Made by a program: the position numbers and the translations under genes
IMG/VR virus record: IMGVR_UViG_2579778894_000025
Span: 1 to 7,193 of that record
From: a virus
Taxonomy: Duplodnaviria; Heunggongvirae; Uroviricota; Caudoviricetes
Length of the DNA: 7,193 bases
Reading direction: 5' to 3' (one strand)
In this document: in pieces, positions 1 to 7,193 of the stretch
Layout: each line of letters opens with the position of its first letter
Position numbering within the stretch: the first letter of the stretch is position 1
The notes under the pieces: generated by a model
What the model saw: only the letters and a program-made list of their open reading frames with translations
Told to the model about the DNA's origin: nothing
The model's database searches: none

Positions 1-798
1 GTTAATGATTTCATGGATAGCGTCCACCATATTTGGTGTCCACTATTCTCTCAGGAATTTCAGGATCTGCCAGACGGTGCTGAGACGACGCTTACATCTG
101 AACGGGAAACAACAAAGAACCAGATCCGTGTCGCCTTGCCTGGCATTGTTCAGTCATTCGCTCCTGATGCGGTGACGGCGGTTGTACAGCCTGCTATCCG
201 TTACGTTGAAATTGATAACGACGGCAACCGCATTACCAAAAATTACCCATTGCTGGTGGATGTGCCAGTGGTATTCCCGCGTGGCGGAGGCTGTACGCTA
301 ACGTTTCCAGTTAAAGCCGGTGATGAATGTTTGGTGATTTTTGCCGATCGTTGTATTGATTTCTGGTGGCAGAGTGGCGGGATACAGGAGCCGGTCGATG
401 ACAGAATGCATGATTTATCGGATGCGTTTTGTATTGTCGGTCCCCAGTCGCAGGCAAGGAAGATTAGCGGTATTAATACCAGTGCCACACAGTTGCGTAG
501 TGATGACGGCAGCACCTATTTTGAGCTTAATCCTGATACCAGGAAAATTAAAATTGTCGCTCCGGGGGGCCTTGATGTGGTTGCCCCTCTGGCTGATTTT
601 TCTGAGAAAGTAACCATTCATGGCCTGTTAACCTGGATGGGAGGCATGGTGGGGTCTGTTGTTTCTGGTGTGGCTTCAAAAATCACTGGTGCTGTTGAGT
701 TTTTGGGTAGCGTGAAGGCTAACGGCAAGCCAATCGATGATACGCACACTCATGGTGGTGTTCAGCGCGGTGGAAGCAATACCGACGGAGTAAACTGA
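1..798 (+). CDS. Baseplate central spike protein (phage gpV / Mu gp45-like), possibly 5'-partial
   Basis: ORF track 13..798 (261 aa). The frame is open back to position 1 and no Shine-Dalgarno precedes ATG13, so the true start may lie upstream of the window. Central region (…LLVDVPVVFPRGGGCTLTFPVKAGDECLVIFADRCIDFWWQSGG…) resembles the OB-fold domain of gpV-type spikes; Gly-rich C-terminus ends …DDTHTHGGVQRGGSNTDGVN, resembling the His-containing apex of P2 gpV. Stop overlaps next start (TGATG, 796-800). Confidence 0.75.
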   Translation, partial: VNDFMDSVHHIWCPLFSQEFQDLPDGAETTLTSERETTKNQIRVALPGIVQSFAPDAVTAVVQPAIRYVEIDNDGNRITKNYPLLVDVPVVFPRGGGCTLTFPVKAGDECLVIFADRCIDFWWQSGGIQEPVDDRMHDLSDAFCIVGPQSQARKISGINTSATQLRSDDGSTYFELNPDTRKIKIVAPGGLDVVAPLADFSEKVTIHGLLTWMGGMVGSVVSGVASKITGAVEFLGSVKANGKPIDDTHTHGGVQRGGSNTDGVN

Positions 799-1151
799 TG
801 CGATACAGACGTGAAGACGCCGATGGCGATTATACCTTTGGCAGCGGTGATGACACTTGGCTGATTAACTCACCGGAGGCCGTGGCGCAGGCGGTAAAAA
901 CTCGATTCGAATTGTGGTATGGGCAATGGTTTCTCGACACCACCGAGGGGACTCCGTGGATCCAGTCCGTACTCGGTAAGCAGAAGCCGGAAACTTACAA
1001 CCTGGCGATCCGTAAGCGCATTCTGGAAACGCAGGGCGTTAAATCAATCCTCTCTTTCAATACGACGGTGGATACCACGACCCGACGTGTCATGTTTTCC
1101 GCTGAAATCGACACTCTCTATGGAATAACGACTGTTACATCGGAGGCGTAA
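798..1151 (+). CDS. Small baseplate protein (Mu gp46-position; gpW-like role inferred from synteny)
   Basis: ORF track 798..1151 (117 aa). GGAG at 787-790 upstream of ATG798. Start overlaps the upstream stop, and its own stop TAA (1148-1150) abuts ATG1151. Function assigned from position between gpV-like and gpJ-like genes, as in Mu/P2 baseplate modules; the sequence itself is not diagnostic to me. Confidence 0.6.
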   Translation: MRYRREDADGDYTFGSGDDTWLINSPEAVAQAVKTRFELWYGQWFLDTTEGTPWIQSVLGKQKPETYNLAIRKRILETQGVKSILSFNTTVDTTTRRVMFSAEIDTLYGITTVTSEA

Positions 1152-2350
1152 TGGCTCTGAACCTTGATTCTCTCGGTTTATCTGCAAAGGTAACCGCGGA
1201 GGGGATCAGTGCGCCTGATTATCAGACGATACTCAGCACCCTGATTAGCTATTTTCAGCAGATTTATGGCAGTGATGCCTACCTCGAACCGGACAGCAAA
1301 GACGGCCAGATGGTGGCTCTGATGGCGCTGGCGATTCATGATGCCAATAATATGGCGATAACTGTCTACAACTGTTTTTCACCGGCAACCGGCTATGGGG
1401 CTGCACTGACCAGTAACGTGAAAATAAATGGTATTTCACGTAAAGGCGCGACGAATTCTACGGTTGATTTGCTTCTTACAGGAACTGCCGGAACAACCAT
1501 CATTAATGGCAGCGTGAAAGACAGTAATAATGTGATATGGCGTTTGCCTGCTTCAGTGGTGGTCGGCGTGGATGGTACAGTGATGGTGACCGCAAAATGT
1601 TCCGTCAGTGGTGCAGTGGCGGCGCTGGCTGGAACTATCACTGAAATTAATACGCCAACCCGTGGCTGGGTTTCGGTAACCAATCCTGCTGCAGCTACTG
1701 TAGGCACTCCAGCAGAAACTGACGCGGAGTTACGTATCCGCCAGTCGCAAAGTGTTGCGTTGCCATCAATAACCCCATTTGAAGCACTGGATGGCGCTGT
1801 TTCTAATGTTACCGGTGTAACCCGCCACAAACTCTATGAAAACGATACTGGTTCGGAGGACGGCAACGGGTTACCGCCACACTCTGTTGCTGTAATTGTG
1901 GATGGCGGTGATGTAACGGATATTGCTCAGGCTATCAGAGGAAATAAAGGCCAGGGGACAGCCACTCACGGTACAACATCCGTTACGGTTCCGGATAAAT
2001 ACGGCAATCCCCATGTAATCAAATTCTCGCGTTCCAGTGATGTGCCTGTTTATGCCCGGATTAAATTAAAAGTTTTTACGGGTTATACCTCACAGATAGG
2101 GCAGCAGATCCAGCAGGCTATTTCCGACTATATCAATAGTCTGATGATTGGTGATTCGGTCCTTTTAAGTCGCATTTACTCACCGGCGAATCTTGGCGTG
2201 GTGAGTGGCGGGAATGCACGCTATTACGATATTCAGGAACTGACGATTGGGAAATCCCCGGGGGCTTTGTCGTCATCAAACATTGATATCAGATACAACG
2301 AATCTGCGTCCTGTACCCCGGAAAATATCGTTATAACGGTGGAGTCATGA
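1151..2350 (+). CDS. Baseplate J-like protein (P2 gpJ / Mu gp47 family)
   Basis: ORF track 1151..2350 (399 aa). GGAGG at 1142-1146, 4 nt before the ATG. Size and N-terminal character (MALNLDSLGLSAKVTAEGISAPDYQTILSTLISYF…) fit baseplate J family; position after gpV/gp46-like genes. Stop TGA (2348-2350) overlaps next start ATG2347 (ATGA). Confidence 0.75.
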   Translation: MALNLDSLGLSAKVTAEGISAPDYQTILSTLISYFQQIYGSDAYLEPDSKDGQMVALMALAIHDANNMAITVYNCFSPATGYGAALTSNVKINGISRKGATNSTVDLLLTGTAGTTIINGSVKDSNNVIWRLPASVVVGVDGTVMVTAKCSVSGAVAALAGTITEINTPTRGWVSVTNPAAATVGTPAETDAELRIRQSQSVALPSITPFEALDGAVSNVTGVTRHKLYENDTGSEDGNGLPPHSVAVIVDGGDVTDIAQAIRGNKGQGTATHGTTSVTVPDKYGNPHVIKFSRSSDVPVYARIKLKVFTGYTSQIGQQIQQAISDYINSLMIGDSVLLSRIYSPANLGVVSGGNARYYDIQELTIGKSPGALSSSNIDIRYNESASCTPENIVITVES

Positions 2351-3027
2351 GCAAATACACCGAACTAATCACAAACTACCACGCCACCAAACCTAAATTT
2401 CTTGCACATGTTGATCTGATGACCCGGCCACTTATTGATGTTGCGGCTGCCACCAGAGGGCTGATTACTGCATTTGATATTGACTCTGCGGTTGGTGTGC
2501 AACTTGACATTCTGGGATTGTGGATCGGACGTAGCCGTGTTGTCAGCCAGCCTATCTCAGGTGTCTATTTCAGCTGGGATACCGACGGGCTTGGATATGA
2601 TCAGGGGGTATGGCAGGGACCATACGATCCTGATTCAGGATACATGTACCTCAGCGATGAAACTTATCGTGTCATCCTTAAAGCGAAGATTGCGATTAAT
2701 AACTGGGACGGACGGAATGATTCGCTTCCGGCAATTCTTGACGCGGCAACAGCAGGATCCGGACTGCGAATGCAGATAGTCGATAACCATGACATGACGA
2801 TATCGGTCTGGGTCTTTCCTGATACTGATATTTCAGATGTATCGCGTGAGTTAATTGCGGCAATTAAACAGGGGTATCTCACAGTAAAAGCCGCCGGGGT
2901 ATGGGCGGGTGGCATTGAAACACCTTCGGTGGAAACCCCATCGGAAGGCTCAAAATTTTTTGGTTTTGATATGGATAACGAATTCATCAGTGGTTTTGAT
3001 GTAGGAGCATGGGGAGTATTACTCTGA
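2347..3027 (+). CDS. Tail/baseplate protein, gpI-like (Mu gp48 / e14 YmfQ-type, DUF2313-like)
   Basis: ORF track 2347..3027 (226 aa). ATGA overlap with upstream gene; stop TGA 3025-3027 overlaps the tail fiber start ATG3027 (TGATG). Assignment mainly by synteny, immediately upstream of the tail fiber gene as in Mu and e14. Confidence 0.65.
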   Translation: MSKYTELITNYHATKPKFLAHVDLMTRPLIDVAAATRGLITAFDIDSAVGVQLDILGLWIGRSRVVSQPISGVYFSWDTDGLGYDQGVWQGPYDPDSGYMYLSDETYRVILKAKIAINNWDGRNDSLPAILDAATAGSGLRMQIVDNHDMTISVWVFPDTDISDVSRELIAAIKQGYLTVKAAGVWAGGIETPSVETPSEGSKFFGFDMDNEFISGFDVGAWGVLL

Positions 3028-3659
3028 TGACGAAAAATGACTTTAAAGCGTTTGCAACGGATCGAAATGCCAATGTTATATCGCAGGAGGAATGGGAAGC
3101 GTTGCCCGCGCTTTTATCCGGATTTACAGCAGGGAAAGCATCCAGTGCGCAAGTCAATAAGGTTATTCGGCAGGCCAGCTTTATTGCTGCAGCTCTGGCC
3201 CAGTTTGTAAGTGATAAAACGCAACGGGATGTGCTTGATAATGGTGATCTGCCCGGTTTTGTTGAATTGCTGGGATCGGGGTTTGCTGTTGAATACCTGA
3301 GCCGCAAGAATCCGTTTGGTGATATCAAATCGGATGGCACGGTGAAAACGGCTCTCGAAAACCTTGGTTTTGGAGAAGGTGCTAACTGGGTTATGTTACC
3401 TGGAGGAATGATAATTCAGCGTGTTTATCTTGGATTTCCTGTCGGCACCAATGTAAGACACATAACTTTCCCCCGGTCGTTTACAACAACGAACTATTCA
3501 ATCTCAATTAACTGGAATGATATCGGTACTGCAACAACTGAAACACAATCTCCAGCAAATGTGGCGGTTGTTCATCAAACAAAATCATTAACAGGGGCCA
3601 GCATCTGGCAGGCAGGTCCCGGGGGATTTAATGTGGACATTATAGCGGTGGGGTATTGA
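3027..3659 (+). CDS. Tail fiber protein: constant N-terminal part (about 3027-3363) fused to variable C-terminal part inside the invertible segment (about 3366-3659)
   Basis: In-frame ATG3027 (MTKNDFKAFATDRNANVISQEEWEALP…) is preferred over the track's ATG3009 because it overlaps the upstream stop (TGATG) and has GGAG 10 nt upstream. 210 aa. A hix/gix-like crossover site lies at codons 109-117 (…TALENLGFGEG…). Confidence 0.8.
   Translation: MTKNDFKAFATDRNANVISQEEWEALPALLSGFTAGKASSAQVNKVIRQASFIAAALAQFVSDKTQRDVLDNGDLPGFVELLGSGFAVEYLSRKNPFGDIKSDGTVKTALENLGFGEGANWVMLPGGMIIQRVYLGFPVGTNVRHITFPRSFTTTNYSISINWNDIGTATTETQSPANVAVVHQTKSLTGASIWQAGPGGFNVDIIAVGY
3352..3377 (+). other. Site-specific inversion crossover site (hix/gix/pix-like), left
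   Basis: CTCTCGAAAACC-TT-GGTTTTGGAGAA: two 12-bp half-sites in inverted repeat (10/12 symmetric) around a 2-bp TT core, matching the remembered Hin/Gin/Cin/Pin site pattern TTnTCnAAAACC-NN-GGTTTnnGAnAA. Located inside the tail fiber ORF. Confidence 0.65.
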
Positions 3660-3786
3660 TATGTACGTATAGAGCACTAAAGCAAATGGCTTTTTCCCCA
3701 TATCGGAGAAAGAAAAATTTGAGGCATCAGGTCTGTGGCCTGATGATGGTGTAATAGTCAGTGAGGAAGAACATAAAAAGTTATTT

Positions 3787-4089
3787 ATGGATATTCCACC
3801 AGGAAAACAGATTGGAACACTGAATGGAAAACCAGCACTGATAGATATTCCTCAGCCGACCAAAAAGGAATTAATAGCTATTGCTGAAGTTAAAAAATCC
3901 CAATTACGGGAAAAAGCTGACAGTGAAATATCCTGGCGTCAGGATGCTGTTGATGCTGATATCGTAACTGATGAAGAAGCTACAAGTCTCACCCAATGGA
4001 AGAAATACCGTGTGCTGCTGATGCGTGTTGATACGTCAACAGCACCCGATATTGAATGGCCTACGCCTCCGGCAGTTCAGGCCAGATGA
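3787..4089 (+). CDS. Tail fiber assembly protein (Tfa family), apparently N-terminally truncated by an in-frame amber codon
   Basis: ORF track 3787..4089 (100 aa); C-terminus …EEATSLTQWKKYRVLLMRVDTSTAPDIEWPTPP is the conserved Tfa C-terminal motif. The same frame is open upstream to 3673 and encodes Tfa-like N-terminal sequence (STKANGFFPISEKEKFEASGLWPDDGVIVSEEE…), preceded by ATG3661-TAC-GTA-TAG(3670-3672). Confidence 0.7.
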   Translation: MDIPPGKQIGTLNGKPALIDIPQPTKKELIAIAEVKKSQLREKADSEISWRQDAVDADIVTDEEATSLTQWKKYRVLLMRVDTSTAPDIEWPTPPAVQAR

Positions 4090-4663
4090 CATCCGGCGCG
4101 GTGCTGGTATCTGTTGCCATCACCGCGTCAGTGTAATCCAGCACGGCGTTAAGGCGGGTGGTTTCTGCCTGCGTCAGCCTCCGCCCGGCCTGCAATTTCA
4201 GCTGAATCAGACTGATGGAAGCCATTGCTGCATCAATCAGTGACTGGCGCTGTGCTTCTGCCGCTTCGACTGCGGCGCTATGTTGTGCCTCAGCATCGGC
4301 CACCCATTTCTCACCATCCCATTTATCGTATGGCGTTAACGGTGCGAGAGTGGTTGTATTTTCGGGATAGTCGCCTGGTGCTGTGATTTCTTTGGCATCT
4401 CCCGTTTCGGTGTTATAGACAATTTCACCGCGATGGTCTGGTACATATTCCCATGAGTTAAAATCTGCTGAGCGGCAGATAGCATAACCAGCCTTATGTG
4501 TGCCAGGGGCATCCAAACAAGAAAATGCTGGGATACCGACGCCAACAGCAAGATATTCAGTTGATGTAGAAATATATTCTCGTGTTTCACCATCATAATT
4601 ATAAACGGTAATATCTCCCGCCTTTGTGGCGATGAGTTCCTTATTTAATATAGCTTTATCCAT
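4061..4663 (-). CDS. Tail fiber assembly protein (Tfa family, full length), partner of the alternative fiber C-terminus
   Basis: ORF track 4061..4663 (200 aa); C-terminus …RLNAVLDYTDAVMATDTSTAPDVIWPELPEA is the conserved Tfa motif. Start overlaps the stop of the upstream - strand fiber segment (TGATG). GAGGG lies about 10 nt upstream on the - strand. Confidence 0.85.
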   Translation of the reverse strand: MDKAILNKELIATKAGDITVYNYDGETREYISTSTEYLAVGVGIPAFSCLDAPGTHKAGYAICRSADFNSWEYVPDHRGEIVYNTETGDAKEITAPGDYPENTTTLAPLTPYDKWDGEKWVADAEAQHSAAVEAAEAQRQSLIDAAMASISLIQLKLQAGRRLTQAETTRLNAVLDYTDAVMATDTSTAPDVIWPELPEA

Positions 4664-5172
4664 CAGGCAGCCCTCACGATATAATTAAAGGCAATGTTAC
4701 GGGGTCGATTTTCGTTTGCAGTTGGAACAATTCTTGAAGCATCAAGGCCAATCACTTTTGGGTAAACAGCGCCATCTGTTCTTTCTGTCACCATACTTCT
4801 GGTTAAGGAGAAATAACTATTGTTCGTTGAGGGGTTCAAAGGCACTACTGCCCCCTTAAACGAGCCTACTGATTCCCATATTGAATAATTTTCGGTGTTT
4901 ACAGTCTTGAACTCACCATAGATATTACGTATGGCATCGCCCTGAGCGGATAATATTGTTCTCCCCGCATCCGCACTACGCCCATCATCCCAGCCACGAA
5001 TAAATTCACCGCGTAAATCAGGCAATTTATTTGTCGGGTAAGCCTTTGCCAGTTCCGGGTATTCTTCAGCAGAAAAAGCCGCACCATTGCATTTCAGCCA
5101 GCCTGTCGGCGGAGTGGCGTAAGGCCACGGAACAGGCACACCGACAGGTAATGCAGAGCCTTCTCCCAAACC
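4663..5172 (-). CDS. Alternative tail fiber C-terminal variable segment with collar-type end; promoterless gene segment expressed only after inversion
   Basis: - strand frame open from the crossover site; from the site inward it reads GLGEGSALPVGVPVPWPYATPPTGWLKCNGAAFSAEEYPELAKAYPTNKLPDLRGEFIRGWDDGRSADAGR…NIAFNYIVRAA, typical of phage tail-fiber collar C-termini (lambda Stf / P2 H-like ending). The track's Met at 5214 has no RBS and lies beyond the crossover site, so it is not taken as a real start. Confidence 0.75.
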   Translation of the reverse strand, partial: GLGEGSALPVGVPVPWPYATPPTGWLKCNGAAFSAEEYPELAKAYPTNKLPDLRGEFIRGWDDGRSADAGRTILSAQGDAIRNIYGEFKTVNTENYSIWESVGSFKGAVVPLNPSTNNSYFSLTRSMVTERTDGAVYPKVIGLDASRIVPTANENRPRNIAFNYIVRAA

Positions 5173-5186
5173 AACGTTTAAGAAAA
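5161..5186 (-). other. Site-specific inversion crossover site (hix/gix/pix-like), right, inverted relative to the left site
   Basis: Read on the - strand: TTTTCTTAAACG-TT-GGTTTGGGAGAA; 20/26 identical to the left site (hand alignment), with the same TT core and the same downstream GG-GAG-AAG-G coding GEG. Lies 56 bp upstream of the pin start. Confidence 0.6.
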
Positions 5187-5241
5187 TGCAGAGGTAACAG
5201 CTAACTGGCATCATCTCCGGTTTTTATTCAGGGGGATGATC

Positions 5242-5796
5242 ATGCTTATTGGCTATGTACGTGTGTCAACAAATGACCAGAACACAGACCTACAACGTAA
5301 TGCGCTGAACTGTGCAGGATGTGAGCTGATTTTTGAAGACAAGATAAGCGGTACAAAGTCCGAAAGGCCTGGACTGAAAAAACTGCTCAGGACATTATCG
5401 GCAGGTGACACGCTGGTGGTCTGGAAACTGGACCGGCTGGGGCGCAGTATGCGGCATCTTGTCGTGCTGGTGGAGGAGTTGCGCGAACGAGGCATCAACT
5501 TTCGTAGTCTGACTGATTCAATTGATACCAGCACACCAATGGGACGCTTTTTCTTCCATGTGATGGGTGCCCTGGCTGAAATGGAACGTGAACTGATTGT
5601 TGAACGAACAAAAGCAGGACTGGAAGCTGCTCGCGCACAGGGACGAATTGGTGGACGACGTCCCAAACTTACACCAGAACAATGGGCACAGGCCGGACGA
5701 TTAATTGCATCAGGAGTTCCTCGCCAGAAGGTGGCGATCATCTATGATGTTGGCATATCGACTTTGTATAAGAGGTTTCCGGTCGGAGATAAATGA
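5242..5796 (+). CDS. pin: Serine DNA invertase, Hin/Gin/Cin/Pin family
   Basis: ORF track 5236..5796; start refined to ATG5242 (MLIGYVRVSTNDQ…, 184 aa) with GGGGGA 6 nt upstream. Small serine recombinase hallmarks: catalytic Ser9 in VRVSTNDQ, conserved DRLGRS and GRFFFHVMGALAEMERELIVERT segments, C-terminal helix-turn-helix (QKVAIIYDVGISTLYKRF). Strong resemblance to Hin/Gin from memory. Confidence 0.9.
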   Translation: MLIGYVRVSTNDQNTDLQRNALNCAGCELIFEDKISGTKSERPGLKKLLRTLSAGDTLVVWKLDRLGRSMRHLVVLVEELRERGINFRSLTDSIDTSTPMGRFFFHVMGALAEMERELIVERTKAGLEAARAQGRIGGRRPKLTPEQWAQAGRLIASGVPRQKVAIIYDVGISTLYKRFPVGDK

Positions 5797-6100
5797 AACC
5801 GTAGCACGTCGTATGCAAGAACGTGCCACGGCTGGCTGATGGACGTTCGATAGCGCGAGTTTGAATGAAAATCAGCCGGAGATGATTTTACATAATTGCT
5901 ACGGAATTATTCAATAAAGGAATTGCTTGTGTCTGCATGGATTGACCTGAAATATTCCCGAAAATTTCTCTAAAAAACTCGAAAAAAATGGTAACTAATT
6001 GAATGTATTAATATGCAATGGTACGTGTTAGGGATTAAAAGATGAACGTAAATTTATTCAACGCATTAATTTTAAAGGGTTTTATTGTTTGTTGACGAAA

Positions 6101-6126
6101 ACAGGAATCGTGTTCGGTCTCTTTTT
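6101..6126 (+). ncRNA. sdsR: Putative 3'-terminal remnant of sRNA SdsR (RyeB), ending in a U-tract; the upstream part does not match
   Basis: ACAGGAATCGTGTTCGGTCTCTTTTT matches, to within one base, the 3' end of E. coli SdsR as I remember it (…ACAGGAAUCGUAUUCGGUCUCUUUUU). The upstream sequence does not match the remembered SdsR body. Position upstream of pphA on the same strand agrees with the K-12 locus order yebY-sdsR/ryeA-pphA. Memory-based, not verified. Confidence 0.35.
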
Positions 6127-6260
6127 ATCTGTTAAAAGCCAGAAGCATTTCCTTCGCTGACTTTATAGTCAACCATAACACACACTCTACTGTCTGAGTC
6201 CAGCGTTTTTTAACATTCTTGTTAAGATTATGTGATCTTTAGCGCGGGAGGAAAATATTG

Positions 6261-6917
6261 ATGAAACAGCCTGCGCCCGTTTATCAGAGAATTGCGGGTC
6301 ATCAATGGCGACATATCTGGCTTTCTGGCGATATACACGGTTGTCTTGAGCAGTTGCGCCGCAAATTATGGCATTGTGGTTTTGATCCGTGGCGAGATTT
6401 ACTTATCTCAGTGGGAGACGTTATCGATCGTGGGCCGCAAAGTTTACGTTGCCTGCAGTTACTGGAACAACATTGGGTTCGTGCGGTAAGAGGCAATCAT
6501 GAACAGATGGCGATGGATGCGCTGGCATCCCAGCAGATGTCTTTGTGGTTGATGAATGGCGGCGACTGGTTTATTGCGCTGGCAGATAATCAACAGAAAC
6601 AAGCGAAAACGGCGCTGGAAAAATGTCAGCATTTGCCCTTTATTCTTGAAGTACACAGTCGTACCGGCAAACATGTTATTGCTCATGCCGATTATCCAGA
6701 TGATGTTTATGAATGGCAAAAGGACGTTGATTTGCATCAGGTCTTGTGGAGCCGCTCGCGATTAGGTGAACGCCAAAAAGGGCAGGGAATTACAGGTGCT
6801 GATCATTTCTGGTTTGGTCATACACCGTTGCGACATCGCGTGGATATTGGCAACCTGCATTATATTGATACCGGTGCTGTCTTTGGGGGCGAACTGACTC
6901 TTGTGCAATTGCAATAA
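6261..6917 (+). CDS. pphA: Serine/threonine protein phosphatase 1 (PPP-family metallophosphatase)
   Basis: ORF track 6258..6917 uses TTG; ATG6261 (MKQPAPVYQRIAGHQWRHIWLSGDIHGCLEQL…, 218 aa) is preferred, with GGGAGG at 6246-6251. PPP-family motifs GDIHG, GDVIDRG and GNHE are present. Sequence matches E. coli PphA/PrpA as I recall it. Confidence 0.85.
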   Translation: MKQPAPVYQRIAGHQWRHIWLSGDIHGCLEQLRRKLWHCGFDPWRDLLISVGDVIDRGPQSLRCLQLLEQHWVRAVRGNHEQMAMDALASQQMSLWLMNGGDWFIALADNQQKQAKTALEKCQHLPFILEVHSRTGKHVIAHADYPDDVYEWQKDVDLHQVLWSRSRLGERQKGQGITGADHFWFGHTPLRHRVDIGNLHYIDTGAVFGGELTLVQLQ

Positions 6918-7109
6918 TTAAAAATCACCATACTCCTGTGCTGGTCGCCAGAAACCATCTATAAAATCCTCAATCGGAAAACAACCGCCATGGCGGATCC
7001 GTTGATCGCTCATAGAATAAAGACACTGCTGTTCCGTGTTGTAGACATCCACAACAATATCTTCACAACCGCCATCCAGGTAGCAAACAAAAAGTACCAG
7101 CGCGAACAT
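6918..7109 (-). CDS. yebW: Small hypothetical protein, convergent with pphA; consistent with YebW (63 aa) by size and neighbourhood
   Basis: - strand ORF ending at 6918. Track gives 91 aa from an ATG at the window edge (7193), but the internal Met (MFALVLFVCYLDGGCEDIVVDVYNTEQQ…, 63 aa) matches the remembered length of K-12 YebW, which neighbours pphA. Symbol assigned from context and length, not from sequence recognition. Confidence 0.45.
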   Translation of the reverse strand: MFALVLFVCYLDGGCEDIVVDVYNTEQQCLYSMSDQRIRHGGCFPIEDFIDGFWRPAQEYGDF

Positions 7110-7193
7110 TTCATCCCCGAAGTGTGGTGCCGTACCGTTAAGTTTAGGAGAGATTTTACAACGGGGGAATAACCAGGACAAATAACCCGCCAT

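Follow-up and report, generated by a model that had tools for sequence, protein, structure and literature searches.

The window, that is, the whole 7,193-bp stretch of DNA that was analyzed, holds a tail-fiber gene divided at a crossover site, two alternative C-terminal fiber cassettes lying on opposite strands between two such sites, and a serine DNA invertase gene just beyond them. Every component of the switch listed in an earlier sequence-only reading is present, in its expected place or within a few bases of it.

The fiber gene begins on the + strand with a constant N-terminal part of approximately 112 codons (3027–3363), which continues in the sequenced orientation into a variable C-terminus (3364–3659, + strand) with a gp53-like C-terminal domain. 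An in-frame ATG is also found upstream at 3009, but RefSeq homologs begin at the equivalent of 3027, and this start was chosen by comparison with the related loci L002 and L013 (MINF_2E). The encoded fiber has 210 aa, 208 of which are identical in the MINF_2E fiber. The match of its N-terminus to a tail-fiber PHROG spans residues 1 to ∼118–124, ending at the crossover, and homology to sister prophages likewise continues through the constant part and ends at 3378/3379. The expressed tip matches Pfam Gp53-like_C with an E-value of 4e-05 and 24.4 bits, slightly below the gathering score of 24.9; the RefSeq relatives carry the name “gp53-like domain-containing protein.”

The alternative C-terminus is encoded on the − strand (4663–5174) and carries a phage tail collar domain (Pfam Collar, E-value 9e-16); the open reading frame as a whole, including a leader outside the segment, covers 4663–5214. 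When the segment is inverted in silico, the constant part (3027–3363) joins the collar tip in frame, with the predicted junction ...GAAAACCTTGGTTTGGGAGAAGGCTCTGC..., and encodes a fusion of 282 aa from the start at 3027 or 288 aa from that at 3009. The predicted 282-aa fusion is identical at 273 of 282 positions (97%) to the annotated protein WP_001096984.1 of Escherichia coli 97-3250 (L014). The proposed arrangement of a constant fiber N-terminus outside the segment and two alternative C-termini is borne out by this in-frame fusion, which has a real homolog.

The segment itself comprises 1811 bp (3364–5174) between two inverted, imperfect palindromes of 26 bp with identical central TT/AA. The left, pixL-like site (3352–3377) reads CTCTCGAAAACC TT GGTTTTGGAGAA, with the core TT at 3364–3365; the right, pixR-like site (5161–5186) reads TTCTCCCAAACC AA CGTTTAAGAAAA on the + strand, with the core AA at 5173–5174, and TTTTCTTAAACG TT GGTTTGGGAGAA as its reverse complement. 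The crossovers anticipated at 3364 and 5174 coincide with these central dinucleotides. Dyad symmetry extends over 10/12 positions in the left site and 8/12 in the right; each site is identical at 25/26 positions to its counterpart in the e14 P segment, and the left site at 18/26 to Mu gix. For the inverted 1797-bp P segment of e14, a flanking inverted repeat, TTGGTTTGGGAGAAGG, has been reported (PMC12529663); this repeat occurs at 3364–3379 (+ strand, one mismatch) and 5159–5174 (− strand, no mismatches) and nowhere else in the window (chance expectation 0.00 in 200 shuffles). The family core AAACCNNGGTTT, with one mismatch allowed, also matches only at the two sites (chance mean 0.25). It should be noted that a third, degenerate pattern was built from the sites themselves and is circular, whereas the core and e14-repeat patterns are independent of them. 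None of the three patterns revealed any further crossover site in the 7,193-bp window, which has exactly two.

The invertase gene (5242–5796, + strand; 184 aa) begins 55 bp beyond the right site and outside the segment; the in-frame ATG slightly upstream, at 5236, is unlikely to be its start. The protein contains a Resolvase domain (E-value 1.6e-51, residues 5–137) and an HTH_7 domain (6e-12), matches phrog_125 “DNA invertase” (7e-97), and is 97.3% identical to K-12 PinE and 78.5% identical to Mu Gin. It matches the Gin structures 3uj3 (E-value 7e-94) and 4m6f (2e-92), with which the motifs MLIGYVRVS(9)TNDQ and KLDRLGRS are identical; of the Hin structures, only that of the DNA-binding domain, 1hcr, was matched (1e-06). 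A serine invertase of the Gin/Hin/Pin style had been placed here by the sequence-only reading, which named a catalytically dead enzyme, for example one that had lost Ser9, as one part of a case against the switch; Ser9 is intact in the sequence, and Met114 is wild type. NCBIfam offered no specific model for the PinE, fiber, or Tfa proteins, with all matches below cut-off.

In its 5′ portion, the invertase gene carries two 15-mers resembling the Fis consensus (5324–5338 and 5372–5386). Their centers, at nt 90 and 138 of pin, are separated by 48 bp, and each fits 9/11 positions of the degenerate consensus. Both sites recur in e14 pinE, and Mu gin has matching ones at nt 89 and 136. As 1.7% of positions fit this loose consensus as background and the conservation of the two sites is confounded by coding constraint, we regard 5324–5386 as a candidate recombinational enhancer with putative Fis sites.

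Both C-termini are followed by a tail-fiber assembly (tfa) gene. The collar-type C-terminus is followed by an intact TfaE-type gene of 200 aa (4061–4663, − strand; Caudo_TAP E-value 1e-31, phrog_105 1e-97), whose ATG overlaps the stop codon of the fiber tip and whose product is 90% identical to K-12 TfaE over 200 aa. The tfa gene of the expressed C-terminus (3661–4089, + strand) is disrupted by an in-frame TAG at codon 4 (3670–3672); its Caudo_TAP match (E-value 1.8e-32, profile positions 4–130) lies downstream of this stop, and the next in-frame start, ATG 3787, would leave only 100 aa. The expectation that each C-terminus has its own tfa thus holds for the architecture, with two Caudo_TAP genes, but the copy belonging to the expressed orientation carries an amber codon. 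Codon 4 is TGG in L003, L004, L005, and L013, where an intact protein of 142 aa is encoded, and the change from TGG to TAG, a G>A substitution at 3671, occurs in none of the 111 complete E. coli genomes holding this cassette. Identity over the whole of 3641–3701 is found in no complete E. coli genome, and an exact-match scan of species-representative genomes with the amber-containing 39-mer gave no match. Because codon 4 is TAG here and TGG in every relative checked, the + strand tfa is probably a pseudogene. With the amber codon in the expressed-orientation tfa, only the inverted state encodes a complete fiber-plus-chaperone pair.

Outside the segment, a short in-frame leader (MMPVSCYLCIFLNV...; 5175–5214, − strand) reads over the right site and on into the C-terminus that is silent at the time. 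Its counterpart in e14 is the 5′ end of stfE, and the ATG-ATG of the leader at 5214/5211, in frame with the silent C-terminus, is kept in 14 Pin-type loci. The silent C-terminus and its tfa had been thought to have no start of their own; this does not hold, since the − strand tfa has its own ATG and the ATG-ATG at 5214/5211 precedes the silent C-terminus. After inversion, the reading frame from the 5214 leader is predicted to encode a 111-aa chimera with the gp53-like domain. No RNA family turned up when the complete window was scanned with Rfam, and hence no sRNA of the SdsR/RyeA type in the gap between pin and pphA.

The closest characterized counterpart of the region is the e14 P segment (stfP-tfaP-tfaE-stfE-pinE), with the same gene order and orientation. 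The likeness extends from the invertase, TfaE, and crossover sites to the in-frame leader upstream of the right site and to the 3′-terminal ∼64 nt of the constant part (93–96%); most of the constant part is unrelated. The segment measures 1811 bp from core to core here and 1829 bp in e14. The expressed gp53-like tip and its tfa represent a different cassette from e14 StfP/TfaP, with a tfa identity of only 33%; the collar tip shares 56% identity with that of e14 stfE, and the amber codon in the + strand tfa is found here, unlike in e14. The host elements also differ: e14 lies at icd and has YmfQ, whereas the present module belongs to a myovirus-type prophage beside pphA, with a baseplate module of DUF2612 and a Gp138-like spike.

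The G segment of Mu with Gin follows the same logic: the N-terminus of S is constant, each of its two C-termini has a U-type chaperone behind it, and the invertase lies just outside the right site; Gin is 78% identical, the sites share an AAACC-NN-GGTTT core, and the candidate Fis sites are at the same gene positions. Mu differs in its ∼3-kb segment, its much longer fibers (504 aa), its largely unrelated fiber and Tfa sequences, and its core dinucleotide, which is TC in contrast to TT here, with 17–18/26 positions of the sites identical. P2-like E. coli prophages (L003 and L004, and loci in EPEC; PMC4272514) encode the identical pair of gp53-like tip with tfa and TfaE with collar tip at 94–97% DNA identity. 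Their constant part, however, is different and longer (fibers of 373–516 aa), and their invertase gene, only ∼81–83% identical in DNA, is flanked by the segment and the sheath gene. The Hin/H segment of Salmonella shares the invertase family and the 26-bp sites and has a Fis enhancer within its invertase gene, where the present locus has a candidate one, but Hin lies inside its own segment and switches a flagellin promoter, with no exchange of C-terminal coding cassettes.

Both orientations of the module are found among related genomes. The inverted window aligns contiguously with E. coli 97-3250 over 96–4458 (96.2%) and is also contiguous with L007, while the present orientation aligns contiguously with MINF_2E over 96–4706 (96.3%); both states therefore exist in sister prophages, across genomes rather than within one culture. 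Among the left junctions in complete E. coli genomes, 60 show the predicted recombinant and 3 the present form. PK8241, also at the pphA locus, has the constant part fused to the collar cassette, and the P2-like prophages have the same cassette pair in both orientations. The draft contig analyzed here (JICG01000033.1 of assembly GCA_000690985.1, traced by exact protein look-up) passes straight through the segment in one orientation. Among the relatives are a full-length prophage of ∼43 kb and phage genomes deposited under vB_EcoM names; no paper came up in a literature search on vB_EcoM-606R2 and 611R5, the closest of these phages.

We read the region as the tail-fiber switching module of a myovirus-type prophage beside pphA in an E. 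coli-like chromosome, orthologous to the e14 P segment with PinE, and give this reading a probability of about 0.88. It is carried by the anatomy of the locus, the in-frame fusion, the near-identity to a characterized system, and the presence of both states in related genomes. Points against it are the broken tfa of the current orientation and the single orientation shown by the draft contig. The recombinase is of the ∼180–195-aa type, has Ser9 and the associated motifs, is highly identical to a characterized member, and is accompanied by paired 26-bp sites, all as in the Din family. The assignment by the sequence-only reading to a known class, the Gin/Hin/Pin-type switches that exchange fiber C-termini, is upheld by the invertase, the 25/26 sites, the in-frame fusion, and the two orientations in sister prophages. 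It is a known system and a near-copy of the e14 P segment, the twist being the premature stop in the helper gene of the expressed tip.

In the proposed mechanism, PinE dimers would bind the two inverted 26-bp sites, with Fis presumably bound to the enhancer inside the 5′ part of pin; cleavage at the central TT/AA, strand rotation, and religation would then leave 3364–5174 (1811 bp) inverted. In the sequenced orientation the late operon would run from the constant part through the gp53-like tip to tfa, and in the inverted orientation from the constant part through the collar-domain tip (282 aa) to the TfaE-type chaperone. In culture, the segment of e14 is flipped by PinE (PMC4272514, PMC12529663), and the present one would be expected to flip in this strain as well, probably in dependence on Fis, and a mixed population of orientations may be expected by the same analogy. 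The two tips have unrelated domains (gp53-like and Collar) and, after the examples of Mu G and P1 C, should recognize different receptors, so that inversion would affect host range. The amber codon in tfa may likewise have a phenotype.

A rival that we consider possible, if unlikely, is that the switch is a relic, inherited from a functional phage and now decaying, in which flipping may persist but, with a defective prophage or fiber assembly, would have no effect on host range. The nonsense codon in the tfa of the expressed orientation is private to this sequence, decay is frequent in related loci (truncated recombinase or fiber pseudogenes in L001, L005, L007, and L014), and e14, with the same module, is a cryptic prophage; moreover, the contig starts within the spike gene, with the rest of the prophage lying beyond it. 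Against this, all other genes of the window, namely spike, wedge, baseplate J, DUF2612, fiber, TfaE-type tfa, collar cassette, and pin, are full length, at ∼98.9% identity to L001 and L002 and 96–98% to other relatives. The invertase and both sites are also intact, and in the inverted state a complete fiber-plus-chaperone pair would remain encoded.

The amber codon and the leader also raise the question of whether the module is a symmetric A/B toggle at all. Inversion could instead turn assembly-competent fibers OFF and ON, and/or the 111-aa gp53-like fragment from ATG 5214 could serve as an adsorption-blocking host defense; we hold this departure from a symmetric toggle to be improbable. Slightly less probable again is a purely host-directed role, in which the chimera acts for the host, for example by blocking phage adsorption, and not for the host range of the prophage. 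The idea draws on the predicted chimera, on the ATG-ATG leader kept in the 14 Pin-type loci, and on the analogous e14 chimera StfE2, which is reported to be made by inversion in K-12 and to lower T2 adsorption (PMC12529663). But the gp53-like cassette has no detectable similarity to the C-terminus of K-12 StfP, the part that forms StfE2, and the activity of StfE2 is thus not transferable by homology. The leader, furthermore, sits in the 55-bp gap that must also house the pin promoter and 5′UTR, which could account for its conservation. Its GGAG directly abuts ATG 5214, a poor spacing, and no signal peptide-like feature is present; a consensus scan for sigma-70 promoters and terminators, uninformative as to a promoter for the silent cassette or for pin, gave fewer promoter-like hits than in shuffled controls and none in the gap at 5186–5242.

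A multiple-inversion system of the Min/p15B type, or a three-site shufflon type as in P2-like prophages, with more than two sites and more than two fiber variants, is very improbable and was rejected, as only two sites in the whole window match any of the three patterns and only two C-terminal cassettes are present, even though such variants exist in EPEC P2-like prophages (PMC4272514) and L001 has three tfa fragments or genes. A shufflon proper, with an Rci tyrosine recombinase and more than two 19-bp repeats, was likewise discarded, the recombinase here being of the serine resolvase family and the sites two in number.

Read as a PinE-type switch, the locus leaves the current understanding of the system unchanged, but annotation should treat its fiber genes as a single invertible unit that yields either of two products, and assemblies of such strains would show only one of two states that exist side by side. 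One chaperone gene carries an amber codon, a strain-specific detail that could render one orientation non-infective. The cassettes are found on three unrelated tail backbones, those of the P2-like prophages, of e14, and of the present family, and the crossover sites are precisely where homology between loci stops; the module is a clean example of recombination sites doubling as boundaries for the horizontal exchange of receptor-binding modules.

Two crossover sites bound the invertible segment (3364-5174), and on re-checking both lay where the sequence-only reading had placed them: the left one at 3352-3377 (CTCTCGAAAACC TT GGTTTTGGAGAA, central TT at 3364-3365) and the right one at 5161-5186 (reverse complement TTTTCTTAAACG TT GGTTTGGGAGAA, centre at 5173-5174). 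They are, as had been proposed, inverted with respect to each other; both are imperfect palindromes with an identical central dinucleotide, and a general repeat finder missed both, as their arms are short and not perfectly matched. The 16-bp repeat TTGGTTTGGGAGAAGG is reported to flank the inverted P segment of e14 (PMC12529663); in the window it is found at 3364-3379 and 5159-5174 and nowhere else (chance expectation 0.00), and matches to the family core AAACCNNGGTTT are limited to the same two places. The corresponding e14 sites share 25 of 26 positions with each window site, whereas identity to the gix sites of Mu is 17-18 of 26. Pattern searches of the window found no third crossover site; this is therefore a simple switch with two states, and a multi-site inversion system is excluded.

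The recombinase gene pin (5242-5796, + strand) encodes a protein of 184 aa that matches the sequences of the Mu Gin crystal structures over residues 1-181 (E 7e-94), with 97.3% identity to K-12 PinE and 78.5% to Gin. Alignment to the Gin structure sequences shows that the proposed serine invertase keeps Ser9 as well as the KLDRLGRS motif and the wild-type Met114. Two 15-mers resembling the Fis consensus are found within pin at 5324-5338 and 5372-5386, exactly 48 bp apart (pin nt 90 and 138); both are identical in e14 pinE, and Mu gin carries similar sites at equivalent positions (nt 89 and 136). The Hin and Gin enhancers reportedly have this position and spacing (Johnson and colleagues, 1987, a study cited in PMC3798978). 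The pair is regarded as a candidate recombinational enhancer only, as it lies in coding sequence and the consensus is a loose one.

Reverse complementing 3364-5174 in silico brings the collar-type cassette in frame with the constant part of the fibre (3027-3363, + strand), the junction reading ...TALENLG followed by LGEGSALPVGVPVPW..., and yields a fused fibre of 282 aa from the 3027 start with the intact 200-aa TfaE-type gene directly after it. This inverted state is not hypothetical, because the inverted window aligns contiguously with a sister prophage of E. coli 97-3250 (96-4458, 96.2%), whose annotated fibre (WP_001096984.1) is identical to the predicted fusion at 273 of 282 residues. The window as sequenced is contiguous with strain MINF_2E (96-4706, 96.3%). 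Among complete E. coli genomes, 60 carry the predicted recombinant junction as contiguous sequence and 3 the present one. At the pphA locus the collar cassette is attached to the constant part in PK8241 and silent in PEC209 and DEC5A. The cassette pair of the window is found either way round in P2-like prophages (L003, L004) and in an e14 at icd (L005). A constant N-terminus with two alternative C-termini, as first read from the sequence, is thus borne out by the computed fusion and by both states in relatives. What has been shown comprises the anatomy, a reading frame that fits across the junction, an invertase and sites almost identical to PinE and its targets, and the natural occurrence of both states. 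The Pin-type switch had been correctly recognized, and rightly assigned to a known class: the system is a textbook one, and RefSeq relatives already bear the annotation pinE.

By analogy with e14, Mu and P1, a culture of the source strain would be expected to contain a mixture of orientations, inversion would require Fis, and the gp53-like and collar tips would give different host ranges. Mixed orientations of e14 were found by WGS and PCR (PMC4272514), with ~30% inverted by qPCR (PMC12529663); a change of host range by the G segment of Mu and the C segment of P1 is cited in the introduction of PMC12529663.

The sole strain-specific point worth note is a nonsense codon in one chaperone gene. 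Each C-terminus had been assigned its own tfa, and both genes are in place; the one behind the expressed gp53-like tip (3661-4089, +), however, starts ATG TAC GTA TAG, with TAG as codon 4 (3670-3672). In all relatives examined (L003, L004, L005 and L013) this codon is TGG and the gene codes for an intact protein of 142 aa; of 111 complete E. coli genomes with the cassette, none was identical over 3641-3701 and none carried the TAG change. Given that the TAG is private, that the next in-frame start (ATG 3787) gives 100 aa, and that the Pfam match starts directly past the stop codon, this tfa is most likely a fresh pseudogene, barring a base-call error or amber suppression in the strain. A second private difference lies close by (GCG>GCA... 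at 3677). It is plausible that the switch is a decaying relic, as the amber codon, the frequent decay of relatives and the location of the remaining prophage beyond the window would all fit; this would alter the consequence of the switch and leave its identity unaltered. A host-defence role, as for StfE2, is improbable: the gp53-like tip is unrelated to K-12 StfP, and such a role is therefore without support by homology.

The statement that the silent cassette has no start of its own needs correction. The TfaE-type tfa (4061-4663, -) has an ATG, overlapping the stop codon before it, and an in-frame ATG-ATG at 5214/5211 precedes the collar-domain C-terminus (4663-5214, -). This leader (5175-5214, - strand) lies outside the segment and reads across the right crossover site; its pattern MMP..Y..IF.NVG is kept in 14 Pin-type loci, with a counterpart in Mu (MP...), and the first part of e14 stfE is its equivalent. 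In the simulated inverted state the leader forms a predicted 111-aa chimera with the gp53-like domain, analogous to e14 StfE2. The pin promoter and 5'UTR must share the same 55 bp, and this alone may account for the conservation of the leader.

Homology between related loci (L001-L008, L013, L014) breaks at 3378/3379 and 5159/5160, at the crossover sites themselves, and the gp53-like/tfa and TfaE/collar pair is found with 94-97% DNA identity on tail backbones of three unrelated kinds (those of P2-like prophages, of e14 at icd and of the window's prophage family at pphA or yfhH), which suggests that cassettes are exchanged at or near these sites. The final ~64 nt of the constant part (3300-3363, encoding ...KNPFGDIKSDGTVKTALENLG) share 93-96% identity with e14 stfP, whereas the remainder is unrelated; this stretch looks like a conserved adaptor directly upstream of the crossover site. 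The convergent tfa genes share 29 bp at their 3' ends (4061-4089), and both products, encoded on opposite strands, end in a conserved DTSTAPD(I/V)(E/I)WP motif. A 21-nt inverted repeat surrounds pin (5210-5230 and 5866-5886, 81% complementary), and e14 homology extends up to the pin stop codon (5797) and no further; pin may be a separately exchanged module, or this may be chance.

The window matches nt 2-7194 of draft contig JICG01000033.1 (assembly GCA_000690985.1) base for base, and comprises a prophage right end (bases 1 to ~6095) followed from 6096 by core chromosome (pphA, yebW). The sequence from 6096 onward, upstream of pphA, was matched in 5426/5426 complete E. coli genomes and the pin-to-pphA junction as in the window in 228 of these; the boundary at ~6095/6096 by pphA is therefore an integration site used repeatedly. 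The source contig begins within the spike gene (window 1 being contig position 2), so that the assembly break falls in the prophage tail module; similar prophages repeated in that genome may be the cause. In order, the prophage genes encode a Gp138-like spike (46-798), a sheath-initiator or wedge protein (798-1151), baseplate J (1151-2350), a DUF2612 wedge protein (2347-3027) and the tail fibre (3027-3659), and are followed by the two tfa genes, the collar-domain C-terminus and pin. In the related E. coli PEC209 the same module closes a ~43-kb prophage with integrase, lysis, terminase, head, sheath and tube genes; among deposited phage genomes, vB_EcoM-606R2 and 611R5 are the closest.

Follow-up and report, generated by a model that had tools for sequence, protein, structure and literature searches.

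A probable Pin-type inversion switch that joins one prophage tail-fibre N-terminus in frame to either of two C-terminal cassettes

The DNA analysed here (the window, the whole stretch of 7,193 nt) comes from a draft Escherichia coli contig of assembly GCA_000690985.1 that begins one base before the window. It encodes baseplate proteins, a tail fibre with two alternative C-terminal ends, two fibre assembly proteins, and a serine DNA invertase. From gene prediction and domain searches, the features are as follows.

13-798, + strand: baseplate spike gene
798-1151, + strand: small baseplate gene
1151-2350, + strand: baseplate J gene
2347-3027, + strand: gene for a DUF2612 wedge protein
3027-3659, + strand: tail-fibre gene in its present state, 210 aa (constant N-terminal part 3027-3363; gp53-like C-terminal cassette 3364-3659)
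3352-3377, + strand: left crossover site, pixL-type, CTCTCGAAAACC TT GGTTTTGGAGAA, core TT at 3364-3365, within the expressed fibre gene
3364-5174: invertible segment, about 1.81 kb core to core, with two C-terminal cassettes arranged tail to tail, each with its own assembly gene
3661-4089, + strand: tail-fibre assembly gene of the gp53-like cassette (Caudo_TAP, E 2e-29 on the 3787-4089 part)
4061-4663, - strand: second tail-fibre assembly gene, TfaE-like, 200 aa, for the alternative cassette (Caudo_TAP, E 1e-31)
4663-5175, - strand: StfE-like alternative C-terminal end of the fibre, containing a phage tail collar domain (Collar, E 9e-16)
5161-5186, - strand: right crossover site, pixR-type, TTTTCTTAAACG TT GGTTTGGGAGAA, core at 5174-5173
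5176-5214, - strand: pin-side leader, MMPVSCYLCIFLN, 13 codons, outside the segment
5242-5796, + strand: pin, Din-family serine DNA invertase, 184 aa (Resolvase, E 1.5e-51; HTH_7, E 6e-12)
5260-5331, + strand: putative recombinational (Fis) enhancer within the first part of pin, positioned from its homology with the enhancer annotated in P1 cin (cin nt 19-90)

Every baseplate gene of the window is an open frame. The fibre ORF most likely starts at the ATG at 3027, where it overlaps the stop codon of the DUF2612 gene before it, and its 210-aa product is an exact match to WP_027663489.1. The C-terminus of this protein matches Pfam Gp53-like_C with an E value of 3.9e-5, just under the curated cutoff. 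The assembly gene that follows carries an amber TAG at codon 4 (3670-3672, ATG TAC GTA TAG), a codon that the relatives L001 and L004 read as TGG (Trp); the amber leaves only a 100-aa ORF from the ATG at 3787. Owing to this codon, the gp53-like fibre may be expressed without its chaperone. On the opposite strand, the TfaE-like gene shares 88% DNA identity with K-12 tfaE. The collar cassette is silent in the present orientation and becomes the C-terminal end of the fibre once the segment is inverted; together with the leader, it forms a 183-aa ORF with an ATG start (4663-5214, - strand).

The pin gene is full length, and its product is 97-99.5% identical to intact homologues. Identity is 97.3% with K-12 PinE, 81.5% with P1 Cin, and 77.7% with Mu Gin, and an N-terminal YVRVSTNDQ motif contains the catalytic Ser. 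Nucleotides 19-90 of pin match the annotated P1 cin enhancer at 55/72 positions, compared to 45/68 in the next stretch, a comparison confounded by coding conservation. Two Fis-like G-N13-C 15-mers lie at 5263 and 5312, within the coding sequence of pin and with their centres 49 bp apart. These features are only suggestive of a recombinational enhancer at about 5260-5331. Rfam and tRNA scans of the window returned nothing, and a promoter scan found no excess of sites over shuffled sequence.

From position 6096 on, the flank is E. coli chromosome (pphA and yebW, 99% identity). The prophage end lies inside the sdsR/ryeA small-RNA locus upstream of pphA, where K-12 homology begins at 6096, 31 nt from the sdsR 3' end. 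The sdsR gene is split by the insertion, in keeping with the result that no Rfam family reached its gathering score anywhere in the window. The approximately 300 bp at 5797-6095 is AT-rich.

The two 26-bp sites, CTCTCGAAAACCTTGGTTTTGGAGAA on the left and TTTTCTTAAACGTTGGTTTGGGAGAA on the right (- strand), stand in inverted orientation, and the right site is 55 bp upstream of the pin start codon. In each, a 2-bp core separates two 12-bp half-sites whose symmetry is imperfect, and the TT cores are identical. The sites match each other at 20/26 positions, with dyad symmetry of 10/12 in the left site and 8/12 in the right. These values, along with the coordinates of the sites, had been given in a sequence-only reading of the window, and every number was correct on recount. 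A repeat search recovered the sites independently as an inverted repeat (3359-3379 / 5159-5179; 21 nt, 90% complementary, 1779 nt apart). The palindromic invertase-site pattern TTCTCNNAAACCNNGGTTTNNGAGAA, with no more than three mismatches, matched the 7.2-kb window twice, at the left and right sites only, against a chance expectation of 0.00 from 200 dinucleotide-preserving shuffles of the window. The half-site form TTC-N4-AAAC-N / NA / N-GTTT-N4-GAA fits both sites, with the same single departures as in the published pixL and pixR.

For comparison with known sites, published Din-family sequences were taken from Table 3 of PMC3241671, and the pix sites were checked against the K-12 sequence itself. 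K-12 e14 has CTCTCGAAAACCTTGGTTTGGGAGAA in stfP and TTTTCATAAACGTTGGTTTGGGAGAA (- strand) in stfE beside pinE, which are the published pixL and pixR. In the alignment that the sequence-only reading had proposed, pixL agrees with the left site and pixR with the right, each at 25/26 positions; the two sites of the window match the hix, gix, cix, mix, and bix sites at 15-21/26. By our reading of the dix consensus (PMC3241671), the single-base differences from pixL and pixR lie where the half-sites are variable within the family, in their four-base stretches.

Both sites lie within coding sequence. The codons over the left site read LENLGFGEG in the fibre ORF, and those over the right site read FLNVGLGEG in the - strand ORF 5214-4663; in each, the core TT supplies the second and third bases of a codon, CTT (Leu) in the left site and GTT (Val) in the right. 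Because the codon phase is the same, either of the two C-terminal cassettes continues the reading frame of the fibre's constant N-terminus (112 residues). We computed the inversion by reverse-complementing 3364-5174 at the core. The result is an uninterrupted fibre of 282 aa, compared to the present 210 aa, with no stop and no frameshift. It consists of constant residues 1-112, a junction Leu, and GLGEGSALPVG... through the collar-domain cassette, and the core-straddling codon is CTT, which comes from the left side. The earlier claim that exchange at the core joins the constant N-terminus in frame to either C-terminus is thus borne out, as the fusions of 210 and 282 aa are both open. The reciprocal junction yields an ORF of 111 aa.

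The exact 282-aa fusion has no entry in a collection of 15 billion proteins, and the reciprocal 111-aa ORF and both native ORFs have exact matches there. For the source strain, one orientation of the segment is recorded, from a single draft contig. We considered whether the 111-aa match is the inverted isoform of the source strain and rejected this, as the contig in question is a different, P2-like prophage with the same pin-proximal module. The analysis is of value for annotation. In databases, the silent cassette is a free-standing 183-aa "phage tail protein" (WP_077758032.1) and the fibre is a "hypothetical protein" (WP_027663489.1), and neither entry reflects that these ORFs are two states of one switchable fibre gene. 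The alternative product is the 282-aa fusion, which no gene caller would report.

The opposite orientation occurs in other E. coli genomes. L004 (E. coli WS0115A) and L005 (LWY6) carry the same two cassettes in the orientation opposite to that of the window, and the window aligns to them in blocks at 3300-3379 (+), 3359-4707 (-), 4960-5179 (-), and 5159-5868 (+). The blocks switch strand at 3359-3379 and 5159-5179, so the inversion breakpoints coincide with the repeats. When the window is inverted in silico, it aligns colinearly with both loci. A third locus, L003 (E. coli 97-3250), shares its backbone with the window, at 97% identity across 3.3 kb, and has the collar cassette in the expressed position; it matches the 500-nt in-silico inverted junction in one piece at 99.4%. 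We counted junctions across 5,426 complete E. coli genomes, taking as a match at least 80% of each 500-nt query. The predicted inverted left junction is present in 60 genomes, the predicted inverted right junction in 81, and the native left junction in 3.

The point of exchange can be bounded from natural variation in the sites of seven loci. The base at site position 12, C in the left site and G in the right, always goes with the flank. At position 20, the gp53-like GANWV cassette has T and every other cassette has G, and this base always moves with the cassette, on either side. Natural crossover is therefore confined to site positions 13-19 (TTGGTTT). Judged from these variants, the interval is consistent with exchange at the TT core, which it contains, and does not narrow to 2 bp.

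Several features tie the locus to the Din family. A serine recombinase with a resolvase domain, an active-site Ser, and a C-terminal HTH is encoded beside the segment. The segment is bounded by two inverted 26-bp sites with identical 2-bp cores, and it occurs in both orientations with breakpoints at the repeats, a result that holds across genomes rather than within the source strain. As expected of an invertible tail-fibre cassette, the site is inside the fibre ORF, and one N-terminus is provided with alternative C-termini that have cognate assembly genes. We conclude that the sites and pin very probably (probability about 0.93) constitute a Pin-type (Din-family) inversion switch that acts on a prophage tail-fibre gene and is the system known from the e14 P segment. 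That the sites are placed in a coding motif that keeps fusions in frame is already known for the fibre switches of Pin, Gin, and Cin, and we add nothing new to the mechanism of the switch.

Work on Hin and Gin has established that mechanism: a Fis-bound enhancer and two 26-bp sites occupied by invertase dimers form an invertasome, cleavage with a 2-bp stagger at the core gives phosphoserine-linked ends, and subunit rotation and ligation then invert the segment, in a reaction that requires Fis and supercoiling (PMC3798978). The e14 P segment inverts experimentally at these repeats to give in-frame chimeric genes, with PinE, PinQ, or PinR as the recombinase (PMC12529663), and both orientations of the segment coexist in K-12 cultures (PMC4272514). 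By analogy, Pin dimers would bind the two 26-bp sites lying in inverted orientation and, with the Fis-bound enhancer in Pin's own gene, would cut both with a 2-bp stagger at the central TT. Half of the complex would then rotate, and religation would leave the 1.81-kb segment (3364-5174) inverted. In the present state, the constant 112 residues would continue into the gp53-like cassette (210 aa), and in the inverted state they would continue into the collar-domain cassette (282 aa), each cassette being followed by its own assembly-protein gene. We infer the cleavage chemistry, the dependence on Fis and the enhancer, and activity in the source strain from the behaviour of the family.

The peptide encoded at the fibre joint can be explained by the site. 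The sequence-only reading had placed the crossover sites inside a conserved G-F/L-G-E-G coding motif. The overlap with the motif stands, except for the final Gly, which the site does not cover and in place of which other cassettes have Ala. What is conserved is the peptide N-[L/V]-G-[L/F]-G-E, the exact footprint of the 26-bp site, and it is followed by at least six different cassettes, beginning GANWV, GSALP, GAKLN, GAPAI, ARYVI, and AAKRN. Across 14 site copies, variation within the 26 bp is limited to three single-base differences, all of which change the residue and none of which is synonymous: position 20 (T/G, F/L), position 6 of the right outer half (A/T, I/L), and position 12 (C/G, L/V, left versus right flank). 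The codon just past the site is GGT, GGC, GGA, GCC, or GCG (Gly or Ala), and third positions are thus invariant inside the site and variable right after it. As conservation stops at the edge of the site, with no synonymous change inside, the constraint is on the DNA site. The codon comparison of the 14 copies gave no evidence pointing to a constraint on the motif at the protein level. From this comparison, the conserved fibre-joint peptide is the translation of what we predict to be the Pin binding site. It illustrates a general rule, in which the peptide at the fibre joint is a translated recombinase-site footprint, with a phase common to the e14, Mu, P1, and P2-like systems.

The codon pattern also bears on the idea that the repeats are not a recombinase site but a by-product of a peptide, G-F/L-G-E-G, that the fibre structure requires where its tip begins. 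As this idea would have it, the two arms both lie in coding sequence and specify similar peptides, and the motif recurs in several cassettes. However, the similarity ends exactly at the 26-bp edge without synonymous differences inside, and the outer half of the right site is conserved even though it is in the 13-codon leader, outside the fibre. Furthermore, the sites are dyad-symmetric and match experimentally defined pix sites, and the breakpoints of natural rearrangements fall at them. We consider this explanation highly improbable, and protein-level homology as the sole basis of the repeat was rejected on the synonymous-site pattern. Less improbable, yet still doubtful, is that the locus is a frozen relic: the sites and pin would be recognisable in a defective prophage, and the inversion would serve no phage-related function, being silent or merely tolerated. 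The TAG at codon 4 of the assembly gene that serves the expressed cassette fits such decay, as do a truncated pin in E. coli 97-3250 (L003, 5930-6196) and a frameshifted one in LWY6 (L005, 4867-5423). K-12 e14 is itself cryptic, and the remainder of the prophage is absent from the source contig. Weighing on the other side are the full-length Pin, close to its intact homologues, the intactness of both sites, and the open baseplate genes of the window, as well as the occurrence of closely related fibre constant regions in induced phages, e.g., vB_EcoM-611R5. Crypticity is in any case no bar to inversion, since e14 still inverts (PMC12529663, PMC4272514). Given the amber codon and the damage often seen to pin in related loci, the prophage may be on its way to becoming cryptic.

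A third alternative accepts the inversion and places its relevant output elsewhere. The leader keeps an ATG-started ORF open into whichever cassette lies beside pin (183 aa now, 111 aa once inverted), and the K-12 equivalents of these ORFs are named stfE and stfE2 (PMC12529663). On this account the ORF beginning with MMPVSCYLCIFLN, rather than the long fibre, is what matters, and inversion would release a free gp53-like domain of 111 aa that keeps other phages from adsorbing. In its favour, the reciprocal junction is in frame with an ATG start, the exact 111-aa protein is encoded in another E. coli, beside pin in a P2-like prophage, and StfE2 of K-12 e14 is reported to lower T2 adsorption (PMC12529663). 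Yet an open frame is the automatic outcome of a cassette that is open through the site, and the published StfE2 effect was obtained by over-expression from a plasmid (PMC12529663). The promoter scan found no promoter-like site serving the leader ORF, GGAG directly abuts the first ATG with zero spacer, and the leader varies between loci (YLC, YFC, or YFF; L or I). Thus, neither the promoter scan nor the comparison of leaders among loci gave positive evidence for separate expression or an anti-phage role of this ORF, and we regard the account as distinctly unlikely. If it were true, the 111-aa gp53-like protein could protect the host, and the locus would be a defence toggle as well as a host-range switch. 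Equally unlikely, in our estimation, is the broader proposal that the 13-codon leader (5214-5176, - strand) is a genuine second start that turns the parked cassette into a free receptor-binding domain.

Some observations concern the pin-proximal module and its surroundings. L004 (2674-5421), which has an e14/Mu-like backbone, and the P2-like locus L011 (GCA_044915445.1, DBBPFO010000041.1; 5407-9166) share with the window the pin-proximal half-site, the leader, and the gp53-like cassette. In L011, the partner site TTCTCAAATACC TT GGTTTAACGGAC is inside a 611-aa H-type fibre gene, reads ...YLGL..., and has its core at codon position 2. The presence of one module in DUF2612-type, e14/Mu-like, and P2-like backbones means that pin plus cassette is common to unrelated tail modules; to judge from the sequences, it appears to move between them as a unit, by exchange at the same site. 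An inverted repeat brackets pin (5210-5230 / 5866-5886; 21 nt, 81% complementary, ATCATCTCCGGTTTTTATTCA / TGAAAATCAGCCGGAGATGAT), homology to the pin loci of other prophage types stops near 5868, and a terminator-like hairpin lies at 5203-5222, just upstream of the pin start. The repeat and hairpin may mark the edge of a mobile pin module, or they may be due to chance. In 97-3250 and LWY6, where pin is damaged, the fibre may be fixed in one orientation, although other Pin-family invertases of the same cell could still act in trans.

Among named systems, the e14 P segment with Pin is the closest in organization. The sites occupy corresponding places among the genes and agree in TT core and codon phase, and the order is the same: constant part of the fibre, cassette, tfa, tfa, cassette, pin. 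At 88-93% DNA identity, e14 has homologues of the TfaE-like gene and of the collar-type StfE cassette, and the segment is about 1.81 kb in the window compared to 1797 bp in e14 (PMC12529663). In contrast, the window backbone comprises a spike, baseplate J, and a DUF2612 wedge protein, where e14 has jayE and ymfQ, and DNA homology in the constant part of the fibre is limited to the last ~64 nt (3300-3363), plus ~22 nt past the core. The two also differ in chromosomal location (sdsR/ryeA-pphA for the window, icd for e14), in the expressed gp53-like cassette and its tfa, which have diverged from K-12 stfP and tfaP, and in one base of each site.

The G segment of Mu (Gin, gix) and the C segment of P1 (Cin, cix) resemble the window in that the crossover site is in fibre gene S, between Sc and Sv, and the sequence records of both phages annotate crossover points inside the fibre gene, between constant and variable parts. 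A separate assembly gene, U or U', accompanies each cassette, the invertase lies alongside, and the core has the same codon phase. Mu gix reads IQNLGLQE in both S and S', and P1 cix reads IQYLGLRE and ILNLGLRE; in each phage the core starts at codon position 2. The window sites differ from gix and cix in sequence (17-20/26 identical), the invertases are 78-82% identical, and the core is GA/TC in Mu versus AA/TT in the window. The Mu and P1 segments are also larger (3-4.2 kb), and P1 cin points toward its segment. Salmonella Hin/hix shares with the window a Din-family invertase, 26-bp sites with an AA/TT core, and an enhancer within the invertase gene (putative in the window), and the left site matches hixL at 21/26 positions. 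Unlike the window, however, Hin flips a promoter rather than swapping coding ends, and hin is inside the invertible segment.

Follow-up and report, generated by a model that had tools for sequence, protein, structure and literature searches.

The locus analysed here is an ordinary e14-type P segment tail-fibre switch in the terminal part of an Escherichia coli prophage. We favour, at a probability of roughly 0.8, a joint reading in which this switch is accompanied by a private amber codon in the Tfa gene of the currently expressed fibre tip and by a decaying, defective prophage. Since a Tfa gene is broken and a tail gene is hit by an insertion sequence (IS), the prophage would be decaying, and nothing novel would be in action. 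The features of the window, i.e. the whole 7,193-nt stretch of DNA under analysis, are listed in Table 1. Apart from the spike gene and the amber-bearing tfa, the genes of the window are full-length.

Table 1. Features of the window, with positions counted from its first base.
Feature	Positions	Strand	Details	Basis
Left end of ISEc22-type (IS66 family) IS	1..95	-	tnpA start, directed outward from the tail genes	Sequence match
Spike (membrane-puncturing) protein gene	96..798	+	First 50 nt missing	Alignment to L007, Pfam
Sheath-initiator / gpW-like baseplate gene	798..1151	+	117 aa	Equal length in relatives; PF10934 in relatives
Baseplate J/gp47 family gene	1151..2350	+	399 aa	Pfam Baseplate_J, E 9e-16
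Baseplate wedge 1 (DUF2612) gene	2347..3027	+		Pfam PF11041, E 2e-47
Tail fibre gene	3027-3659	+	210 aa; ends in the expressed tip	
Constant fibre N-terminal part	3027..3365	+	113 aa, up to the crossover	N-part invariant across different tips (alignment A1)
Left crossover site	3352-3377		26 bp; CTCTCGAAAACC TT GGTTTTGGAGAA; central TT 3364-3365	Sequence reading, pattern search
Expressed variable tip	3366..3659 (coding 3366-3656)	+	97 aa; gp53-like / R-pyocin-foot lectin fold (predicted)	Pfam, AlphaFold, Foldseek
Tfa gene of the expressed tip, inactivated	3661..4089	+	142 codons	TAG at codon 4, 3670-3672; G to A at 3671
TfaE-type assembly protein gene of the hidden tip, intact	4061..4663	-	200 aa	Caudo_TAP, E 1e-31
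Hidden alternative tip	4663-5172 (coding 4666-5172)	-	169 aa; collar-type	Pfam Collar (PF07484), E 7e-16
Right crossover site	5161-5186		26 bp; TTCTCCCAAACC AA CGTTTAAGAAAA; central AA 5173-5174	Sequence reading, pattern search
Leader with own ATG at 5214	5173..5214	-	14 aa (MMPVSCYLCIFLNV)	Outside the invertible segment
pin, serine DNA invertase, intact	5242..5796	+	184 aa	Resolvase, E 2e-51; HTH_7, E 6e-12

The invertible cassette is 1807 bp long and would exchange the receptor-binding tip of the fibre. An earlier, sequence-only reading of this DNA had assigned the two alternative fibre C-termini to 3366-5172, and this interval is exactly the bases bounded by the central dinucleotides of the two 26-bp crossover sites. 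The sites are in inverted orientation with matching central dinucleotides (TT and AA on the plus strand; AA/AA in the same sense). The left site is located inside the fibre open reading frame (ORF) and the right site adjoins pin, the latter having one mismatch to the K-12 e14 site TTCTCCCAAACCAACGTTTATGAAAA. A degenerate 19-nt pattern has exactly two matches, which are the two sites, compared with 0 expected by chance (200 shuffles); the test is partly circular because the pattern was drawn from the same two sites. The crossover sites escaped a generic search for inverted repeats (seed 9, minimum length 14), as their arms are broken by mismatches. The current junction reads ...TALENLGFGEG followed by ANWVML..., the other arm reads ...GLGEG followed by SALPVGVPVPWPY..., and the two agree in frame at the G(F/L)GEG codons that they have in common.

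Pin is 97.3% identical to K-12 PinE over 184 aa and has the N-terminal motif MLIGYVRVS. For the Gin/Hin/Cin/Pin invertases, a Fis-dependent recombinational enhancer is expected in the 5' region of the gene. As Pin is full-length and the sites have matching central dinucleotides, the segment should be able to flip to the intact tip/chaperone pair. Pin would recombine the two inverted sites, one in the fibre gene and one beside pin, and the inversion would join the constant 113-aa fibre N-terminus in frame to either tip. In one state, the fibre would end in the 97-aa gp53-like tip of lectin fold, followed by the 142-aa Tfa; the other state would give it the 169-aa collar-type tip, with the 200-aa TfaE encoded behind it. 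This type of switch is known from the Mu G segment (Gin; S/U, S'/U') and the P1 C segment (Cin), where a serine invertase flips a segment bounded inside the fibre gene and thereby swaps the variable C-terminus along with its own assembly protein. Different from Mu and P1, whose alternative tips are mutually related, the tips here come from unrelated Pfam families. The earlier statement that the two C-termini are unrelated is hence in line with their family assignments, and also with a BLASTP comparison of tip against tip, which is not significant (best E 0.096). At its other end, the constant fibre N-terminus would dock on baseplate wedge 1; the short fibre of phage phiTE binds wedge 1 (PMC11972413).

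The P segment of K-12 e14 (stfP-tfaP / tfaE-stfE, pinE) has the same layout, with a length of 1797 bp compared with 1807 bp here. The crossover sites are near-identical (K-12 repeats: PMC12529663), the 28 aa leading up to the crossover form the same joint (SRKNPFGDIKSDGTV.TALENLG), and in both loci the tfaE gene and the tfa of the other side overlap tail-to-tail by 29 nt. In K-12, StfP has a Gp53-like_C match (E 8e-16) and is followed by the 137-aa TfaP (Caudo_TAP), and the collar-type StfE is followed by the 200-aa TfaE. Hence, the asymmetry of the two tips, which the sequence-only reading pointed out, is normal for an e14 P segment and no peculiarity of the locus. The two loci differ in several respects. 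The fibre N-terminus and the whole baseplate here come from another lineage with phiTE-like tail genes, and the prophage adjoins pphA whereas e14 resides in icd. For the gp53-like tip and its Tfa, other alleles are present here, this Tfa being 33% identical to TfaP, and the collar tips differ in the middle (57% identical overall). The nonsense codon in the short Tfa is a feature of the locus here.

Prophages of the same family (e.g. GCA_028843845.1, locus L007) and Escherichia phage vB_EcoM-606R2 are ~96-97% identical to the window at nucleotide level in the baseplate, fibre, and pin genes. The phage vB_EcoM-606R2 is deposited as a complete genome and is 97% identical over the shared parts. 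These relatives differ from the prophage here in having other chromosomal sites or another cassette, and in lacking both the amber codon and the IS in the spike gene. The fibre of loci L007-L010 (P0001) is 99% identical to the fibre here and is accompanied by an intact 142-aa Tfa. Strain PEC209 has an intact prophage of the same family at the same pphA site. Among the loci fetched, the same cassette faces the fibre gene one way round in L004 and the other way round in L002 and L005, while this genome is represented in the sequence by a single orientation. Inversion of the e14 segment was shown experimentally, both orientations are natural, and K-12 cultures are reported to be ~30% inverted (PMC12529663).

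ATG 3027, and not 3009, is the most likely start of the fibre; homologues P0001-P0023 begin at the same Met. The 28 aa of the N-terminal part before the crossover are the sole detectable similarity to K-12 StfP, and there is none in the tip allele. The expressed tip (GFGEGANWVMLPGGMIIQ...IIAVGY) has no Pfam Collar match, which agrees with the earlier view that it lacks the collar signature, and its length is 97 aa instead of about 98 aa. Gp53-like_C (PF21882) matches this tip over profile positions 2-84 of 84 with an E of 4.2e-5 and 24.4 bits, just missing the cut-off of 24.9. The sister alleles with the same fibre N-terminus clearly pass (PEC209, 35 bits; K-12 StfP, 59 bits). The alignment shows that the expressed tip is a minimal head devoid of the linker present in other alleles.

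A fold comparison was needed for the expressed tip, because searching the PDB by sequence with the expressed fibre gave noise only (best E 0.11). In the AlphaFold model, the head (residues 120-210) is an all-beta jellyroll/lectin fold of seven strands with a pLDDT of about 74-85; confidence is moderate in the head only and poor elsewhere (mean pLDDT 57.7). The top Foldseek matches are the R1/R2 pyocin fibres 6cl5, 6cxb, 6ct8, and 6cl6 (E 1e-5 to 1e-3, probability 1.0, 20-23% identity). They are followed by the C-domains of the LKA1/phi297 tailspikes, agglutinins, and discoidins; the pyocin foot and AP22 gp53 are reported to have these same neighbours. On this model, the best structural match would be the foot domain of the R-type pyocin fibre (PA0620 / PALES_06171), and the likeness would be confined to the foot. 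R-pyocin fibres are long and non-invertible, unlike the locus here.

The hidden tip (GLGEGSALPVGVPVPWPY...NIAFNYIVRAA) has the length, the ending, and the collar-type nature attributed to it before. Its sequence matches in the PDB are the phiTE short tail fibre (9cuy_c, E 2e-25, residues 7-167), T4 gp37 (2xgf, E 2e-16), and T4 gp12. The collar domain directly follows the joint, and the N- and C-ends of the tip are common to K-12 StfE. The claim that this tip pairs with an intact 200-aa Tfa holds as well, for the full-length protein with its Caudo_TAP domain is 90% identical to K-12 TfaE over all 200 aa. The hidden tip belongs to an ORF that opens at ATG 5214 with the 14-aa leader, and the leader would be fused to whichever tip faces pin, as in K-12 stfE (StfE/StfE2 are described in PMC12529663). 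Scanning 2900-6300 for promoters and terminators yielded no excess over shuffled sequence, and no site to drive the hidden side.

The Tfa gene on the expressed side reads ATG TAC GTA TAG, and its translation is MYV, stop, STKANGFFP.... A Caudo_TAP match (E 2e-32) extends across residues 5-142. Codon 4 is TGG (Trp; MYVWSAK...) in 8/8 relatives fetched, and the Tfa is an intact 142-aa protein in the four same-family prophage relatives carrying the same tip. The amber codon noticed in the sequence-only reading is therefore present in the given sequence and replaces a Trp of the relatives. An exact 81-mer spanning it occurs in 0/112 complete E. coli genomes (best match 97.5%), and an exact 40-mer around it has 0 hits in species-representative genomes. 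The fibre, the chimeric spike ORF, and the 100-aa Tfa fragment likewise have no identical protein on record. If the codon were a sequencing or assembly error, the locus would be a fully functional two-state host-range switch. The change is a single G to A and is shared by none of the 112 complete genomes with the cassette, as an error would be. However, tfa has three further window-private substitutions that change amino acids (3676, 3965, and 3986) while the adjacent tip has none, and the IS at 1-95 is independent damage to the prophage. Both observations fit real decay, though in small numbers, and we regard an error as distinctly unlikely. The density of window-private substitutions in the expressed cassette is ~5 per kb and thus not raised over the baseplate genes, where it is the same. 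That all four private substitutions fall in tfa has a chance probability of ~0.1, which is not significant. Among the intact relatives, the synonymous and non-synonymous variable codons (3 vs 5 in the tip and 4 vs 6 in Tfa) are too few to show selection.

Both Tfa proteins are composed of a variable N-domain and a conserved C-terminal helical domain ending in DTS.AP....WP. They have only the C-terminal 64 aa in common, and their N-domains are unrelated. The C-terminal domain of the amber-side Tfa is homologous to Mu TfaU (5yvq_B, E 7e-6, residues 73-137), and the shared helical domain would drive fibre trimerisation. In the known Tfa layout, the N-domain is the tip-specific fibre-binding part and the C-domain is conserved (PMC9608196). 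We also considered a role of the intact TfaE as a trans-acting chaperone of the expressed tip, and rejected this as unlikely because the N-domains are unrelated and the N-domain is the tip-specific one. After the amber codon, no in-frame ATG, GTG, or TTG occurs before 3787 (Met43). Translation might restart there, yielding a 100-aa Tfa fragment with the trimerisation domain that still supports assembly. The ORF 3787-4089 is open and in frame, and it would retain the C-terminal domain, which is conserved and has its counterpart in Mu TfaU. Yet the absent N-domain is the one that binds the tip (PMC9608196), inspection of the sequence directly 5' of 3787 reveals nothing like a Shine-Dalgarno sequence, and the early stop abolishes translational coupling to the end of the fibre gene (TGA 3657-3659 / ATG 3661). 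Such a restart is very unlikely.

By analogy with the nearest folds, fibres of the sequenced orientation would fold or trimerise poorly. In R-pyocins, the chaperone gene PA0621 is located directly downstream of the fibre gene, and the fibre feet required the co-expressed chaperone, which co-purified, for soluble yield (PMC6363177). It is conceivable that the gp53-like tip folds and trimerises without Tfa, or well enough, in which case the sequenced orientation would be productive and the loss of Tfa nearly neutral. Crystals of a trimer were obtained from AP22 gp53, on which the Pfam family was founded, after production in E. coli, and the paper does not mention a chaperone; R-pyocin feet, once denatured, can be refolded free of chaperone (PMC6363177); and the tip here is the minimal head described above. 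On the other hand, the gp53-like tip gene lies directly 5' of a Caudo_TAP gene in every locus examined (K-12 e14, PEC209, and the e14-like, P2-like, and phiTE-like prophages), an identical Tfa (WP_000289819.1) is kept on different phage backbones, and the closest folds are those that needed a chaperone. We consider Tfa-free assembly unlikely, and favour poor folding of the expressed fibre. The non-productive state proposed in the sequence-only reading thus stands in part. The amber codon is real in the given sequence and the nearest folds need a chaperone for soluble yield, but the state concerns the sequenced orientation only and, given an intact Pin and two intact sites, should be reversible. 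An inversion would bring a fully intact tip/chaperone pair back into use.

The best evidence for a defective prophage, which had been suspected from the fibre cassette, comes from outside that interval: an IS66-family end at 1-95 replaces the 5' end of the spike gene. Many E. coli genomes have IS66-like ends identical to these 95 bases (95/95), and in O157:H7 PV15-279 the match belongs to an ISEc22 unit (tnpA-tnpB-transposase), at its tnpA end. Position 96 of the window aligns to position 7070 of L007, whose intact spike gene starts at 7020. An in-frame ATG at 13, within the IS end, opens a chimeric spike ORF (13..798). The remaining spike sequence has the Pfam phage spike N-terminal domain (E 4e-43) plus the GpV Apex motif. 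Since the IS replaces the spike 5' end, a break in the late tail operon ahead of the fibre is probable regardless. Most likely, this is a defective prophage in decay.

The cassette may instead have undergone domestication for defence against phages, a role reported for K-12 e14. There, inverting the P segment is reported to give rise to StfE2, composed of the stfE leader and the gp53-like StfP tip, which blocks T2 adsorption (PMC12529663). Likewise, inversion here would fuse the pin-side leader (5173-5214) to the gp53-like tip, and the StfE2-like product of about 110 aa would mask outer-membrane receptors. Fibre assembly would then be off selection, and so would Tfa. Besides the StfE2 precedent, this explanation draws on the leader ORF with its ATG, Pin, and both sites, which are kept while structural genes decay. 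Against it, the tip has no detectable similarity to K-12 StfP, with which only the 28 aa before the crossover are shared, the scans of 2900-6300 give no expression signal for the leader side, and a prophage inactivated not long ago would just as well be expected to have intact Pin and sites. Domestication for defence is distinctly improbable. Even less probable is its fuller form, in which the switch is kept as host defence and not for virion host range, in a prophage of non-e14 lineage stripped down to that; the losses of Tfa and of the spike 5' end would mark the stripping-down. We retain the e14-type switch in a decaying, defective prophage as the preferred reading.

The significance of this locus beyond annotation is little. 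The e14-type cassette, containing both tip/Tfa pairs and Pin, travels as a module, with 98-99% identity between the copies in e14-like, P2-like, and phiTE-like prophages. The locus is a natural case in which one state of the switch has lost its chaperone, and it could be used to test the need of gp53-like tips for Tfa. If the defence report on e14 generalises, the locus could also show whether cassettes of this type are retained in decaying prophages for receptor masking.

The fibre locus at 3366-5172 is an invertible switch of the well-known e14/Mu/P1 kind, set on a phiTE-like prophage. The 7193 bases form the tail end of a myovirus prophage and adjoin chromosomal pphA and yebW. Its tail genes belong to the phiTE type, and relatives have tube family PF11681. 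An intact prophage of the same family, about 27 kb long and carrying lysis, head, sheath and tube genes, occupies the identical pphA site in E. coli strain PEC209. It is 99% identical to the window over 96-3378 and 95.5% over 4042-7193, and differs in the expressed cassette. Relatives deposited as complete phage genomes include vB_EcoM-606R2, which is 97% identical over shared parts. Similarity to same-family prophages integrated near purL stops at ~5840; the prophage/host junction therefore lies within 0.4 kb between pin and pphA (~5840-6257). The longest fibre ORF opens at 3009, and homologues start from 3027, an ATG overlapping the wedge-gene TGA (TGATG; 3009-3029). Judged by sequence, the fibre most likely starts at 3027 and has 210 aa.

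Genes and crossover sites in the window
Feature	Position	Strand	Sequence	Basis or remark
Spike protein gene	to 798	+		ORF calling and Pfam
Sheath-initiator/gpW-like gene	798-1151	+
Baseplate J	1151-2350	+
Baseplate wedge 1/DUF2612	2347-3027	+
Short tail fibre	3027-3659	+
Left crossover site, 26 bp	3352-3377		CTCTCGAAAACC-TT-GGTTTTGGAGAA	sequence reading
Caudo_TAP assembly gene (first)	3661-4089	+
Caudo_TAP assembly gene (second)	4061-4663	-
Fibre-tip ORF	4663-5214	-
Right crossover site, 26 bp	5161-5186		TTCTCCCAAACC-AA-CGTTTAAGAAAA	sequence reading; inverted relative to left
Serine recombinase gene	5242-5796	+
pphA	6258-6917

The segment boundaries proposed from sequence alone are exact, with 1807 bp between the central dinucleotides of the two sites. 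A 19-nt degenerate pattern matches exactly twice, at both sites, and never in 200 shuffles, a search that is partly circular because the pattern was derived from those sites themselves. Among the fetched loci, the cassette occurs in either orientation relative to the fibre gene (P2-like L004 versus e14-like L002 and P2-like L005). Sequence comparison identifies the system as the P-segment switch, originally described in the K-12 cryptic prophage e14. PinE is 97.3% identical to the window invertase Pin across all 184 residues, TfaE is 90% identical to the 200-aa assembly chaperone (Tfa), StfE has both ends in common with the hidden tip (57% overall), and the right crossover site differs by one base. 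The two tfa genes converge with a 29-nt overlap (4061-4089), as in K-12, and the conserved ...TSTAPD(I/V).WP... end is encoded on each strand. The 1797-bp e14 segment has been shown experimentally to be inverted by PinE and PinQ; inversion stands at ~30% in wild-type cultures, and deposited genomes carry the segment in either orientation (PMC12529663).

The expressed and hidden tips are without significant similarity to each other, as the sequence-only reading held. The expressed tip (97 aa, GFGEGANWVML...IIAVGY) lacks the collar signature, and its sole Pfam match is Gp53-like_C (E 4e-5), at 24.4 bits slightly below the 24.9 cut-off. The hidden tip (169 aa, GLGEGSALPVGVPVPWPY...NIAFNYIVRAA) is of collar type (Pfam Collar, E 7e-16); its residues 7-167 align to the solved phiTE short tail fibre (9cuy_c, E 2e-25), and it also aligns to T4 gp37 and gp12 in their collar regions. 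We aligned the fibre bearing the expressed tip with 18 homologues that have other gp53-like alleles on the same N-terminus, and predicted its structure. The model is poor overall (mean pLDDT 57.7), and its head (residues 120-210) is predicted as a seven-strand beta domain with pLDDT ~74-85. In a Foldseek search of the PDB, only R1 and R2 pyocin fibres fell below E 1e-3 (6cl5, 6cxb, 6ct8, 6cl6; probability 1.0, 20-23% identity), followed by LKA1/phi297 tailspike C-domains, snail agglutinins and discoidins. The same structural neighbourhood is given for the pyocin foot domain and AP22 gp53 (PMC6363177). In the window allele the head is joined directly to the crossover-site codons (3378-3400); most sister alleles of the alignment have an AAKRDVGT..NQIPDM linker that is absent here.

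The sequence-only reading drew attention to the two tips being unlike in type and size. K-12 StfP has in common with the window fibre the 28 residues leading up to the crossover (SRKNPFGDIKSDGTV.TALENLG), and the rest of that fibre is unrelated; it likewise ends in Gp53-like_C (E 8e-16), and TfaP, a short Caudo_TAP protein, follows it. In PEC209, too, the fibre has a gp53-like tip with a Caudo_TAP gene behind it. The two-tip asymmetry, with a Tfa of different size for each tip, is thus standard for the cassette family and no peculiarity of this locus.

The plus-strand tfa, behind the expressed tip, does read ATG TAC GTA TAG, with 138 open codons beyond (Caudo_TAP, E 2e-32), and the 200-aa minus-strand Tfa of the hidden tip is intact. 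Codon 4 is TGG (Trp) in 8/8 fetched relatives (e14-like L002 and L003, P2-like L004 and L005, same-family prophages L007-L010), all with an intact 142-aa Tfa starting MYVWSAK. The cassette was found in 112 of 5426 complete E. coli genomes, where the best match to the 81 bases around codon 4 is 97.5%, or two mismatches. The amber change is therefore private to the window's genome. No in-frame ATG, GTG or TTG follows the TAG before Met43 at 3787. Restart there would cost Tfa much of its N-terminal domain, and a functional 100-aa restart product is extremely improbable. Private substitutions in 3340-4100 number four (3671, 3676, 3965, 3986), at the density of the baseplate genes. All lie in tfa and change the protein (W4*, A6T, A102V, T109S), with none in the adjacent tip, a clustering that is suggestive of relaxed constraint and not statistically significant. 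That the amber codon is a sequencing error is unlikely. The four changes together fit real decay better than a lone error, but the numbers are small.

Several observations suggest that the expressed tip needs its Tfa. At every examined locus a Caudo_TAP gene lies directly 3' of the gp53-like tip gene, and its start overlaps the fibre stop or lies right next to it; e14-like and P2-like backbones retain the identical protein WP_000289819.1; and the window's two Tfas have only their C-terminal 64 aa in common. The last agrees with the modular view of Tfa given in PMC9608196 from work on Mu TfaU, in which the N-domain is specific to the tip and the C-domain, which trimerises, is conserved. R-pyocin foot constructs required a co-expressed chaperone for soluble yield and were co-purified with it; however, pyocin feet can be refolded alone (PMC6363177), and the paper on the production of AP22 gp53 and its crystallisation in trimeric form mentions no chaperone. 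On balance a chaperone-independent tip is unlikely, and fibres from the sequenced orientation are probably badly impaired.

The suggestion of a non-productive locus holds only for the assembled orientation, a state that should be reversible: Pin is full-length, the crossover cores are compatible and the other arm (collar tip and TfaE) is intact, with a same-size full-length counterpart in PEC209 in a contiguous 95.5% DNA alignment. The suggestion of a defective prophage gains a stronger sign from outside the fibre locus. Bases 1-95 match, at 100% identity, the end of ISEc22-type IS66 elements that lies on the tnpA side, with the tnpA start pointing away. Homology to relatives begins at 96, spike-gene nucleotide 51, so the first 50 nt were displaced by the ~2.5 kb element or deleted; the IS end reads into the spike gene as a chimeric ORF (13-798). 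Gene lengths otherwise equal those of intact relatives.

Domestication of the cassette as a receptor-masking defence was also considered. The hidden-tip ORF has a separate ATG and a leader of 14 aa (5173-5214, minus strand) that is not part of the invertible segment, an arrangement also seen in K-12 stfE. Inversion would fuse this pin-side leader, MMPVSCYLCIFLNV, to the gp53-like tip, giving a predicted ~110-aa analogue of K-12 StfE2, a protein reported to prevent adsorption of T2 (PMC12529663). The window tip allele differs from StfP, however, and a defensive role seems quite improbable. We favour an invertible fibre switch with an amber Tfa in the sequenced state of a decaying prophage, at a probability of about 0.8; the earlier observation is confirmed and its interpretation partly supported.

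Particular to this locus are the nonsense mutation, private to the strain, in one of the chaperone genes and the IS hit nearby. Cassette similarity begins ~80 nt 5' of the crossover site, at the shared SRKNPFGDIKSDGTV.TALENLG joint. The expressed half (3340-4100) is 98-99% identical across e14-like and P2-like prophages and this phiTE-like family, although they have unrelated baseplates and fibre N-termini. The cassette therefore travels between phage lineages as a module.

Follow-up and report, generated by a model that had tools for sequence, protein, structure and literature searches.

An amber codon at position 4 of a tail-fibre assembly gene in a Pin-type invertible segment of an Escherichia coli prophage

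Introduction

Tail-fibre assembly (Tfa) chaperones of the Caudo_TAP type, among them gpU of phage Mu (TfaMu, PDB 5YVQ), Tfa of lambda and TfaE/TfaP of the e14 prophage, are encoded directly 3′ of the fibre gene that they serve. Their variable N-terminal domain is the fibre-binding part that sets specificity, and their conserved C-terminal domain is the trimerising part (PMC9608196). Fibre genes and their chaperones are also found in invertible segments, such as the P segment of e14 (invertase Pin), the G segment of Mu (Gin) and the C segment of P1 (Cin). In these systems a serine invertase adjoins a segment bounded by 26-bp inverted sites, one of which lies within the fibre gene, and the segment holds two convergent cassettes, each consisting of a fibre C-terminus and its own Tfa. 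Fibre function can be ended by one small lesion that leaves the module still recognisable. Laboratory lambda PaPa, for example, carries a frameshift in stf (Hendrix & Duda, 1992, as cited in PMC9608196), and cryptic prophages such as e14 carry pseudogenes.

Here we describe a 7,193-nt window (the whole stretch of DNA that was analysed) from an E. coli prophage that shares the features of these systems and also departs from them. Its tfa gene stands directly 3′ of the fibre gene, encodes a protein with a full-length Pfam match and a variable N-terminal α/β domain, and has the conserved C-terminal helical region of Mu U. The segment around it corresponds to those of e14, Mu and P1 in its adjoining invertase, its 26-bp inverted sites (one of them in the fibre gene) and its two convergent fibre/Tfa cassettes, so that the likeness to the Din family is one of sequence layout. 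Unlike those segments, it is carried by a different backbone (a DUF3383/DUF3277 tail and a DUF2612 wedge) beside pphA, and one of its two chaperones appears to be knocked out by an amber codon at codon 4, a feature that sets this tfa apart from the described Caudo_TAP genes. The case also differs from lambda PaPa stf in being a nonsense codon of the chaperone gene as opposed to a frameshift in the fibre gene, and in being found in the draft genome of one natural isolate. It is most probably an ordinary private nonsense lesion of a decaying prophage.

Results

The host is E. coli, because the prophage genes are flanked by pphA, yebW, yebV and rsmF. At the same position, strain PEC209 carries the right end of a contractile-tail, myovirus-type prophage with the order DUF3383, DUF3277, spike, sheath initiator, baseplate J, DUF2612 wedge, fibre, Tfa, tfaE, alternative fibre part and pinE; the DUF3383 family product is probably the sheath and that of DUF3277 probably the tube. 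These genes follow one another in the same order in strain MINF_2E, whose fibre gene measures 633 nt and whose tfa, of 429 nt, is intact. Positions 1-95 of the window are the end of a multicopy IS66-family element, which stands in place of the 5′ end of the prophage spike gene and with which the source contig begins. This sequence gave 3,813 matches spread over 1,781 E. coli genomes. As homology to the spike of the relatives starts only at ~96, the original start and roughly 16 codons have been lost from the spike gene here.

The tail-fibre gene (3027-3659, + strand) encodes 210 aa, with a constant N-terminal part that extends to about 3364 and a gp53-like C-terminal variable part whose match to Pfam Gp53-like_C is weak (24.5 bits, just below the curated cut-off of 24.9). 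The same 633-nt fibre gene is present at locus L011. Within it, at 3352-3377 (+ strand), lies a 26-bp crossover-type site, CTCTCGAAAACC-TT-GGTTTTGGAGAA, that marks the left end of the segment. The matching inverted site, TTTTCTTAAACG-TT-GGTTTGGGAGAA, marks the right end at 5161-5186 (− strand), with ~1.8 kb between the two. Both contain GGTTT(T/G)GGAGAA and a 2-bp TT core, and we take them to resemble hix/gix/pix sites. They were found by eye; an automatic inverted-repeat search of 2900-5400 returned just one chance 19-nt pair. The opposite cassette comprises an alternative, intact 200-aa tail-fibre assembly gene (tfaE-like, with a Caudo_TAP match; 4061-4663, − strand) and an alternative fibre C-terminal part with a Collar domain (4663-5214, − strand). 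Beyond the segment follows a Pin-type serine invertase gene, annotated pinE in relatives (5242-5796, + strand; Pfam Resolvase 1.5e-51 and HTH_7 6e-12). The 3′ ends of the two convergent tfa genes share 29 nt (4061-4089), and both genes encode a ...TSTAPD(I/V)xWP... C-terminus.

The tfa gene of the + cassette occupies 3661-4089 (+ strand). The fibre stop TGA (3657-3659) is followed by a single t (3660), the start codon ATG (3661-3663), TAC, GTA and then TAG (3670-3672). The translation of 3661-4089 reads MYV*STKANGFFPISEKEKF...PPAVQAR* (asterisks denote stops), that is, 142 codons closed by a TGA at 4087-4089, with the TAG as the sole internal stop. Re-reading of the sequence and its translation thus confirmed the first-pass annotation of the window, which had reported a TAG at codon 4 of a frame otherwise open for 142 codons. 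The public record JICG01000033.1 of draft assembly GCA_000690985.1, of which the window covers bases 2-7194, has an identical sequence there, including the TAG.

With TGG restored at codon 4, the 142-aa protein is colinear with intact 142-aa homologues, 94-95% identical to them and without indels. The Trp-restored sequence matches Pfam PF02413 (Caudo_TAP) with E = 2e-32 and 112.5 bits (cut-off 22.1), over residues 9-137 and profile positions 4-130 of 131. Given this colinearity and the strength of the Caudo_TAP match, the open frame is not a product of chance. These comparisons indicate that the intact protein is a 142-aa Caudo_TAP protein, with a predicted role as a tail-fibre assembly chaperone. 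The earlier proposal of a nonsense lesion in an otherwise complete tfa is borne out, as the homologues have a sense codon at this place and the remainder is colinear. By its position, the amber-bearing gene is predicted to provide the chaperone for the cassette that is at present joined to the constant part of the fibre gene, in the expressed orientation; since it lies inside the Pin-invertible segment, the lesion touches only one of the two alternative sets of fibre part and chaperone. In three P2-like backgrounds (L007, L010 and L045) the cassette to which this gene belongs stands beside the invertase, in the non-expressed position. This fits a cassette that may occupy either position of such a segment, and the segment of the present genome may be able to invert.

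The ancestral codon was determined from several collections. Base 3671 is A in the window and G in all homologues read directly: TGG stands at codon 4 in seven of the seven aligned E. coli loci and, in a search of IMG/VR with a degenerate TRG pattern, in all 34 copies recovered; in 28 of these the 142-aa ORF is complete and begins with MYVWSAKANGFFP. A 60-nt query centred on the codon located the gene in 111 of 5,426 complete E. coli genomes, with a best identity of 96.7%, and the window 60-mer with TAG had an exact match in none of the 5,426. The consensus 60-mer with TGG was found exactly in 102 of the 112 complete E. coli genomes that hold the gene. A TAG-bearing 25-mer had no match in species-representative genomes, nor did a TAG-bearing 20-mer in metagenome contigs. 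Among the collections searched, the TAG allele is therefore known solely from its source record, the NCBI draft GCA_000690985.1. Together the alignments indicate that the lesion is TGG to TAG, Trp4 to amber, through a G-to-A transition at 3671 peculiar to this record.

This revises the earlier interpretation in one respect. The first-pass annotation had proposed the loss of a Tyr codon (TAC or TAT); because all homologues read directly have TGG, that proposal is wrong in detail and the residue lost is Trp. It had also placed the TAG where Tfa N-termini typically have Tyr. Across 49 relatives, position 4 is indeed always aromatic (F in 24, Y in 15, W in 10), but all close relatives have Trp; Tyr is typical of position 2 in the same alignment.

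Our preferred reading, to which we assign a probability of about 0.8, is that a single G-to-A change made Trp4 of the + cassette chaperone an amber codon, that the allele is likely null or strongly reduced, and that it represents private decay of an IS66-damaged prophage. The other explanations were weighed against this one as follows.

The A at 3671 could instead be a sequencing or assembly error in a draft genome whose real gene is intact with TGG. We regard this as unlikely. In its favour, the allele has been seen in one draft assembly only and nowhere else among the collections searched. Moreover, the complete-genome search found up to three copies of the cassette per E. coli genome, and such copies can confuse consensus calling from short reads. 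The collapse of paralogues, however, cannot account for the A, since G stands at this base in every known copy. The tfa allele also carries three private changes besides the amber, all non-synonymous (Ala6Thr, Ala102Val and Thr109Ser), which indicates that it is truly divergent and is not a consensus with one bad base. The first is a second G-to-A in the E. coli and IMG/VR alignments, at 3676 (+ strand), 5 nt 3′ of 3671, that changes GCT to ACT. The other two are private substitutions further into the gene at 3965 (Ala102Val) and 3986 (Thr109Ser); position 102 is Ala in 48 of the 49 relatives and Val in the window allele. A 64-nt query spanning 3944-4007 (Val102/Ser109) found the exact haplotype in none of the complete E. 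coli genomes, a result that speaks for the exact haplotype alone, as two mismatches leave relatives without a 28-mer seed. The private changes fit relaxed constraint, with recombination as an alternative source. We did not adopt them as a firm sign of relaxed selection, given that recombination with a divergent tfaE could import changes; it is a possible source of those at 3965 and 3986 because the adjoining tfaE half is divergent (~90-94% identity).

Real, independent lesions of the same gene are common in other genomes, which likewise argues against an error. In L047, L048 and L050, a run of five T is shortened to four (window equivalent 3691-3695), causing a frameshift. L007 has a +C frameshift after the equivalent of 3708, and the annotated 134-aa protein (P0002) stands behind a +1 frameshift. 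The tfa of L046 has a cluster of indels, that of L049 an IS21 junction and that of L051 a deletion junction. To judge from these sequences, tfa has been hit by independent lesions in other E. coli genomes or assemblies. Such damage leaves databases with shortened "tail fiber assembly proteins", as seen for the 100- and 134-aa calls that were read.

Far less probable is a functional shorter protein. The next ATG, GTG or TTG in frame past the TAG is ATG 3787, the codon for Met43, which opens a residual 100-aa ORF (3787-4089, + strand). The gene also has a 118-aa product in NCBI/RefSeq (WP_432263893.1; 3733-4089, + strand), named tail fiber assembly protein rather than pseudogene and called from a CTG at codon 25, with GAGG 8 nt 5′ of this CTG. 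Each of these ORFs reads through to the usual stop codon without interruption and retains the conserved C-terminal helices (residues 73-137). On the other hand, CTG is a very weak start codon in E. coli. No Shine-Dalgarno-like sequence was seen upstream of ATG 3787, in agreement with the earlier remark that Met3787 has no good ribosome-binding site. Met43 is not conserved either, being replaced by G, A, Q, S, T or a gap in the family alignment and by Thr in four intact IMG/VR copies, and none of the homologues read has a natural start at the equivalent of Met3787. The exact 100-aa product from Met3787 is absent from the protein collection, which has the 118-aa call from CTG 3733 and annotated versions of Tfa of 100, 118, 129 and 134 aa from other E. 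coli. The underlying DNA was read for the 100-aa P0123 and the 134-aa P0002. Both were rejected as natural short forms: each stands behind its own lesion (frameshift, IS or deletion), and we thus consider them gene-caller responses to damage. The 118-aa NCBI call for the window is a way for the annotation to get around the damaged 5′ end.

Structural considerations point in the same direction. A phmmer comparison with Mu Tfa (PDB 5YVQ chain B) aligned residues 73-137 to Mu U residues 113-174 (E = 6.6e-06); only this part aligns, and the N-domain has no detectable similarity to that of Mu U. We used an AlphaFold model of P0001, a 95%-identical relative (pLDDT 92.5), to place the secondary structure elements. 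The N-terminal part of this model consists of β1 (2-5, holding Trp4), β2 (10-13), α1 (14-22), β3 (30-33), α2 (35-43), β4 (49-54) and β5 (57-62), followed by long helices at 68-98 and 104-121. According to the model, a fragment from Met43 would lack five of the seven N-domain elements (β1-β3 and α1-α2), retaining only β4-β5 and the C-terminal helices. A product started at either Met43 or the CTG at codon 25 would thus be without most of the fibre-specific N-terminal α/β domain.

We also considered designed readthrough of the TAG, whether programmed or mediated by a suppressor tRNA that host or prophage supplies, as a means of adjusting the amount of chaperone or the host range. Nothing speaks directly for this, apart from the very early position of the stop and the fact that insertion of Tyr would restore an aromatic residue tolerated by the family. 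A stop that serves recoding is expected to be conserved, whereas TAG was found in 0 of the 34 IMG/VR copies, in no complete E. coli genome and in none of the metagenome contigs, so that a programmed signal is unsupported; in addition, the window contains no tRNA genes. We therefore hold designed readthrough to be highly improbable. The same slight credence is given to the amber and Pin inversion forming a selected conditional switch, in which one host-range state would need a suppressor tRNA or the chaperone of another prophage and the hosts yielding infectious + orientation particles would be restricted.

Discussion

The reading that we prefer, a private Trp4-to-amber lesion in the chaperone gene of the + cassette, suggests the following course of events. 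Ribosomes starting at ATG 3661, probably through coupling to the fibre stop that lies one base 5′, would terminate after three codons, and no in-frame ATG, GTG or TTG would be available to restart on before Met43. Most likely, the allele would contribute nothing, or far less than normal, to the folding of the + orientation fibre. From sequence we infer this loss of function, the translational coupling and the biological origin of the base change. Some activity could be left through low-level readthrough, through the Tfa of other prophages (which have the same conserved C-domain) or through inefficient initiation at CTG 3733. Because tfa is the last + strand gene of the cassette, a polar effect is not expected.

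As the segment now lies, the cell would produce the fibre but lack the chaperone that matches it. Inversion by Pin would bring the alternative fibre part, which is intact, and the 200-aa Tfa into use instead. Thus, if the prophage is otherwise functional, working fibres are expected only with the segment flipped. The amber would also fit neutral decay of a tail module that had already been interrupted by the IS66-family element.

In databases, this gene should be labelled a pseudogene (Trp4 to amber) instead of a tail fiber assembly protein of 100 or 118 aa. More broadly, the locus is a small example of the frequent independent loss of the chaperone gene in E. coli prophages.

Two further observations concern the architecture of the region. 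The opposite cassette (4090-5214) is ~90-94% identical to that of L001, L003 and L011, whose + cassettes match the window at ~97%; this gap in identity between the two cassettes indicates that the invertible segment is a mosaic of alleles. Finally, ~460 bp of non-coding sequence (5797-6257) separate the invertase gene from pphA and presumably contain the junction between prophage and chromosome.

Follow-up and report, generated by a model that had tools for sequence, protein, structure and literature searches.

A prophage end beside pphA is very probably the attR of a lambdoid phage integrated in the terminator of the small RNA gene sdsR

The segment at positions 5797–6260 of a viral DNA stretch of 7,193 nucleotides (IMG/VR record IMGVR_UViG_2579778894_000025, positions 1 to 7,193; the whole stretch is called the window below) is very probably attR, the right end of a temperate lambdoid prophage of about 43 kb that is integrated in the Rho-independent terminator of sdsR (ryeB). 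With the same high confidence we assign to this prophage a tyrosine integrase of the lambda/HK022 type, an early region like that of Rac and a late region that codes for a contractile tail and ends with pin. As the window stops short of the other prophage end, attL and int were inspected in close relatives, which are complete genomes 97–99.8% identical to it.

A preliminary description of the window had placed a prophage-host junction after pin, with no further phage gene and only about 460 bp of AT-rich DNA before host pphA, and this held. The gap between pin and pphA (5797–6260) is 464 bp long and has a GC content of 36.9%, compared to 47.3% for the whole window, with values down to 30–31% over 5900–6124. 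The two largest open reading frames listed for the gap, of 44 aa and 39 aa, each overlap the 3' end of pin, and those entirely within the gap are at most 25 aa long. The P arm of the phage attachment site (5834–6100) has 33% GC and contains no open reading frame of 40 aa or more. Small frames of 25 aa (5896–5973), 23 aa (6089–6160) and 17 aa (with an ATG at 6043) were considered as genes and rejected, all of them being short; the frame of the 17-aa candidate is truncated in phage pPE4. The features of the junction are as follows.

5236–5796, plus strand: pin-type serine DNA invertase gene, the last phage gene before the junction (Pfam Resolvase N-terminal domain, 174.7 bits, plus HTH_7; annotated pinE in relatives)
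5797–5833, no strand assigned: conserved hairpin, the left boundary of the att module (fold and compensatory stem changes in relatives)
5834–6100, no strand assigned: phage P arm of the attachment site, the left arm of attP and now in attR (absent from K-12; contiguous with the P' arm in PP818812.1)
5956–5993, plus strand: candidate arm-type Int binding repeats TCCCGAAAATTT ... ACTCGAAAAAAA (27-nt direct repeat common to the P and P' arms of attP)
6101–6111, no strand assigned: strand-exchange interval ACAGGAATCGT (terminator loop AGGAATC plus 2 stem nt on either side)
6101–6126, plus strand: SdsR 3'-end relic that retains the terminator loop, the 3' arm of the stem and the U-tract (exact K-12 match; hairpin fold lost)
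6101–6127, no strand assigned: att core common to attB, attP, attL and attR (27 bp with 1–2 polymorphic positions in a four-way alignment)
6261–6917, plus strand: host pphA (K-12 annotation plus Pfam Metallophos)

The 26 nt at 6101–6126 had been read as the 3' end of SdsR with its U-tract, and the DNA upstream as unlike the body of SdsR. Both statements were borne out. The 26-mer ACAGGAATCGTGTTCGGTCTCTTTTT occurs once in the window, on the plus strand, and corresponds without a mismatch to the final 26 nt of K-12 sdsR (L001 1506–1531, where a full-length Rfam match to SdsR_RyeB at 1432–1531 ends). From 6101 to 6260 the window is identical to K-12 at 160/160 positions, and the identity continues up to pphA. 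The BLAST block 6096–6260 is 99.4% identical to K-12 with its sole mismatch at 6100, which sets the breakpoint that alignment to K-12 had been expected to locate: host identity begins at 6101. To the left, the DNA of 5797–6100 is absent from K-12, alignment revealed no resemblance to the SdsR body upstream of 6101, and the SdsR_RyeB model (Rfam RF00111, gathering score 38 bits) had no match in the window at E≤1; the controls scored 114.4 bits in K-12 and 116.4 bits at attL. The SraC_RyeA model (RF00101) gave a sub-threshold partial match in the window (25.3 bits against a gathering score of 37), which runs from 6130 to 6010 and aligns well at model positions of about 1–40 only, compared to 175–179 bits for its controls.

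It is hardly credible that the similarity to SdsR is a coincidence, or that the window carries a divergent native allele of sdsR. The match is short, and nothing else speaks for either explanation. A chance resemblance is opposed by the shuffled sequences, 0/200 of which matched the 26-mer with 3 mismatches permitted, and by the uninterrupted 160 nt of K-12 identity that follows. A native allele does not agree with the distribution of the two flanks, since the right flank (6096–6260) was found by BLAST in all 5426 complete E. coli genomes while 5797–6260 was found nearly full-length, phage arm included, in 228 of them; furthermore, an intact sdsR lies 43 kb away in the relatives. The sequence at 6101–6126 is derived from sdsR, and it is neither a gene nor a working terminator, a 26-nt relic alone. 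The stem of the SdsR terminator is GGACCGAATAC / GTGTTCGGTCT, with the loop AGGAATC. At attL this hairpin folds with −15.8 kcal/mol, equal to K-12, and at attR, where phage sequence replaces the 5' stem arm, the site folds with −4.9 kcal/mol (z 0.47). A scan of 5600–6400 found no terminator-like site, whereas in K-12 and at attL it does detect the stem of 11 bp. Examination of 6088–6128 (plus strand) for a Rho-independent terminator likewise revealed no hairpin spanning the site before the U-tract.

The other end of the prophage, at which an intact copy of sdsR and a direct repeat of the core had been proposed, was found in the relatives IGC_RcoliRes_1.1 and PEC209, and both elements are there. 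IGC_RcoliRes_1.1 is 99.8% identical to the window over 5797–6260. Its gene order from the host side is yebY, an intact sdsR, a tyrosine integrase gene reading toward sdsR and an excisionase gene, followed by the Rac-like early genes ralR, bet/exo, recE and kilR, and then by lysis, head and contractile-tail genes, pinE, the junction and pphA. The spacer between yebY and int contains a full-length SdsR according to Rfam (116.4 bits), the last 27 bp of which repeat the core of the window except for a single G-to-A change. Over the whole window the best relative is PEC209 (97.2% identity), which has the same layout of yebY-sdsR-int-xis...pin-core-pphA. In both lysogens int and xis adjoin attL, and the direct repeats of the core are spaced by 42,564 bp in IGC_RcoliRes_1.1 and by 43,206 bp in PEC209. 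The core repeat with an intact sdsR at the other prophage end was also present in 20 IMG/VR attL junctions. The proposed insertion into an sRNA gene, sdsR, held in every element and can be refined on one point: sdsR itself appears unbroken, having been regenerated at attL, and the disconnected genes would instead be ryeA and the sdsR-pphA read-through unit.

We also considered whether this prophage is KingRac or Nef, the transferable phages of IGC_RcoliRes. The published sites of these phages are ttcA and ssrA, and it is thus a third prophage. Several sRNA genes of the IGC_RcoliRes_1.1 prophage reach at least the Rfam gathering score, namely RalA, DicF, sok, isrK and C4/a1b1 (L003 11598–11776, 16774–16825, 23986–24159 and 26328–26526), a set that fits a Rac-like lambdoid early region.

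The attP of such a phage was found by means of a synthetic query in which the window phage arm 5900–6111 was joined to the P' arm of attL. This query matched the phage record PP818812.1 at 46079–46468 as one contiguous segment (99% coverage, 91.8% identity), and the integrase encoded directly beside it is 98% identical to the lysogen Int. Megablast of pin plus the P arm against the phage collection had returned pin homologues only; attP emerged with the synthetic P+P' query in distant mode. The record (PP818812.1 46079–47508) is named 'Actinobacillus phage vB_Apl-pPE4'. Its attP is built on the enterobacterial sdsR terminator and its Int shares 98% identity with the Int of E. coli prophages, and the stated Actinobacillus host looks incongruent with this att site. 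The empty site is common: a 271-nt K-12 probe spanning attB was uninterrupted in 5189/5426 complete E. coli genomes and was broken at the core end in 237/5426.

The proposal that an integrase made the insertion is upheld by the empty site, the attL beside a tyrosine integrase gene in relatives and the contiguous attP. It is very improbable that homologous recombination, transposition or Pin did so, with the 26-nt match as the edge of a replaced segment. A serine recombinase gene, pin, does lie 300 bp from the junction, but Pin-family invertases act on inverted sites inside the phage, which we count against an insertion made by Pin. No IS element and no target-site duplication were found at the junction, the core recurs in direct orientation at each end of the prophage, genes for a tyrosine integrase and an excisionase adjoin attL, and in attP the P arm runs on through the core into P'. 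The pattern of polymorphism across the junctions, given below, is moreover that of a reciprocal site-specific exchange.

We regard it as unlikely, though less so, that the element is a decayed, immobile remnant or island whose integrase is lost or dead in the source strain, so that attR is a mere scar. The window displays one end of the element only, the PEC209 prophage contains an IS1 and a frameshifted DUF977 gene, and IS3 and IS4 occur in other relatives. Against decay, the host flank 6101–6260 is 100% identical to K-12, the P arm shares 99.8% identity with its counterpart in a lysogen whose int, xis, lysis, head and tail modules are all complete, and a deposited phage genome contains an att-int module that is almost the same. 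Should the element be such a remnant after all, the junction would still have this origin and anatomy.

For integration by the integrase, the point of strand exchange can be bounded with a host/phage difference in the core. The core contexts of the two parental sites are given here.

attB (K-12): GACCGAAT ACAGGAATCGT G TTCGGTCTCTTTTTA TCTGTT
attP: GACGAAA ACAGGAATCGT A TTCGGTCT(T/C)TTTTTA ATTGTA

We compared 31 IMG/VR junctions, comprising 8 attR of this phage, 3 attR of other phages beside the E. coli flank and 20 attL. At position 6112 the host G was found in 11/11 attR junctions, and 20/20 attL junctions have the phage A there, as does attP. All of the attR junctions (11/11, IMG/VR contigs) have the host G..C, and both complete lysogens agree with this pattern. 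On the left flank, the switch from host to phage is at 6100. Because attR keeps the host G, attL has the phage A and the left switch is at 6100, both strand exchanges must have occurred within ACAGGAATCGT (6101–6111). By analogy with lambda-family recombination, the two stem arms of the terminator would be natural candidates for inverted core-type Int sites. At 85 bp from the core, the P' arm holds a degenerate repeat of the core's right half, GTATTCCGGTCTTTTTTGG (L003 10100–10118; L004 3296–3306), possibly an additional core-type site or the remains of an earlier att.

The lysogen Int has Phage_integrase, Phage_int_M and lambda Arm-DNA-bind_1 domains (the last PF09003, 28.1 bits) and shares 41% identity with HK022 Int. 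Both P and P' contain a direct repeat of 27 nt, CCCGAAATT...ACTCGAA, whose copy in the window is at 5956–5993, and P' contains three tandem CCCGAAATT-like units. The block 5955–6005 is nearly invariant across 12 relatives, and 6040–6090 is variable. An exact IHF consensus lies in P' at 11 bp from the core. The P arm in the window has a cluster of four one-mismatch IHF-like sites, which is weak as the arm is AT-rich. Judged by their sequence, the arm repeats and IHF matches are candidate binding sites, statistically weak within the window alone.

In lambda and HK022, Int and attP work with arm-type sites, IHF and a 7-bp overlap flanked by inverted core sites, and sib/tI lies beyond att. The present module resembles these in the lambda arm-binding domain and HK022 likeness of its Int, in its AT-rich arms, in motifs repeated on both sides of the core, in the IHF consensus in P' and in a strong hairpin beyond the core. 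It differs in its target, an sRNA terminator rather than the gal-bio intergenic site, and in the extent of core identity, which is 26–27 bp rather than 15 bp. On this model, Int, probably together with IHF, would bind arm-type sites in P and P', both of them AT-rich, and would also bind core-type sites made by both arms of the terminator stem. Strand exchange would then take place within the terminator loop (6101–6111). The phage would bring its own copy of the 3' half of the terminator, such that sdsR would be rebuilt at attL beside int, and attR would be left with the loop, the 3' stem arm and the U-tract only, fused to phage DNA on the left. At attR the promoter of ryeA would remain with the initial 64 nt of RyeA, and transcription from it would enter the phage arm.

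The att module begins with the hairpin that directly follows pin (5797–5833). On the minus strand it has a 14 bp stem and folds with −21.5 kcal/mol (z −4.2), and on the plus strand with −15.5 kcal/mol (z −1.0). The relatives carry different genes upstream of it. Among six variants, 4/6 fold better on the minus strand and 2/6 on the plus strand, a preference that reflects the asymmetry of G.U and A.C pairs and is not decisive, and a U-rich tail is not conserved among relatives. In the attP layout this hairpin lies beyond the core relative to int, which is the position of lambda sib/tI, and by that analogy it is possibly a sib/tI-like element. It may be a putative leftward terminator, either for int read-through in attP or for a chimeric RyeA transcript in the lysogen. 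On the hairpin after pin (5770–5830), Rfam gives a sub-threshold match to the 3' hairpin of the Shigella sRNA CssrB (29.6 bits against a gathering score of 76).

RyeA starts about 38–39 nt past the SdsR 3' end, and its 3' ends are at +261 to +270 (Choi et al. 2019, PMC6610125). We mapped the ryeA start from these published relative coordinates to L001 1569, which is window position ~6164 on the minus strand. With the start at L001 1569 the published RyeA 3' ends land exactly on the U-tract of the yebY-side terminator. The preliminary description had expected the start on the minus strand between 6127 and 6260, with transcription into phage DNA, and the mapped position falls in this interval. 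Two further features follow from it.

6101–6164, minus strand: native first 64 nt of RyeA, with the promoter still attached (identical to native RyeA, diverging beyond 6101)
6165–6244, minus strand: ryeA sigma-70 promoter region, −80 to −1 from the mapped start, in host DNA (100% K-12; fragment defined in PMC6610125)

A consensus promoter scan missed the known ryeA promoter even in K-12, and its hits in the P arm were therefore given no weight. A chimeric transcript, RyeA', would run from ~6164 into the phage P arm. It plausibly ends at the hairpin 5797–5833, for a predicted length of ~370 nt, and only 26 nt of complementarity to SdsR, itself ~102 nt long, would remain. The sdsR copy at attL would in turn be without a convergent antisense promoter, and pphA would be ~43 kb away from the sdsR promoter that normally drives it. 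RyeA degrades SdsR, ryeA transcription interferes with sdsR transcription, and the main source of pphA mRNA is the sdsR promoter, by read-through (PMC6610125). On account of these findings, we predict that the lysogen lacks full-length RyeA of 272 nt, has earlier or higher SdsR and has pphA off its main promoter, with less pphA mRNA in stationary phase.

At attL, int (L003 10164–11240, minus strand) is transcribed toward sdsR (9933–10032), and a scan of the int strand found no terminator-like site between int and the core. Read-through from int at attL could be antisense to SdsR and a partial stand-in for the lost RyeA. As a replacement antisense promoter at attL, a weak TTGCAA-15 nt-TACAAT was seen by eye and was not reported by the scan. 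The SraC_RyeA model scores full length at attL (L003 9892–10036, 178.9 bits) although the ryeA promoter and start are 42.6 kb away at attR, because this 145-nt model omits the true 5' end and the promoter. This is a pitfall for annotation, as Rfam scores both sRNAs as intact at attL and RyeA would be miscalled intact in lysogens.

The preliminary description named the ryeA/ryeB locus as an insertion hot spot in enterobacteria, and published work bears this out: Balbontin et al. 2008 (J Bacteriol 190:4075), as cited in PMC7380047, PMC3333887 and PMC3603311, describe it as such and as an att site for present-day phages in Salmonella. According to the account of Balbontin 2008 given in PMC7380047, the last 23 bp of ryeB serve phages of Salmonella as an att site and are a hot spot of insertion, and in lysogens of Salmonella PhiW104 ryeA expression is down and that of ryeB is up. 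A later survey has ryeB among the sRNA targets of prophages (PMC3603311), and an island-naming scheme uses RyeB as the site label of a Citrobacter prophage (PMC10111431). Among the papers that we searched, none described this E. coli prophage family at the sdsR site. Many elements unrelated to one another use this core, which an IMG/VR scan detected in at least 120 viral contigs; these have over 14 distinct left arms and over 25 distinct right arms, among them three further phage arms beside the E. coli flank. The sopE-carrying Salmonella element OK490361.1 has a related att-int module, whose Int is 74% identical to the E. coli lysogen Int.

PhiW104 and the similar Salmonella enterica cases share with ours the locus, an sdsR terminator internal to ryeA, the regeneration of sdsR and the replacement of the 5' part of ryeA. 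In our case, however, the host is E. coli and the phage belongs to a ~43 kb family that combines pin and genes for a contractile tail with an early region resembling that of Rac. The E. coli core has a G/A difference between host and phage that permits the crossover to be bounded, and prevalence was measured, at 237/5426 complete genomes. Integrators into the 3' part of tRNA and tmRNA genes, as PMC3603311 recounts them from Williams 2002, are alike in that the core-type sites come from a dyad-symmetric stem-loop of a conserved RNA gene, strands cross over around a loop of 7 nt, and the phage brings in the 3' segment, such that the gene is rebuilt at attL with a 3' relic at attR. In terms of that account, the stem-loop here is instead a transcription terminator, not an anticodon or T arm, and the locus is bidirectional, such that sdsR is rebuilt, yet ryeA is truncated and the sdsR-pphA read-through operon is broken.

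The phenomenon was thus already published for Salmonella (2008), and the one described here is an ordinary E. coli case of a known kind. What it contributes is a further host and phage family, a measured prevalence, the attP and a crossover interval of 11 bp, and no new principle. It provides a clear E. coli case of a phage that uses an sRNA terminator as its attachment site, as others use tRNA genes. RyeA and the sdsR-pphA transcription unit are broken in 237/5426 complete genomes though sdsR is rebuilt, with the effects on RNA being predicted ones.

A more far-reaching reading, that lysogeny rewires the SdsR/RyeA pair and pphA and links host physiology to prophage stability, we consider doubtful, with a small chance of being correct. 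If it were true, SdsR, which has been described as a toxin, would be deprived of its cis antitoxin RyeA, and pphA of its sigma-S-driven read-through promoter. The host sigma-70 promoter of ryeA, being still active, would fire a chimeric RNA over the Int/Xis/IHF sites of attR to the sib-like hairpin, and excision or SdsR levels could depend on growth phase in a new way. Such rewiring would concern ~4% of E. coli strains, those with this prophage family.

A minor set of observations concerns the DNA upstream of the junction. The sequence TTCTCCCAAACCAACGTTTAAGAAAA at 5161–5186, just upstream of pin, resembles the hix/gix-type crossover sites of invertases; a search that tolerated up to 3 mismatches gave neither a partner site nor an inverted repeat for it. 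Rfam IS009 has a sub-threshold match within the tail-fibre region (3857–4040, 43.6 bits against a gathering score of 117). The tail-fibre and tfa segment (3383–5160) differs from that of IGC_RcoliRes_1.1, and 3900–4344 is inverted relative to that strain.
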